Shown here one piece after another: positions 1 through 64,000 of a stretch of DNA of 64,000 nucleotides. This DNA comes from Bryobacterales bacterium. Its GTDB lineage: Bacteria; Acidobacteriota; Terriglobia; Bryobacterales; UBA6623. Position 1 is the stretch's first letter. Every line of letters starts with the position of its first letter. Position numbers and translations under genes: made by a program. Where the stretch lies: NCBI GenBank assembly GCA_022823865.1, contig JAJEHF010000065.1, positions 72,304 through 136,303 on the forward strand, given 5' to 3'. The notes under the pieces were generated by a model. The model was not told the origin of the DNA. It saw only the letters and a program-made list of their open reading frames with translations, and ran no database searches.

Positions 1-180
1 GTCTGTCAACACCGTGTAGTTGTCGACATCGGTTCCGATCTCGTCCGCGCGATGCCAGAGCAGGTAGCCGCGGTCGACTTGGTCGTCGACCATCGAAACG
101 ACTTCGACGTCCGGCTGATCTTGGGCTGGCACCCACTCTGATAGAGCCAAGACCAGAACGAGGGCCGTCAATCGCTTCAT
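1..180 (-). CDS. Partial secreted hypothetical protein (runs off the window)
   Basis: ATG at 180, open to window edge; MKRLTALVLVLALSEWWVPAQDQPDVEVV looks like a signal peptide; TAGCCT 6 nt upstream. Confidence 0.6.
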   Translation of the reverse strand, partial: MKRLTALVLVLALSEWVPAQDQPDVEVVSMVDDQVDRGYLLWHRADEIGTDVDNYTVLTD

Positions 181-403
181 AAACCTAGGCTATAGCGCAC
201 GCCTGGACGGGACCGGCCAATACGACCGGCGAGCGGCTCTGGATGGCCGGAAGGATGATCCAATAGCCGGCGTCCTGGACCGGCTTATCCACGCCTTCGG
301 CGAGATCACCGAACGCCATGTCCGCTCTAGGCTTCTCCATGGCGGTTGCGAAGGTCGCCTCAACGCCGCCCGCCCGAATTTCGGCTAAGACCGGCTCGGG
401 CGG

Positions 404-1342
404 TCACCCCTTCCTCGGGGGCTTCGGGTCAAGGTTCCGGCCTATCTCGTCATCGGTGACGGTGGAAGATCCGATCCCCAGCCGCGGCACGTTGAGCCCG
501 GCCAGCCAGTAGATTGCGTTCATCACGACCTTGCGGTACTCGTCGTTCTGCCAATTGCGGTGGAAGTGGCCGCCGGTAAAGCCGAACCCGCGCCCGCCGT
601 CCGGGCGCTCGAGCGTCCACAGCATGGCCTCGTCACGCCCCTTGGCGGCCTGAATGTGCGGGTAGGGCCCCTTGGGGTGCACGTACGGGCCGTCGCGGGT
701 CTCGTCGCTGGGCTTGGCCACCAAGACGGGAGTGAACGTGGACCCGTCGATCTGTTTCGGCCCGGAGGCGTCAAAGCCCTCGCGGAAGCGCATGTTGAAG
801 TACCACTCGTCCTCCGCGGAGAACGGCTTGACTCCGTTCGCGACCGGGTGGTCCGGGAAGCGCTCGAACGATGGCGTCCAGATCGGGTTGCACGACCACT
901 CGTGCTCGTAGTAGCCTCCCAGCCAATCCGTGAATTCCTTGCCGGCATCGTCGCGGAGCACCTCGACGCCGTAGTGCATGCAGCCCAGCCCGGCGCCGCG
1001 CGCGATCTGCCGCCCGATGGTCGCCTGCCTTCCCTTGTCGGCCAGCGGATGCTTGCGCCCGCCATCGGAATAGATCACGATCGCGGCGGCGTCCTCGAAG
1101 GTCGATTCGTCGGTCACCCAGCCGTTGTCGTGCCGCTCCACGGAAAGGCCCGGCACTTGTGCCAGGCGCTTTTCGAGCAACAGGCTGCCGGCCCTGAACT
1201 CGTGCATACCCGGCGGATGGCTGGGGCTGCCGGCGATCAGCACCAGCTTGCGCGTATCGCCGGGAGCAGCGACGACCCTTCGCGCAGTCGCGGGGATCGC
1301 CGCGCTCGCCGTGAGCAGGCGGAGAAATTCGGAGCGAGTCAT
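404..1342 (-). CDS. ThuA-domain (trehalose utilisation/GATase-like) protein, exported
   Basis: LIAGSPSHPPGMHEF, DEWYFNM, GGRGFGFTGGHFH motifs; likely start MTRSEFLRLL (Tat-like). Confidence 0.8.
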   Translation of the reverse strand: MTRSEFLRLLTASAAIPATARRVVAAPGDTRKLVLIAGSPSHPPGMHEFRAGSLLLEKRLAQVPGLSVERHDNGWVTDESTFEDAAAIVIYSDGGRKHPLADKGRQATIGRQIARGAGLGCMHYGVEVLRDDAGKEFTDWLGGYYEHEWSCNPIWTPSFERFPDHPVANGVKPFSAEDEWYFNMRFREGFDASGPKQIDGSTFTPVLVAKPSDETRDGPYVHPKGPYPHIQAAKGRDEAMLWTLERPDGGRGFGFTGGHFHRNWQNDEYRKVVMNAIYWLAGLNVPRLGIGSSTVTDDEIGRNLDPKPPRKG

Positions 1343-1383
1343 ACACTGAATCTTAACCCGACACAGGTACGTACAATGGGCTT

Positions 1384-2340
1384 TTGGCACAGCCAGGCGA
1401 TCTCCGCGTCCTGTCCCTGATCGCGAGCGCGACCGAGATCGTCTGCGCGCTGGGGTTGCGCGACCGGCTGGTGGGGCGGTCGCACGAGTGCGACTATCCT
1501 CCCGACGTGGGGAACCTGCCCCAAGCCACGCAGCCGCGCTTCGACGTGCACGCTTCCAGCCAGGAGATCGACAGCCAGGTCAAGGCCCTGGCCAGCGAGG
1601 CGCGCGCCCTCGACGCGCTGGGCGTCTACGACATGCAGCCAGGGGCGCTGCGCGCGACCCGGCCAACCCACATCGTCACGCAAAGCCAGTGCGATGTCTG
1701 CGCTGTCAGCTTGCGCGATGTAGAAAGGGCAGTTGCCCGCGAGGCCGGGTGCAGCGCCGAGATCGTGTCCTTGCAACCCAATTCCCTGGCCGATATTTGG
1801 GACGACTTCCGACGAGTGGGAGACGCACTGGGGCATCGCTCCGCGGGAGCCCGGTTGGTGTCGGACACCAAGAGCCGCATCGATGCAGTCGGCGAGGCTG
1901 CCCGCGACCTGCCGTCGAATCCCACCGTGGCAGCGATCGAATGGGTCGACCCGCTGATGGCCGCGGGCAACTGGATGCCGGAACTGATCGAAATCGCCGG
2001 AGGCAGCTGCCTGTTCGGCAGCGCAGGCCAGCACTCTCCTTGGATCAGCTTTGAGGATGTGCTGCAAGCCGACCCCGACGTGATCGTGCTGAGCCCGTGC
2101 GGCTTCGACATCGAGCGCACGCTGGCGGACGTGCCGATCCTGCAAGCCGAGCCTCGCTGGTCCCGTCTCAACGCGGTCCGGCGAGAGCAGGTCTTCGTCG
2201 CCGACGGCAACCAGTTCTTCAACCGCCCCGGACCCCGGCTGGCCGAATCCGTCGAGATCCTGGCCGAGATCCTTCACCCGGAACGATTCGACTTCGGGCA
2301 CAAGGGCGAGGCTTGGGTAGCGGTGCCGCGGAGCGCCTGA
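1384..2340 (+). CDS. Cobalamin/Fe-siderophore substrate-binding protein (BtuF-like)
   Basis: RVLSLIASATEIVCALG, VGRSHECDYP, DGNQFFNRPGPRL. Confidence 0.85.
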   Translation: MAQPGDLRVLSLIASATEIVCALGLRDRLVGRSHECDYPPDVGNLPQATQPRFDVHASSQEIDSQVKALASEARALDALGVYDMQPGALRATRPTHIVTQSQCDVCAVSLRDVERAVAREAGCSAEIVSLQPNSLADIWDDFRRVGDALGHRSAGARLVSDTKSRIDAVGEAARDLPSNPTVAAIEWVDPLMAAGNWMPELIEIAGGSCLFGSAGQHSPWISFEDVLQADPDVIVLSPCGFDIERTLADVPILQAEPRWSRLNAVRREQVFVADGNQFFNRPGPRLAESVEILAEILHPERFDFGHKGEAWVAVPRSA

Positions 2341-2359
2341 ACGTCCAGCGCCGGCACCC

Positions 2360-3520
2360 TTACAGGCGCACGCCCATGTTGCGGCCGCGCAGCGTCACTG
2401 TAAGCTCAAGCTCCGCGTCCCCGCGCAAGACCCGCAGGGCCACCCGGTCCCCGGCCAGCTTGAGCGAGAGCGCCTGCTGCATCGAGGTCTTGTCCGTGAC
2501 CGCCGCGCCGTCGACCTCAATGATCACGTCCCCGCCCCATGGCACGCGGTAGTTGCCGACGATGATGTCCCGGCTCGCCCCGCGCAGGCCCGCCTCGGCA
2601 GCCGCAGAACCCTTGGCGACGTCCGTGACGAGATACCCGGTCGTGGGAAGGCGCAGCGCGCGCGACCAGCGCCGCGTCAGGAAGAAGCCCTCTACCCCCA
2701 TGTCTTGCGGCGGCTGCGCCCCGCCCTTGACAAAACGCAACAGCGCCTTGGCGCGGTTGATCGGCATGGCGAAGCCGATGCCGATGTTGCCGCTGGGGCC
2801 GTAGATGGCCGTGTTCACCCCGATCACGTTGCCGCTGGAATCCAGCAGCGGCCCGCCGCTGTTGCCGGGATTGATGGCCGCGTCGGTCTGGAAGAGATCT
2901 TTCAGCACCCCGCTGCGATCCTGGATGGAGCGTCCGGTCGAACTGATCACCCCCGTGGTCAGGGTGCCTTCCAGGCCGAACGGGTTGCCGATCGCCAGCA
3001 CCTTCTGGCCCACCTTGACCCCGTCGGAGTCGCCGAGCGCGAGAAACGGCATCGGGGCTTCGGGGCGAATCTGGATCAGCGCCAGGTCATTGGCCGGATC
3101 CGTGGCCAGCACGGTGGCCTTGTAGCGGTTGCCGTCGTCGTCCTCGGTCAGCGGGCTGACCTCCAGCTCGGCGCTGCCCTGAATGACGTGGAAATTGGTG
3201 AGGATGCGCCCCTCCGCATCGATCAAGAATCCGGATCCGGTCGATTCGCTGGGATAGACTTCCAAGAACCAATTGCGCTGCAACACCGTGCTGGTGATAT
3301 GCACCGTCGCCGGACTCGCCCGGTTGTAGATCTCGATGTTCGAGAGCTCGTCGGCGTTGAGCGTCGAATCCGCCTCGGTCCAAAACGGCTCGTCGAACAC
3401 GACCGGGGCCACCCTGCCGAGCTGAACCGGCCAGGTGGACCAGAGCAGGAGCGCGAACACGACCAAGGCGCCGCAGAAGATTGCGCGCACAGCGCCCCTA
3501 GCTGGTCTGGACATCTGCAT
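2360..3520 (-). CDS. HtrA/DegP-family (S1C) serine protease with N-terminal TM and one PDZ domain
   Basis: Triad motifs TNFHV, NDLALI, QTDAAINPGNSGGPL; C-terminal PDZ. Confidence 0.93.
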   Translation of the reverse strand: MQMSRPARGAVRAIFCGALVVFALLLWSTWPVQLGRVAPVVFDEPFWTEADSTLNADELSNIEIYNRASPATVHITSTVLQRNWFLEVYPSESTGSGFLIDAEGRILTNFHVIQGSAELEVSPLTEDDDGNRYKATVLATDPANDLALIQIRPEAPMPFLALGDSDGVKVGQKVLAIGNPFGLEGTLTTGVISSTGRSIQDRSGVLKDLFQTDAAINPGNSGGPLLDSSGNVIGVNTAIYGPSGNIGIGFAMPINRAKALLRFVKGGAQPPQDMGVEGFFLTRRWSRALRLPTTGYLVTDVAKGSAAAEAGLRGASRDIIVGNYRVPWGGDVIIEVDGAAVTDKTSMQQALSLKLAGDRVALRVLRGDAELELTVTLRGRNMGVRL

Positions 3521-4136
3521 GCGCCCCCTTCTTCTCGGCCTCGCTGCGCAGCTGGCGGTAGACCTCGCGGACTTGCTCCAACGTGCGGGCTTCGCTGCTG
3601 CCCGTGTCGATCACGTAGTCAGCGTACTTGCGCTTCTCGTCCAGCGGCATCTGCCGGCCGAGCCTCGCTTCGGCCTCGGCGCGAGTGGAGCCTTCGCGCC
3701 GCACGAAACGATCGATCTGAGCCTCGCGCGGGCAGGCCGCCAGGACCAAGCGATCATAGCGGCGGTAGCTGCCGGTCTCGACCATGATCGCCGCTTCCAC
3801 CAGAGCGACCGCGTCCGGGTCGCGCTGCGCGGTCTGCCGGAAAAAGTCTTCCACGCGCTCGAAGACACGCGGGTGCACGATCGCGTTGAGGCGCTGCAGG
3901 TCGTCCTCGCTTGCGAACACGACCCTGGCCAACGCCTTGCGGTCGATTGCGCCGTCCGCCTGCAGCACTTGCCCGCCGAAGGCGGCGGTCACCTCCCCGA
4001 GCACGGCCGCGTCTTCCGCCAAGATCGCATGCCCGAGCCGGTCCGCCTGCAAGACGACGCAGCCGAGACGCTCGAACTCGCTAGCGGCGAAGCTCTTGCC
4101 GCTAGCGAGGCCGCCCGTCAAGCCGACTCTCAGCAT
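3498..4136 (-). CDS. coaE: Dephospho-CoA kinase
   Basis: VGLTGGLASGKS P-loop, IDRKALARVVF, LNAIVHP, ADYVID. Confidence 0.95.
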   Translation of the reverse strand: MLRVGLTGGLASGKSFAASEFERLGCVVLQADRLGHAILAEDAAVLGEVTAAFGGQVLQADGAIDRKALARVVFASEDDLQRLNAIVHPRVFERVEDFFRQTAQRDPDAVALVEAAIMVETGSYRRYDRLVLAACPREAQIDRFVRREGSTRAEAEARLGRQMPLDEKRKYADYVIDTGSSEARTLEQVREVYRQLRSEAEKKGAHADVQTS

Positions 4137-4162
4137 CGGTGCGGCGAGACAGCCTTACAGAG

Positions 4163-4236
4163 TGGCTGGCCGGGGAGGATTCGAACCTCCACAACGGGCT
4201 CCAAAGGCACGTGTCCTACCGTTAGACGACCGGCCA
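4163..4236 (-). tRNA. tRNA-Gln(UUG)
   Basis: Reverse complement TGGCCGG...CTTTGGA anticodon loop...GGTTCGAATCC...CCGGCCA-G-CCA cloverleaf. Confidence 0.93.
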
Positions 4237-4304
4237 TCGGCTCGTTCGGTTAGCTTAGCACGCCTAGTTGCGGCCAGCCTCCCAGCAGCCGCAGAGCGTA
4301 CCCC

Positions 4305-5714
4305 CTACTGGTAGCCTTCGGTGACGACAGGCAAGCCGCTGAGCAGAATCTCCTCGCCGGCCTGCAGTCCCGCTCCGATTAAGGCCTCGGTGTCGCTGAC
4401 ATCCTGCACGCGGACCTCGCGGCGCAGAAACTGGCCGTCGCGGTGGACGTAGACGATGCTCGATCCTTGGCCGTCCGCGCTCCGGAGTGCCTCGCGCGGC
4501 ACAAGCACTCCCTTCGGGGAATTCGACGCCCGGATGTCGACGCTGGCTGACAAGTCCGGCAGGATGCGCTCATCATGATCCTCTATCAGGATGCGCATGG
4601 GGATGTGCTTGATGAACGCGCCGGTCTGGCCCCGGCTAAACCTCGAGCCGCCCGATGAGGAGCTCGCCATCGCACCCAAGTTCACGACCCGTCCCCGGAA
4701 CCGCTCGCCCGGATACGCGTCGAGTTCGACCACCGCCTCGTCGCCGATGCGGATGGACTGCGCATCCACCTGATTGACCGACGCACCGACGACCATCTGC
4801 GACACGTCTACGATGCGCATGAAGAGCGCCCCGGGATAGATCTGGTCGCCCTCGTTGGCTTGGGAGAACTGGCCGCCCCGGCCGAACAGCGTCTCGTGGA
4901 CGATCATGCCCGGGATCGGAGCCTTGACTTGAAGCCGATTAAGGTCGCGCACGTGACGGCCCACGTGCAACTCTTCTTCGCGCACAACCAGTTCCTGACC
5001 GCGAATGCTTGCGTCGTGGACAACTTCCTTGATCCTGGCCTCTTCTTCGAGCTGGTCCCAAGTGGCGCGAGCCTCCTCCGAAACGTTTTTCAGCACCTCG
5101 GCCTCGATCTGAGAGCGTACCTCCGCAGTCTTCAGATCCAATAGCGCCTTCTGGTATTCGGCCTTGGCGGTCACCCGCGCCTGGCGTTCGGTCTCTTTGA
5201 GAATCTGAACGTCGGCGATGTGTTTCTTGAAGTTCGACTGCTCCAGGGCCACGTCTGACTCGACATCCGCGATATGATCCTCGAGCCACCTCAGCTCGAA
5301 TTCCGCCACGACAGCCCCTGCCTTGACGATGCTGCCAGCAGGCGCAAGGGACATGATGGTCAGGTCGGCTCTGCCGGCATCGCGCGGGCCGCGCATCTGG
5401 GGCACGCGAATCGCAGCGAAGTTCAGTGTTTCGATTGTCCCGCCGACGCGCAAGGACTTCAGCAGTTCCCCGCCGGTGGCCACGGCCAGCCGGGCTTGGG
5501 AACCCGCGCCTGAACCTGAAGAGGTGTCCACACCGCGATTGGCCAGGGCCCACATCGCCAACGCAGTCACCAGCGAAGCGACCAAGCACAGGCCCGCGAT
5601 GAGCCCGACGCCGGGCTTGCGGGGCTGCCCGGGAGGACTGGGGGGCGCGACCGGCTGAGGACGCCGCTCGATCTCAGGAGCTTGTGGCAGTGGAGAAGGG
5701 TTGCTAGTAGACAT
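4305..5714 (-). CDS. Efflux periplasmic adaptor (HlyD/MFP family), paralogue A
   Basis: N-terminal TM, GSIVKAGAVV, coiled coil, VKAPIPG, ELDAYPGERFRGRV, VLVPREAL, GLQAGEEI. Confidence 0.88.
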   Translation of the reverse strand: MSTSNPSPLPQAPEIERRPQPVAPPSPPGQPRKPGVGLIAGLCLVASLVTALAMWALANRGVDTSSGSGAGSQARLAVATGGELLKSLRVGGTIETLNFAAIRVPQMRGPRDAGRADLTIMSLAPAGSIVKAGAVVAEFELRWLEDHIADVESDVALEQSNFKKHIADVQILKETERQARVTAKAEYQKALLDLKTAEVRSQIEAEVLKNVSEEARATWDQLEEEARIKEVVHDASIRGQELVVREEELHVGRHVRDLNRLQVKAPIPGMIVHETLFGRGGQFSQANEGDQIYPGALFMRIVDVSQMVVGASVNQVDAQSIRIGDEAVVELDAYPGERFRGRVVNLGAMASSSSGGSRFSRGQTGAFIKHIPMRILIEDHDERILPDLSASVDIRASNSPKGVLVPREALRSADGQGSSIVYVHRDGQFLRREVRVQDVSDTEALIGAGLQAGEEILLSGLPVVTEGYQ

Positions 5715-5812
5715 GCTCGCTCGTCCGTCGCGGCCCAGCCGACGGTGCATTTTGGGCCATGTTGATTATACGCCCTGCGGTGGTTCGCTGCTACCGGCGA
5801 GGCGCCCCCCTT

Positions 5813-7222
5813 TTAGTAGTGGCCTTCCGTGCTGGCAGGCAAGCCGCCGAGCAGAATCTCCTCGCCAGCCCGCAGGCCCGTTTCGATCAAGGCCTCGGTG
5901 TCGCTGACATCATGCACGCGAACCTCGCGGAGGAGGAATTCGCCGTCCCTGTGAACGTAGACGAAACTCGCTGATTCCCCGTCCGCGCTCCTGAGCGCCT
6001 CCCGCGGCACCACCACTCCCTTCAGGCGATCGGATGCGCGCACGTCAACGCTGGCCGACAGATCCGGCAGGATGCGCTCGTCGCGATCCTCGATCAGGAT
6101 GCTCATGGGGATGTGCTTGATGAATGCGCCGGGCTTGCCCCGGCTAAACTTCGAGCCGCCCGATCCGGAACTCGCCATCGCACCGATGCTCACGACCCGC
6201 CCCCTGAACTGCTCGCCCGGATACGCGTCCAGTTCGATCACCGCCTCGTCGCCGATGCGGATGTACTGCGCATCCACCTGATTGACCGATGCACTGACGA
6301 CCATCTGCGACACGTCGACGATGCGCATGAAGAGCGCCCCGGGATAGATCTGGTCGCCTTCCTTGGCCTGGGAGAACTGCCCGCTCTTGTTAAACAGCGA
6401 CTCGTGCACGATCATGCCCGGGAGCGGAGCCTTGACCTGAAGCCGCTCCAGATCGCGCACGTGGCGGTCTACGTGCAGCTCCTCTTCGCGCACGATCAGT
6501 TCCTCGCCCCGAATGTCTGCGCCGTGGACAGCCTGCTTGATCCTGCCCTCGTCTTCGAGTTGGCCCCAAGTGGCGAGAGCCTCCTCGGAAACGTTCTTGA
6601 GCACTTCGGCCTCGATCTTAGAGCGCACCTCCGCGGTCCTAAGGTCCAAGAGCGCCTTCTCGTATTCCGCCCTAGCGGTCACCCGCGCCTGGCGCTCGGT
6701 CTCCTTGAGTATCTGCACGTCGGCGATGCGTTTCTTGAGATTCGACTGGGCCCTGTTCACGATTGACTCGCGATCCTCGATGTGATCCACGAGCCACTTC
6801 AGCTCGAATTCCGCCACGACAGCCCCTGCCTTGACGATGCTGCCAGCGGGCGTAAGGGACATGATCGTCAGGTCGGCCCTGCCGGAATCGCGCGGGCCGC
6901 GCAGCTGGGGCACGCGAATCGCGGCGTAGTTCAGCGTTTCAATCGTTCCGCCGACGCGCAAGGACTTCAGCAGTTCCCTTTCGGTAGCCACGGCCAGACG
7001 GGCCTGGACACTAGCACCTGAGCCCGACGAGGTGTCCACGCCGCGATTGGCAAGGGCCCACATCGCCAATGCGGTCACCAGCGATGCTACCAAGCACAGG
7101 CCAACAATGAGCCCGGTGCTGGGCCTGCGGGGCTGGCCCGGGGTGCCGGCGGGTGCGACCAACTGTGGGCGTGCCTCGATTTCAGGCGCTTGCGGCAGCG
7201 GCGACGGATTGATAGCAGACAT
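5813..7222 (-). CDS. Efflux periplasmic adaptor (HlyD/MFP family), paralogue B
   Basis: Collinear and highly similar to 4305..5714, same motifs. Confidence 0.88.
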   Translation of the reverse strand: MSAINPSPLPQAPEIEARPQLVAPAGTPGQPRRPSTGLIVGLCLVASLVTALAMWALANRGVDTSSGSGASVQARLAVATERELLKSLRVGGTIETLNYAAIRVPQLRGPRDSGRADLTIMSLTPAGSIVKAGAVVAEFELKWLVDHIEDRESIVNRAQSNLKKRIADVQILKETERQARVTARAEYEKALLDLRTAEVRSKIEAEVLKNVSEEALATWGQLEDEGRIKQAVHGADIRGEELIVREEELHVDRHVRDLERLQVKAPLPGMIVHESLFNKSGQFSQAKEGDQIYPGALFMRIVDVSQMVVSASVNQVDAQYIRIGDEAVIELDAYPGEQFRGRVVSIGAMASSGSGGSKFSRGKPGAFIKHIPMSILIEDRDERILPDLSASVDVRASDRLKGVVVPREALRSADGESASFVYVHRDGEFLLREVRVHDVSDTEALIETGLRAGEEILLGGLPASTEGHY

Positions 7223-7374
7223 GATCGCTCGTGTACCGGGCAAGGCCGACGGAGCGCTATAGGACATTGCGATTATAGGCCCTGCGGCGGCCTGCGGCCA
7301 CGCGCGCGGCATGAAGTGCCTCGGGCGGCATCATTTTCGGGGCTGAGCGGGCGGATTTTCGACTTAGTCGGGAC

Positions 7375-8265
7375 TCAAGCGCGCTCGCGGCCATCGAAGG
7401 ATAGGCGGTCGGCCTCGATCGCGTCCCGGTTGAGCAGCACGATGTGCTGATTTGCCGGCTCGCGCGTCACGGGGTCTCGGTCCAAGCCCAAGCGCTTCAT
7501 CGTGTAGTACAGGAAGGCGCGGCGGACGCGCAGCGTGACTATGCCATCCTGCATGCCGTAGTCGAGCGCGATCACCTCTTTCTGGGACTCGGACAGCCCC
7601 GGGTGGGGGCCGATATCCAAGGCGACGTGCTCGTGCCAGTCGCGATCCGTGTCGGGATCGTTGTCGGGCCGCCGCGTGGCCCGCGTGTCTATGACCCGCG
7701 CCAGCAGGAAATCCTTGTACAGGCGATCCCTGTCGCAGAATGCGCGGATGTGCCAGCGAAAGCCATCGAAACCGAGCGCATGCGGCGCGATCCAACGCCA
7801 CTCCGGCGTCGGCGCGCTGAGGGACTGGTACCTGATCTCGAGCGCCAGCTCTTCGCGCAACGCCTCCAAGACGGTCTGCAGTATGGCCGGATCGACGAGG
7901 CGCGACGGGGCCGGGGCCGCGTCGAACACGGGGTATTCCATGGCCCAAGACTCTTGCTTGGTCACGATGCCGTCGGATAGCGCGCGCAGCTGGTTCAAGT
8001 AGATGGAAGCGTCTAGCTTGAGGAACAGCGGCTTGAAGCTGTCGCTGCGCAGGTAACTCCTGGCGCTCTTGTCATAGATCATGTTCTCCGGTGCCAGTTT
8101 CAGGTACCGGTTCAGGTCGGTTGAGGCTTGGTTGACCGAGACCCCGAAGATCTTCATCAGGTCGCCGCGGTTCATCCTGCCTTCGAAATAGAGCCGAAAC
8201 TCAATGAATTCCAGCCGCTTCTCGACGCCCCATCGCAGGTTGGACTCTCTATTCGAACTGCGCAC
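7375..8265 (-). CDS. WYL-domain transcriptional regulator, CapW/BrxR-like
   Basis: N-terminal wHTH RLEFIEFRLYFEGRMNRGDL..FGVSVNQASTDL; WYL core YQSLS..RWIAPHALGFDGFRWHIRAFC..YKDFLLARV. Confidence 0.88.
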   Translation of the reverse strand: MRSSNRESNLRWGVEKRLEFIEFRLYFEGRMNRGDLMKIFGVSVNQASTDLNRYLKLAPENMIYDKSARSYLRSDSFKPLFLKLDASIYLNQLRALSDGIVTKQESWAMEYPVFDAAPAPSRLVDPAILQTVLEALREELALEIRYQSLSAPTPEWRWIAPHALGFDGFRWHIRAFCDRDRLYKDFLLARVIDTRATRRPDNDPDTDRDWHEHVALDIGPHPGLSESQKEVIALDYGMQDGIVTLRVRRAFLYYTMKRLGLDRDPVTREPANQHIVLLNRDAIEADRLSFDGRERA

Positions 8266-8373
8266 TTCGTTTCTCCCGTGTTCTAGCTGCCGCCGTTCGC
8301 TCGCGCTATCCTTCGGCGCGCCTGTAATCTAGCGCCCGAAGCCACAATGCCGCGCCTAGGGGCGCGGTTCGCA

Positions 8374-8400
8374 AACCACCCCTCTATTGTAAGGGTTGTT
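8374..8400. promoter_or_regulatory. Imperfect inverted repeat over a minus-strand -10 box; candidate WYL operator
   Basis: AACCACCCCT-ctattgt-AAGGGTTGTT (8/10 arm match); TACAAT on minus strand at 8386-8391. Confidence 0.5.
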
Positions 8401-8550
8401 ATGAAGAGTCTGCGGAGCCGTCGCGCAAGCTGCTCCGGGCTGCCCGGCTGGCGGCGGTACGCTCGTTTTTGCTTGATCTTCGCCCGGATCGACGCGCTGC
8501 CGAGGCCGCCAGAAGAGTCGATTCCGGCCTTCCGCTGGTACAATCGCACT

Positions 8551-11500
8551 GTGGGCCGAGCAGTAACTCACGCGTTGCTCGCTGGCTTGGCCGCGGCCGC
8601 CGGCAGCGCCGCGACACTGCCCTCCGAACGCGTTGACTACAACGACGACGTGCGTCCGATTCTCTCGGATCGCTGCTACAGCTGCCACGGCCCGGACCAG
8701 GGCCAGCGCCAAGCGGGGCTGCGCCTAGACCGCGAATCCGGCGCGTTCGGCGCGGCTGCCAGCGGCGCCATGCCAATCGTGCCGGGCGAGCCCGCCAAGA
8801 GCGGCCTGCTCCAACGGGTCACCAGTGCGGATCTAGCGCGGCGCATGCCGCCCACCTACATGGGCCACGACCCGCTCAGCGAGGGCGAGATCGAGACCCT
8901 GCGGCGCTGGATCGAGCAAGGGGCCCAGTGGGAAAGCCACTGGGCGTTCAGCCCGCCCGCGCGCCCCGACCTGCCGCAGCCCGCCAAGGCCGGGCTGCAC
9001 CCTATCGACGCGTTCGTCGCCGACAGGCTGGCCCGAGAAGGACTCGCCCCCGCCGCGCCGGCGGACCGACGCACGCTCGCTCGCCGGGCGGCGCTGGATC
9101 TTACCGGCCTGCCTCCAGATCCGGAGGTGGTGAAAGAGTTCGCGGCAGATCCGGCGACAGTCGCTTACGAGAGGCTGCTGGACCGCCTGCTTGCATCGGC
9201 CAGCTACGGGGAGCATCTGGCGGGCATGTGGCTGGACGCGGCACGCTATGCCGATACGAACGGCTACCAGACCGATGGCACCCGCTCGATGTGGCGCTGG
9301 CGCGACTGGGTGATCGAGGCCTTCAATCGCAACGTGCCGTTCGACCAGTTCACGCTCGAGCAACTGGCGGGTGACATGCTCCCGGACGCCTCCCGGGCGC
9401 AGGTCGTCGCAACCGGGTTCAACCGCAACCACCGCACGACCGCGGAGGGCGGCTCTGTCAACGAGGAGTTCCGCGTGGAATACGTGGCCGACCGGGCCGA
9501 GACCACGGCCACGGTCTGGCTGGGCCTGACGCTGGCCTGCGCGCGCTGCCACGACCACAAGTTCGACCCGCTGTCGCAGCGGGAGTACTACCAGTTCTTC
9601 GCCTACTTCAACAACGTCGAGGAAAAGGGCATGGTCTGGAACTTCGGCAACGAAGATCCGCTGCTGCACGCCCCGACGTCGGAACAAGAAGCGCGGCTGG
9701 CCACCCTGGCGGCCGGGCTGGCCGACGCGCGGGAGCGCTGGGACGCGCTAGAGCCGCAGATCGCCCGCGAGCAAGCGGCATGGGAGGCTGGCCTGGCCGA
9801 CACCCCGGACCTGGACTGGTCCCCCGCCCGCGGCCTGCGGGTGCACGCGCCGTTCGATGGCCGGCTCGGCACGAGCAGCTTCCGGGGGGGCTCGATTGAC
9901 GGAAGCAGCGCCCCGGAGCGGGTGGAGACCGAGTTCGCCGACGGACAATCCGGCACGGCGGCGGTGTTCGACGGCCGGCGCTATGCGGACCTGGGCAAAG
10001 TCGGCATCTTCAACTACATGGACCCCCTCACCGTCTCGGCTTGGATCCGGCCCGAGACCGGCGACGACGGTTCGATCGTCGCCTCCATGGGGGAGAACCC
10101 GATCGGCAACGGCTGGGGCCTCTTCGTGCGCGGCGGCAAGCTCTGGTGGCACATGTCGCAACGCTGGAGCGACCTGAGCATGCGCTTGGCGAGCCAGCGC
10201 CGGATCGAGCCCGGTCGCTGGCAGCACGTGCTGCTGACCTACGACGGCAAGCGCAAGGCCAAGGGCGTCCGCATGTACATCGACGGCCGCGAGCAGGAGT
10301 TCGAGGTCCTGTTCAACAACCTCGACTGGCCCTCGCAAAGCAACGCGAGCCTCAAGGTGGGCGGCGGCGGCGGCCCCGACAACCGCTTCTCCGGACGGAT
10401 CGACGAGGTGCGCGTGTACGGCCGGGCCCTCGCTCCGGCGGAGGCCAGGGCACTGGCTTCGACCGCGCCGTTGGGCGCCCTGGCAGCGATCCGGCCCGGC
10501 GACCGCACTCCGGCGCAGCGGGACAAGCTGCGCAGCGCATTTCTCGACCTGGCCGCATCAACGAGCATCCGCAAGGCAAGCTTGGCCTTGGCCGAGGCGC
10601 AACGGCGACACGACGCCTTCCTCGACACCGTTCCCACCGTGATGGTGATGAAGGAGGGGCCGTCGCGCCAAGCCTATGTGCTCGAGCGCGGCCGTTACGA
10701 CCTGCACGGAGATCCCGTCGAGGCGGCCATTCCAGAAGCCCTGGTCGGCGCGACCGGCCCTGGCATCGCGAACCGGCTCGAGCTGGCGCGCTGGATCGTC
10801 AGCCGGTCCAACCCGCTGACGGCGCGCGTGATCGTCAACCGGCTCTGGCAGATGCTGTTCGGCGTCGGCTTGGTCAAGACCGTCGACGACTTCGGCTCCC
10901 AGGGCGAGGCGCCGTCCAACCAGGCGCTGCTCGACTGGCTGGCAGTCGAGTTCATGGACTCGGGCTGGGACGTCAAGCGGCTGCTGAAGACAATCATGCT
11001 CAGCGCGACCTACCGGCAGTCCTCGCACGTGGACGCGGAACTGCTCGAGCGCGACCCCGAGAATCGACTGCTCGCTCGCGGACCCCGGTTCCGCCTGGCA
11101 GCGGCGACGATCCGCGACCAGGCACTCGCGGCCGCAGGGCTGCTGCAGCAGGACATCGGCGGGCCTTCGGTGCGCCCCTACCAGCCGCCCGGACTGTGGG
11201 AGGAGGTCTCCGGCAACGCCTACCAGCCCGGCGATGGCCCCGAACTGTACCGGCGCAGCCTGTACACCTACTGGAAGCGCACGGTGGCACCGCCGTCGAT
11301 GATGAACTTCGACGCCTCCGACCGGGAGGTCTGCACGGTCCACGTCAAGCGCACCAACACGCCGCTGCAGGCGCTCAACCTCATGAACGACACCACCTTC
11401 GTGGAAGCGGCGCGACACCTCGCGGATACGGCATTGCGCGGCGATGCACAGAGCCCCGCGGCGCGCATCGACCAGATGTACCTGAAAGTGCTGGGCCGGT

Positions 11501-11706
11501 TGCCGGGACAAGACGAGCGGGATATCCTTGAAGACCTGTACCGCGCCTATGCGGACCGGTTCGACTCGGATCTCGACGCGGCCGAAGCGTACCTCGCGGT
11601 GGGTGACTCGCCATGGGACCCGCGCTCCGACCCGCGGGAGCTGGCCGCCTACGCCGGCGTAGCCAGCCTCGTGCTGAACCTGGACGAAGCGGTGACGAAG
11701 CAATGA
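8551..11706 (+). CDS. Planctomycete-type cytochrome c / DUF1549 / LamG / DUF1553 protein
   Basis: [35 protein letters not shown], LamG-like [42 protein letters not shown]; GTG start at 8551 inferred. Confidence 0.9.
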
Positions 11707-13154
11707 CGCCGGAAACTCACGCCCCAGAGATCGACACCCGGAGGCACTTCTTCGGCAAGGCGGCGAGCGGCGTCGGAGCCATCGCCCTGGCCCACCTGCT
11801 AGGTCGCGACCTGAACGCATCCGATGCGCCCAAGCCCGCCGTGGGCGGCTTGGACGGCCTGCCGCACTACGCGCCCAAGGCCAAGCGCGTGATCTGGCTG
11901 TTCCAGTCCGGCGGGCCCTCGCAGCTCGAAACGTTCGATCCCAAGCCGGGCCTGGCCATGCTGCGCGGGCAGGACCTGCCGGAGTCGATCCGGAAGGGCC
12001 AGCGGCTGACCACGATGACCTCCGGCCAGAGCAGCTTTCCGCTGGTCGAATCTGCGTTCGGCTTCCAGCAACACGGCGAATCTGGCGCCTGGATCAGTGA
12101 CTTGCTGCCGCACACGGCCAAGATCGCCGACGACATCAGCATCGTGCGCTCGATGCATACCGATGCCATCAACCACGATCCCGCAGTCACGTTCCTGCAG
12201 ACCGGGGCGCAGATCGCGGGCCGTCCCAGCATGGGCGCCTGGCTGAGCTACGGGCTCGGCAGCGAGTCCAGCGACCTGCCCGCCTTCGTCGTGATGATCA
12301 CGCAGGGCACGGGCGGCCAGCCGCTCTACGACCGGCTGTGGGGCTCGGGCTTCCTGCCGACGCGCTACCAAGGCGTCAAGTTCCGCTCGGTGGGCGACCC
12401 GGTCTTGTACCTGTCCGACCCGGCGGGCATCTCGCGCGACCAGCGCCGCACGTTCCTCGACGCGCTGGCCAAGCTCAACCGCAAGCAGTTCGAGGAGTAC
12501 GGAGACCCCGAGATCGTCACGCGCATCGCGCAGTACGAAATGGCGTTCAAGATGCAGCGCTCGGTCCCGGAGCTGACCGACCTGTCCGGCGAGCCCGAGC
12601 GCGTGTTCGACCTCTACGGAGAAGGCGCCCGCCGCCCCGGCACGTATGCCTACAACTGCCTGCTGGCACGTCGGCTGGCCGAGCGCGGCGTGCGCTTCAT
12701 TCAGCTCTACCACCGGGGCTGGGACCAGCACGCTTCGCTCAAGCAGGGCATCCAGCGCCAGACCAAGACCACCGACCAGGCCTCGGCGGCGTTGGTGATG
12801 GATCTCAAGCAGCGCGGCCTGCTCGACGACACGCTCGTGGTCTGGGGCGGCGAGTTCGGGCGGACCGTGTACTGCCAAGGCACGCTGACGGAGTCGGAGT
12901 ACGGCCGCGACCACCATCCGCGCTGCTTCTCGATCTGGATGGCCGGCGGCGGCGTCCAGCCCGGAAAGACCTACGGCGCTACCGACGAGTTCAGCTACAA
13001 CATCACCGAGAACCCAGTCTCCGTGCATGACCTGCACGCCACGATGCTGCACCTGCTAGGGGTCGACCACACCAAGCTGACGTTCAAGTTCCAAGGGCGG
13101 AGATTCCGACTCACCGACGTCCACGGCAACGCCGTCAAGCCATTGCTGGCCTGA
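11703..13154 (+). CDS. DUF1501-family protein with Tat signal
   Basis: [50 protein letters not shown]; ATGA overlap with upstream stop. Confidence 0.92.
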
Positions 13155-13176
13155 TTCGACGCCGGCAGCGGCTGCC

Positions 13177-13944
13177 TCAGAGAGGCCGCGGATCGAACTC
13201 GCAGAAGTCGCGCCGCAGCGCCTCGACGTACCCGTATGCCGTGTGGTCGAAGTGTAGCGGGGTGATAGATAGCAGGCCCTGGTGCACCGCAGCGTAGTCG
13301 CTGCCATCCGAGGCGGCTTCGACGGGCACCTCTTCGTGCATCCAGTAGTACTTCCGGTCGTGCGGATCGCGGGCCTCGATCATCAGATTGCGCGAGATCT
13401 TGCGGCACTGGTGGGTCACGGCCACCCCGGAAGCCTCGCCGGCGGGCACGTTCACGTTGAGAGTGATGCCGTTCGGCAACCCCTCCGCGAGCACTCTCTT
13501 GGACAGGGCCGCGGCAATGCGGGCCGACGGACCGAAGTCTATGGAGGACCGCTGGTTGACCGAGACGGCCATGGCGGGGATGCCGTATTTCGAGCCCTCG
13601 GCGGCCGCGGCGACCGTGCCGGAATAGTAGATGTTCTCGCCGAGGTTGGGGCCGGCGTTGATGCCGGCGACGACCAAGGCCGGAGTCTCCTCGAGCAGCA
13701 GCGTGAGCGCCATCATCACGCTGTCGGCCGGGGTGCCGTCGACGCCGAAGCGGCCCTCGCCCTTGTGCTCGTAGCGCAGCGGGCGGCGCAGCGTAATGCG
13801 CCGACTGGCGGCGCTCTGCTCCATCAGCGGGGCGACTGTGCGGATCCGTCCGATCGGCGCCAAGGCGCTTTCCAGCGCGCGGATCCCTGGCGCGTCGATC
13901 CCGTCATCGTTGGTGACCAAGATGAGCGGATCGGGGCCGGTCAT
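13177..13944 (-). CDS. surE: 5'/3'-nucleotidase SurE
   Basis: ILVTNDDGIDAPGI, DGTPADSV, GINAGPNLG, YSGTVAAA. Confidence 0.95.
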   Translation of the reverse strand: MTGPDPLILVTNDDGIDAPGIRALESALAPIGRIRTVAPLMEQSAASRRITLRRPLRYEHKGEGRFGVDGTPADSVMMALTLLLEETPALVVAGINAGPNLGENIYYSGTVAAAAEGSKYGIPAMAVSVNQRSSIDFGPSARIAAALSKRVLAEGLPNGITLNVNVPAGEASGVAVTHQCRKISRNLMIEARDPHDRKYYWMHEEVPVEAASDGSDYAAVHQGLLSITPLHFDHTAYGYVEALRRDFCEFDPRPL

Positions 13945-13984
13945 GCTCTCCCAGCGTAGCCAATCGCCGCTGAAGGAACCTGAA

Positions 13985-14024
13985 GCCTGTCCACAGTGGA
14001 CCCAGTCTTGGCTTCGTGCTCTCC
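13985..14024 (+). repeat. Degenerate ~40-bp direct repeat, copy 1
   Basis: GCCTGTCCACAGTGGACCCAGTCTTGGCTTCGTGCTCTCC resembles 14851-14893. Confidence 0.6.
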
Positions 14025-14339
14025 GAGTGGGCCTTGGTGTTGGATTCACCCGGAGCGTCGGCAACGCCTACGCGCAAACCTTGTGCAAGACATCGTTGCC
14101 TGAAATGGGGAGCTAGTTCGAGAGATTCCAGACCGCGACCTTTGCATACCGAGCATCTGAGCCCCGCTACGCCTCGGCTTTGCTGACCGCCCTACCTTCA
14201 CTCTTGCGCGGCTGGCAGGGAGCTTAATCCCATCATCAATCCCAACGGCGCATCCGCGAAACGGTAACCCTAGCTCGCCCCGCCCCATATCAGTTGGTCA
14301 ATCTAGGGCCTACAATGTAGTCTCGGACTGGAGAAAGCC

Positions 14340-14543
14340 ATGAAGCTGAAGGTTGTCATTCGCGAGGCAGAAGAAGGCGGCTTTTGGGCGGAAGTGCCAG
14401 CCATTCCTGGATGTGCCACGCAGGGAGACACCTTCGAAGATCTGCTCAGCAACATCTACGAAGCAGTCGAAGGTTGTATGTCGATCGAGAATCAGGAGGT
14501 CCCCCTGTCCGGCACGGACCGATTAATTGAGCTCGCGGTTTGA
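14340..14543 (+). CDS. hicB: HicB-family antitoxin (short form)
   Basis: [37 protein letters not shown]; upstream TACAAT and GGAG. Confidence 0.9.
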
Positions 14544-14765
14544 AGACCGTCACTGGCAAAGAGTTCTGCCGAATTCCCCAGTCGCGGGGCTGGCAGTTGC
14601 GGCGGATCCAGGGCAGCCATCACACTTACACAAGAGCGGGCATCTCGGCCCGTATCTCAGTGCCGGTCCACCGGGACGGCGATCTCAAGCGCGGCCTACA
14701 AGAGGCACCTCATGCAGATTGCACGAATCAAGGAGTCTGATCTGCAGTCAAGGGCAAGTGTTTAG
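14540..14765 (+). pseudogene. hicA: HicA-family toxin, frameshifted near the C-terminus
   Basis: GWQLRRIQGSHH..ISVPVH..DLKRGLQ; a HicA-like tail RHLMQIARIKESDL continues in the +1 frame from 14703; TTG start. Confidence 0.75.
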
Positions 14766-14850
14766 ACCAATAGTGTCAGAACTGGTGCTGAATTTCGGAG
14801 CGAGAGATCTTGAGCTCGCAGCGGCCAACGTCGACAGTCTGCGACCGGAC

Positions 14851-14893
14851 GCCTGTCCGCAGTGAACCCTGTGTCTTGGCTTCAGGCTCTTCC
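14851..14893 (+). repeat. Degenerate ~40-bp direct repeat, copy 2
   Basis: GCCTGTCCGCAGTGAACCCTGTGTCTTGGCTTCAGGCTCTTCC. Confidence 0.6.
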
Positions 14894-14953
14894 ACAGGAC
14901 GTCCTCGGCGGCTGGCGCGGGCTCCTCGGAACAACCTGCAGCGCGATCTAGAC

Positions 14954-15346
14954 TCAGGCGCGACAACCGTCACTCTTCCCGACGGGATGTCCAGCAGTCG
15001 CGCCCTGCCCTTCGACATACTGCACCTCGGCAGTGTTCAGCACGGCATGCCGGAAATGGCGGCTCAGTTCCTCGACTACCTTGAGATCCACCTTCCGCCC
15101 GCCGAACAGAGGCGGCAGGCTCAGCTCCATGTCAGCGAAGGCGAACAGGCCCGGAACACAGTCGGGGGAAAACTCCACTAGCACATCGATGTCGCTGTCG
15201 GGACGGCAGTCCTCCCGCAGCGCTGAGCCGAAGATGGAGAGCTTGACAATGCCGTTGGCCCGGCAGAATGCAGCCAGTTTCTCGCGGTCGACAGACACTT
15301 GGGAATTCGTCGCATTGTCACTCTTATTGCGGCACCGCAGCTCCAA
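14954..15346 (-). CDS. Minimal nucleotidyltransferase (MNT/MntA) antitoxin
   Basis: LSIFGSALREDCRPDSDIDVLVEF, GRKVDL, AEVQYV; exact start and end uncertain. Confidence 0.85.
   Translation of the reverse strand: MELRCRNKSDNATNSQVSVDREKLAAFCRANGIVKLSIFGSALREDCRPDSDIDVLVEFSPDCVPGLFAFADMELSLPPLFGGRKVDLKVVEELSRHFRHAVLNTAEVQYVEGQGATAGHPVGKSDGCRA
14960..15018 (-). pseudogene. Probable N-terminal stub of the HEPN/DUF86 partner of MNT
   Basis: ATG overlaps the MNT 3' end, MSKGRARLLDI; no RxxxxH downstream. Confidence 0.4.
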
Positions 15347-15587
15347 GTTGATGGTGGAGTGATGCGGAAGAGCCTGCTAGAAGCGCTGCGGCGCAAGCGC
15401 TTCATGGGCCTGTGAGATCGAGTGCTGCCGATCTGAACTCGCCTGCGGGAAGACTAACCAATCCGACCAAGCGGCTGTCCCCCAACTGGTTCCTTCTCGA
15501 CGCTTGGTACTGGACGAAGCATCAGAACACTGGGATTCGATACCGAATCCAACTTCTGGGAAGGCGTGTGCCGTTCGCCGTCCTCGT

Positions 15588-15788
15588 TCAGCTGGCCTTG
15601 TGTTTCGCCATCAGCTCGCGGACTTGTGGAACGAGATCTATTGGCACTTCGATCGTCGTGTGAGTGGTGCTCTCGAACGCGGCTTCGTCTTCGACCACGG
15701 CATCTTCGTCGCTTTGCGCCTCATAGTGATCGAGTACCTGCTGGATCCTGCTTTCGTCCCAACCGGCTGGGAAGTTCTTCTTGCTCAT
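15588..15788 (-). CDS. Small acidic putative antitoxin
   Basis: FPAGWDESRIQQVLDHYE..EVPIDLVPQVRELMAKH; ATGA-coupled to upstream toxin-like gene. Confidence 0.7.
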   Translation of the reverse strand: MSKKNFPAGWDESRIQQVLDHYEAQSDEDAVVEDEAAFESTTHTTIEVPIDLVPQVRELMAKHKAS

Positions 15789-16066
15789 GGTGCCCTCCTT
15801 CGTCTGCGGCGAAGAGCTCGCTTCGCCTTCGGCCCGAGTTCGTACGCGGTGATCACGAAGACCGAGTTCGGAACGGGGTCTGTAACATAGACGACTCGCA
15901 AATAACGGCCTGCGTGCGTTTGCCCGAGCGCGATTCTCACTCCTCCCTCTCCCGGTCTGTCTTCCATTGGACGATCGAGGACCGCCTCGACTTCGTCTTC
16001 AGCCACGTCATGACCGTAGATGTGAGGCTGCCCACTCCTAGGATCATCGTAATAGCGTACCCGCAC
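15785..16066 (-). CDS. BrnT/DUF4258-like small putative toxin
   Basis: HIYGHDVAEDEVEAVL, IALGQTHAGRYLRVVY, FVITAY, Arg-rich tail. Confidence 0.72.
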   Translation of the reverse strand: MRVRYYDDPRSGQPHIYGHDVAEDEVEAVLDRPMEDRPGEGGVRIALGQTHAGRYLRVVYVTDPVPNSVFVITAYELGPKAKRALRRRRRRAP

Positions 16067-16483
16067 CGATGCATTGTCCCATAGGGCCAAGAAGCGACAT
16101 TGCCTACATGCGTTCCTACTTGGCGGGCGGTCGTTCCCTGCCTCCTTGGTCTAGCAGCGGCAGCAGTTTCAGATGTTGGGCCAAACTTGACCTTGGCCTG
16201 TCGCCAGCGCTGAACGGATTGATCGCGATGGCCAGCAGGAGACGCTCGATGCCGCACGACTGGTAGCGAAGAAGGACGCAGCGGGCGTCATCGACCGTCT
16301 GCTAGTCCAAGCTGCGATGTTGTGATCGTTAGCTCGGACCACGCCGCGATCCATTCCCCCACCGGACCTAGATCAGCGGTGCAGTAGCCCTAAGCACACG
16401 GGCGGGGCATACATCTCAGGCTTGGTGCGGTGACACGCTAAGGACAGATCGTACGCTCGCGCGGCTGCTAGTCTGAGGAGGAA

Positions 16484-17710
16484 ATGCCTGTTGCCTCTCC
16501 AGAAACGGACACAGAACAGATCGTCGCGCGGGACCACCAATATGTGGTGCGCAACTACGGGCGCTACCCGCTGGTTGTCAGCCGAGCGGAAGGCGTCTAC
16601 CTCTACGGCGAGAACGGCCGCAAGTACCTCGACTTCGTCTCTGGCATCGGGGTCATGGCCCTGGGCCACTCCCACCCCCGTGTCGTGGCGGCGATCGCCG
16701 ACCAGATCGGCACCTTGGTGCACTGCTCCAACCTGTACTACCACCCGCTGCAAGGCGAGGTAGCTCAGATGCTCGCGGAACTGAGCGGGCTGCAGCGCAC
16801 GTTCTTCTGCAACAGCGGCGCTGAAGCCGTCGAGGCGGCCCTGAAGATCGCCAAGGGGTGGGGCCGCGCGCGCGGCAGCGCCAAGACCGAGATCGTCGCG
16901 CTGCACGAGTCGTTCGGCGGCCGCACGCTGGGCGCGATCTCCGTCACCGGCCAGCCCAAGTACCGCGAGCCATTCGAGCCGGTCATTCCGGGAGTGCGGT
17001 TCATCGCACCCAACGATGTAGCCGCACTCGAGGCCGCCGTGGGTGACAACACCGCCGGCATCGTGTTCGAACCCATTCTGGGCGAGGGCGGCATCATTGA
17101 GATCTCGCCCGCATTCGCGGCGCGGGCCCGCGAACTGGCCACGCGCCACGACGCGCTGCTGATCTGCGACGAAGTCCAGTGCGGCATGGGGCGCGCGGGC
17201 GAGGCTTTCGCGTTCCAGAACTGGGGCGGTGACTTCCTGCCGGACCTGATCACCCTGGCCAAGCCCCTGGCGGCCGGACTGCCGATCGGTGCCGTTGTCT
17301 GCAACGAGGCCGCCGCGGCGGTCCTCGCGCCGGGCATGCACGGCTCCACCTTCGGCGGCGGAGCGCTGGCCTGCCGCGTGGCGCGGGAGTTCCTCGGCAT
17401 GCTGCCAGAACTGCTGCCGCACGTGCGGGAAGTGTCGGCGTACTTCCGGGCGCGCCTCGCAGATCTGGCTGCCCGCTACGACTTCGTCGGCGGACAGAGA
17501 GGCCTCGGCCTGATGGTCGGGCTCGAGCTGAACATCCCCGGCGGAGGCTTCGTGCCGCGGGCGCAGGAACTCGGCCTGCTCATGAACTGCACCGCAGGCA
17601 ATATCCTGCGGTTCCTTCCGCCGTTCGTGATCGAGCAGGAGCATGTTGACGAAGCCGTCGCCGCACTGGACGAAGTGTTTCGCCAAGGTCCGCCGGACGG
17701 CGCGAGCTAG
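16484..17710 (+). CDS. argD: Acetylornithine aminotransferase (class III)
   Basis: YLDFVSGIGVMALGH, FFCNSGAEAVEAA, EPILGEGG, DEVQCGMGR, TLAKPLAAG, HGSTFGG. Confidence 0.9.
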   Translation: MPVASPETDTEQIVARDHQYVVRNYGRYPLVVSRAEGVYLYGENGRKYLDFVSGIGVMALGHSHPRVVAAIADQIGTLVHCSNLYYHPLQGEVAQMLAELSGLQRTFFCNSGAEAVEAALKIAKGWGRARGSAKTEIVALHESFGGRTLGAISVTGQPKYREPFEPVIPGVRFIAPNDVAALEAAVGDNTAGIVFEPILGEGGIIEISPAFAARARELATRHDALLICDEVQCGMGRAGEAFAFQNWGGDFLPDLITLAKPLAAGLPIGAVVCNEAAAAVLAPGMHGSTFGGGALACRVAREFLGMLPELLPHVREVSAYFRARLADLAARYDFVGGQRGLGLMVGLELNIPGGGFVPRAQELGLLMNCTAGNILRFLPPFVIEQEHVDEAVAALDEVFRQGPPDGAS

Positions 17711-17749
17711 CCCGATTTGGCCGGCATCGGTTGCTACGATGGTCGGCTC

Positions 17750-18919
17750 ATGAAGATCGACCGCCTAGAAACCCGCCATTGCGATGCCGGGTGGCGCAAC
17801 TACCACTTCGCCAAGGTCACAACCGGCGACGGCGCGGTGGGCTGGAGCGAGTACGACGAGGACTTCGGTTCCCCGGGAATCACGGCGACGATCGAGCGCT
17901 TGGCGCCGTCCCTGCTAGGCAAGGATCTCGGCAATCACGAGCGGATCTTCTCCGAGCTGTTCTGCCAGCTGCGACCGGCCGTCGACGGGGCGACCGGGCA
18001 AGCCTTCGCCGCGATCGAAAACGCCCTGCTTGACGCCAAGGCCAAGACCTTGGGAGTGCCCTGCTACGCGCTCTTCGGGGGCAAGGTGCGCGATCGCATC
18101 CGGCTGTACTGGTCGCACTGTGCCACATGGCGCATCAATCACCCGGAGTTCTACCCGCCGGCGATCCGCGACCTCGATGGCGTCCGCGGGATCGGCGCGG
18201 AGGCCAAGCAGCGGGGCTTCACCGCCTTGAAGACCAATATCTTCGAGTTCGGGGACGGGACCGTGCGGGGGTGGCGACCGGGCTTCGGCACGCCTTACGA
18301 GCCGGGCCGCAACATGGAGCGCTCCACGCTGCGGCAACTGCGCGCCCACTTGGATACCTTGCGGGACGGTGCCGGGCCGGACATGGACATCCTGCTCGAC
18401 CTGAACTTCAACTGTGCCACCGAGGGCTATCTCAAGGTCCTGCGCGAGCTGCGCGACTTCGACCTGTTCTGGGCGGAGATCGACACGCGCAACCCGCGTG
18501 CGCTGCAACACATCCGCGAGCAAAGCCCCTGCCCCATCAGCTCGTGCGAAACACTGATGGGCCTGCGCAACTTCCTGCCCTTCTTCCAGCACGAAGCCGT
18601 CGACGTCGCGATTATCGACGCGGTCTGGAACGGTGTCTGGCAGAGCCTGAAGGTGGCCGCGTGCGCCGAGGCCTACGAGGTCAACGTGGCGCCGCACAAC
18701 TTCTACGGGCACCTGGCGACGATGATGAACGCCCACTTCGTGGCCGCCGTGCCGAACCTGCGCATCATGGAGATCGACATCGACCGGCTGAGCTGGGATG
18801 CCGACATCTTCACCCACTCCCCGCCCATCGAGCACGGCCATCTGGTTGTGCCTGACCGGCCCGGCTGGGGCACCGAGCCCGACGAGGACGCGTTGGGCGA
18901 TCATCCGGTGCGCAACTGA
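17750..18919 (+). CDS. Mandelate racemase/muconate lactonizing enzyme family protein
   Basis: AAIENALLDAKAK, GFTALKTN, ILLDLN, VAPHNFYG, VPDRPGWG. Confidence 0.9.
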   Translation: MKIDRLETRHCDAGWRNYHFAKVTTGDGAVGWSEYDEDFGSPGITATIERLAPSLLGKDLGNHERIFSELFCQLRPAVDGATGQAFAAIENALLDAKAKTLGVPCYALFGGKVRDRIRLYWSHCATWRINHPEFYPPAIRDLDGVRGIGAEAKQRGFTALKTNIFEFGDGTVRGWRPGFGTPYEPGRNMERSTLRQLRAHLDTLRDGAGPDMDILLDLNFNCATEGYLKVLRELRDFDLFWAEIDTRNPRALQHIREQSPCPISSCETLMGLRNFLPFFQHEAVDVAIIDAVWNGVWQSLKVAACAEAYEVNVAPHNFYGHLATMMNAHFVAAVPNLRIMEIDIDRLSWDADIFTHSPPIEHGHLVVPDRPGWGTEPDEDALGDHPVRN

Positions 18920-18949
18920 GAGCCCGAGCGAGACCCTGCGCTGCGGAAT

Positions 18950-20248
18950 TCAGGCCGCCCCCGCGCCGGCGAGCGCAGCCTCGAGGGCGTCAGCCGAGCG
19001 CGGCAGGCCCACGCTCATCACGCGACAGCCATCGCCCGTCACCTCGACCATATCCTCGATGCGGATGCCGATGCCTTCCTCCGGCAGGTACAAGCCGGGT
19101 TCGATGGCGAGCACCATGCCCGGTTCCAAGGTGCGACCGGGCGGCGTTGGATCATGCACGTCCAGTCCCACGTGGTGCCCGATGGCGTGGGGCAGATAGG
19201 GATCCACGCCGCGGGGCGCTCGCTTGCGCAGGACACCCTCGGCAACTGATTCGATGCTGTTCCGAGCGGGCCCGCCCAGCACAGCACCGGGCTGCACGGC
19301 CGCCAGCGCCTGCTCATGCGCCTCGAGCACGGCTTCGTACAGCCGCCGCTGCTTCTCGCCGAACCGTCCGCTTACCGGGATGCTGCGTGTGATGTCGGCG
19401 GCATAGCGAGCCCGTTCGCCGCCGGCGTCAATGAGCAACATCTGCCCGTTCTCCAAGCGGCCGGAGTTGCGCTGGTAGTGCAAGATCGTCGCATGAGACC
19501 CGGCAGCCACAATCGGCGCGAAAGCCAAGCGGTCGCAGCCGGCGCGGAAAGCCCCTCCGATCAATCCGGCTGCGACGTCGCGCTCGGTAGCCCCATCGGC
19601 GACTCTTGCCCAAGCATCGCGGAAGCCCACTTCGGTGGCATCGACAGACGCTTGAACCAGGGCAACCTCGGCAGGCGACTTAATGCTGCGCAGCGCGGCC
19701 AGCGGAACTCGGATATCGCGTGTCGGCTCGCGCCCCGCCGCTTCCACCAGACGCTCGTGCCGCGAGCGCGCCCGGGCGTCGTCCGCCGGCCGTGCTTCGG
19801 CCAATCCAGCCAGTCTGTTCCGATCTCGCAGGAAGGCGCGCAGGGTCTGGCGGAACTTCACCCCGGTCAGGACCTCGGCGAACCCCAAGTGGCCGGCGTC
19901 CTCCGGCTCCAAGCTTGGCCCATGCCACTCGCGGGAGCGGCCGGCGGGGTCGGCCAAGAACAAGATCTCGCGATACGGCAGGCCCCCGCGAGCCGGAGCG
20001 ATGAGCAGGGCCGCGCCCGGCTCTGCGTGTCCGGTGAGGTAGAAGAAGCTGCTCTCTTGGCGAAACCCCGTAAACCCGGACCGGCCTTCCGATTCGGTCG
20101 AGCCAAGCAGCGCGATGACACCGCGACCAACCGCCTCGGCCAGCGCTCGCCGACGCTTGCCGTATTCGTCGGCAGCAGTCGCGCCGGCGGCCCCCGAGGA
20201 AGACAGAGCCGCGCAGGCAGCCAAAAACGCCCTGCGAGTCTGCAGCAA
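18950..20248 (-). CDS. pepP: Xaa-Pro aminopeptidase (M24B) with Tat-like N-terminus
   Basis: FRQESSFFYLTG, LIDAGG..YAADITR, HAIGHHVGLDVHD, IEPGLY, GIRIED; TTG start inferred. Confidence 0.88.
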   Translation of the reverse strand: MLQTRRAFLAACAALSSSGAAGATAADEYGKRRRALAEAVGRGVIALLGSTESEGRSGFTGFRQESSFFYLTGHAEPGAALLIAPARGGLPYREILFLADPAGRSREWHGPSLEPEDAGHLGFAEVLTGVKFRQTLRAFLRDRNRLAGLAEARPADDARARSRHERLVEAAGREPTRDIRVPLAALRSIKSPAEVALVQASVDATEVGFRDAWARVADGATERDVAAGLIGGAFRAGCDRLAFAPIVAAGSHATILHYQRNSGRLENGQMLLIDAGGERARYAADITRSIPVSGRFGEKQRRLYEAVLEAHEQALAAVQPGAVLGGPARNSIESVAEGVLRKRAPRGVDPYLPHAIGHHVGLDVHDPTPPGRTLEPGMVLAIEPGLYLPEEGIGIRIEDMVEVTGDGCRVMSVGLPRSADALEAALAGAGAA

Positions 20249-20319
20249 CCCTTCAGCGTACCCGAGGATGGAGCCGCAATCCGCATCGGATCGCGGCGCT
20301 ATGATTGGGGGCAGCATCG

Positions 20320-20778
20320 ATGAAGAACGTCCGGCTGGTCACCGACGGATCGTGCATCGGCAATCCCGGCCCTGGCGGCTGGGCGGTGATCCTTCGCTAC
20401 AACAAGCACTCTCGCGAACTGAGCGGGGGAGAGGCCAGAACGACCAACAACCGCATGGAAATGATGGCGGTTGTGAAGGGCTTGCAGGCCCTGCGCGAGC
20501 CCTGCGCAGTCACTGTGGAGATTGATTCGGAATACGTCAAGAACGGCGTGACGCGCTGGATGAAGAAGTGGAAGCGCAACGGGTGGATGACGGCGACGAA
20601 GCAGCCCGTGAAGAACCAAGACCTGTGGCAAGAGCTGGAGGCCGCCGTGGCGCCGCACCGAGTGCGGTGGGTCTGGGTGAAGGGACACTCCACGCACAGG
20701 GACAACAACCGTTGCGACAAGCTTGCCAAGGCGGCGGCGCATAGCCAGGCCTCGCAGCAATCCGGCGTTGCGGTATAG
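20320..20778 (+). CDS. rnhA: Ribonuclease HI
   Basis: TDGSCIGNPGPGGW, TTNNRMEM, IDSEYV, PVKNQDLW, WVKGH, NNRCD. Confidence 0.96.
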   Translation: MKNVRLVTDGSCIGNPGPGGWAVILRYNKHSRELSGGEARTTNNRMEMMAVVKGLQALREPCAVTVEIDSEYVKNGVTRWMKKWKRNGWMTATKQPVKNQDLWQELEAAVAPHRVRWVWVKGHSTHRDNNRCDKLAKAAAHSQASQQSGVAV

Positions 20779-20877
20779 AGCATTCCAAGGCCGCCCGGAT
20801 CGTCGGAGGGTCTGGCGGCTGAAGATTGGGTCCAAGGACTCGCCGGCTTGCTGTGAGAATCGCGCAATCGGCGGGAC

Positions 20878-21846
20878 TCAATTCTGGCCCTGCCGACGCT
20901 GGCGGAAGAGCCACTGCCACACGTCGCTGGTCGGGTCCACTCCATCTCCGCTGGCTTTGGTCAGGAAGCCGCGAGCCGGATCGTCGCCAGCGTACGTAAA
21001 CGCCTGGATCCAAGAGTTGTGCCTGACACCCCGAAGCTCGGTGTACTTGATCGAGCCTCCGGCAGCGCTGAGCTTGCGGAACATCCTGCGGGAATTCTCC
21101 ACCGGCGCCGTTGGGTCGTCGGCACCGTGGAATAACCAGACCGGGGTCTGTGTCAAGCCCTTGAGATCTTCCGGGGGGCGACCCGCGCAAACGGGGATGC
21201 CGGCGGCGAAGAACCCCGGTCGGGCCTGGAGGAAGTTCCAAGTCCCCGTGCCTCCCATGGACGAGCCGAGAACATATATGCGCGATGCGTCGATTGGGAG
21301 TTCTTGCTGCAGCGCCTCGATGAGCTCGAAGACCACTGGAACCATGTTCTTGATGTAGATGTTCTGGAGGTTGCCGACCTGGGATCGCTCTCCCCAAGTG
21401 CCGCCCGAGACCGCTTGGGGCACAACGACGAAGGATGGATGTGCACGTCTCCATTCCTCCTTGGCCATCACGCCGTTCCACCAACGCAATTGGGACACGT
21501 TGTCGTCGCCCACGCCGCCGCCGCCGTGCAAGCTCAGGATCAGCGGGTAGCGCGTGCCCTGCTCAAGGGCCAGGGGTGGCATCAGTCGGTAACGGGTTCC
21601 CCCGTGCGACCGTTCCTCGAATGCGTCGAGCAATTCTGGGGGCCCGGCGACCGGACCGCGGTTGACCCTCCGGCCAGATACGCGGACCACGTAATCCATC
21701 GCCTCGAGCTCCGTCAGGCTGCCGTCGCCGTTGGCGTCGGCCTCCGGGTGGTGCCGGTGCATTGTCTGAAGGCGTTCCTCGACCGAGGCAGCAGAGGCGA
21801 CCAGCAAGGACAACGAGGCGAGAAGAAGAACGCCGTGTCGGGTCAT
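20878..21846 (-). CDS. Exported alpha/beta hydrolase with EF-hand-like N-terminal motif
   Basis: Signal peptide, DANGDGSLTELE, YPLILSLHG, GSSMGG, WLFHGADD; paralogue of 42614..43591. Confidence 0.82.
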   Translation of the reverse strand: MTRHGVLLLASLSLLVASAASVEERLQTMHRHHPEADANGDGSLTELEAMDYVVRVSGRRVNRGPVAGPPELLDAFEERSHGGTRYRLMPPLALEQGTRYPLILSLHGGGGVGDDNVSQLRWWNGVMAKEEWRRAHPSFVVVPQAVSGGTWGERSQVGNLQNIYIKNMVPVVFELIEALQQELPIDASRIYVLGSSMGGTGTWNFLQARPGFFAAGIPVCAGRPPEDLKGLTQTPVWLFHGADDPTAPVENSRRMFRKLSAAGGSIKYTELRGVRHNSWIQAFTYAGDDPARGFLTKASGDGVDPTSDVWQWLFRQRRQGQN

Positions 21847-22052
21847 CGCAACAGGAGTGTAACAGCCGCAGGACGCCGGCTTACGCGTTGACTACCCGAC
21901 CGCTGGGGCCTACAGCGCCCAACTCCTTGCGAAACTAGACCGCCGCTGGCTCATGAGGCGCTGCTGGGGTAGCACTGAAGTCATTCTGCGCCGGCCTCTA
22001 CCACACCTCCGACGTTCCGAATGCCCGTACAATCTAGTCGGGCCGGACAATC

Positions 22053-23663
22053 ATGAAGCACCGAGCGATTGCACTGAGCCTGTTTCTCACCTGCCTGATT
22101 GTCGCCTGCCTGACGACCCGGGACGCTGTCCTGTCAGTGACCGTGCTCGAAGCCGGCACCGGGGACTCCACCCCAGTCCGAGTGCGGCTGACGGATGCCG
22201 ATGGCAACCCGCCCCGGATGCTAGGCGCCTCAACCGAGGCCGAGTCCTCATTCGGCCCCCCTCCGCAAGCCATCGCCATCATGTGGGGCCGCTCGGACCG
22301 CGCGGACGGATACGCCCTGCAACCGGACGGCTCCTTCTATGTCGATGGGTCCTTCGAAGCCCGATTGCCCGTCGGCACCTATCGCCTCGCACTCTCGAAG
22401 GGCTACGAGTACGCGATGCAGACACACGACATCGAGATCGGGCCGGGCGACCAAGCCAAACGCACGTACGAGCTGGAGCGATGGATCGACATGCCCGCCC
22501 GCGGCTGGTACTCCTCCGATGACCACATCCACATCCGCCGCTCGCCGCGCGACAACCCATCCATCCTGCGCTGGATCGCGGCCGAGGACATCCATGTCGG
22601 CCACCTGCTGCAAATGGGCGACTTCTGGCAGTTTGTCTTCTCCCAGTACGGCTGGGGGGAGACCGGTCGCTACCGCGAAGGGGGCACGATCCTCTCGTCG
22701 GGCCAGGAGGAGCCGCGCACGCCGGAATTCGGCCACACCATCTCCCTCGGCGCTGATGACTTCGTGCGTTTTCAGGATGACTATTACTCGTACGGCCGCG
22801 TCTTCGACCGCGTGCACGAACTGGGTGGCGTCAGCGGTTTCGCCCATCAGGGCATGTCATTCCACGGCTATCGCGGAATGACCGTCACGGTGCTCGCGGG
22901 CAAGCTCGATTTCCTGGAACTGGCCCAGTTCTGCGTCCCCGACGGCCCGATCCATACGGAGCACTACTATCGCTTCCTCGATCTCGGGTTCCGGCTGACC
23001 GCACTCGGCGGCTCGGACTTTCCATGGTGCGGCAGGGGAGAGCGCGGCGACCCGAATCGATTCAGCCAGATCGGCGACGCCCGCTTCTACACCTATGTCG
23101 GGGAGGATCTGACCTTTGACAACTGGCTTTCCGCCGTCAAGGCCGGCCACACCTTCGCGACCACGGGGCCGATCGTAGAACTCGAGGTGAACGGCGCTCT
23201 CCCCGGCAGCCAGGTGGCTGTTAGCGAGGGCCAGACCGTGCGGGTCGTCGCGAACGCCTTCGGCGACGGCTCGCGGATCGGACTCACGAATCTCGAGATT
23301 GTAGGGCACGGAGAAGTCCTCCAGCGGGTCACCGGCCAAGGCGAGAAGCAGCTGTCGCTGGAATTCGATCTCGAAGTCGAGCGCGGCATCTGGATCGCCG
23401 CTCGCGTGTCGGCAGGACCCGGGTATCTGGCCCACAGCACGCCCGTGTACGTGACCGTGGACGGGGGAAGCTTCCACAATCCCGCCACGCTCGAGGCGAA
23501 CCTGGAACGGTGCGAGCGTGATCTCGCAGAACTGGAGCAGGAACTCCGCGAGCCCGGCTCCCGACTCGACAGCGAAGCGTGGAGGCATGCCGAACGCCTT
23601 CACAACCAGATCGCCGAGACCCGCGAGGCCCTCAGCGCGCTCGCGGCGAGGTTAAGAGACTGA
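22053..23663 (+). CDS. CehA/McbA-family (PHP-like) metallohydrolase, possible lipoprotein
   Basis: GWYSSDDHIH, GQEE, GFAH, LTALGGSDF, GHTFATTGP, LAHSTPVYV. Confidence 0.78.
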   Translation: MKHRAIALSLFLTCLIVACLTTRDAVLSVTVLEAGTGDSTPVRVRLTDADGNPPRMLGASTEAESSFGPPPQAIAIMWGRSDRADGYALQPDGSFYVDGSFEARLPVGTYRLALSKGYEYAMQTHDIEIGPGDQAKRTYELERWIDMPARGWYSSDDHIHIRRSPRDNPSILRWIAAEDIHVGHLLQMGDFWQFVFSQYGWGETGRYREGGTILSSGQEEPRTPEFGHTISLGADDFVRFQDDYYSYGRVFDRVHELGGVSGFAHQGMSFHGYRGMTVTVLAGKLDFLELAQFCVPDGPIHTEHYYRFLDLGFRLTALGGSDFPWCGRGERGDPNRFSQIGDARFYTYVGEDLTFDNWLSAVKAGHTFATTGPIVELEVNGALPGSQVAVSEGQTVRVVANAFGDGSRIGLTNLEIVGHGEVLQRVTGQGEKQLSLEFDLEVERGIWIAARVSAGPGYLAHSTPVYVTVDGGSFHNPATLEANLERCERDLAELEQELREPGSRLDSEAWRHAERLHNQIAETREALSALAARLRD

Positions 23664-23675
23664 CGGGAGGCTGGC

Positions 23676-24764
23676 ATGAGACCGATCCATCGACGACGAC
23701 TGCTGCAAGCCCTGCTCGGCAGCGGCGTCGTGTCCGCCCGGGCCGAAGATGTCCACGAGCGGATCCGCAGGCTCGCGGGCGAGGCTCCGCTGAAGATGAA
23801 GTTCGAAGGCTCCACGGCCGACGAGTGCCGCGCCTGGCAGCAGGCGTTCGGAAACAAGCTCGCGGAGCTGCTGGGGGCCTATCGACCGCCATTGCGGTGG
23901 GAGTCACAGATCGAGGAGACGGTCGAATTCGCTGATCACCAGCGCCAGTCCGTGATCTTGCGTGCCCCGGGCGTTGCAGAACTGCCGATCTACCTACTGA
24001 CGCCAAAGGCTGCTCGTGAGGGAGCGCGCCCGGGCATTCTGGCGCTCCACGGTCACGGGCCCTTCGGCCACGATGCGGTCGTCGGCATTGACAGCACGCC
24101 GGAGCGAGCACAGAACATCGAAACCGCGAACTATGACTTCGGGCTCGAGCTCGTCCGCCAAGGCTATGTCGTGGTAGCCCCTTGCTTCACGCCGTTCGGG
24201 CGCCGGCTCGACTCGGCGGAGGCCTACAGGGGCAACGACGCTTGCGCCGTGGCCTTCGTGCGGATGCAGCTGCTGGGCCGGAACCTGATGAGCGAGAACC
24301 TGCGCGACGCCTTGTGGGCCCTCGAGTTCTTGACTCGCAACGGCGCGGTCGATGCGGACCGGATCGGCTGCGTCGGCCTGTCGTACGGCGGCAGGATGAC
24401 CATGCTTGCAGCAGCGGTCGAGCCGCGCATTCGGGTCTCCGTGATTTCCGGCGCGCTGAATGTCATGCAGGAGCGCATCGAAGGGCGCTACAGCTGCGGG
24501 GCGCAAGTGATTCCGGGCCTTCTGGAATTCGGCGACGTTCCGGAGATCGCCGGCTTGATCGCCCCCAGGCCGGCCCTGTGGGAAGTCGGGCAGCGCGACG
24601 GGCTTATGGTCAAGGAGTGGATCCCCGGGGCGTGGGACAGGATACAGCGGGCCTACCGTGCGCTCGGGGCCGAAGAACACCTCTCGATGGACTCCTTCGA
24701 CGGGCGCCACCGCTGGAACGGAGTGATGGCGACGCCGCTGTTGGCGAGCATCCTGAAGCCCTAG
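23676..24764 (+). CDS. Alpha/beta hydrolase (dienelactone-hydrolase/acetylxylan-esterase-like), Tat-like signal
   Basis: HRRRLLQ, ALHGHG, RIGCVGLSYGG, LIAPRP. Confidence 0.82.
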   Translation: MRPIHRRRLLQALLGSGVVSARAEDVHERIRRLAGEAPLKMKFEGSTADECRAWQQAFGNKLAELLGAYRPPLRWESQIEETVEFADHQRQSVILRAPGVAELPIYLLTPKAAREGARPGILALHGHGPFGHDAVVGIDSTPERAQNIETANYDFGLELVRQGYVVVAPCFTPFGRRLDSAEAYRGNDACAVAFVRMQLLGRNLMSENLRDALWALEFLTRNGAVDADRIGCVGLSYGGRMTMLAAAVEPRIRVSVISGALNVMQERIEGRYSCGAQVIPGLLEFGDVPEIAGLIAPRPALWEVGQRDGLMVKEWIPGAWDRIQRAYRALGAEEHLSMDSFDGRHRWNGVMATPLLASILKP

Positions 24765-25744
24765 CGCAAGAACTCGTCGAAGAACGAGGCCATCGCTTCG
24801 AACGCTTCCATCGTGAAGCTGTGCTCGCCGGGCGGCTGGTGGATCCGCAAGGCGCTTTCCGCCCCGGCCTGGGCATAGGCGGGCTCCACCTGGTCGCGGA
24901 ATCGGTCCACGCCGTCTCGCGGCATCCCGACGTCCGACGTCGGGGCCCACAGCATCAAGGGCTTCGGGGCCATCGCCGAGGCGAAATCGCCGTGATCGCC
25001 TCGCTGGAGCATGCCTGGCACCCACCAATACGTGCCGTGGTAGGACAGCCGCCCGAGCCGGATGAACGATTCCAGCGAGCCCACCCCTCCGCAGATCGGA
25101 GCAGCTGCCGCGACGCGATCGTCCAGCAGCCAGGTGTAGAACGAGGTGATTCCTCCGAACGACATCCCGGTGACGCCAATCCTGCCCACATCTTCCCGAC
25201 CCTTGAGGTAGGTCACGCCTTGGCGGATTTCGTAGAGGATCTCCCCCATGGCCGTGCGGCCTTGCACGAGCATGGCGTTGGCCTGCACGTTGATCGGCGG
25301 CTCTCGCCGGTCGAGGCCGCGTTGCGTGATCGCCAGGGCGATGAATCCCCGTCTCGCCAGTTCGCGAGCCCAGCCCAGCATCCTGGTATGAGGGGTATCG
25401 CGCCTAGGGCGCGTCCACTCTCCCGGCCCGAACTCAGGCGTTGCCATCGATTCCCGGCTGCCGCTGGATCCGTGCAGGCAGACTAGCGCCGGTAACCGCC
25501 CGTCGGCCTCGGCTGGCCGAATCAAGTAGGCCGGAACAGTCTCGCTGTCACTCGACTCCCACGTGAGGTCCTCGACCACCAGTCCCCGTTCGGCGACCCG
25601 GCCGTGCGACGTGACCGACACCGGCGGTGCGCTCGCAGAGGTCTTCAAGAGTTCCGCGAACGTTTGCCGGGAAACCGCGGTGTAGGGCTCCTGGGCAGCC
25701 GTCGCCAGAGCAAGGAGTAAGGCGATCGATGCGATCCGGATCAT
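24761..25744 (-). CDS. Exported alpha/beta hydrolase
   Basis: Signal peptide, VPAYLIRP, CLHG, RIGVTGMSFGG, MAPKPL, GEHSF. Confidence 0.82.
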   Translation of the reverse strand: MIRIASIALLLALATAAQEPYTAVSRQTFAELLKTSASAPPVSVTSHGRVAERGLVVEDLTWESSDSETVPAYLIRPAEADGRLPALVCLHGSSGSRESMATPEFGPGEWTRPRRDTPHTRMLGWARELARRGFIALAITQRGLDRREPPINVQANAMLVQGRTAMGEILYEIRQGVTYLKGREDVGRIGVTGMSFGGITSFYTWLLDDRVAAAAPICGGVGSLESFIRLGRLSYHGTYWWVPGMLQRGDHGDFASAMAPKPLMLWAPTSDVGMPRDGVDRFRDQVEPAYAQAGAESALRIHQPPGEHSFTMEAFEAMASFFDEFLR

Positions 25745-25940
25745 GTCAACAGGTGCGTTGCTCGGAAATCCGGCAGGCCAGGCGCCGGCGGCGGAACACT
25801 GGTCCGTGCTTCCGGCAGTGCGTACTCGATTATCCACCCGACGCTTGCCTCGCGAGCCGTAGAGCCGCTTCGGATGCAATGTCGGCGGGCGACAGGTCCT
25901 GCGGTGAATTGTCGTGCCGATTGGGGATAATGTCTGCACG

Positions 25941-26825
25941 ATGAACCCGCGCACCGCGCTCGCGCTGCTCTTCGTGGCGGCGGGCACCGTTCTTCAGGGG
26001 GCTGATGCCACTCGAATCCTGGTCGTGGTGGGTCCGAGCAACCACCCGCCCGGCTCGCACGAGGTGGCCGCGGGCGGTCGCCTCCTGCAGGATGCCCTCC
26101 GCGGGATGAAGAACGTTGACTCGGTCCAGACAGACATCGTCTACGAATGGCCGCAGGACAAGGCGCTGCGCGAGTCGGTCTCGACGGTCGTCTTTATTGG
26201 CGACACGTTCCCGCCAAACCGCTTCGAGAATCCCGAACGCAACCTCGCCGACCTCGCGAAGATGATGGACCGCGGGTGCGGAATCGTCTGTCTGCACTTC
26301 GCGACGGGACTGCTCGGCGAGGACGTGACAACCGATGGCGACCACCCGCTCTTGCGCTGGATCGGCGGATACTTCGCCAATCGCTCGTGCCCCCACCACC
26401 GGTCATTCGCGCGGGTCTACGAAGAGGCCAAGATCGAGCCCGCTGCTCCGAGCCACCCCATCTCGCGGGGCTGGAAGAGCTTCACTATCCACGACGAGCC
26501 CTACACCAACAACTACTTCGGCGGTCCCGGCAACCGGCCCGCGCCGAACGTGACAGCACTGGCGACGTCCATGCTCCCGCCCGACGCTCCGAAGAGGGAG
26601 ATCGTTGCCTGGGGCGTCGAGAGGACTGATGGCGGGCGCGGCTTTGGCATCGTCATGCCGCACTTTTACAAGAGCTGGACCAACGACGACCTGCGCCGGT
26701 TCATCCTGAACGGAATCGTGTGGACGGCGAAGCTGGCGGTTCCCCCCGAAGGAGTGGAGACGGACAAGCCCGATCTGAACGCCTTCGACCCGGTGTCGGT
26801 GGAGTTCATTCCTCGCAGGAGATAG
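25941..26825 (+). CDS. ThuA-domain protein, exported
   Basis: VVGPSNHPPGSHE, HDEPY, ERTDGGRGFG; paralogue of 404..1342. Confidence 0.8.
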   Translation: MNPRTALALLFVAAGTVLQGADATRILVVVGPSNHPPGSHEVAAGGRLLQDALRGMKNVDSVQTDIVYEWPQDKALRESVSTVVFIGDTFPPNRFENPERNLADLAKMMDRGCGIVCLHFATGLLGEDVTTDGDHPLLRWIGGYFANRSCPHHRSFARVYEEAKIEPAAPSHPISRGWKSFTIHDEPYTNNYFGGPGNRPAPNVTALATSMLPPDAPKREIVAWGVERTDGGRGFGIVMPHFYKSWTNDDLRRFILNGIVWTAKLAVPPEGVETDKPDLNAFDPVSVEFIPRRR

Positions 26826-26865
26826 GCGCGGGAGCCAGCCGATCTATTCCTTGGCGGCTTGCTCT

Positions 26866-27864
26866 TCAGACCCCTACCTCTGCTTGCAGAAACGCCACTG
26901 CCGCGGAATATGCCCTGTCGGATTCGGCGGAACTTGACCCGCCGATTCCGTGCTCGGCCCCTTCGAATGTCAGCAGTTCGTGCCGCACCCCGTGCCGGCG
27001 GAACTCCTCGGCCATGAGAGTCGATTGCTCGTAGGGCACGTCCGTGTCCGCCGTGCCGTGCACCAGTAGCGTTGGGGGATAGTTCGGCGTGACGTTTCGC
27101 AACGGCATGTACGGCATGAACATCTCGGCTTCCGACACCGGGTCCCAGCCCGACACCTCCTTGGGCCAGATTCCGTGCTGCCTGCAGTGCTGGTAGAAGG
27201 CCCCTCCGTTGCCGTCGCGGTCGGCCGAATTGGAAATCGGGGGCCCGCTAACCTGCGCCAGCGCCTGCTCGCGCGTCATGACGATCCGGCGGTGGCGGTC
27301 ATGGGGGCTCGGTGTCGAGTACCACGGCCCGATCAGATCCCCATATCCCCAGAACGACGCCAAAGCCTGTGGCCGCGGGTCCACTCGGTACCCGGCGGTC
27401 AGTGTCAGGTATCCGCCAGCTGATGAGCCCAGGACCGCGATCCGGTCCGGATCTGCTCGGAAGAGATCGGAGCCTTGGCCACGGATCCAAGCGAAGGCGT
27501 CCTCGACATCCTCGATGATGGCGGCCAGCTTGGTTTCCGGCGCCAGCCGGTAGTCGATGGACACGACGGCGAAGCCGGCCTCGATCAGCCGGTCCATCAG
27601 GGGTTGCGGGACGCCCTGGCGACGGCCCATGATCAAGGCGCCGCCATGAATCCAGACTGCAATCGGCCGCACGCGGTCGTCCTCAGAGAGATGCACGTCC
27701 GCCCGAATTGCCAGGCCGTCGACCGACTTGTAGGTGTGTGTCGTGATCCGGGCCAGCGATCGAGACGGGCGGCACCCTGCGCCGACCGCGATTGCCGCGA
27801 AGGTGCGGAGGAAGCCTCGTCGGCTGCCCATGGTGTGCTTGCTCGCGCCGGGAAAGAGCGACAT
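26866..27864 (-). CDS. Alpha/beta hydrolase (HSL/BD-FAE-like esterase), Tat-like signal
   Basis: SRRGFLR, IHGGAL, IDYRLAPE, GSSAGG, VHGTADTDVP, GAEH. Confidence 0.88.
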   Translation of the reverse strand: MSLFPGASKHTMGSRRGFLRTFAAIAVGAGCRPSRSLARITTHTYKSVDGLAIRADVHLSEDDRVRPIAVWIHGGALIMGRRQGVPQPLMDRLIEAGFAVVSIDYRLAPETKLAAIIEDVEDAFAWIRGQGSDLFRADPDRIAVLGSSAGGYLTLTAGYRVDPRPQALASFWGYGDLIGPWYSTPSPHDRHRRIVMTREQALAQVSGPPISNSADRDGNGGAFYQHCRQHGIWPKEVSGWDPVSEAEMFMPYMPLRNVTPNYPPTLLVHGTADTDVPYEQSTLMAEEFRRHGVRHELLTFEGAEHGIGGSSSAESDRAYSAAVAFLQAEVGV

Positions 27865-27981
27865 GCCGATCAGATTCTACGACACTGGTCAAAGACCAAA
27901 TTTCGGCCAGTCCCAGAACCGAAGGGCAATCAAAACACCCCCGAAGGCTCCGCGGGCGTATCGTAAAATGGATTTCGCAAC

Positions 27982-28647
27982 GTGTCGAGGCAATTCGCAT
28001 CGCTGCTCGTGAGGCTGGCCAACGGCGTGAGCTTGGTTCGGCTCGCCTCGGTACCGCTCATCGTCCTGTTGATCTGGAAGTCCAGCAATGGCGAGGCTTG
28101 GCGGTACGCGGCTTTCTGGCTGGTCGTGGCCCTGCATCTCAGCGACATGGTGGATGGCTACCTCGCACGCAAGGGCACCCGCCGACTGGCCATACGCAAC
28201 GATTTCGGCGAGGTCATCGACCCGATCGCGGACAAGATGTATCTCGGCGCGGCCTTCATCACGCTCTCCCTGACGGACCAGATCGCCGTCTGGGTCGCGC
28301 TGCTGGTGGTCGCTCGCGACGTCGGAATTCTCGGCGGCTGGTCATTCGTCTACAAGCGCTACGGCATCAGGCTGCTCCCCAACACGCTCGGCAAGATCAC
28401 CGATGCCAGCCTCGCCCTGCTGCTGGGCGTCGTGCTGCTGAGATGGGATGGCGGCGCGGCCGGGGCGCTCACACCGATGGTGGCCATGCTGGTGGTGGCT
28501 TCGGGCTGCTCATACGCCCGGCTGGCCACCCGTCGAGCCTCGGCCGTGACAATCCGCCGCCTGCGCGCGATGGCGGTCGCCAGACGCCAAGAGCGCCGGC
28601 AGGCCGCCAAAACCCGCATCAAGGGCGGCGTCGGCATGACGCCGTAG
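27982..28647 (+). CDS. CDP-alcohol phosphatidyltransferase (PgsA-like)
   Basis: ANGVSLVR, SDMVDGYLAR..FGEVIDPIADK, ARD, several TM helices. Confidence 0.9.
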   Translation: MSRQFASLLVRLANGVSLVRLASVPLIVLLIWKSSNGEAWRYAAFWLVVALHLSDMVDGYLARKGTRRLAIRNDFGEVIDPIADKMYLGAAFITLSLTDQIAVWVALLVVARDVGILGGWSFVYKRYGIRLLPNTLGKITDASLALLLGVVLLRWDGGAAGALTPMVAMLVVASGCSYARLATRRASAVTIRRLRAMAVARRQERRQAAKTRIKGGVGMTP

Positions 28648-28662
28648 CACCCAGAGCCGCGA

Positions 28663-29689
28663 TTAGCCCTCGGGCGGCCGCTGTTGGCCGCCGGGCCTGT
28701 CAATGCCGAGGCGCTGCATGTCCGGCCCTTCTGGCGCCGCCAAGATTGACTCGGGCGCGACGCGCCCGGCCAGGCGGCGCGTGCCTGCCACCAACACCCC
28801 GCCAAAGATCATCAGCACGGCGAGTATGCCGCACAGGATGAAAGTGTCCAAGATGATGTTGGCCAAGCTGTCGTGGCGCTCGGGATCCTCGACGTGCTGG
28901 GTCACCTCGGCCCGGTAGCGCACGCGCGCTAGCAAGAGCTGCGCGGCGTCGGGCGCCTGCTGGCCGAACGCGGCCGCGATGAGCGGGCCGTCCTGCTTGG
29001 CCAGCCAGCCATCGACCTGCTGGAACGCTTCCACCTGTCCGCGAGCGATCGGATTGGAGGGATAGCTCCAAATGATCATCGGGACCTCGCCAGCAGCCGT
29101 GACGAACCTGCCGTAGTAGCCCTCGGGGGAAAAGTGGAACCCGACCACGGACGGCGTGAGATCCGGCGCGAGCCGCTCCAGCGAGACCGGCCCCAGGATG
29201 AGCCGTCCCGAGCCGGGCAAGAGCGCATCGTCAGGAACGTACTGCAGCACTGGCGGGTCGGGGGTCGGTTTGGGGCGCGGGAGATAGGCCAGCGCGAGCT
29301 CGACGTCTTCCTCGTCGGGCAGGTTCCCGCGCATCGAGACCACGTAGTTGGCGAACTGTATCACGGTCAAGTCGCCCTTCTCCACGGCGCGCTCGCCGCG
29401 CTCCACCGATACGCCATCGTGCGGGCGGATCCAGGCATAGGCGGCAACCGCCCCGGTGTCGTCGTAGAACTGCAGCGCCCGGAACACGACTGACAGTCCG
29501 TCCGGGGTGCGATATTCCGCCTCTTCGGCCTCTTCCAGGCCGAACTCCTGAAGCACGTCCAGGTCGGGGGGTTCGAACGGGCGGAGCGCGAGCCTCTCGA
29601 ACGGACCGAGGGCCTCGTGCAGCATCTCCGCCGCCGCAGGCGCAGCGAGCGCCAGCGCCAAGCTCAGCAACAAGGCGGGTCGGATCGGC

Positions 29690-29709
<20 letters not shown>
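28663..29709 (-). CDS. Hypothetical exported protein with C-terminal TM anchor
   Basis: Signal peptide ([16 protein letters not shown]), hydrophobic C-terminal helix; start overlaps secA end. Confidence 0.65.
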
Positions 29710-32506
<2,797 letters not shown>

Positions 32507-32775
32507 CGGAAGGGGGCACTTGGAGTGCCAATTCTCATTGTAGTCTTGGGACGCTGCGCCAAGAGCCGGGTGGCTAGCCACTGGACGCAGGCGTCACAAG
32601 GGGCTCGGTTTCCGCCAGACACGCCTCAGGCCTTCTCGCGCGCGGCGGCACCCGATGGTTGAGGGGAATGCCTGCGCTCCACCGCCCCCGACCAGTCCCT
32701 ACATCCGGTACGTCTCCAGATGCGAGGAGGGAGCTTGCGACTGTTAGCATGGATTCGTAGTCCATCGAGACGAAA

Positions 32776-33171
32776 ATGAAGCGGCCAAAGTTCCAGCGGA
32801 ACAACGTGAAGGTGCGCCGCGTGCGGAAGCCTCCTCCAGGAGTCGACCTTGCCGAGGTGGCCGATTCCTGTTGCTACGTTGGCAGTCCGTACCACAAGGA
32901 TCGTCCGAGCTTTGCCGCGATGCCCCACAGCCGCAGGCCGGACGCCAGCATATGTCCCGGCCATCTGGCGACTCGCCAGGAGCTTGTTCAGGGCTGGCTT
33001 CGCGAAGCGATCAGGTGCGGCCAGGTGGGCGCATGGACCGGCGGTTACCCAAAATACGTTTGGTTCCGCGATGGCGAGACCGTGTACGAGGCACGGCAAG
33101 GATCACCTGGATCGGCCGAGTATCACGGCTACCCGCTTCAGCCCGAGCATGAAGTACGAGGCTTGGCATGA
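32776..33171 (+). CDS. Small basic hypothetical protein, putative nuclease-like toxin
   Basis: YVGSPYHK, ASICP, YPKYVW..VYEAR..EYHGYPL; ATGA-coupled to next gene. Confidence 0.6.
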   Translation: MKRPKFQRNNVKVRRVRKPPPGVDLAEVADSCCYVGSPYHKDRPSFAAMPHSRRPDASICPGHLATRQELVQGWLREAIRCGQVGAWTGGYPKYVWFRDGETVYEARQGSPGSAEYHGYPLQPEHEVRGLA

Positions 33172-34454
33172 GCGTTCAGCTGGACTTCGAGTGGATTGAC
33201 GCGCCACGGTGTCCGGACTGGACGGAGTGGCGAACAATGGCAACCCTCTCAATCGAGGCGGGGACTTCCACAGTTACGTCGGTCCTCGACAATCGCAGTC
33301 ACCTCCATCGCAACCACGTTGTGGTTCCTTTGCTGCACGTAGCAGAGTGGCTCGTCGCGAACTGGTGGCATCTTTGGCACGAATTCGAGGACCGTCGCTT
33401 GCACCGGCCCGGTTTCTCGGCCCGGCACAACCTCGCTACCGCCGGCGACGGGTTTCTCCTGCCCCAACTTGAGATCGTTCCGCTGTCGCGCAGGGTCGAA
33501 TTGCGATGGCAGCGATGGAAGCCGCGTTACTCTCAGATCGAATTCATCGGTGAAGGTGAAATCCGGGTCGAGCGAGCCGAACTTGAGAACCAACTGCGGA
33601 ACATCGTCGATGCCGTCCTCGAACGACTCCGCGAATCCACCGAAGGTGCCGTCGCAAGGGACGCCCTCGAGAGCGCGTGGAACGCCATTCATGATCTAGA
33701 TGCGGATGAGCAGGAGTTCAGCCGTGCCGCAGCGCTGCTAGGGATGGATCCGTTCGACATCGCCGAAGCCGATGCGGGCAGGATTGCCAGATTCTGGGGA
33801 GAGGTCGATCCGGAGATTCGCGAAGAGGCCTTGGCAAGCGCCACCGCGGACACATTGTCCAATGTCCGAACATGGCTGCAGGAGGCCCTCCACAGCCTAG
33901 ATCGACTGCAGGATGATCCCCGCTGGGATGGGCTCAGAGGGGAACTCCAGCTGCCGTCAACGGCCGAGCCGTGGGAGCAGGGCTACGAACTGGCAAGATC
34001 GGCGCGCCAGCGACTGGGGCTGGGCGGTGAACGCATTGATTTCGGGTGCAATGGCACGCCGGCCTGTCACCACGAGGTCGTGGAGCAGCCTTCGAGGTGC
34101 CTCGAAGGACTTGTGGCGGCTCATGGTCCTGCGTGCGTCATCGCCCCTCGATCGGAGAACGGAGCACGGTTCCTGCGCGCTCGGGCGGTCGGGGACTACT
34201 TGAGCCGTTCCGGGCCAGCGGCTGGAATCCTGAACTCGCTGCACACCGAGCGCCAAGCTAGGTCCCGGGCGTTCGCTGCGGAATTCCTTGCGCCGGCCAA
34301 GGCGCTGCGGGCAAGGCTGGGGAGTGAACTCGCAGATGAAGAGATCATTGAGAACCTCGGCGACGAGTTCGGTGTTTCGAGTCACGTCATAGCACACCAA
34401 ATGATCAACCACCAGGTGGGGACACCTCTTCTCGGTGACCTGTATCGGACCTGA
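33168..34454 (+). CDS. ImmA/IrrE (DUF955)-like protein lacking HExxH, with unknown N-terminal domain
   Basis: ARFLRARAVGDYL where RFxxAHExxH is expected, SRAFAAEFLAP, LGDEFGVSSHVIAHQ C-terminal HTH. Confidence 0.75.
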   Translation: MSVQLDFEWIDAPRCPDWTEWRTMATLSIEAGTSTVTSVLDNRSHLHRNHVVVPLLHVAEWLVANWWHLWHEFEDRRLHRPGFSARHNLATAGDGFLLPQLEIVPLSRRVELRWQRWKPRYSQIEFIGEGEIRVERAELENQLRNIVDAVLERLRESTEGAVARDALESAWNAIHDLDADEQEFSRAAALLGMDPFDIAEADAGRIARFWGEVDPEIREEALASATADTLSNVRTWLQEALHSLDRLQDDPRWDGLRGELQLPSTAEPWEQGYELARSARQRLGLGGERIDFGCNGTPACHHEVVEQPSRCLEGLVAAHGPACVIAPRSENGARFLRARAVGDYLSRSGPAAGILNSLHTERQARSRAFAAEFLAPAKALRARLGSELADEEIIENLGDEFGVSSHVIAHQMINHQVGTPLLGDLYRT

Positions 34455-34685
34455 CTGGGAGGGATGGTGTCAGTCGAGCTACCCGCCCGCCGCCAAGTGG
34501 CGACCGTTTCAGACTATGCAGCGCTCGCCCGTACTGGACTGCGCCGGCAGACGACGGCGCTCGCGATGCAAACGCTGCGTGCTCTCTGACCGCGCTCACA
34601 CAGGGGTGCAGACTACCGGATCGTCGACATGATCGCCGCGACAATCCGCAGCCCGCTGTTCCGCGAATCGACGCGTCCAGTCCAC

Positions 34686-36104
34686 ATGACCACTTCAAAG
34701 ATCTGCCTCGCGCTGGCCGCGTGCTTGCTCGCACCAATCCAGACGGTTGCCGCCAAGCCGGACATTCTGTTCATCGCCATCGACGACCTCAACGACTGGG
34801 TCGGCCCGCTGGGCGGTCACCCGCAAGCGAAGACACCCAACATCGACCGCCTTGCCGAGCGGGGGATGACCTTCACGAACGCGCATGTCACGGCACCGCT
34901 GTGCAACCCGTCGCGCGCGTCATTGATGAGCGGGATGCTTCCGTCGTCCTTCGGCGTTTACCTCAACAACCAAGACTGGCGGGAAGCTCCTCTTCTGCAA
35001 GGCAAGCCCGTGCTGCCACGCTTCCTGCAGAGCAACGGCTACCGGACGCTGGGAGGCGGCAAGCTGTTTCATGCCGCGACGCTCATCCCGATACAGTTCT
35101 ACGGCCTGCTGCCGCGGCGCGGCTTCGACGACTACTACCCGGCTCCCAACCGGCAGCTTCCGGACGAGATCCGGCCGATCGGCCGGCCGATCAACAACAA
35201 CCCCGGGTTTATCAGCGGGTTTTTCGACTGGTCGCCGGTGGCCGCCGAGGACAGCGCGATGGGGGACGGCCAAGTCGTCGCGTGGGCAGGCCGTCAATTG
35301 CGAGCGGAGCACGGCAAGCCCCTGTTCCTCGGAGTCGGCATTTACAGGCCGCATATCCCGTGGTACGTGCCGCAGGCCTACTTCGACCAGCATCCGCTCG
35401 ATCGCGTAGAGCTGCCAGCAACGGTGCCGGATGACCTGGACGATGTTCCGGGATCCGAAAGGTACGCCGGGAACCAGAGGGTCCATCGGTGGGTCCTTGA
35501 GACCGGCAATTGGAAGGCGGGGGTTCAGGCGTACCTAGCGAGCATCTCCTTCGCAGACGCGATGGTAGGCCGGCTCCTCGACGCGCTGGATGCGAGCGAT
35601 CGCGCGGAGGAGACCGTGATCGTCCTGTTTTCTGACCACGGCTACCACCTGGGCGAGAAGGGCCAGTGGCGCAAATACACCCTCTGGGAGGACTCGACGC
35701 ATGTCCCGCTGATCGTGCACGCACCGGGGATTACGGAGCCGGGAAGCCGATCTGATGCACCGGTCTCGACGCTGGACATCTATCCGACCCTGGCAGAACT
35801 CGCGGGCCTGGGCCTCCCGGCGCACCTAGAGGGGAACAGCCTGCTACCGCTCCTGCGGGACCCAAGTGCCGAATGGCCTCACAACGCGATCACGACGTAT
35901 CGCTTCGGCAACCACTCCGTGCGAACCCGACGCTACCGCTACATCCGCTACGAGAACGGCGACGAGGAGCTCTACGACCACGACGAAGACCCGCACGAGT
36001 GGCGGAACCTCGCATCGTCGGCCGACCACAGCGACATCAAGGCACGTCTGAAATCCCTGCTCCCGCAGGTCAACATCGAACCGATCACCGCTGCTTGGAG
36101 GTAG
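34686..36104 (+). CDS. Exported sulfatase (iduronate/choline-sulfatase-like)
   Basis: PDILFIAIDDLND, CNPSR (CxPxR), GKLFH, RPHIP, SDHGYHLGEK, ELYD. Confidence 0.93.
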   Translation: MTTSKICLALAACLLAPIQTVAAKPDILFIAIDDLNDWVGPLGGHPQAKTPNIDRLAERGMTFTNAHVTAPLCNPSRASLMSGMLPSSFGVYLNNQDWREAPLLQGKPVLPRFLQSNGYRTLGGGKLFHAATLIPIQFYGLLPRRGFDDYYPAPNRQLPDEIRPIGRPINNNPGFISGFFDWSPVAAEDSAMGDGQVVAWAGRQLRAEHGKPLFLGVGIYRPHIPWYVPQAYFDQHPLDRVELPATVPDDLDDVPGSERYAGNQRVHRWVLETGNWKAGVQAYLASISFADAMVGRLLDALDASDRAEETVIVLFSDHGYHLGEKGQWRKYTLWEDSTHVPLIVHAPGITEPGSRSDAPVSTLDIYPTLAELAGLGLPAHLEGNSLLPLLRDPSAEWPHNAITTYRFGNHSVRTRRYRYIRYENGDEELYDHDEDPHEWRNLASSADHSDIKARLKSLLPQVNIEPITAAWR

Positions 36105-36217
36105 CGCCGGCCAAGCCGGATCATTCGGCGAAGCGCGCGGCTGCTCCCAGCATCCGCTCTCGGCGAAGGATTTGGCACGGGTGACGGCCGGCGTGCGGGC
36201 GGAGTCTGAATCAGGCA

Positions 36218-36246
36218 TTGACAGCGGCAGCGTTGGCCCGTAACCT
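36218..36246 (+). promoter_or_regulatory. Sigma70-type promoter upstream of the enolase-superfamily cluster
   Basis: TTGACA (36218-36223), 17-nt spacer, TAACCT (36241-36246). Confidence 0.65.
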
Positions 36247-36439
36247 GTGATTCCGGAGGGGCGAGGGCGCGCAATGGAGCGAGGAATCGCTCGACCAGCA
36301 TCGGCAACCGCGCCAAGCAGGGCAGGTCGATGGCACGGCCTCGGGCCGGCCAGACGGTCACCGTCGCTATTCGATCACGAATCCCGAAGCGGACCCTAGA
36401 GACTCGAGCCACCCGCCAATGATTAGAGAGCACTGCGGC

Positions 36440-37735
36440 ATGGGCCAACGCGAACATACCGGCACCACGATTTCTCCGCCGATGAGTCGGCGGGATCTTC
36501 TCGGCTTCGCGGCGGTTCTCGCCGGCTCGGCGGCAGCGGCTCCCGCGCAGCAGCAGTGGCCGGTCGAAACCGATCTTGAGATCACGGACGTCCGCGTGGT
36601 GAGGACCCGCCCGAAGAACCCCCTGCCTACCTACGAGCCGACCCCGGGCTCGTACTGGGCGACTCGCGAGGCGGCCCGGCCGATCGAGGTCCATCCCGAG
36701 TACACCGGCAAGCGCGGCCCGGGATCCAAGTGGATGCCGGACCGGTCCCTCGGCGCTGTCACTGTCGAGATCAGCACGAACAAGGGACTGAAGGGCTACG
36801 GCCGGGCCGGCTCCGCCGGGGGCCCCTTCGTCGTTCCTGCCCTCAAGAAGCTGTTGGTCGGCAAGAACCCGCTGGATGTCGAGCGCCTCTGGGACGTGAT
36901 GTGGCGAGCGACGCTGTTCTACGGACGCGCCGGGGCGGTGGTGCACGCGATCAGCGGCGCGGACCTCGCCCTGTGGGATCTGGTCGGCAAGGCATTCGGA
37001 GTCCCTGTCTACGACCTTGTCGGCGGCAGGACTTGGGAGCGCATTCCCTGCTACGCCACCGGGAACGACGTCGAGCAAAGCCTCGAATTCGGCTATACGA
37101 AGGTCAAGCTGGCACTCCAGCACGGCCCGCCCGACGGCCGCGAGGGCCTGAAGAAGAACGTCGAGCACGTCAAGCGGACGCGCGAGCTGGTCGGCCCGGA
37201 CGGCGAGATCATGATCGACTGCTGGATGGCGCTGTCGGAAGCCTACACGATCCAGCTGGCCGAGGAACTGGAACCGTACCGGGTGTACTGGCTGGAAGAG
37301 GTCTTGATGCCGGACGAGTACAAGGGGTTCGGGCGCCTCAACTCCCAGATCACCTCCACGTTCCTGGCGACCGGCGAACACGAGTACACGCGCTACGGTT
37401 TCGGCCGGCTGGCCCATTACGGGGCGGTCGACATCTGGCAGCCGGACATCAACTGGTGCGGCGGCATGAGCGAGATGAAGAAGATCGGCGCCATGGCCCT
37501 GGAGCAAGGGATCCCGGTGATTCCGCACGCAGGCGGCGCTACCGACTGCATCCACTACCTCGCGGCCCAGCCCCAGATGACCTGGGCCGAGACCACGATT
37601 CCCGCTCCGGGCGGCCCGCCGGAGGTCTACGAGATGTTCGCCGAGCAGCGCCTCATGAGCCGCGGGCCTGAGGGTGTGTACATCCAGCCCCCGGAAGAGC
37701 CTGGATTCGGCTGGAATATCGAGGTGGCGGACTGA
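36440..37735 (+). CDS. Enolase-superfamily acid-sugar dehydratase (RhmD-like) with Tat signal
   Basis: SRRDLLG..AxA, AISGADLALWD, IMIDCWMAL, WLEE, TGEHEYTRYGF, WQPDINWCGG, VIPH. Confidence 0.87.
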   Translation: MGQREHTGTTISPPMSRRDLLGFAAVLAGSAAAAPAQQQWPVETDLEITDVRVVRTRPKNPLPTYEPTPGSYWATREAARPIEVHPEYTGKRGPGSKWMPDRSLGAVTVEISTNKGLKGYGRAGSAGGPFVVPALKKLLVGKNPLDVERLWDVMWRATLFYGRAGAVVHAISGADLALWDLVGKAFGVPVYDLVGGRTWERIPCYATGNDVEQSLEFGYTKVKLALQHGPPDGREGLKKNVEHVKRTRELVGPDGEIMIDCWMALSEAYTIQLAEELEPYRVYWLEEVLMPDEYKGFGRLNSQITSTFLATGEHEYTRYGFGRLAHYGAVDIWQPDINWCGGMSEMKKIGAMALEQGIPVIPHAGGATDCIHYLAAQPQMTWAETTIPAPGGPPEVYEMFAEQRLMSRGPEGVYIQPPEEPGFGWNIEVAD

Positions 37736-37780
37736 AACGGGCCCGACACGGCCGACGGCCACTCAAGGGAGGATTTCTCA

Positions 37781-39025
37781 ATGCATCGTCGTAGCTTTCT
37801 GAAGCTGGCACCCCTAGCGGCGGCAGCGCCGCACGCGCTCGCCGCAGCGCCCGTCGTGGAGGACGACCTCGAGATCACCGGCGTGCGCTTGGTGACCATG
37901 CGCCCGACGCGTCCGGTGCCCAGCTACGAGCCGTCGCCGGGATCGTGGTCAACCGGCGGCGTGGAAGTCGCGAACCCAGTCTCGATCTACCCGAAGTACA
38001 AGCCGATGCGCAGCCTGTTCCGCCCTTCCGGGCCGAGGGTTGGGAGCTTCTGGGTCGAGATCGACACCAACAAGGGCGTCAAGGGCTACGGCCCGGGCGG
38101 ACCTGGCGGAGGCGTGATCGTGGAAGATCACCTGACCAGGCTGCTGATGGGCGAGAATCCGCTCGACATTCAGCGGCTGTGGGACATCATGTGGCGCTCG
38201 ACGATGTCGTACGGCCGCAAGGGCGTCACCGTCAACGCGATCTCCGGCGTCGACATCGCACTGTGGGACATCGCCGGCAAGGTGCTGAACGCGCCGGTTT
38301 GGCGGCTTCTGGGCGGCAGGATCCATCCGCGGATCCCGTGCTATTGCACGGGCAACGACATCGAGCAGCACGTGGAGTTCGGCTACACGCGGCTGAAGCT
38401 GGCACTTCCCTACGGGCCCGCCGACGGCAGGCCGGGAATCCGCAAGAACGTCGAACTGGTCAAGCGCGCCCGCGAGGCCGTAGGCCGCGACGGCGACGTG
38501 ATGATGGACTGCTGGATGGCTCTCACGGAGCGGTACACCCTGGAACTGGCCGAGGCCTTCGAGCCGTATAACGTCTACTGGATCGAAGAGGCACTGCCGC
38601 CGGACGACTTCGAGGGCTTCGGCCGGCTGCGCGAGCAGATCACCTCGACCCGGATCGTCACCGGCGAGCATGTCTACACGCGCTACGGCTTCCGGCAGTT
38701 GTTGCGTGTCAACGGGGCAGAGATCTGGCAGCCGGACATCCACTGGTGCGGCGGCATGAGCGAACTGATCAAGATCGCGCACATGGCAGCTGCGCACGAC
38801 ATTCCGGTGATTCCGCACGGCGGGGGCTCGCGCGACTCGGTCCATTTCATCTACGCCACGCCGAACTCGCCGTGGGCCGAGATGTTCATGCCGGCGCCCG
38901 GCGGACCCGACGTGGTGTACGAGCGCTACGAAGAGGACAACAACCTGACGCGGGGGCCGGAGGGGATCTACACGCGTCCCTCCGACGGTCCGGGCTTCGG
39001 CTGGGATCTCGAGCCCGCGGGGTGA
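37781..39025 (+). CDS. Enolase-superfamily acid-sugar dehydratase (RhmD-like) with Tat signal, paralogue
   Basis: HRRSFLK, MMDCWMAL, WIEEALPPDD, TGEH, QPDIHWCGG; SD GGAGG. Confidence 0.87.
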   Translation: MHRRSFLKLAPLAAAAPHALAAAPVVEDDLEITGVRLVTMRPTRPVPSYEPSPGSWSTGGVEVANPVSIYPKYKPMRSLFRPSGPRVGSFWVEIDTNKGVKGYGPGGPGGGVIVEDHLTRLLMGENPLDIQRLWDIMWRSTMSYGRKGVTVNAISGVDIALWDIAGKVLNAPVWRLLGGRIHPRIPCYCTGNDIEQHVEFGYTRLKLALPYGPADGRPGIRKNVELVKRAREAVGRDGDVMMDCWMALTERYTLELAEAFEPYNVYWIEEALPPDDFEGFGRLREQITSTRIVTGEHVYTRYGFRQLLRVNGAEIWQPDIHWCGGMSELIKIAHMAAAHDIPVIPHGGGSRDSVHFIYATPNSPWAEMFMPAPGGPDVVYERYEEDNNLTRGPEGIYTRPSDGPGFGWDLEPAG

Positions 39026-39030
39026 TTTCC

Positions 39031-40263
39031 ATGACCGAGATCAGCCGTCGGCACCTCCTCGGCCGGGCGTCGGCGGCGGCGCTCGGATCTTGCCTGCCGG
39101 CATTCCTTTCGGCACAGCAGCGGAACCGGCAGTCCCGGGTCCGCATCACCAAGGTCGAGACCTTCCGGATCCGCATCCCGCCGGAGGACGGCCAGCCGCC
39201 CGACCCGTTCCGCATCTACGGGTACCAAGTCAATCGCGTCCACACCGATTCCGGGATCGTCGGCACCTCATTCGTCCGGGGCGACACCGAGCTCATCGAG
39301 CGCTGGGCCAAGCCCACGCTCGAGGGCGAGGACCTGTTCGCCGTCGACCGCCACGTCCAGCGGCTCCAGATGCAGCGCGGCGAGTCCGGCGTACAGGGCT
39401 GGTCAGGCGTGGAGCATGCCATGTGGGACGCCATCGGGCGGGCGGCCGGACTGCCGGTGGCGCGACTGCTGGGCGGCTACCGCGACCGCTTGAAGGTGTA
39501 CCGGACCTGCGTGTTCCCGGGCAAGCAGGACCAGTCCGACGTGCCGTACGAAACCCAGGCCGAGTACGCCGTCCGGCTCAAGGAAGCCGGGTACGGGGCC
39601 ATGAAGGTACGCGCCTGGCGGCCCCGGCCGATGGACGACGTGGAGATGCTGGCCATCGCGCGGAAGGCCGTGGGTGAGGACTTCGAAATCATGTTCGACC
39701 GGACGGCGGTCCGCCCGGGATGGGTGTGGGACTACGACACGGCCCTGCAGGTGGCCCGCGGCATGGAGCGCTACAACGCGCGCTGGCTGGAGGAGCCGTT
39801 CGATGGCAACGACCTCGAGAGCCCCGCACGGCTGGCCGCCGAGGTCGACATTCCGATTACCGGAGGAGAGCTCGGCAAGGGCATTCACCAGTTCCTAGCG
39901 TTTCTGACGCACAAGACGTACGACGTGCTCCAGCCGGACACACGCATCTGCGGCGGCATCCTGACCGCCCGGAAGATCAGTATCCTGGCCGAGGCATTCC
40001 ACGTCCCTTGCATCCAGCACGGCACGCAGGGCCTCTCGCTGGCTGGCTACATCCAAGCCGGATGCGCCATGCCGAACTGCGACTACCAAGAGATGATCGG
40101 GCAGCCGAACCTGCCGGATGAGCAGTGGTCGCCGGCGCTGCGGATCCTGCGCACGCCGCATGTCTTCGAGATCGAGGACGGCACCGTGCTACTCCCGGAC
40201 CTGCCCGGACTGGGCCTTGACATCGACGAGGAGGCGATCGAGGAATACCGGGTCCGAGCCTGA
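39031..40263 (+). CDS. Mandelate racemase/MLE family enzyme with Tat signal
   Basis: SRRHLLG, GVEHAMWD, AMKVR, WLEEP, ITGGE, LQPD, LPDLPGLG. Confidence 0.87.
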   Translation: MTEISRRHLLGRASAAALGSCLPAFLSAQQRNRQSRVRITKVETFRIRIPPEDGQPPDPFRIYGYQVNRVHTDSGIVGTSFVRGDTELIERWAKPTLEGEDLFAVDRHVQRLQMQRGESGVQGWSGVEHAMWDAIGRAAGLPVARLLGGYRDRLKVYRTCVFPGKQDQSDVPYETQAEYAVRLKEAGYGAMKVRAWRPRPMDDVEMLAIARKAVGEDFEIMFDRTAVRPGWVWDYDTALQVARGMERYNARWLEEPFDGNDLESPARLAAEVDIPITGGELGKGIHQFLAFLTHKTYDVLQPDTRICGGILTARKISILAEAFHVPCIQHGTQGLSLAGYIQAGCAMPNCDYQEMIGQPNLPDEQWSPALRILRTPHVFEIEDGTVLLPDLPGLGLDIDEEAIEEYRVRA

Positions 40264-40343
40264 CTGGGCGGCAAGCGGCCCCGAGCGATGACAACTGAGC
40301 GGCGAGTCTCGCAATCGCCAGAGCTTGCCAGACCTGATCCGGA

Positions 40344-41162
40344 CTACTTGGGGCGTCGCTTCTGATCAAGCATCCAGGCAATAACTTCGGGGTCTTCGTA
40401 CGTACGTCTTGCGATGGCGTGTCCTACGCCCGCATACTCCGTATAGCGCGGATTGCCGGAGTTGCCTTGGATCGCGGCGACCATTCGTTTGGCCAGAGGC
40501 GCCGTGCTGATGTGGTCCGTTTCGCCCTGAAACAGCCATACGCCCATCCTGGCCAGCACAGGGGCGTCTTCAAGCACGATCGTGGCGGAGCCGGACACCG
40601 CCGCGACGGCGGCAACCCGCTCGGGATGGAGCGCGGCGTATCGGATAGACCCCTCTCCGCCCATCGAAGAGCCAGTGATCACCACTCTGTCCGTGTCGAC
40701 CGCAAATTCCGCGATGACCGCATCAATCAACGAGGTAATGTGATCCTCTGCATCGGGGACCGGATCGCGCCCGTGACGCTCCAGACGCCAGCTGGACTGA
40801 ACGGGGTCCGCTGGCATGGGAGACCAGATTTTGCCCTCCGGGCACCGGGGAAAGGCTACGAGTGCCGGAAACCGATCGGGGTGCTTGCGGACGTGCTGCA
40901 CAAGGGGCTGCCTGTTGAAGCGCTCGGTGAGAGCATTCCCGTTGTTGTCGCCGTTCCCTCCTCCACCATGCAGGAAGACAATCAGCGGCCAGCTCTTCGA
41001 GTCGTCGTAGTCCGGCGGCACATATAGCGCTGCCGTACGCTCCGCGCCCTCCACCGTGAACGCAAAGTTCACGAAGCCCGTGCTGGCGGATTCGTCATCA
41101 GCAGCGTGGGCGCTGGCGCCCATCAACACCAAGAGCAATAGAGCTGTGTACTTGCTTCTCAT
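40344..41162 (-). CDS. Exported alpha/beta hydrolase (predicted peptidase/esterase)
   Basis: Signal peptide, WPLIVFLHG, GSSMGG, WLFQGETD, YTEYAGVGH. Confidence 0.83.
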   Translation of the reverse strand: MRSKYTALLLLVLMGASAHAADDESASTGFVNFAFTVEGAERTAALYVPPDYDDSKSWPLIVFLHGGGGNGDNNGNALTERFNRQPLVQHVRKHPDRFPALVAFPRCPEGKIWSPMPADPVQSSWRLERHGRDPVPDAEDHITSLIDAVIAEFAVDTDRVVITGSSMGGEGSIRYAALHPERVAAVAAVSGSATIVLEDAPVLARMGVWLFQGETDHISTAPLAKRMVAAIQGNSGNPRYTEYAGVGHAIARRTYEDPEVIAWMLDQKRRPK

Positions 41163-41350
41163 GGTTGCCTTTTTGATCGGCCGCCCAGCGTTACCCGACG
41201 CCTTGGTGCCGTGGGAACCCCAATCTAGGTGCTCGTCATTCTACCGCCAGATACGAGAATCCAATTGATGTAATGTACTCGGCAGTCGCAGCGATATCGG
41301 ACGCATGAGCGACCGCAGCGACGATAGGATTGATGCGAGAGGAGGGTGCC

Positions 41351-42514
41351 ATGAAGGTGACAAGGAGAGGTCTGGGGAATGCGGCCCTAGGCGGGGCCGC
41401 GATTGGACTGGCGCCCGCCGCGGCACAGCAGCTGTCCCGCTGGGATCCCTTGGTGCCGGGCACGGAAGCGCCGCGGGCGAAAGAGTGGATGGACCGGCCC
41501 GATACAACGCCCCTGCAGTTGGCGCCGGCAGATCCCTTTGCGCCAGGTGCGGGAATCGGACTCGGGCATCGCTTTCCGCCGCAGCCCGAGCCGGAGGTCT
41601 ATGACTTCTATCGCGCGTCAGGGATCGAATACGGCAGCGTGCTGGCGCGCTTGGGAGAAGTCAACTACGACTGGATGGCTCGCATGAAGGAGCAGATGGA
41701 GGAACGCGGCGTCCGTTTGCTGAACGTGAACGTCGTCGGACTGCATTGCGACCCGGTCATCGTCTTGGGGCTCTCCGGTGTCGAGGAGAAGCTGGACCTT
41801 TACCGTCAGTTCCTGCGCGATGCAGGCAAGGCGGGAATCCCGTACACAACGTACGGGCACATGGCGAACCTGAGACTGCGGTACGGGGTGACGGCGCGCG
41901 TTCCGACCCGCGGGCAGCGGGCGCGCCAGTTTGATGCGAGGGTGGCAAGCAGCTTCCCTCTCTCGCACGACCGCAGATACTCGGAGGACGAGATCTGGAA
42001 GTCATTCACGCGATTTGCGAACGCCGTCGTTCCTGTCGCCGAAGAGGCCGGCGTGCGCATCGGTCTTCATCCTGACGACCCGCCCTTGCCGTCCCTTGGC
42101 GGCGTGGCGCGGGTGTTCCGCAACTACGAGGGCTACAGGCGCGCTCTCGAGATCACCGACAGCCCAAACTTCGGATACTGCTTCTGCATGGGCACGTGGG
42201 CGGAAGGAGGCGAGAGCACGGGCAAGTCGGTGATCGCGATGATCCGAGAGTTCGCGCCCCAGGGAAAGATCTTCAAGGTGCACTTTCGCAACGTGGACGG
42301 GCCCATGCCGCGGTTCACCGAGACCTTCGTCGATGACGGCTACATCGACATGATCGAGGCGCTCAGGGAACTGCGAAGGGCAAACTTTAACGGCGTCATC
42401 GTGCCCGACCATGTCCCGGGAGGGAAGCCCATGGGCGACAGCAACACGGCCTACACGGTGGGCTACATGCGGGCATTGAGGGATGTCATCAACCGTGAGT
42501 TCGCGGAGGGATAA
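41351..42514 (+). CDS. Mannonate dehydratase (UxuA)-family protein with Tat-like signal
   Basis: TRRGLG, PVAEEAGVRIGLHPDDPP, FCMGT, VHFRNV, ETFVDDG, VPDHVP, YTVGYMRAL. Confidence 0.85.
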   Translation: MKVTRRGLGNAALGGAAIGLAPAAAQQLSRWDPLVPGTEAPRAKEWMDRPDTTPLQLAPADPFAPGAGIGLGHRFPPQPEPEVYDFYRASGIEYGSVLARLGEVNYDWMARMKEQMEERGVRLLNVNVVGLHCDPVIVLGLSGVEEKLDLYRQFLRDAGKAGIPYTTYGHMANLRLRYGVTARVPTRGQRARQFDARVASSFPLSHDRRYSEDEIWKSFTRFANAVVPVAEEAGVRIGLHPDDPPLPSLGGVARVFRNYEGYRRALEITDSPNFGYCFCMGTWAEGGESTGKSVIAMIREFAPQGKIFKVHFRNVDGPMPRFTETFVDDGYIDMIEALRELRRANFNGVIVPDHVPGGKPMGDSNTAYTVGYMRALRDVINREFAEG

Positions 42515-42613
42515 CTGCAGGCGGTCGTCCTAGCAGAGCGTTCTCCGCTCCGCCCCTTGAATCCCAAGTCCAAGGCTGCCCGGCTCGCTGCTACGGGGCG
42601 CTATACTCCTGCC

Positions 42614-43591
42614 GTGCCCCAGTTTCCGATGCGACTGTTGATCGTTGTCCTTGTGTCCCTGGCATGCGCTTCCGTTGCTTATGCGGACGTAGGGAGCGAA
42701 CTCCAGAGGATGCTCGCCAGCCATCCGGACGCTGATGCCAACGGAGACGGCGCTCTCTCCGAGGACGAAGCCGCACAGTACATCTTCAAGACGAGACAAC
42801 GCGGCCGCATGAACCGCGGGCCGGGCATCCGAAACCGCGCCCTGATCGACGCGTACGAAGCGCGCTCGCATGGGTCCATGCCGTACCGCCTCATGAAGCC
42901 CCTTCTCATCGAACCCGGGAAGCGCTATCCGCTGATAGTCAGTCTTCACGGCTCCGGCGGCGTCGGCGACGACAACCTGAGCAATCTGCGGTTCTGGAAT
43001 GGAGTCATGGCCCAGCCGGATTGGCGGCGGAAGTACCCGAGCTTCGTCCTGGTTCCACAACGAAGGCCCGGAGGAATCTGGGGGCCGAAACCCGACGTGC
43101 CCGGAACCGAGGATCTGTTTGTCCGCGACGATTTGACCGGGGCCTTCGAGATCATCGAGCTGCTTCGACAGGAATTCCCGATCGATTCAGATCGCATCTA
43201 CGCGCTGGGCTCTTCAGGGGGCGGTGCGGGCACTTGGAATATCGTCTTCGCTCGACCAGACATGTTTGCAGCTGCGATTCCCGTATGCGGGCGCTTCAAT
43301 CCCGCCTACGCGCCCCGATTGGCGCAGCTGCCCGTCTGGGTGTTCCACGGCGATGCCGACCCGCTCATCTCGGTCGAGTTTTCGCGCAGCGCGTTCGCCG
43401 CCCTGCGTGAGGCTGGAGGGGATATCAAATACACCGAACTGCGGGGTGTCAAGCATTCGTCGTGGATCCAGGCCTTTACCTATGCCGGCGACGACGAGTC
43501 GAAGGGATACGTGACCCGGCTTGGAAACGCAAAATCCGATTCCACCTCCGACGTCTGGGAGTGGCTCTTTGCGCGCAGGAAGAACCAGTGA
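42614..43591 (+). CDS. Exported alpha/beta hydrolase with EF-hand-like motif
   Basis: DANGDGALSEDE, YPLIVSLHG, GSSGGG, WVFHGDAD; paralogue of 20878..21846; start GTG 42614 or ATG 42629. Confidence 0.82.
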   Translation: MPQFPMRLLIVVLVSLACASVAYADVGSELQRMLASHPDADANGDGALSEDEAAQYIFKTRQRGRMNRGPGIRNRALIDAYEARSHGSMPYRLMKPLLIEPGKRYPLIVSLHGSGGVGDDNLSNLRFWNGVMAQPDWRRKYPSFVLVPQRRPGGIWGPKPDVPGTEDLFVRDDLTGAFEIIELLRQEFPIDSDRIYALGSSGGGAGTWNIVFARPDMFAAAIPVCGRFNPAYAPRLAQLPVWVFHGDADPLISVEFSRSAFAALREAGGDIKYTELRGVKHSSWIQAFTYAGDDESKGYVTRLGNAKSDSTSDVWEWLFARRKNQ

Positions 43592-43634
43592 GCGCGCACG
43601 GGGCCTAGACGGACCTCCCGCCCCTTTCGGCGCT

Positions 43635-44858
43635 CTACCGAACCTCTTGGTAATCCGAACTAGCGGTCAGGTCGCCGCTGCGGACGTTCACAAACCACGC
43701 CGTTACGGCATCGGGAAGGTCTGCGGTCACTCGCCAAGTATCGCCGTCGCGAGAGAGGCTCGCGGGTGACTGGACCCACTTTCGGGAGCCTGTGAAACCC
43801 CCATCGCTTGTCCAGACGAGCGACGCGCTATCGAGCGGCTTGGCGGCCGTCATCTCGATGCGCACGCTGTCGTCGGAGAGGTCGGATTCCCCCTGGACCA
43901 GCCAGGGCTCGCCCGAGTAAACGACGCTGTCGGCAAAGGCGTAACTGTCCGGCGGAGTCCATCCCGCCCTGTGGCTATGGCCCATGCCAGGAATCAGAGA
44001 GACCATGCGCGGGCCCGGGGCGGAGCGATAGCTGGCGGCCTGGCTGTCTAGAGGAAAGGCTGCGTCGCCGGGCCACGAGAGCCACAGCACGGAAGTTCGC
44101 ACGCGATCCATGCGCACCATCGGATCCCAGACCTCGCGGTAGAGTCGGTTGCTGCCGAGGACCTCGCCCCAATGGTTGGCAGAGTCGAACAGGTGCCCGC
44201 ATCCATAGGTGGGAATCGCGAACGCGAAGCGCGCGTCGATACCGATGACAGTGCTGGTGATGACTCCGCCCCACGAGATTCCCATGAGCCCGACCTTGTC
44301 GGCATCAACTTGCGGCAACGACCGCAGCAGCGAATTCGCGAGCACCGTGTCCGCCACCGCGTGGTACATCCACTGATCCCTGAAGGGCTCGGAGGAGTCA
44401 GCGTAGATCCCGTCGCGCTTGGGACCGGCCCAAGCATGTCGCTTCCAAGACCGCCTGGCACCTGCGGGGACCTGCTCGGCCTCGTCCGTCTGGCCCTCAA
44501 CGGCAATCGAGATAGCGGCATAACCGCGTGCAGTCCATTTCTCGACCCATTCCCGAAAGGCCGTGCCACCTCCTCCATGGACAAGCACGATGGCGGGAAC
44601 CTTGCCATCGCGATCCTCCGGCAGTCCCAACCAAGCAAAGACTCGGGTCGCTCTGCCCTTCCATTGCAGCCCTTCGAAGTAAATCGCCTCGATGCCGCCG
44701 TCGCTGGCGAAGCCTTCAGCTGGGAATCGGGCAGGCGGCGCCGTAAGGTTGCCGAGCTCGAGCACCAGCCGGCGCTCTTCGGAGAAGTCGCCCGCAGCGG
44801 CGAGAGAGGCCGCCGGGATCAGCAATGCGGCCAAGAACCGGAGAGGCGTGAGTCGCAT
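43635..44858 (-). CDS. Exported acetylxylan-esterase-like alpha/beta hydrolase
   Basis: VFAWLGLP, VLVHGGGG, VGLMGISWGG, YGCG, GMGHSH; TAATG coupling to upstream gene. Confidence 0.82.
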   Translation of the reverse strand: MRLTPLRFLAALLIPAASLAAAGDFSEERRLVLELGNLTAPPARFPAEGFASDGGIEAIYFEGLQWKGRATRVFAWLGLPEDRDGKVPAIVLVHGGGGTAFREWVEKWTARGYAAISIAVEGQTDEAEQVPAGARRSWKRHAWAGPKRDGIYADSSEPFRDQWMYHAVADTVLANSLLRSLPQVDADKVGLMGISWGGVITSTVIGIDARFAFAIPTYGCGHLFDSANHWGEVLGSNRLYREVWDPMVRMDRVRTSVLWLSWPGDAAFPLDSQAASYRSAPGPRMVSLIPGMGHSHRAGWTPPDSYAFADSVVYSGEPWLVQGESDLSDDSVRIEMTAAKPLDSASLVWTSDGGFTGSRKWVQSPASLSRDGDTWRVTADLPDAVTAWFVNVRSGDLTASSDYQEVR

Positions 44859-45726
44859 TAACCGGATTCTCGCAAGAGCCAGCGCACGGCGTTTTGCTGC
44901 AGCTTCACGTATTCGGGATTCCACAGCACGGTCAGCAGGTGTCCCGGAGACATGTAGCAGACCCGGCCGTCGCCGTAGTCGTAGGCCCATCCCCAGGAGC
45001 CGTCGGGCCCATCCCCCGGTAGTCCAAGCTCTCCGGGTTTACTGTTTCGAGGAAGACGTGCGCAGGATCCTTGTCGTACTCCATGTAGTGCTGCTCGCCA
45101 GTGACGATGAAGTCACTGACACCCTGCGTTATCGCGTGAGTCGGATCGCGAACGCGAACGCTATAGGTCCGAATCGGAGGGTGCCCGGCGTATGCAGCTC
45201 CCAGCACGTGCCGAAAGTCCGGGTCGGTGAGGCCGACGTGGGTGGTGTTATGGAGAAACAGTGCCGCGCCGCCACTGTCGACAAACTCTCGCACCGCCCG
45301 GCCCTGCTCCGGCTTCATCCAGAAAGCCGGTTTCGCTTCCGTAACCGGCACGGGTGGCTCGGAGATCAGTTCCGGACTGCCCGTGGCGAGCCAGCCAGCA
45401 TTCGTGCGCTCGTTCGGATAGCCGTCCGGCCATACCATGCCATCGCGCAGAATCACCAGTAGCTTGTAGCCCGCGAGAGTCTCGGCAGTGAGCCGTTTCG
45501 TCTCGTCGCAAAATTCGATGGTGATCCCGAGCGGCTCGGCTAGAGTCTTGCTCAAACCCGTCCGGATGTAGTCGGAGTTGTGGTTGCGATCCCCAATCAA
45601 GGCAAATGCATCGGCCTTCGGAGCCGGATCGTCCGCAGCCAGCTTGGGAGGTTCCTGCCTATTGCAGGACTGCAGCGCCAGGATCGTCGCGAACACTCCG
45701 AGAAGCATGTACCGCGAGTCGGCCAT
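44858..45726 (-). pseudogene. ThuA-domain lipoprotein with 1-nt frameshift (pseudogene or sequence error)
   Basis: Adding one G in the run at 44991-44994 gives GWAYDYGDGRVCYMSPGH..NAVRWL, ending at a TAA that overlaps the next ATG. Confidence 0.78.
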
Positions 45727-46023
45727 CGGCCGGAAGTGTACCGCACCCGGGCGCCATGCGGAGGACGGGAATCAACTCGAACGCGCTCAAAAAGGTGCCG
45801 CGTATCTTCTCGTGCAGGGGGATGCAGGGAACCGGACGGAGGTACCCTGGCGCACTCCACTGCTCGGAGAGCGCGGGTGCGTGGAACGGAAGACGAAGAT
45901 CGAGTCGGTACCTGCGATTTGATTAGCCAAGGCGATGGCCGTGGCCTCACCTCCTACGGGTCACGAGAGCGTCGCGACACTCGTTCCAGAGTTCTCCGTC
46001 GGGCAGCTTCTACGTCTGTGCAG

Positions 46024-47214
46024 CTACTTCTCGTAATGCTTGTAGGGAATCAACTCGATCTCGTGCTCGCGAACGAAGCGTTGGAAGCGCTGCTGCTCGT
46101 CCCAGTCGGTCTTGTCGGCGTATTTGCTTTCCTGAATCGCCAGACGGTTGGGGTTTATGCGCTTGTGCGGCAGCTCGACTTGCGGTTCCGGCCCCAGCAA
46201 TCCGACTTCTTGCAAGAACTTGTCAACGCTGGCGGTGGTGTACTCGATGTGCGGAGAGTTGTTGTACCAGCTGTGGACTTCGCCCTTGTATACGTAGTCG
46301 TGCGTTAGCAGGCCCATCTCGCGCGATTTCGCGATCCACCGAATCTGCTGTGGATAGAACGCGTCCCGAGTGCCGAACATGATGATGTTCGGCGGCGACT
46401 CTTCGTCGAGTTGCTCGATTGCCGAAATCAGGTGATAGAGGTCTTCGAACTCGCGCGGGTCCCGCCCCATCATGGCCATCTCTTCCTCGATGTGCCGCGC
46501 GTTCAGAGGCTCGAAGAAATCGACGAAGGGATTGTAGAGGATCATTGCGGCCGGCTTGACCGACAAGTTGGGATCCTCGCCCTCGCCGATGAAGCCGGCG
46601 TCAGCGAACTGCCGGGTGTCCAGCGTGCTGATCACGGACGCCATCGCACCGCCCGCCGAGCCGCCTCCCACCGCGATCTTCTCAGCGTTGATGCCGAACT
46701 CTCGAACGCGGGACTTGAGCCAGCGCATCGCGCTGACTCCGTCCTCAATCGCAATGTGCGGCAAGGCGTCGTCGAGATCGGAGACGCGGTACTCCGGGCG
46801 GGCGCACACCATGCCGCGCTTCGTGAAGTAGTCACATTGCCGCAGGAACTGGTTCGCGCTGCCTTGCGTAAAGCCGCCCCCGTGCCACAGCACCAGAGCC
46901 GCGCGCTCGTCCGTCGGCGCCCAGCCCGGGGGGAAGTCGATATAGATCTTGAGATCGCGCGTCGGGGTTTCCTTGAAGACGAAGGTCTTCGTGTGACGGT
47001 TCTCGCCGCCGGGCCGATACTGCGCCTTGCGCAACCGCTCGCGCATCGGTTTGGCGTACTTGGTGTAGATCTCTTGAAGCCTCGCTTCCCGGTTCTCATC
47101 GCCAAGATTCCTGACCATCTCCCGCAACTGCATTCGGGTAACGGGTTGGGCCGCTGAAGCCAGCGCAGCGAGCAGCGCGATGGCAGCGGCGGTCGCGATC
47201 GGTTTGAGGTCCAT
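46024..47214 (-). CDS. Exported alpha/beta hydrolase (BD-FAE-like)
   Basis: WHGGGF, PEYR, KIAVGGGSAGG, LYNP, FGTRD, GEVHSW. Confidence 0.85.
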   Translation of the reverse strand: MDLKPIATAAAIALLAALASAAQPVTRMQLREMVRNLGDENREARLQEIYTKYAKPMRERLRKAQYRPGGENRHTKTFVFKETPTRDLKIYIDFPPGWAPTDERAALVLWHGGGFTQGSANQFLRQCDYFTKRGMVCARPEYRVSDLDDALPHIAIEDGVSAMRWLKSRVREFGINAEKIAVGGGSAGGAMASVISTLDTRQFADAGFIGEGEDPNLSVKPAAMILYNPFVDFFEPLNARHIEEEMAMMGRDPREFEDLYHLISAIEQLDEESPPNIIMFGTRDAFYPQQIRWIAKSREMGLLTHDYVYKGEVHSWYNNSPHIEYTTASVDKFLQEVGLLGPEPQVELPHKRINPNRLAIQESKYADKTDWDEQQRFQRFVREHEIELIPYKHYEK

Positions 47215-47560
47215 ACTTTCGCCCACTCCAAGGTCAGTCTGCCCGACTGGGGGATGCCGTGTCCACCGAGGCTGCGAAGTTGAAGTCGACTTGCCCAAGT
47301 GTCTCCACTGTGCGGCTTGGGGCGGACGAACCGTGGCTCAGCCCTTCCCAATCGGAGGGCGCTAATGGCCGGATTTCACGCGGGTTTCAAGACATATGGC
47401 CGCTAGACCTGCTCCCCAAGCTGTCACACCAGTTGGTCAGCACAGATGGGAGCCTGATGGACGGAAGGCACGTGGCATGGGCTAGACCTTGCGGCTGAAC
47501 CGTCCCTTGGGGATCAAGCGACCGTGTGTGTCCGACAACCGCGCAAGATAGGGGAACTAA

Positions 47561-48223
47561 TCATCTGACTACTGCTGCTGCCTCCGCGTCTCCGGCAACG
47601 AGAGCAACAGAGTTCGGGTCAGGACATTGCCAGATTCCAGCAATACCAATTGCAACAACAGCAATCCAGAACAACACCTGAGCAACAAACCGTCGAGAGT
47701 CCCTTACCTCATTCTTCTTCACCTTGTTCAGTTCGTTCCGGTTAGCCTCAAGGATTTCCACGCCATCCTTCAACTTTTTGAACATCTCAATGTACTCGTG
47801 AACCTGGGTAGCGGGGGACTTGCGATTGAGCCTGCCACGGGAGAGCTTGGCGGCCGCCTGCGCCCCAAGCTGTCGAATTTCTAGAACGCTTGGAATCGTA
47901 TCGCTCACTACGACATCCTTGTAATCTCGGTCAAACTGCTTCAACAGCCTGATGAGATACATGATGCCCGCCTCTGAAGCCTCGTACATCGCCCTGTGGC
48001 AATGATCCTCCACCTCTCCGAGTTCGTGGCGAAACTCGTCTCGATCTGAGATTACAAGGGCCTTCAGAAGATGATGGCCTGCGTACCGCAACTCGTTGAT
48101 CGCAGGGAACGGCAGTTCCCGTTCGCACAGTTCAACTTCTTTGATGAAGCTTTCTGCCTCCGCGAAGCGTTTCTGTAAGTCTTGGAATAAGTCGATGTCG
48201 CAATTATCCCTGTCCTGCGTCAT
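47561..48223 (-). CDS. Hypothetical helical protein with RxxxxH motif and C-terminal TM helix
   Basis: PAINELRYAGHH, HCHRAMYEA, FVAQVLFWIAVVAIGIAGIW; lower GC than flanks. Confidence 0.72.
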   Translation of the reverse strand: MTQDRDNCDIDLFQDLQKRFAEAESFIKEVELCERELPFPAINELRYAGHHLLKALVISDRDEFRHELGEVEDHCHRAMYEASEAGIMYLIRLLKQFDRDYKDVVVSDTIPSVLEIRQLGAQAAAKLSRGRLNRKSPATQVHEYIEMFKKLKDGVEILEANRNELNKVKKNEVRDSRRFVAQVLFWIAVVAIGIAGIWQCPDPNSVALVAGDAEAAAVVR

Positions 48224-48431
48224 CGACTTTGTAATCCTTCACCGCTTCACGGTTCCGGTCCATATCCTCTTCGGTGAGGTATCGACCCTGTTGCAGATTC
48301 ACATTGCCGGTCGCCGTCTTACTCACGACGTCCCTTGCGATTTCTCGCTTCGCTTGTTCGTGATCTCGAATCTCCGGATCGCTCACCGGCGATCGAAATG
48401 CGGTCCTGAACATTCTTGCCATCCGTCGCAT
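48204..48431 (-). CDS. Small hypothetical protein overlapping the downstream gene
   Basis: GGAGG SD at 48436-48440; TGNVNLQQGRYLT; 20-nt overlap. Confidence 0.62.
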   Translation of the reverse strand: MRRMARMFRTAFRSPVSDPEIRDHEQAKREIARDVVSKTATGNVNLQQGRYLTEEDMDRNREAVKDYKVDDAGQG

Positions 48432-48732
48432 GATCCCTCCTTGGGTTTTTCCTGAAGCTGCATCACCAGTCAGTTGTGTCCCAAAAGCTTGAAGCTCGGA
48501 TCGCACTGTGAATCATTGCTATCTCCTTCTTCACCGTAATGATTGCAATACCCATCGCAACCATCGTGTACATCGTAGCCACTATTAGCCACGCCTGTCA
48601 ATAACGAGGCACTCTTTTGACAGCAGGATTTTTTCAGTAAACTGTTGGAGGCAAATAGCTTATGGCTTGCGATTAGAACATATGGCGGAGACGCCGAGGA
48701 TCGCAGAGTTCGTAGCTCTAGGCCGACTAAGT

Positions 48733-48767
48733 TCAACGAATCTGTTGTCAACAAATCTGTTGCCAAC
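48733..48767. repeat. 15-bp tandem repeat of palindromic units
   Basis: TCAACGAATCTGTTG TCAACAAATCTGTTG CCAAC; each unit contains CAAC-N6-GTTG. Confidence 0.6.
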
Positions 48768-49029
48768 TTGTGCGTTTCAGACTGCACTTGCATGCTTCGG
48801 CGGGATCGGGACACATGAGATCCAGTCGACCATCGCGATGTGGTGTCTGCACCACGACAGGTTGGAGGGTGCAACGCCCCCAGAGCACCGCAGCCTGCGA
48901 GCTATCAGTTCTTGCGACCGACATAGTTTCGATCAATCAACCGGTTGGATGGAAAAGCCCGAATATGGACGCTTGTTCCACGCCGAATACTCCGACTGTG
49001 GCACTCAATGCCGAGCGTGCACAGGTGGA

Positions 49030-49545
49030 TCAAGGTTGCGATCCGGAGGGAGCAGATCCTTGTTTGAGGTAGCCGTAGTATCCAAGGTCTTTGCCCGTGA
49101 CGTGCTTGGTCGCCCAGATGATCTGTCCGACATGCCCCGCGAAGTGCGTCAGCACGTGAGTGATCGCGTGCAGCACGGTCACGTCATAGACCTGGATGCT
49201 GCGCGTCTCCATGAGGGAATCGGGCGGCAGGTCCGCCAACAAGGCGTCTGCCTCGGCCACCGTGCCGCTGAGCCGCTCGGCCAGCACTTCCGCCGGGAGC
49301 GCCTCGCGTGTCGCAAACTCCCAATCCCGGTCGCGGTTATCAGGCTGCCCGCCCACGCCGGCTAGGATCCACTGGCGCACGTTGCCGGACAGATGCAGGA
49401 CTAGGTTGCCGATCGAATTCTCGATCGCGTGATCGCGGTGCCAGATCTGCTCGGCAGACAATCTGCCGAGACAGTCGCACACGCGCTCAGAGCTTTGGCG
49501 AAGTTCCTTGCGCGCAACGCGCAGGAACTCCGCGCCAGTCTCCAT
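49030..49545 (-). CDS. DinB/DUF1572-family protein
   Basis: NSIGNLVLHLSGN, RDRDWEF, HFAGHVGQI. Confidence 0.88.
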   Translation of the reverse strand: METGAEFLRVARKELRQSSERVCDCLGRLSAEQIWHRDHAIENSIGNLVLHLSGNVRQWILAGVGGQPDNRDRDWEFATREALPAEVLAERLSGTVAEADALLADLPPDSLMETRSIQVYDVTVLHAITHVLTHFAGHVGQIIWATKHVTGKDLGYYGYLKQGSAPSGSQP

Positions 49546-49577
49546 GTTGGGTATTCCGGGCTACGGCTACCGACGGC

Positions 49578-49988
49578 TCAACGCAGCGGCGAGAAATCCG
49601 TGGCCTTGAGCCACTGGTTCTCGATTCCGGCAACCAGCCTGCCGTCCTTGCGCGACTCCGCAGCGGCGGCTTTCCAAGCTGGATCCGCAACAAAGGCTGC
49701 CCACGACTTCTTGGCCGCTTCGCGGCTGTCGTGCGCGAGGATGTAGACCAGAGTGTTGCCCTTCTCGTCACCCTCGGTGGGCGTCCAGTAGCCGATCAGG
49801 TCCATGCCGTGCTTGACGAACAGGTAGTTGGTGTGATCCCGGAAGCGCGCCATCAGGTCGGGCAGCTTGCCCTCCGCAGCGGTGTAGATGCGCATCTCGA
49901 AAACGCGCTCGCCCTCGCCTTCTTCGGCGATAGCCGCGAGCGGAGCGAGCAGCAGGAGCGGCAGCAGTGCCGCGAGGATCTTGGTCAT
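49578..49988 (-). CDS. NIPSNAP-family protein with signal peptide
   Basis: FEMRIY..GKL..RFRDHT..KHGM..GYW, W..F..DP.W, TDFSPL. Confidence 0.9.
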   Translation of the reverse strand: MTKILAALLPLLLLAPLAAIAEEGEGERVFEMRIYTAAEGKLPDLMARFRDHTNYLFVKHGMDLIGYWTPTEGDEKGNTLVYILAHDSREAAKKSWAAFVADPAWKAAAAESRKDGRLVAGIENQWLKATDFSPLR

Positions 49989-50017
49989 GAGGTTCTCCTT
50001 AAAGACAAACAGGTAGA

Positions 50018-51022
50018 TCAGTCGCCAGCGAGTTTGACGACTTGCTTTCCAATGTTAGCGCCGCCGAGCATGCCGATGAACGCATCTGCTGCATTCTCGA
50101 TGCCCTCGGCGACAGTTTCCCGGTACTTGAGCTTGCCGTCCGCTACCCACCCAGCCATCTCGGCCAGCGATTCGTCGTCGTGCTCCCGGAAATCGAACAC
50201 CAAAAAGCCCTCCGCGCGGATCCGCTTGGTGATGAAGTGCCACAGCAGACGCGGCCCGACCGGAGCGTCGACGGCGTTGTACTGGGAGATCTGGCCGCAG
50301 ATCGCCACCCGGGACCTGACGTTCAACTGCTGGAAGACCGCATCGGTGACGGGTCCGCCCACGTTGTCGAAGTAGACGTCAACGCCGTCGGGAGTCGCCG
50401 CGCGAAGAGCGTTGAAGAAGCCATCGCTCTTGTAGTCGACGGCAGCGTCGAATCCGAATTCCCCGGTCACCAAGGAGCACTTCTCCGGTCCACCGGCGAT
50501 CCCGACCGCGCGGCAACCATGGATGCGGGCGATCTGCCCAACCGCCGAGCCCACCGCGCCGGCGGCGCCGGACACACACACTGTCTCGCCGGACTTCACG
50601 CCGGCGACCTTGAGCAGTCCGTAGTAGGCGGTCAATCCAGGCATGCCTAGCACTCCCAGATACGCAGAAAGCGGTGCCGCGTTGGCGTCAACGACGCGTA
50701 GATGTTCCGCCGACGCAGTGGCGTATTCTCGCCAGCCGAGGGGTCCCGTTACGTACTCACCCGCAGCGATCTGGTCGCTGTTCGACTCGATCACCTGGCC
50801 CACGGATGCGCCGACCATTACCTGCCCGATCTCCACGGGAGCGGCATACGACTTGCGACCGCTGATGCGCCCGCGCATGTAAGGGTCGACAGACATGTAG
50901 TGGACCTTGACCAAGCACTCGCCCGCGCCGGGACTGGAGACAGGCGCCTCTTCAAGGCGGAAGTCAGACGGTTTCGGCACGCCCACGGGCCGTGCGGCGA
51001 GCACGATGGATCGGTTGGTCAT
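50018..51022 (-). CDS. NADP-dependent oxidoreductase (CurA/prostaglandin reductase-like MDR)
   Basis: SVDPYMRGR, LGMPGLTAY, SGAAGAVGS, YFDNVGG, CGQISQYN, NIGK. Confidence 0.92.
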   Translation of the reverse strand: MTNRSIVLAARPVGVPKPSDFRLEEAPVSSPGAGECLVKVHYMSVDPYMRGRISGRKSYAAPVEIGQVMVGASVGQVIESNSDQIAAGEYVTGPLGWREYATASAEHLRVVDANAAPLSAYLGVLGMPGLTAYYGLLKVAGVKSGETVCVSGAAGAVGSAVGQIARIHGCRAVGIAGGPEKCSLVTGEFGFDAAVDYKSDGFFNALRAATPDGVDVYFDNVGGPVTDAVFQQLNVRSRVAICGQISQYNAVDAPVGPRLLWHFITKRIRAEGFLVFDFREHDDESLAEMAGWVADGKLKYRETVAEGIENAADAFIGMLGGANIGKQVVKLAGD

Positions 51023-51077
51023 TGGAAAACGGAGAGTTTAGCAAGCCGCAGGTTAGCGGCCTTGCCGCAATGTCGCG

Positions 51078-51746
51078 CTAGAAGCGCCGCGATCCGAGGC
51101 GCCTCACGTCGAACTCGGCGGTGTGGGCCACGGCCATGACGGCCATCACGCCCGCTTGGACGGGGTCGGTAACGACCAGATCGGCGGCGTCAGGAACCGA
51201 GCCTGCCATGTTCAGCGAGATGACCAACAGACCCTTGGCCTGAACGGCGCGTACGGAGCGCTCGATCTCCCCGCCCATCAGGGCACCCGCCAGCACGACT
51301 GCCTCGACCCGCGGCAGGCGGGCGGTCGCCAGCACCGCCTCGGCGATCTGGCGCTCGCCGACCAAGGGAATCGTGTCCACGGAGATGCGCTCGCCGCGCA
51401 AATTGTGGCGGTCCGCTTCGGATACGGCACCCGCGACTACCTGGCCCACTTGCGAGCCGCCGCCGATGATCACGATGCGCTTGCCAAAGACGTGATGGTG
51501 GGTGTGATTGGTTTCAACCGAACGCACCCCGCCCAGCACGGCCAGAGCATCGACAATGTCGGCCGCCGGCCGCGAAGTCGCGATTTCGATCGCGATGGTC
51601 TCGACGGGCGCTTGGGCATCGAGGATGGAGATCCATGTGATGCGCGCGTCCAAGGCGGCCACTGCCTCGGCTATGAGGCGTAGTGCCGCACCATCGCCCT
51701 CCACCTCGATGGCAAGGGCCAATACGTTGTCTGCGTCGGTCCGCAT
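51078..51746 (-). CDS. ACT + DUF5612 domain protein (archaeal EhbQ/AF1403-like)
   Basis: FGKRIVIIGGGSQV..SEADRHNLRGERISVDTIPLVGE..LAGALMGG..SLNMAGSV..DPVQAGVMAVM. Confidence 0.8.
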   Translation of the reverse strand: MRTDADNVLALAIEVEGDGAALRLIAEAVAALDARITWISILDAQAPVETIAIEIATSRPAADIVDALAVLGGVRSVETNHTHHHVFGKRIVIIGGGSQVGQVVAGAVSEADRHNLRGERISVDTIPLVGERQIAEAVLATARLPRVEAVVLAGALMGGEIERSVRAVQAKGLLVISLNMAGSVPDAADLVVTDPVQAGVMAVMAVAHTAEFDVRRLGSRRF

Positions 51747-51861
51747 ACCGGGTCCCCTACCCTGACTTTCAGAATTACACAGTCACGCCAGCGGGCGATG
51801 TAGCCGCCACGGGAAGTGGCGCAACTGGACAAATGCTGCTATGCCATGATGGGCACCAGAG

Positions 51862-53196
51862 ATGGCCTCTCACATCCACGATCGAGCGGTGGGCACGCTG
51901 ACGCGAGAGCTCAGCAGGATCGTTTCGCAAGAGGTGCGCGATCCGGCGGTAGTAGCCATCCGAGTGAGCAAGGTCGAGCTTTCGCAAGACAAGCGAAACG
52001 CACACGTCTTGGTGGCGTTCTGGGACCCCAAGGACGGCGAAGAGCCGGGCCGTGAACCGTTGGAAGCCCTCGAGCGCGCGACCCCGTTCATTCGCAAGTC
52101 GCTGGGCCGCAGCTTGCGCATGCGCCACGTGCCGGAACTGCGTTTCTCGTACGATCTGGCCGAGCAGCACACCAGTCGCATTGAGACGCTGCTCAAGGGC
52201 ATTCGCGACGAAAGCAAGAAGGGGCTTGGGGTACTGTTCGCAGCCATCGCCCTGCAAGCAGCCGGGACCGCTGAGGTTTCAGCCCTAGAACGACTCGAAT
52301 CCTCAGCAGCAATCATGGGAAGCGAGTTCCGGATAGCCTGCTACGCCCCTACCAAGAAAGTCGCCGCCGGAGCAGTCACCGCCGCCTTTGACGAAGTTAG
52401 GCGAGTGGATGCCCTGCTGAGCAACTACAAGCAGGACAGCGAATTGAGCAGGGTTAACCGAGAGGCCAGTCGTGGCGAAGTACAGGTGTCGGAGGAACTG
52501 GCAGCACTGCTGGACCGCTGCCTGAGCTACTCCCGTGCAAGCGAGGGTGCCTTCGACATCACCGTCGGGGCCCTAGTCAAGGCTTGGGGGTTCTATGGAG
52601 GCGAGGGCAAGATGCCCCGCCCCTGGACTCTGTGGTGGGCGAGGAGGCACACCGGGTATCAGCACCTGCTGGTGGACCAGGCGAAGGGGACAGTACGGTT
52701 TACGCGGTCGGGCTTGCAGCTGGACCCGGGAGGTATCGGTAAAGGCTATGCAGTGGACCGTGCGATCGCGGCTCTACGAGAGTATGGAGTCGAGACCGCG
52801 CTAGTCAGCTCAGGCGCGAGCAGCATCTATGCGCTAGGAGCGCCGCCCGACAACGCCGATGGCTGGAATCTGGACGTACGGGGAGCCGACGCCAACGACA
52901 GCGAATTCATGACCGTGACACTGAAGAATGAGAGTCTGTCGACCTCCGGCTCCTACGAGAAGTTCTTCGACAAGGACGGCACGCGCTATGGCCATATCCT
53001 CGACCCGCGCACGGGGCAGCCCGCGCTGGGCATGACCGCGGTGTCCGTGATTGGGCCGAACGCGATCGACACGGAGGCCTGGTCGACCGCGCTGTTTGTG
53101 AATGGCGCCAAATGGGCGCGCAAGCATGGCGTCCCGGAGGGGCGGGTGTTGCTCTGCCCCGAGGGCGAGGCTTGCGGCTGGCTCGCCCAGGAGTGA
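51862..53196 (+). CDS. rbfA: RbfA (N-terminal ~120 aa) fused in frame to ApbE FAD:protein FMN transferase
   Basis: RbfA: VRDP..VSKVELSQD..ATPFIR..RHVPELRFSYD; ApbE: IMGS, LSNYKQDSELSRVN, SEGAFDITVG, LDPGGIGKGYAVD, STSGSYE, YGHILDPRTG; no stop between. Confidence 0.85.
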   Translation: MASHIHDRAVGTLTRELSRIVSQEVRDPAVVAIRVSKVELSQDKRNAHVLVAFWDPKDGEEPGREPLEALERATPFIRKSLGRSLRMRHVPELRFSYDLAEQHTSRIETLLKGIRDESKKGLGVLFAAIALQAAGTAEVSALERLESSAAIMGSEFRIACYAPTKKVAAGAVTAAFDEVRRVDALLSNYKQDSELSRVNREASRGEVQVSEELAALLDRCLSYSRASEGAFDITVGALVKAWGFYGGEGKMPRPWTLWWARRHTGYQHLLVDQAKGTVRFTRSGLQLDPGGIGKGYAVDRAIAALREYGVETALVSSGASSIYALGAPPDNADGWNLDVRGADANDSEFMTVTLKNESLSTSGSYEKFFDKDGTRYGHILDPRTGQPALGMTAVSVIGPNAIDTEAWSTALFVNGAKWARKHGVPEGRVLLCPEGEACGWLAQE

Positions 53197-53215
53197 GGCG
53201 GGCGAAGCAGCGGTT

Positions 53216-54241
53216 TTAGTTCAGCTCCGCACTGGCCGGGACGGAGCCAGGCTGCTTGCGGTGCGGGTGGCGGAAGAAGTCGACGGCCGACGCCTTGTGC
53301 ACGCAGGATATCGTGCAGGCTGGGGCGCACGCCTTCGGGGTGCGGTAGGCAGTGCGGATGTCTTCGACGGTGTAATCGGCGAGCGGAATTCCGGGGACGC
53401 CGCGCTGCTGGGAGCAGTAATGCACCAGCCCGTCCTCACAAATGTAGAGGTAGCGGGCTCCGGCCCGGCAGCTCCACTTGTTGACGTTGCCGTGGACTAG
53501 GTTGTCTTGGAAGTACGTTAGGCGGCTGTAGCCACGCTTGGAAAGGGCCTTGACACGCTCGTAGACGCGTCTTTCCACCTTGCCCAGCGGCTTGAGCTGG
53601 CCATCTCCGTCGTGGATTACGCCGACAGTGCTGGTGAAGCCCAGTGCCGTAGCACGCTTGGCAACGGTGTATGCGTCGCCTGGGTTGGGGATGCCGGATC
53701 CGACAACAGAGTTGATGTTGACGTCGAAGTCAGCGTGCTCCGCCAGCATTTCCAGTTTGCGGTCGAGGACGCGCAGACTCTTCATCGAGGTCTGGTCGGG
53801 CTCGACGTTGTCGATGCTGATCTGGAGGTACTCCAAGCCGGCATCGTTGAGCTGCTGAATGCGCGACGGCCCGAGCAAGTAGCCGTTCGTGATCAGGCCG
53901 GCGAGCATGCCGCGGGAGCGGATGTGGCGAATCAAGTCATCCAATTGCGGGTGCAGCATGGGCTCGCCACCGCTCATCGTGATGCAGCTGACGCCGAGAT
54001 CGGCCAAGGCGTCGGCGCGTTCAACCAAGACTTCGAAAGCAACGGGTGAGGAAACGTGGTCGTACTCGTTGCAATAGGCGCAGGCAATGTTGCAACGCCG
54101 GGTCGGAATCATGTGGGCCAAGACCGGATGGTCGGTATCGACCAGCGCCTTGGCGATCATGCGGGCCTCGCGAAGACCGCGATGGAGGCCAAGCATCCTG
54201 CGGCGAAAGCGCGTGCGCATGGGTACAGGTACGGTCGGCAT
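53216..54241 (-). CDS. Radical SAM protein with C-terminal SPASM/twitch-like cysteines
   Basis: CNIACAYC, SGGEPMLH, ITNG, QISID, CRAG..C..C..CTISC. Confidence 0.9.
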   Translation of the reverse strand: MPTVPVPMRTRFRRRMLGLHRGLREARMIAKALVDTDHPVLAHMIPTRRCNIACAYCNEYDHVSSPVAFEVLVERADALADLGVSCITMSGGEPMLHPQLDDLIRHIRSRGMLAGLITNGYLLGPSRIQQLNDAGLEYLQISIDNVEPDQTSMKSLRVLDRKLEMLAEHADFDVNINSVVGSGIPNPGDAYTVAKRATALGFTSTVGVIHDGDGQLKPLGKVERRVYERVKALSKRGYSRLTYFQDNLVHGNVNKWSCRAGARYLYICEDGLVHYCSQQRGVPGIPLADYTVEDIRTAYRTPKACAPACTISCVHKASAVDFFRHPHRKQPGSVPASAELN

Positions 54242-54579
54242 CGCAGTCGCGCGGCAGCAGCGGGCGAGGCTCCCGCATCCGCCTCAACCGTCAATTATAG
54301 GGGCGGAGCAAGGAAACCAAGCGTCCAGGGGTGCATAGCCATCAGGCTTGCTCCCCTTCGGGAGCATGGTGTAAAGCTAGGGAATTATGTACGAAAGTGG
54401 CGCTAGGGATGTTATCCTGTAGTCATGAAGCCAAACGGTGAATGTCGGGCGGGAAATGCGGTCAAGACCGTTCCCGGCAGCACGCTAACGTGGGCGGTTG
54501 CGCCGTGCGTTGTGCCAGAACCGTGTGCGATGGTGTTTCACCACTTTCGTACATAATTCCCTACAGTTAGGTCTTAGAA

Positions 54580-54655
54580 GCGGGAGTAACTCAGTTGGTA
54601 GAGTGCGACCTTGCCAAGGTCGATGTCGCGGGTTCGAGTCCCGTCTCCCGCTCCA
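54580..54655 (+). tRNA. tRNA-Gly(GCC)
   Basis: GCGGGAG..CGACC-TTGCCAA-GGTCG..GGTTCGAGTCC..CTCCCGC-T-CCA. Confidence 0.97.
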
Positions 54656-54688
54656 TGCTCGGGAAGGCTTCAGGCAAGCCGAGGTTTC

Positions 54689-54763
<75 letters not shown>

Positions 54764-55411
54764 GGCTCTAACCCCTTGGGTAGGCAGTAGTTCCCTGTGT
54801 TTTCAATGACTTATGTGAGCCAAGCCACATTCAGAAGTCTCAGCGTTCGGGAGCATTCACGAGCATTCGAGGCCATTCGCGAGCACTGAAAACGGAAAAA
54901 ATGGTCCGAATATGGTCCGGCGTAGCAAACGAATCCTGCCCGGTGCGGCCACATAGCGACGTGCGTGAGGAGACACATGCAGGCGTGCTATTCACCTCCG
55001 TGCCACGCCGATACGCTGGGATCAAGAGACAAGTCCACGTTGATGCGGGCGACACTAACGGTGCGCTCCTTTGAAGAAGGTGAGTGTCGCGTCATTTGCG
55101 ATGAGACACTCAAGGAACTGGCGCTTGCTACCAGCAACTCCCCGAGCGCACTAGCGTGCGGAACGCCCATGCTGGCGGGTCCCACGATCGCTGGGTGCCC
55201 AGATCAGCCCCTTCAACCGTCTGAACACGGCCTCGAATCTGTCGAGCGCATCGTCCAACCCCGGAAGTTCGTCGATTTGGTCCGGCGGCAGTCGGTTTAG
55301 GTGCTGTGTGCGGGGAGGTAGTGCTTAACCCTCTCGTCGCCATCCAGATCGCGCTCGCCGGCCACCCTGCCGACACGGTCAATGAACATACTGGACCGCC
55401 CCTAGCAGGCT

Positions 55412-56350
55412 GTGGCCTACGACGGCACGACGCTGGACCTGCCGGACGAGGAACGCAACCGGGAGGAGTTCGGGCTGCCAGGCGCGAGGCGCGGGCAGGC
55501 GGGCTTCCCAAAGGCGCGCGTGACGGCGCTGCTGGAACTGGGCAGGCGGGCAGCCTTCGCGTGGGAGCACGGCCCGTACCGGGAGTCGGAACGCAAGCAG
55601 AGGCCGAGCGCCTGCACCGGCACTTGCCGCCGGGGATGCTGCTGGCCGACCGGGGCTACCTCTGGGCCGACCTGTGGTTGTCGGCGGTGCGCAGCGGGGC
55701 CGACCTGCTGTGGCGCGTCCGTGCGGACACGCAGTTGCCGCCGAGCCAGGTCTTGGCCGACGGCTCGTTCCCCAGCTAGTTCGCCGGTGCGCCGGCGCGG
55801 GTCGTCGAATACATGCTCAGGGAGGCGGACGGGGAACTGTACCGGCTGCTGACGACTCTGCGCGACCCGCGGGCTGCCCCGGCCGCCGAGTTGGCTGCGC
55901 TGTATCACGAACGCTGGGAGATCGAGACGGCCTACGACGAGATCAAGACGCACCTGCTGGGGCGGCCTCCGCTCCTTCGCGGCAAGAAGCCCGAACTGGT
56001 GCGCCAGGAGATCGAGGGCCTGATGCTGGCCCACTACGCAGTGCAGCGCTTCCCGCACGAGGTTCCCCGGCAGGCCGACCAAGACCCTGACCGACTCTCG
56101 TTTCTACATGCCGTACAAGTCGTGCGCCGCCGGATCCAGAATCCCGGCGCTCCCCCCTGCGCGCCGCCAGCGGGCGCTTGAACGGGCGGTCTTGGAGGAG
56201 ATCCTCGAGGAGCGGGCCGAGTCCAATCCCGGCCAAGCCAAGCCGCGCGGCGTGAAACGGAAGATGAGCAAGTTCAAGATCCGGCACCGCGAACCGCTGT
56301 CGAGAGAAGTCCATCCGTGGGAGCCAGAAATCGCAGCTCCATGTCCTTAA
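55412..56350 (+). pseudogene. IS4-family transposase, 5'-truncated, with frameshifts and internal stop
   Basis: AYDGTTLDLPD, GFPKAR, LLADRGY, RLLTTL, LYHERWEIETAYDEIK, VRQEIEGL spread over several frames; TAG at 55777-55779. Confidence 0.88.
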
Positions 56351-56374
56351 GAAAAGAGTCTTGAAGCGAAACGG

Positions 56375-56825
56375 GTGGAGGGGAACCGGGAGCGCGTGAC
56401 GAGCACGGCAGGCAAGCGCCTACAAGAGCTGCGGACGGAGAAGGGAGCGGTCGATGGCCCACATGTACGGGACAGACGGGATGCGAAGGCTGTACTTGCG
56501 GGGGCGGGCGAACATTCGCAAGCGGCTGCTGGTGCATGCCTGCGGGTTCAATCTGGGGGTGCTGATAACGTCGGTCAACGGGGCCGGCACGCCCTGCACA
56601 CTGCAGCGGCAGGACTGCCAGCCAACGGCCAACCTTGGCTTCACCGTTTGTTTGCCATTCCGGGATGCCTGGAGCGGCCTGCTGGGCATGTACAGGGGCC
56701 TCTTGGGCCTCAGACGGGGAGAAAGGCTGGAATTTGCCGAAAAACTCGCATAGGCCGTCGAAGGACCACCAAGCAAGGCCACCGACCGACGTGGTCGGCA
56801 AAGCTACTAAAGCCACAGGCTGCTA
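56375..56825 (+). pseudogene. IS1182/IS5-like transposase C-terminal remnant with terminal IR
   Basis: AHMYGTDGMRRLYLRGRANIRKRLLVHACGFNLG..GTP; end GCCACAGGCTGCTA at 56812-56825. Confidence 0.7.
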
Positions 56826-56912
56826 ACAGTGGCCTGAGGGGTTACTCCGATCGTTCTCAATTAGCAGTGAGGATCTTTGATATCATCAACAGTGAGAGGA
56901 GCAGATATCTCC

Positions 56913-57836
56913 GTGAAACAGATCACTAGGAATCAACACTTCGTTCCGGAGTTTTATCTCAAGAAATTTGCAAGCGAGGGTAAGATTGAAGTCCTCGATA
57001 TAAAGGCGGAACGAATCGGAAAACCCCGCAGCTATACGTCAGTCTGCTATAAAGAGTTCTTCTACGCCGTCGATACTGGTATTCAGGATGATGTCAGCCA
57101 AGCATTTGAAGATATGTTTGGCCGCATCGAGAATGTGATTGCGAAGGCTCTACCACAAATCATCGAACGGGCAATCAATCTACAGCTAACCAACAGCGAC
57201 TTAGACACGCTCGCGTATTTTATGAGCATCCAATGGCTCCGGACTGCTTTCTTTCGAGAAAGGATGCAGCAGATGCTGGGGGATTTAATGAAGCAGATGT
57301 TCAAAAAGGTAGTCAGCCTTCCGGGGTTTCAAGACTTCATCCGTGACACAGACAAAGGACACGACATGTCAGATGAACAGATAGAGAAGATGAAACACTT
57401 CCTCCAGTCCGACAACTACAGCATTCGCTTCAACAACTATCAACATCTGAAATTCATGGGGCAGGAGCAGATCCATGGGTTTCACAATTGCCTATTGGGG
57501 AAGAAGTGGCAGATCATCCTCTTGAAGCCCCCCTACCACTTCATAACATCTGACAACCCAGTTGCGGAATGGATGCCCCCTAGAAGAGGGATCTTTGGCC
57601 CGTCCTTCATGGAACGGCTACACCTTCTCGCTCTCACACCTACCATTTTAATTGTGACTGACAAGCCTGACAGGACCGACATCGAGGAACCGCCGGTTGA
57701 TCGCCTTTCGTATAACACTACCGACGAGAATGGAGTCTTGATGTTCAACAGGATGCTCGCTGACCACGCACACCGGTTTGCCTACGCGTACAAAAGAGAC
57801 GAACTAGAGCAAATTCTAGATGGATTAGGGAATTAG
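56913..57836 (+). CDS. DUF4238-domain protein (family linked to anti-phage defence)
   Basis: NQHFVPEFYLKKF, FFY, FITSDNPV; AT-rich; SD AGGAG before GTG. Confidence 0.85.
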   Translation: MKQITRNQHFVPEFYLKKFASEGKIEVLDIKAERIGKPRSYTSVCYKEFFYAVDTGIQDDVSQAFEDMFGRIENVIAKALPQIIERAINLQLTNSDLDTLAYFMSIQWLRTAFFRERMQQMLGDLMKQMFKKVVSLPGFQDFIRDTDKGHDMSDEQIEKMKHFLQSDNYSIRFNNYQHLKFMGQEQIHGFHNCLLGKKWQIILLKPPYHFITSDNPVAEWMPPRRGIFGPSFMERLHLLALTPTILIVTDKPDRTDIEEPPVDRLSYNTTDENGVLMFNRMLADHAHRFAYAYKRDELEQILDGLGN

Positions 57837-57862
57837 TAGCAATTCTTGCATCTCGATTGTGT

Positions 57863-58018
57863 TTATTGCTGGACTGGTCTTTCAAGGAATCGAGCCTGAA
57901 CTATCGTTCCCGTAGAGGAGTTGTAGTGGCTGTAACGCCGTTGTAGGTCTTCAAGGTGGTCTATTCCACCTCTGGGCCTAGTCACGATGTGATCGACTGT
58001 CAGGTCCTGAAACCAGAA
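57863..58018 (-). pseudogene. Degenerate HNH endonuclease fragment
   Basis: Manual translation FWFQDLTVDHIVTRPRGGIDHLEDLQRRYSHYNSSTG.. versus HNH pattern VDHIVP..GG.D..NLQLLC..CN..KG. Confidence 0.62.
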
Positions 58019-58628
58019 AGAGTCGCCGAGTTCAGCTCTTGGAGGTTCGGATTAGGCTTCGATACATTGTTGATTAGCGATGTCAATGAATCGCGCTGAG
58101 ACTCGGGCTTTCTGGGCTACGGGGGGCAGCAGCTAGCAACCTGTTCGGCACGGCGACTCGAGAAGAGGTCAGGTTGCATGGCAGGCAGGCCGTGTGGATG
58201 CAGTCCCTGCCGGTGCAAGCGTCCAATCCGGTGCTCAGTTGGCCCAAGAAACACCGGTGCGGCGACGACTTCAGGCGCTCACCAACCAGTCCAGTCAGAG
58301 GTACGTTGTTCCCGAAAAGGATGGATTGTCGGAACGATGCTGGCAGCCCGAGCTAGGGGAAATGTGACAAGTTTCATGGAAAGAAATCTGGGGGTCTCGG
58401 GCTCGAATTCTAGGTGATGCCTAGCTCTAACCCAATGTTTGACAGGCAGTTACGTCTCGCACAAGCTCCTGTCTCCACCCACCGATGTGACGAACTCTGA
58501 TACTAGCCAAAGTTCTCAACGATAGTCCCGCGGATCTTTGGCGACTAGGGTTCGTGCACGGTCACCCCGGACACTGGGTCCCGAGCCACCGCGATTCGTA
58601 TTCAGCGGCCCAGCGTTCGGTTCAAGGT

Positions 58629-58952
58629 TCAGGCGGGGTCCCTAGCAGATTGCTTGCCCGAGGCCCTTCCCCGCGAAATGATCGGTGTCAGGACCAACGC
58701 TGGGCTAGTCGGAGCGCTCTGCATTGCCTCAGCCTCGATGGTTCGAACCTTATCTCTCGGCAGGTTCCAGAACTCCGCCACCGCTGAGAGCGGAATCGAG
58801 ATCCCGACTCGGTCGCCGATCAGGATCGTTTCAACTCGCAGCCGCTTGTGCCTGATCGCATCTCGCACAGTTTCCTTCGGCACATTCACCATCCGGGCCA
58901 CCCCGGCAACCGAAAACAGCAACTCGGAATTAGTCATTCTTGGTACGGCCAT
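58629..58952 (-). CDS. Small HTH (excisionase/MerR-like) DNA-binding protein
   Basis: SD AAAGGAGG; FSVAGVARMVNVPKETVRDAIRHKRL. Confidence 0.65.
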   Translation of the reverse strand: MAVPRMTNSELLFSVAGVARMVNVPKETVRDAIRHKRLRVETILIGDRVGISIPLSAVAEFWNLPRDKVRTIEAEAMQSAPTSPALVLTPIISRGRASGKQSARDPA

Positions 58953-58971
58953 CACTCGTCCTCCTTTGGTG

Positions 58972-60078
58972 TCACTCGCTCGTTCCTGAAGAAGCCCAGA
59001 TCACTTTGTCGAAGCGCTCCATTGCCCTGTCCATGCGAGGCTGCCTGTCGTTGACATACCGAAGAACGGTCCGCAGGTCCGAGTGCCCCAGAACTTCCTT
59101 CAGAGCGACCAAATCCTTGGTCGCGTCATAAAACCAAGTCGCGAATGTGTGCCTTAGTGAATACAGGCTGAAGGGAGGGACAGCACCATCAACCGCCCTT
59201 AGAACACGCTCGTGCACTCCAATGAGACCGGAATATGTCAACGGCAGGTCAGGATCGCCGGCTCTCGCGCTTTCGTTATCGGCCCGTCTCGAAAACACCC
59301 ACGGTCCGCGAGCATTGGTGATGCGCTCGGCCAGAATCCGCTTGGATTCTCCGGTGAGTCGCAGCGTTCGCTTCCCGGCCCTCGTCTTGGAGTTCCTGAT
59401 ATGGAGCAGCCCTTGATCGAGGTCAACGTCCTCAACACGGATCTGCAAGGCCTCGGAATCCGGCCTGAGGCCCAGATTGAGCATGAGGCGGGCAACATCC
59501 CCAAGCGAGTGATGCCTGTCGGCCTGCTCGAGGTATTCGGATGCCTCTTCATGCGTTAACACCAGTTCGTTCCTCGAGTCACGGTCGCTGGGAACGTCGA
59601 TGCCAACGAACGGATCCTCTTCGAGCCATCGGTGGTCCAGCGCGAACCGTGCGCATTGACGGCCGGCAAGAAAGTCCTTCCGGAGAGTGACTTCGAGCCG
59701 TCCCGTCTGGCGTCTCCAAGTCAAGTAATCGAGCACGTCTGCGCGCTTCCAGGTAGAGATGGCCCGCTGGCCCATGAATTCCATCCAGCTCGTGAGCGAC
59801 GTAGCAATACGCCTCGCCGTAGCGGGCTTGTCACGGTGCTTTGCTTCCTTGTGAGCGAGGTAGTGCTCGACAGCCTTCGCGAACGCAACATGCTTGATCG
59901 GCTCGGGCTCGCCCAACTGCACACGGAGCCTATGCGCGTCTCTTAGCTTCCTGGCGGCTCCGAGGTTTTCTCTTGTAGCTTCGAGTCCAGTCACGACCAC
60001 TACGCGTGGCTGGCCGTGGACCTGAAACCGGTATCTCCAGCGACCGTCCTTGGCGTCTATGCCCGGAGCTCCCTTCAT
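58972..60078 (-). CDS. Tyrosine recombinase/integrase
   Basis: Arm-binding-like WRYRFQVHG; GLRPDSE, KT, YSLRHTFAT, LGHSD, RY; start uncertain (ORF open to 60132). Confidence 0.92.
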   Translation of the reverse strand: MKGAPGIDAKDGRWRYRFQVHGQPRVVVVTGLEATRENLGAARKLRDAHRLRVQLGEPEPIKHVAFAKAVEHYLAHKEAKHRDKPATARRIATSLTSWMEFMGQRAISTWKRADVLDYLTWRRQTGRLEVTLRKDFLAGRQCARFALDHRWLEEDPFVGIDVPSDRDSRNELVLTHEEASEYLEQADRHHSLGDVARLMLNLGLRPDSEALQIRVEDVDLDQGLLHIRNSKTRAGKRTLRLTGESKRILAERITNARGPWVFSRRADNESARAGDPDLPLTYSGLIGVHERVLRAVDGAVPPFSLYSLRHTFATWFYDATKDLVALKEVLGHSDLRTVLRYVNDRQPRMDRAMERFDKVIWASSGTSE

Positions 60079-60271
60079 CTTGTTGACTTGCTTGTTTGCT
60101 CTTGGCAATGATCCATTCCTCCAATAGTCCAAGGTGATAGCGCGGGAAGCGGCCGATCTTCGCGCAAGGTGGCCCCTGACCGGCCAACCGGAGCCGTCGC
60201 AACGAGTGCTCGGAGATCCCCAGCACGCTTGCAGCTTCGGCTTCGGTCGTCAGGCTGGCCACGGTAGTCAT
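59930..60271 (-). CDS. AlpA/Xis-like HTH protein whose frame runs into the integrase gene
   Basis: SD GGAGG; TEAEAASVLGISEHSLRRLRLAGQGPP..KIGRFPRY..LEEWI. Confidence 0.78.
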   Translation of the reverse strand: MTTVASLTTEAEAASVLGISEHSLRRLRLAGQGPPCAKIGRFPRYHLGLLEEWIIAKSKQASQQDEGSSGHRRQGRSLEIPVSGPRPATRSGRDWTRSYKRKPRSRQEAKRRA

Positions 60272-60563
60272 CGTGCGGCAACCTCCCAAGGCACACCGTG
60301 TGAAACGCGGTGTCTCTTACGTGAACCGAACACGGTCAAACCCGCCTCGATCTGAATTCGATTGCACTCAAGGGAATGGACCGCCGAACTCTTTCCTGGC
60401 TGAGACCGGGTGAGTTCATCTATCCCGAGGCGACACCAAGAATCTCGATGCGCAAGCCGAGTCCCCGCCGAGTCGCGCTGCCAAATGGACACTGCGCAAT
60501 CCGATACGACACCGATATCGGTCGCGCGTGACTGATTCCAGATCCTGATTCGCTCGTTCACTA

Positions 60564-60578
60564 TTGAATTAGATTCAA
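60564..60578. promoter_or_regulatory. Candidate repressor operator O1
   Basis: Perfect palindrome TTGAAT-TAG-ATTCAA. Confidence 0.6.
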
Positions 60579-60955
60579 GTTCTTGCCGTTAGGTTACATG
60601 TTTCCGGGGTTTTTTCCTATTTTCTTTGCCTCAATCCCGCAGCCGAGCACGGGGTAGATTGGTATTGCATGCCCGCCATGCACAAGATGCTACCGATGAC
60701 ACACGCGCTTCTCAAAGCTGTGCTGTGGGGTGGCTTGGCTGGGCGAGTAGCCCCTTAACGTCTGTTGATCCTGCGTAAGTCTAAGCAAATGCCGTGCGCT
60801 GAAGAGCGACCAGTCCCCGACTTGACTGAGCAGTAGCTCGGAGTCTCAGCGCCTCAACGGCACATCCGCCGAAGCCACAGCGACAGCAGGCAGCGAGACT
60901 TCGACCACCAAGCATGTCGGTGTCAGTCGTGGCGATCGCAGGGCCAGCATGATGA

Positions 60956-60997
60956 TGAATTCTATTCAAAGTTTCAGTTGCGACGCGTTGCTACACT
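60956..60997 (+). promoter_or_regulatory. Candidate operator O2 plus extended -10 of the repressor gene
   Basis: TGAAT-TCT-ATTCAA (60956-60969); TG-c-TACACT (60989-60997), 7 nt before ATG. Confidence 0.6.
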
Positions 60998-61004
60998 CAA
61001 GAAC

Positions 61005-61646
61005 ATGCTCGGGGATCGCTTAGCCCAGTCGCGAAAGCGAAACGGATGGTCCCAAGGGCGTCTCGCCTCTGCGATGGGGGATCGATACGACGGGTCGATG
61101 ATCTCCCATGTCGAGGCTGGCCGCTCGACACTTCACTTCGATGGCTTGGTGAAAGCAGCCCGAGCGCTGGACGTCTCGATCGACTATCTTGCGGGCCTTA
61201 CCGAAGACCCCACACCGGCAGATGATCGATCCCCCTCGAACACTTCCACACTGCAGCGGGTGCCGTTACGAGAGGTTGCTGACAGCGAGGGACGGAGAAC
61301 GGATCTCGCGTCCGCGCCTCCGATAGGGCATCTCGCGTTTCGCCGTGAGTGGATGGAGACACACCGGATCAGTCCCGACAACTGCAGCGCAATCGAGGTT
61401 CTGGACGACTTGATGGAGCCGACGATTCAAGTGGGGGCATGGGTCTTGGTGGACCATCGGCGAACGATCCGCCAAGGGAGCAGCATTTTCGCCGTGAATC
61501 TTGGGGACGACTTGTATGTCAGGCGGGCAGTCTACTCCGACGAGGATTGGTTGCTTGTCGGCGACAACCCCAAGTGTGAGACCTTGGCGTGGCCACGGGA
61601 AGCTAGGGTGCTGGGTCAGGTGGTGTGGATGGGGAGGCTTCTGTGA
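61005..61646 (+). CDS. CI/LexA-like repressor (XRE HTH + S24-like domain)
   Basis: LGDRLAQSRKRNGWSQGRLA..ISHVEAG..ALDVSIDYLAG; MEPTI..VLVD..LVGDNP..VLGQVVW. Confidence 0.9.
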   Translation: MLGDRLAQSRKRNGWSQGRLASAMGDRYDGSMISHVEAGRSTLHFDGLVKAARALDVSIDYLAGLTEDPTPADDRSPSNTSTLQRVPLREVADSEGRRTDLASAPPIGHLAFRREWMETHRISPDNCSAIEVLDDLMEPTIQVGAWVLVDHRRTIRQGSSIFAVNLGDDLYVRRAVYSDEDWLLVGDNPKCETLAWPREARVLGQVVWMGRLL

Positions 61647-61810
61647 GTTAGTTGCGTCGCCCTAGCAATGTTCCAGACTCTACGGCGGCTCCTGAATTGG
61701 AATCGCAACCCGGGCACAGGAAGCCGAGGCCAGCACACCACGCCTCCTTTCACTCGGGAATCATGGCTTGACCCGTCGGTCGGCGGCTCGTTGCTGAATG
61801 CGCTGATCTC

Positions 61811-62662
61811 GTGAGTCCGGTCGGGATGGACGACGCCTATTTGGGCTGGGATGCTACCATTCCATCCTCGGTTCGAATGAAAGAGAGCGAGTTGCCAAGA
61901 AGACGAACCGCGCTGGGTCGACGGAGAGTCGCCGATCACGTCATGGGCCGGGACGAAGAGAATCCGCTTCGGCAACTGCTTGAGGCGGATCTTGACGTCA
62001 CGTTGCATGCCGCCATCAAGGACGGTGATCCCGCAGTCGTGCGGGATCTGCTTCGGTCCGGAGCCGACCCCGACGCCGTTGTCACCGCGAAAGACGGAGA
62101 CAGTCAAGTCGTCGCGGCCGCTTTGCACACGGCTGTGGACGAAGGGAACCCTGAGATCGTGCGAATACTCCTTGATGCGGGGGCGGAGCCAAGTGTCAGT
62201 TCGGACGGAGTGAAGGGCAAGTGCAAAATGGCTGGCACGGCACTTCATATCGCCGTATCCCGGCAGCACCTTGGCATCGTCCAACTCCTGTTGAGAACGG
62301 GTGCGGACACCGAGGTGCTCGAGGTGATGATCGAGGGCGCCAGGGAGATCAGGCGGACCGCTTTGTTCGCCTCGGCAACGGAAGGCTGGCTGGCTGGCGT
62401 CCGGGCACTGCTGGAGGCGGGGGCCGACCCCAATGCTGTTTCCGCGGATATTGATCGAGAGCGCGGAGTCCTTTGGTCTGCGCTCCATGCGGCTGCCGCC
62501 AAGGGTCACGCCGGAGTCGTGCGGGCACTGCTGGGGGCTGGAGCAGCTCACGACGCCTTGACGAACGAAGGGGAGACAGCGCTCCAGCTTGCGCGCAGTC
62601 GGGATCACGATTCCTGTGTAGCGATTCTGGAGGAAGCCGCGCGAGGAGAAATGTCGCATTGA
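61811..62662 (+). CDS. Ankyrin-repeat protein (about 5-6 repeats)
   Basis: Repeated (T/S)ALHxA..G...VRxLLxAGAD; start codon uncertain. Confidence 0.9.
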   Translation: MSPVGMDDAYLGWDATIPSSVRMKESELPRRRTALGRRRVADHVMGRDEENPLRQLLEADLDVTLHAAIKDGDPAVVRDLLRSGADPDAVVTAKDGDSQVVAAALHTAVDEGNPEIVRILLDAGAEPSVSSDGVKGKCKMAGTALHIAVSRQHLGIVQLLLRTGADTEVLEVMIEGAREIRRTALFASATEGWLAGVRALLEAGADPNAVSADIDRERGVLWSALHAAAAKGHAGVVRALLGAGAAHDALTNEGETALQLARSRDHDSCVAILEEAARGEMSH

Positions 62663-62977
62663 ATTCACTGGGCGGCACGTTGGAATCGGCCGCTGGAGAA
62701 ATGTCTTCGGCCAAGGGGTGGGTCAACTAGACCCCGGATTCCCGAACCGGCGCACCCGCCACGAACAACCGTTCGAAACCTAGCCGCCCCCAACAAGCGC
62801 AAGCGTTGCTGCGCGTGATCTCAGGCGACAAGACACATAGTCAAAAATGGGTGAGTAGTTGCAGGAATTCTATCCACGAACCTGTTTCTGTGAGATGGCT
62901 ACAAACCAACGCTTCCGAACTCAATTGGTTTGATGCGGGGCCAGCCTTCCGCGCAAAGCTCAGCGGAGGAATACGCA

Positions 62978-64000
62978 CTACGGCGGTTGCACTCCGAGTT
63001 CGCGTGCCAAGAAGACGAGGACGTCCGTTTCCTTATCGATCAGCGACTGCAGCCCGCCGCTGCCGAGATGGCCGCCTTGGCGCCGCACCCGCAAGATAAC
63101 CGGATTCGGGGATTCTTGCGCGAATTGCAATGCCGCCGCGAACTTGAAGCTATGCAGAGGGACGACGCGGTCGTCGTGAAGCCCGGCCGTCACAAGGACG
63201 CTGGGATACTCAACGTTCGGTTTGGCATTGTGAACCGGAGAGTAGGAGACTAGAGCCTGAAACTCGTCGGCAACATCGGGGGAGCCGAATTCCGGCGTCC
63301 ATGCCCAGCCAATTGTAAAACGGGGAAACCGTAACATGTCCAAGACGCCGTTTCGCAGAACCGCCGCCCTAAATAGCCTTGGACGCTGCAATATGCAAAC
63401 GGCCGCCACCAAAGCTCCGTTGCTCGCCCCGGTGACGGCCAGTTTCGACGACGACGTATAGCCCTGTTCGATCAACCACTCCGCTGCCCGGATCGTGTCG
63501 CTAAACGTTACCTGTTTCCGAGTCTTCGTGGCAGCGTGATGCCAATCCCTCCCGTACTCGCCGCCACCCCGAACGCCTGGCATCGCGAGGAGCCCTCCCA
63601 TCTCCATCCACAACAGATCTGGGACGGAAAACGAAGGGGTTACCGGAATCCCGAAACCTCCATAGACCCGTAGCTGGGTGGGTTGTTCCCGCGAGCGGTC
63701 ACCGTCACGGCGGTGGCTGATGTAGATCGGTATCATTTGCCCGTCGGAGCCGGGATAGAATTCCAAGTGAGTTGCAATCTGATCGAAGTCGGCATCGATT
63801 CCCTGCACTGCAACGGCAGTGCTCCTCGCGGTTTCCAAATCCAACTCGTAAACGGTATGGGGCTGCGTAAAGCTGGTGAAGGTGTACAAGACCGACGTTG
63901 CGGACGAATCCCTGCGAAACCCAAACGCCCGCCCGAGTGCCGGAAGCGCGACTTCAACTCGTTCCGTCCCTCGAATACTCATGAGCCTGACCACAGTGTG
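62978..64000 (-). CDS. Prolyl oligopeptidase (S9A), partial (N-terminus outside window)
   Basis: YGGF, RGGGEYG..WH, GASNG, LDMLRF, HDDRVVPLHS, GGH. Confidence 0.92.
   Translation of the reverse strand, partial: HTVVRLMSIRGTERVEVALPALGRAFGFRRDSSATSVLYTFTSFTQPHTVYELDLETARSTAVAVQGIDADFDQIATHLEFYPGSDGQMIPIYISHRRDGDRSREQPTQLRVYGGFGIPVTPSFSVPDLLWMEMGGLLAMPGVRGGGEYGRDWHHAATKTRKQVTFSDTIRAAEWLIEQGYTSSSKLAVTGASNGALVAAVCILQRPRLFRAAVLRNGVLDMLRFPRFTIGWAWTPEFGSPDVADEFQALVSYSPVHNAKPNVEYPSVLVTAGLHDDRVVPLHSFKFAAALQFAQESPNPVILRVRRQGGHLGSGGLQSLIDKETDVLVFLARELGVQPP

Follow-up and report, generated by a model that had tools for sequence, protein, structure and literature searches.

A single open reading frame encoding both the ribosome-assembly factor RbfA and the flavin-transfer enzyme ApbE was found at positions 51862–53196 of the forward strand in the stretch of Bryobacterales DNA analyzed here (64,000 nucleotides, hereafter the window). 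It starts with ATG and runs for 444 codons plus a TGA stop. The ORF map and the Pfam matches agreed with an earlier sequence-only reading of this DNA, which had described one 444-aa frame containing a complete RbfA, a linker, and ApbE. In the Pfam layout, RbfA (residues 8–111) is followed by a basic stretch, a hydrophobic segment (G121–A137), and ApbE (residues 152–419). The frame is separated by 115 nt (51747–51861, + strand on the ORF map), presumed to hold a promoter region common to both genes, from a divergent DUF5612 gene of 222 aa (51078–51746, − strand; Pfam E = 1.7e-63). On its other side lies a convergent radical-SAM gene of 341 aa (53216–54241, − strand; Pfam E = 3.8e-19). The DUF5612 neighbor was kept in 8/9 close relatives and the radical-SAM neighbor in 9/9, as well as at locus L029. 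A simple scan of 51600–53400 returned no sigma-70-like promoter and no terminator-like site. The genome's sole IF-2 match, with a DUF503 gene after it, was located on a different contig (C33), which bears out the earlier remark that rbfA is detached from infB.

The joint between the two halves was also investigated as a possible error. The possible source run (X1) covered the whole stretch with 0 differences. For 52190–52270, where a check of the reads had been advised, contigs from two other samples bridged the joint (record 7 of X3, 51703–52399, and record 16 of X4, 51925–52442) with substitutions only and 0 gaps, and no indels were listed. A search for the same fusion in related genomes, also suggested earlier, recovered it readily; of the 120 database relatives that matched best, 117 had both Pfam domains, at 94–46% identity, and the reading frame was kept over that whole range in alignment A1 (36 sequences). 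Uninterrupted ORFs of 443–445 aa were present in nine public relatives (Bryobacterales or Terriglobia MAGs). Assembly error was ruled out by the bridging contigs, the intact ORFs of the relatives, and the family-wide fused frames. With both halves also scoring on par with standalone genes, an artefact of sequencing or assembly is extremely improbable, as is a pseudogene. In RNA run X20, contigs from a relative at 90–95% likeness to the window covered parts of the ApbE half only; positions 51754–52239 were uncovered, and a full-length transcript was not seen in that run.

The RbfA module, predicted to be cytoplasmic, comprises residues 1–118 (51862–52215, + strand). Its Pfam RBFA match (51883–52194) had an E-value of 1.9e-21 and 76.7 bits against a cut-off of 34.7, and the NCBIfam rbfA model TIGR00082 scored it at 73.9 bits (cut-off 51.15). 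RbfA chains of the PDB matched at E-values from 7.8e-16 (1jos) to 6.9e-08, and E. coli RbfA on the 30S subunit (7afl) matched at 5.5e-13, aligning window residues 9–114 with its residues 11–116. The fused copy was the sole RBFA match in the 6.07-Mb assembly (94% complete), which answers the earlier question of a second rbfA in the negative for that assembly. An aromatic residue, F76, is retained (F, Y, or W in the relatives shown) in the FIR motif common to this protein and E. coli RbfA, and is presumably the equivalent of E. coli Phe78, as mapped by alignment. In the genus of the window the KH-type AXG motif is A-T-P; several other fused relatives have AAG, ASG, or AGG. RbfA is a type-II KH RNA-binding protein in which E. 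coli Phe78 stacks on the 3′ end of 16S rRNA, according to PMC8177701. The ratio of RbfA to ApbE divergence was 1.30 for fused pairs and 1.26 for separate pairs; measured this way, the relative evolutionary rate of the RbfA half equals that of standalone RbfA. A role in pre-30S binding and 16S maturation is predicted from the sole-copy status and this unchanged divergence rate.

Compared to standalone RbfA (E. coli 7afl/1kkg, H. influenzae 1jos), the N-terminal 118 residues are shared at scores above the curated cut-offs. Standalone RbfA is a free protein of ~120–135 aa, whereas here 326 further residues are attached. In the place of its flexible C-terminal tail, the window protein has a basic spacer, a hydrophobic segment, and a predicted exported enzyme of 307 residues. 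Standalone RbfA also sits in the infB operon, which the rbfA of the window has left. The usual picture of RbfA, a small protein free in the cytoplasm whose gene belongs to the infB operon, does not fit the window protein.

The ApbE module, a predicted periplasmic FAD:protein FMN transferase, spans E138–E444 (52273–53193, + strand; Pfam match at 52315–53118). The Pfam match had an E-value of 2.3e-72 and 244.2 bits against a cut-off of 25.6, and 13 ApbE/Ftp sequences of the PDB matched at 1.9e-38 to 2.5e-26, including T. pallidum Ftp (4xdt, 1.9e-38) and the Salmonella protein (3pnd, 1.5e-37). The score against the E. coli-type equivalog NF007774 was 141.7, below its cut-off of 498, so the ApbE of the window is a member of the family and not that orthologue. 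Y189, H378, and E405 did not vary among the 36 sequences of A1, and T409 hardly did. HMMER alignments with the T. pallidum and Salmonella chains placed Y189 at the FAD-contact Tyr of STYKNDS, H378 in HxxDP, and both E405 and T409 within the metal-site motif, of which the Asp is a Glu (E405) in the window. Residue roles are given for Tyr60, D280, and T284 of E. coli ApbE in PMC4767422; these numbers would transfer onto the Salmonella chain. A C-terminal cysteine pair, C432 and C438 (CxxxxxCxW; 53155–53175, + strand), was invariant in 36/36 A1 sequences and recurred in those unfused orthologues that were inspected at this end, and it may form a periplasmic disulfide. The fused ApbE is predicted to act as a flavin transferase on an extracytoplasmic client; clients of the family include NqrB/C, RnfG/D, and NosR.

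The ApbE half shares the full domain and the active-site motifs with known ApbE/Ftp proteins (4xdt/4ifu, 3pnd, 2o18), and its unfused orthologues bear an export signal. Most characterized ApbEs are membrane-anchored lipoproteins with an N-terminal lipobox signal, as stated in a review (PMC12052999). In contrast, the window has no such lipobox Cys, and its signal lies within the protein, after a folded domain predicted to be cytoplasmic. Known ApbE fusions in this review join the enzyme to its own substrate (fumarate reductase), unlike the unrelated cytoplasmic RbfA found here, and the stem "ribosom" occurs nowhere in the review.

The stretch between the two domains has the layout of a Sec signal. 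A basic spacer, K112–K120 (KGIRDESKK; 52195–52221, + strand), leads into the hydrophobic segment G121–A137 (GLGVLFAAIALQAAGTA; 52222–52272, + strand), which family comparison identifies as an internal signal peptide or signal anchor; residues 119–135 read KKGLGVLFAAIALQAAG. The uncharged run of 17 aa is flanked by K119–K120 and E138, and only nine residues separate the RbfA fold from it. Using the criteria of a basic n-region, an apolar h-region of ~7–15 residues, and small residues at −3/−1, the Sec plan was recognized by inspection as KK (n), GLGVLFAAIAL (h), and QAAGTA (c). Candidate signal peptidase I sites follow G135 (A-A-G) or A137 (G-T-A); these sites count for little, because Ala-rich segments yield A-x-A-like motifs by chance. 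The same n/h/c plan was present in 120 of 121 anchored sequences, most of which carried net positive charge ahead of the hydrophobic run, and across the family the sequence of the linker varied while its hydrophobic character was conserved. The N-terminal location typical of Sec signals is absent, as 120 residues including a folded domain precede the segment.

Unfused ApbE orthologues begin with a Met and basic residues, followed by a hydrophobic run that gives way to small residues ~14 aa ahead of a conserved MG[ST], like the window. The hydrophobic run had a median of 18 uncharged and 13 apolar residues in fused proteins (n = 18), and of 18 and 12 in the N-terminal signals of the unfused orthologues (n = 23). 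As judged from these alignments, the linker and the signal peptide at the N-terminus of the unfused orthologues are homologous, the length is unchanged, and the basic spacer would be the equivalent of the former n-region. Tat export as a general route was rejected, since the linkers have no conserved twin arginine. An RR pair was found only in the ApbE of a genome in which the two genes are separate again (G004). Lipoprotein processing was likewise rejected for the window, whose linker has no Cys; in a few relatives the hydrophobic run does contain a Cys, for some of them in a lipobox-like context.

Two products could in principle arise from the one ORF if ApbE, with its signal peptide, were translated from a start codon at the linker, leaving the full-length fusion minor or irrelevant. 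Possible starts of this kind are seen in some relatives. Codon 124 is GTG in L058, L060–L062, and L064, 6 nt past a AAGAAGGGG stretch, and genus g8 has an ATG (GGMGV...) where the hydrophobic run begins. Codon 124 is GTA, however, in the window and in L059, and initiation there would omit the basic n-region. Codons 95–151 of the window contain no in-frame ATG, GTG, or TTG, only the near-cognate CTG, ATT, and ATC, so the earlier observation that the linker start lacks such a codon stands. The first ATG after the linker is that of M152, which is invariant in A1 and is the first Pfam ApbE position, and the family shows no conserved start residue. Internal initiation is thus quite improbable as the explanation, and because there is no stop codon, every RbfA made would still bear ApbE even if it occurred.

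The origin of the fusion was investigated in a survey of 151 genomes of the order, in which f1 is the family of the window and f2 and f3 are other families. In f1, rbfA lay in a frame of 439–783 aa in 60 of 61 RbfA-positive genomes, the window included, and the fused copy was the only RbfA in 60 of these 61. All six f3 genomes likewise had rbfA in a frame of 436–503 aa. In all 71 f2 genomes, rbfA was short and standalone, in frames of 118–242 aa. The sequence-only reading had named as a counter-case that relatives all encode the genes separately, which holds for f2 but not for f1 and f3. The fused lineage is acidobacterial, from soil and sponge.

In f2, a separate apbE directly followed rbfA in 12/12 loci read, and infB and DUF503 lay upstream of rbfA in 10/11 loci checked. 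The gene order is infB-DUF503-rbfA-apbE, and the ApbE starts with a classical signal peptide. In two f2 loci (L030 and L031), the TAA of rbfA is immediately followed, in frame, by the ATG of apbE. The infB-DUF503 pair also precedes the fused gene in four of the five f3 and f1 loci with enough flank (L005, L006, L007, and L011). The in-frame TAA-ATG arrangement and the signal peptide in f2 lead to the conclusion, drawn from gene order and alignment, that the fusion is a lost stop codon between adjacent, translationally coupled genes and that the linker is the former signal peptide of ApbE. In the ApbE tree, f1 and f3 fell on one side of a branch with a support of only 32, which fits one origin or two. 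Two sister genera (g6 and g7) have deleted the rbfA part and kept apbE, and the re-split of rbfA and apbE in G004 is the single split found. Retention of the fusion over 46–94% identity with a single reversion could mean that it is useful, as more reversions might be expected if it were neutral. Among longer RbfA-containing proteins, 34/34 matches were this same fusion, in a word-based search that falls short of distant RbfA fusions and is not an architecture census.

We propose an inherited stop-loss fusion with RbfA inside and ApbE outside, probably cleaved at the linker, with both halves in their ordinary jobs, and place its probability at roughly 0.6. The comparison shows that in the ancestor the coupled genes rbfA and apbE were the last two of an infB-DUF503-rbfA-apbE operon, and that loss of the stop codon put RbfA in frame with ApbE's own N-terminal Sec-type signal peptide. 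On insertion, RbfA would stay in the cytoplasm, the 17-residue linker would lie in the membrane, and ApbE would be outside. A cut by signal peptidase I after the linker has about even odds or somewhat better; it would free periplasmic ApbE, while a short hydrophobic tail would remain on RbfA. Speculatively, that tail might keep RbfA membrane-bound or be cleared away as spent signal peptides are. The genome encodes two Peptidase_S26 and three Peptidase_M50 matches, and cleavage of the linker by a LepB-type peptidase is predicted. Each half probably does its ordinary job, and the fusion resembles an accident of gene order that has been tolerated rather than a functional coupling.

An uncleaved signal anchor is possible, though the less likely outcome. 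The whole protein would then be bitopic, with the sole RbfA working while tethered ~9 residues from the inner membrane face and ApbE anchored by the same helix. In the window, where the linker lacks a Cys, such a helix would replace the usual lipid anchor of ApbE, and the uncharged run of 17 aa, which reaches 23–26 aa in some relatives, could span the bilayer. RbfA binds in the mRNA exit channel, a site shown in the solvent-side views of the 30S subunit in PMC8177701; a tethered RbfA is, given this site, not obviously excluded on steric grounds. However, the segment is no longer than true N-terminal signal peptides, the uncharged run of the f3 fused forms is just 13–14 residues in 5/6 loci, which is short for a stable anchor, and the Pro/Gly and small residues at the segment end resemble a c-region. 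The lipid anchor is also dispensable, since a periplasmic ApbE without it still complemented, as reported in PMC12052999. A signal peptidase I cut is most likely given that the linker still has the size and arrangement of a cleavable signal and did not grow into a full anchor. The sequence-only reading had posed a choice between a membrane tether and a polyprotein cut by signal peptidase. That frame holds up, considering the homology of the linker to a signal peptide, its dimensions, its charge, and its small end residues, yet these features do not choose between the two.

A further alternative is that membrane-held RbfA is freed only after export of ApbE and cuts by signal peptidase and a site-2 protease, so that RbfA supply tracks secretion or the state of the envelope. 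The layout is that of RsiV, an N-in/C-out anti-sigma factor cut by signal peptidase at an A-X-A site and then by the site-2 protease RasP (PMC9044953). RseP clears spent signal peptides (PMC8144685), M50 proteases are encoded in the genome, and the fused RbfA is the only copy in nearly all RbfA-positive f1 genomes. No sign of any signal or regulation was seen, the stop-loss accident is enough to account for the fusion, and the loss of the rbfA part in g6 and g7 together with the re-split in G004 means that the coupling is dispensable. This regulated release is therefore improbable. We consider it equally doubtful that the sole RbfA is a membrane-held precursor, with late 30S maturation metered by secretion capacity or the envelope through constitutive or regulated intramembrane proteolysis; if true, the circuit would be one of intramembrane proteolysis with a ribosome assembly factor as cargo. 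The earlier suggestion of a link, by way of the fusion, between ribosome maturation and export or redox state found no support, as stop loss suffices, the coupling has been abandoned in these lineages, and the rate of RbfA evolution is unchanged.

The likeness to RsiV-type anti-sigma factors of B. subtilis and C. difficile consists of an N-domain in the cytoplasm, a single hydrophobic segment, and a motif for signal peptidase on the outer face, the topology of the fusion being read from sequence only. The two share no sequence relationship. Cleavage of RsiV is triggered by lysozyme binding and releases a sigma factor, whereas the RbfA-ApbE fusion has no known trigger and needs none, and its released cargo would be a ribosome factor. 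Bradyrhizobium FbcH is a cytochrome b-c1 precursor with an internal export signal. A similar case is the Streptomyces Rieske protein, whose internal Tat signal exports a C-terminal domain (PMC13186574). Both share with the fusion an export signal that is not N-terminal and stands ahead of a C-terminal domain. However, their partners serve one respiratory complex, whereas RbfA and ApbE act in separate compartments and in processes that are unrelated, and the Rieske signal is of the Tat type, whereas the linker here is Sec-like.

Both halves belong to textbook families, and it is their join that is unusual; no description of an RbfA-ApbE fusion was found in the literature searched. A cytoplasmic ribosome-assembly factor stands covalently ahead of a periplasmic enzyme's export signal, and these bacteria have no other RbfA. 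Current annotations, "RbfA" or "thiamine biosynthesis lipoprotein/FMN transferase," each hide half of the protein. The fusion offers a natural test of how long the N-terminal extension of a signal peptide may be, of internal-signal processing by signal peptidase in Acidobacteriota, and of whether RbfA functions when membrane-tethered or only after release. Built-in controls exist in f2 with its separate genes, in the genera without rbfA, and in the one re-split genome. Even as a mere tolerated accident, it would be a clean, datable case of stop-loss gene fusion between coupled genes.

Other ApbE paralogues of the genome have lipobox-like motifs, namely L002 (…LAALCGC…) and L004 (…LLTC…). The single FMN_bind match of the genome (C82:27938) lies ~2.7 kb upstream of L002, which adjoins an NqrF-like gene, and by its position this FMN_bind protein is probably NqrC.

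The fused gene is a single open reading frame of 444 codons with an ATG start (window 51862–53196, + strand). It encodes an RBFA domain (residues 8–111; Pfam, E 1.9e-21) and an ApbE domain (residues 152–419; Pfam, E 2.3e-72), both far over the curated cut-offs, and passes the NCBIfam rbfA equivalog with 73.9 bits vs. a cut-off of 51.15. Between the domains, on the same strand, lie a basic spacer (K112–K120, ending in KK) and an uncharged run of 17 residues (G121–A137; GLGVLFAAIALQAAGTA), followed by E138 and the conserved ERLESSAAIMGSEF stretch. The sequence-only reading had described a single frame with a complete RbfA, a linker, and ApbE, which was right in every particular that could be checked. 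Internal translation start within the window's fused ORF is unlikely. Codons 95–151 hold no in-frame ATG, GTG, or TTG, and the first ATG, M152, is invariant in an alignment of 36 sequences and opens the Pfam ApbE match. Codon 124 (window 52213–52236 region) is GTA in the window and in locus L059, and GTG in several 87–95% relatives (L058, L060–L062, L064), where it lies 6 nt 3′ of a AAGAAGGGG stretch resembling a ribosome-binding site. This GTG is not conserved and could be an occasional internal start.

Contigs and relatives were used to check the joint between the two parts. Of 8000 database proteins scored, 5884 matched at E ≤ 0.001; among the 120 best relatives listed, 117 carry both Pfam domains, with identities running from 94% down to 46% and a wide spread of contigs and sources. 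Nine public contigs labelled as Bryobacterales or Terriglobia MAGs encode uninterrupted 443–445 aa proteins. Assembled contigs from other samples span the joint with substitutions only and 0 gaps (run X3, record 7, 51703–52399; run X4, record 16, 51925–52442), and no insertions or deletions were listed in the run contigs. Run X1, possibly the source sample, showed 0 differences from the window; runs that contain this DNA carry sponge and marine metagenome labels. The fused relatives, the intact public ORFs, and the gap-free bridging contigs rule out an artefact. The joint thus held no indel in independent contigs and the fusion proved widespread in relatives, which bears out the earlier observation.

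The distribution of the fusion was investigated by running the RBFA model against 151 genomes of the window's order and reading the open-frame length around each match. In the window's own family (f1), 61 genomes, the window's included, held a match, and the frame was of fusion length (439–783 aa) in 60 of them; the exception was genome G004, with an RbfA frame of 165 aa. All six matches in family f3 lay in frames of 436–503 aa, and rbfA occupied frames of 118–242 aa in 71/71 genomes of family f2. No short-frame RbfA accompanied a fused copy among the f1 genomes scanned, and both copies were fusion-length in each of two genomes with two matches. A check for a second rbfA had been proposed; with the RBFA model the fused gene was the sole match in the window's assembly (6.07 Mb, 94% complete). 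The fusion was confirmed directly in 18 fetched loci (6 f3 and 12 f1), including L049, which had no tblastn match but did have a Pfam match, and whose upstream frame closes with an RbfA-like C-terminus. Fused locus L054 (G012:C129) has an insertion of ~55 residues, rich in Ala/Pro/Lys, that separates the hydrophobic segment from the ApbE domain.

Family f2 points to how the fusion arose. Its gene order is infB-DUF503-rbfA-apbE, with a separate apbE just 3′ of rbfA in 12 of 12 loci read and infB and DUF503 upstream in 10 of 11 loci checked. The f2 ApbEs share an RxE...MG[ST] start and a C-terminal CxxxxxCxW with the fused ApbE, form one clade with the fused forms in the ApbE tree (support 99), and are its orthologues. 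Each opens with a classical signal peptide (e.g., M-K-H, a hydrophobic run, A-A) that ends ~14 residues before the MG motif, a spacing that the window matches. In loci L030 and L031, the apbE ATG directly follows the rbfA TAA in the same frame, and one substitution in a stop codon of this type would give exactly the window's architecture. The infB-DUF503 pair still precedes the fused gene in four of the five f3 or f1 loci whose upstream flank is long enough to tell (L005, L006, L007, and L011; not L012). The fused gene has changed place in the window's genus, and infB-DUF503 lies on a separate contig, C33, so that rbfA is indeed detached from infB, as first noticed. The fused gene is flanked there by a divergent DUF5612 gene and a convergent radical-SAM gene, which are common to close relatives (8/9 and 9/9, respectively). 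Outside the order, in a tally of 121 genomes (including G216, G236, and G243, flagged unpublished, on which no individual statement depends; 81 further matches lie beyond the rows listed), the two parts were adjacent in none of the 17 genomes with both among the rows listed, and lay on different contigs or >300 kb apart. Families f1 and f3 fall on one side of a branch of the ApbE tree with a support of only 32, so a single origin of the fusion in f1/f3 is compatible with the data at most. Order-wide, apbE is the conserved last gene of the infB-DUF503-rbfA translation-factor operon (L010, L015, L030–L037, and others).

The linker could be anchored on the conserved motif in 120 of 121 sequences. 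Its sequence is variable and its character constant, with a basic cluster first and an uncharged hydrophobic run second (median 18 residues, range 8–26), often with Pro/Gly and small residues at the end. Internal linkers of fused proteins had medians of 18 uncharged and 13 strictly apolar residues (n = 18), and the N-terminal signals of unfused orthologues, measured alike, 18 and 12 (n = 23); the uncharged run was just 13–14 residues in 5/6 f3 loci. Since the fused linkers are no longer than true N-terminal signals, the linker is ApbE's old signal peptide, essentially unaltered, and has not grown into an extended anchor. The lipobox cysteine that a review describes for most ApbEs (PMC12052999) is missing from it; lipobox-like signals with a cysteine occur in the window genome's two other ApbE paralogues. 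A twin-arginine motif was not conserved in the linkers examined.

RBFA Pfam scores overlapped between fused (58.7–104.5 bits) and standalone (61–99 bits) forms. The RbfA/ApbE divergence ratio was 1.30 for fused proteins (136 pairs, IQR 1.23–1.40) and 1.26 for separate genes (55 pairs, IQR 1.18–1.35), with no sign of relaxed constraint on fused RbfA in these ratios, which are descriptive only, the pairs being non-independent. The fused RbfA domain aligns with E. coli RbfA residues 11–116 as on the 30S, and the window's RbfA keeps an aromatic residue at the position that we map to Phe78, which is described as stacking on 16S (PMC8177701). The KH-type AXG motif is A-T-P in the window's genus (window 52081–52092, residues 74–77, A-T-P-F) and A-x-G in several other fused relatives as well as in several standalone RbfAs. 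Among solved structures, T. pallidum Ftp and Salmonella ApbE come closest to the ApbE half (E ~1e-38). Little or no variation is seen at its flavin-contact Tyr, HxxDP histidine, metal-site carboxylate (a Glu in this protein), and metal-site Thr (roles of the Tyr and the metal-site carboxylate/Thr as described in PMC4767422). The invariant CxxxxxCxW of the orthologue group (window 53155–53175, +, near the C-terminus) holds a Cys pair that would suit a periplasmic disulfide; the alignments to solved structures stop either ahead of this motif or within it, at query residue 416 or 437. The ApbE paralogues lie at G000:C82:27938-31760 (outside the window) and G000:C160:14945-15781. One of them is ~2.7 kb downstream of the genome's sole FMN_bind match, presumably NqrC by its position, and adjoins an NqrF-like gene. 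Because that match is near another paralogue, the fused ApbE seems to be without an obvious client.

Gene structure, conservation, origin, and the homology of linker and signal peptide are established at the level of sequence, and a working can be proposed. RbfA would be made first and remain cytoplasmic, the hydrophobic segment would engage the Sec pathway, its basic side facing inward, and the ApbE domain would be translocated. The chief alternative is that the protein stays uncleaved and bitopic, its helix standing in for the usual ApbE lipid anchor while RbfA works in a tethered state. RbfA's site is described as the mRNA exit channel and drawn in solvent-side 30S views (PMC8177701), from which we judge a tethered RbfA not sterically absurd. 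Cleavage by signal peptidase I at the end of the segment (candidate A-A-G or G-T-A in the window) is given somewhat better than even odds, since the segment is still sized like a signal peptide and still ends in small residues. The genome encodes two S26 peptidases, and the anti-sigma factor RsiV, an N-in/C-out protein described as cut by signal peptidase behind its cytoplasmic domain, offers a direct precedent (PMC9044953). After cleavage, RbfA would bear a ~17-residue hydrophobic tail, which might hold it at the membrane or be clipped like other spent signal peptides. Clipping is speculative; E. coli RseP is described as clipping spent signal peptides (PMC8144685), and the window's genome has three M50 matches. 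The observation of the sequence-only reading was upheld and its interpretation in part: the signal-like linker and the export frame stood, but the proposed coupling of ribosome maturation to export or redox state through the fusion has no support. The fusion is most simply explained as an accident of gene order that was tolerated; since the signal has the cytoplasmic partner on its cytoplasmic side, the topology is not disturbed.

The RBFA match (PF02033) was absent in twelve f1 genomes, namely 3/3 of genus g6, 6/7 of g7, and one each of g1, g8, and g10 (among them G038, G044, G074, G086, G096, G100, G104, G106, and G108). In four of these (L017, L018, L020, and L021), the ApbE orthologue, 52–55% identical over residues ~133–442, directly follows infB-DUF503 with no rbfA part; in L017, the TTG that starts apbE overlaps the stop codon of DUF503. 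Two or more genera appear to have lost RbfA by deletion, since TIGR00082 at E ≤ 1 also gave no match in 5/5 RbfA-negative genomes tested (94–96% complete, three single-contig). In G004 (L019/L026, C1:6729802-6731318), rbfA stops with TGA and unrelated sequence of ~300 nt separates it from apbE, which is in a different frame and whose signal peptide holds an RR pair (…SRLQRRTLLSALL…). In the tree, this ApbE falls within the fused clade, next to a fused protein from its own genus (support 93), and we interpret G004 as a secondary split of the fused gene.

The RbfA and ApbE domains classify as ordinary members of known families, and the architecture is already visible in precomputed database annotations, where a fused protein goes under one of two names, RbfA or thiamine-biosynthesis lipoprotein/FMN transferase. 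No published description of the fusion was found in the literature, supplementary files aside; in the available text of the 2025 ApbE review, the sole fusions mentioned are to fumarate reductase and the stem "ribosom" does not occur (PMC12052999). The fused form remains of interest because these genomes have no RbfA apart from it and because it has persisted across two families, and genomes with separate, deleted, and re-split genes provide natural controls for experiments. Elsewhere in the window, tRNA-Gly(GCC) and tRNA-Cys(GCA) genes lie at 54580–54763. Past them, 55300–56200 holds overlapping long ORFs on both strands, one fragment of which matches a DDE transposase (E 4.9e-05), and is probably an insertion-sequence remnant.
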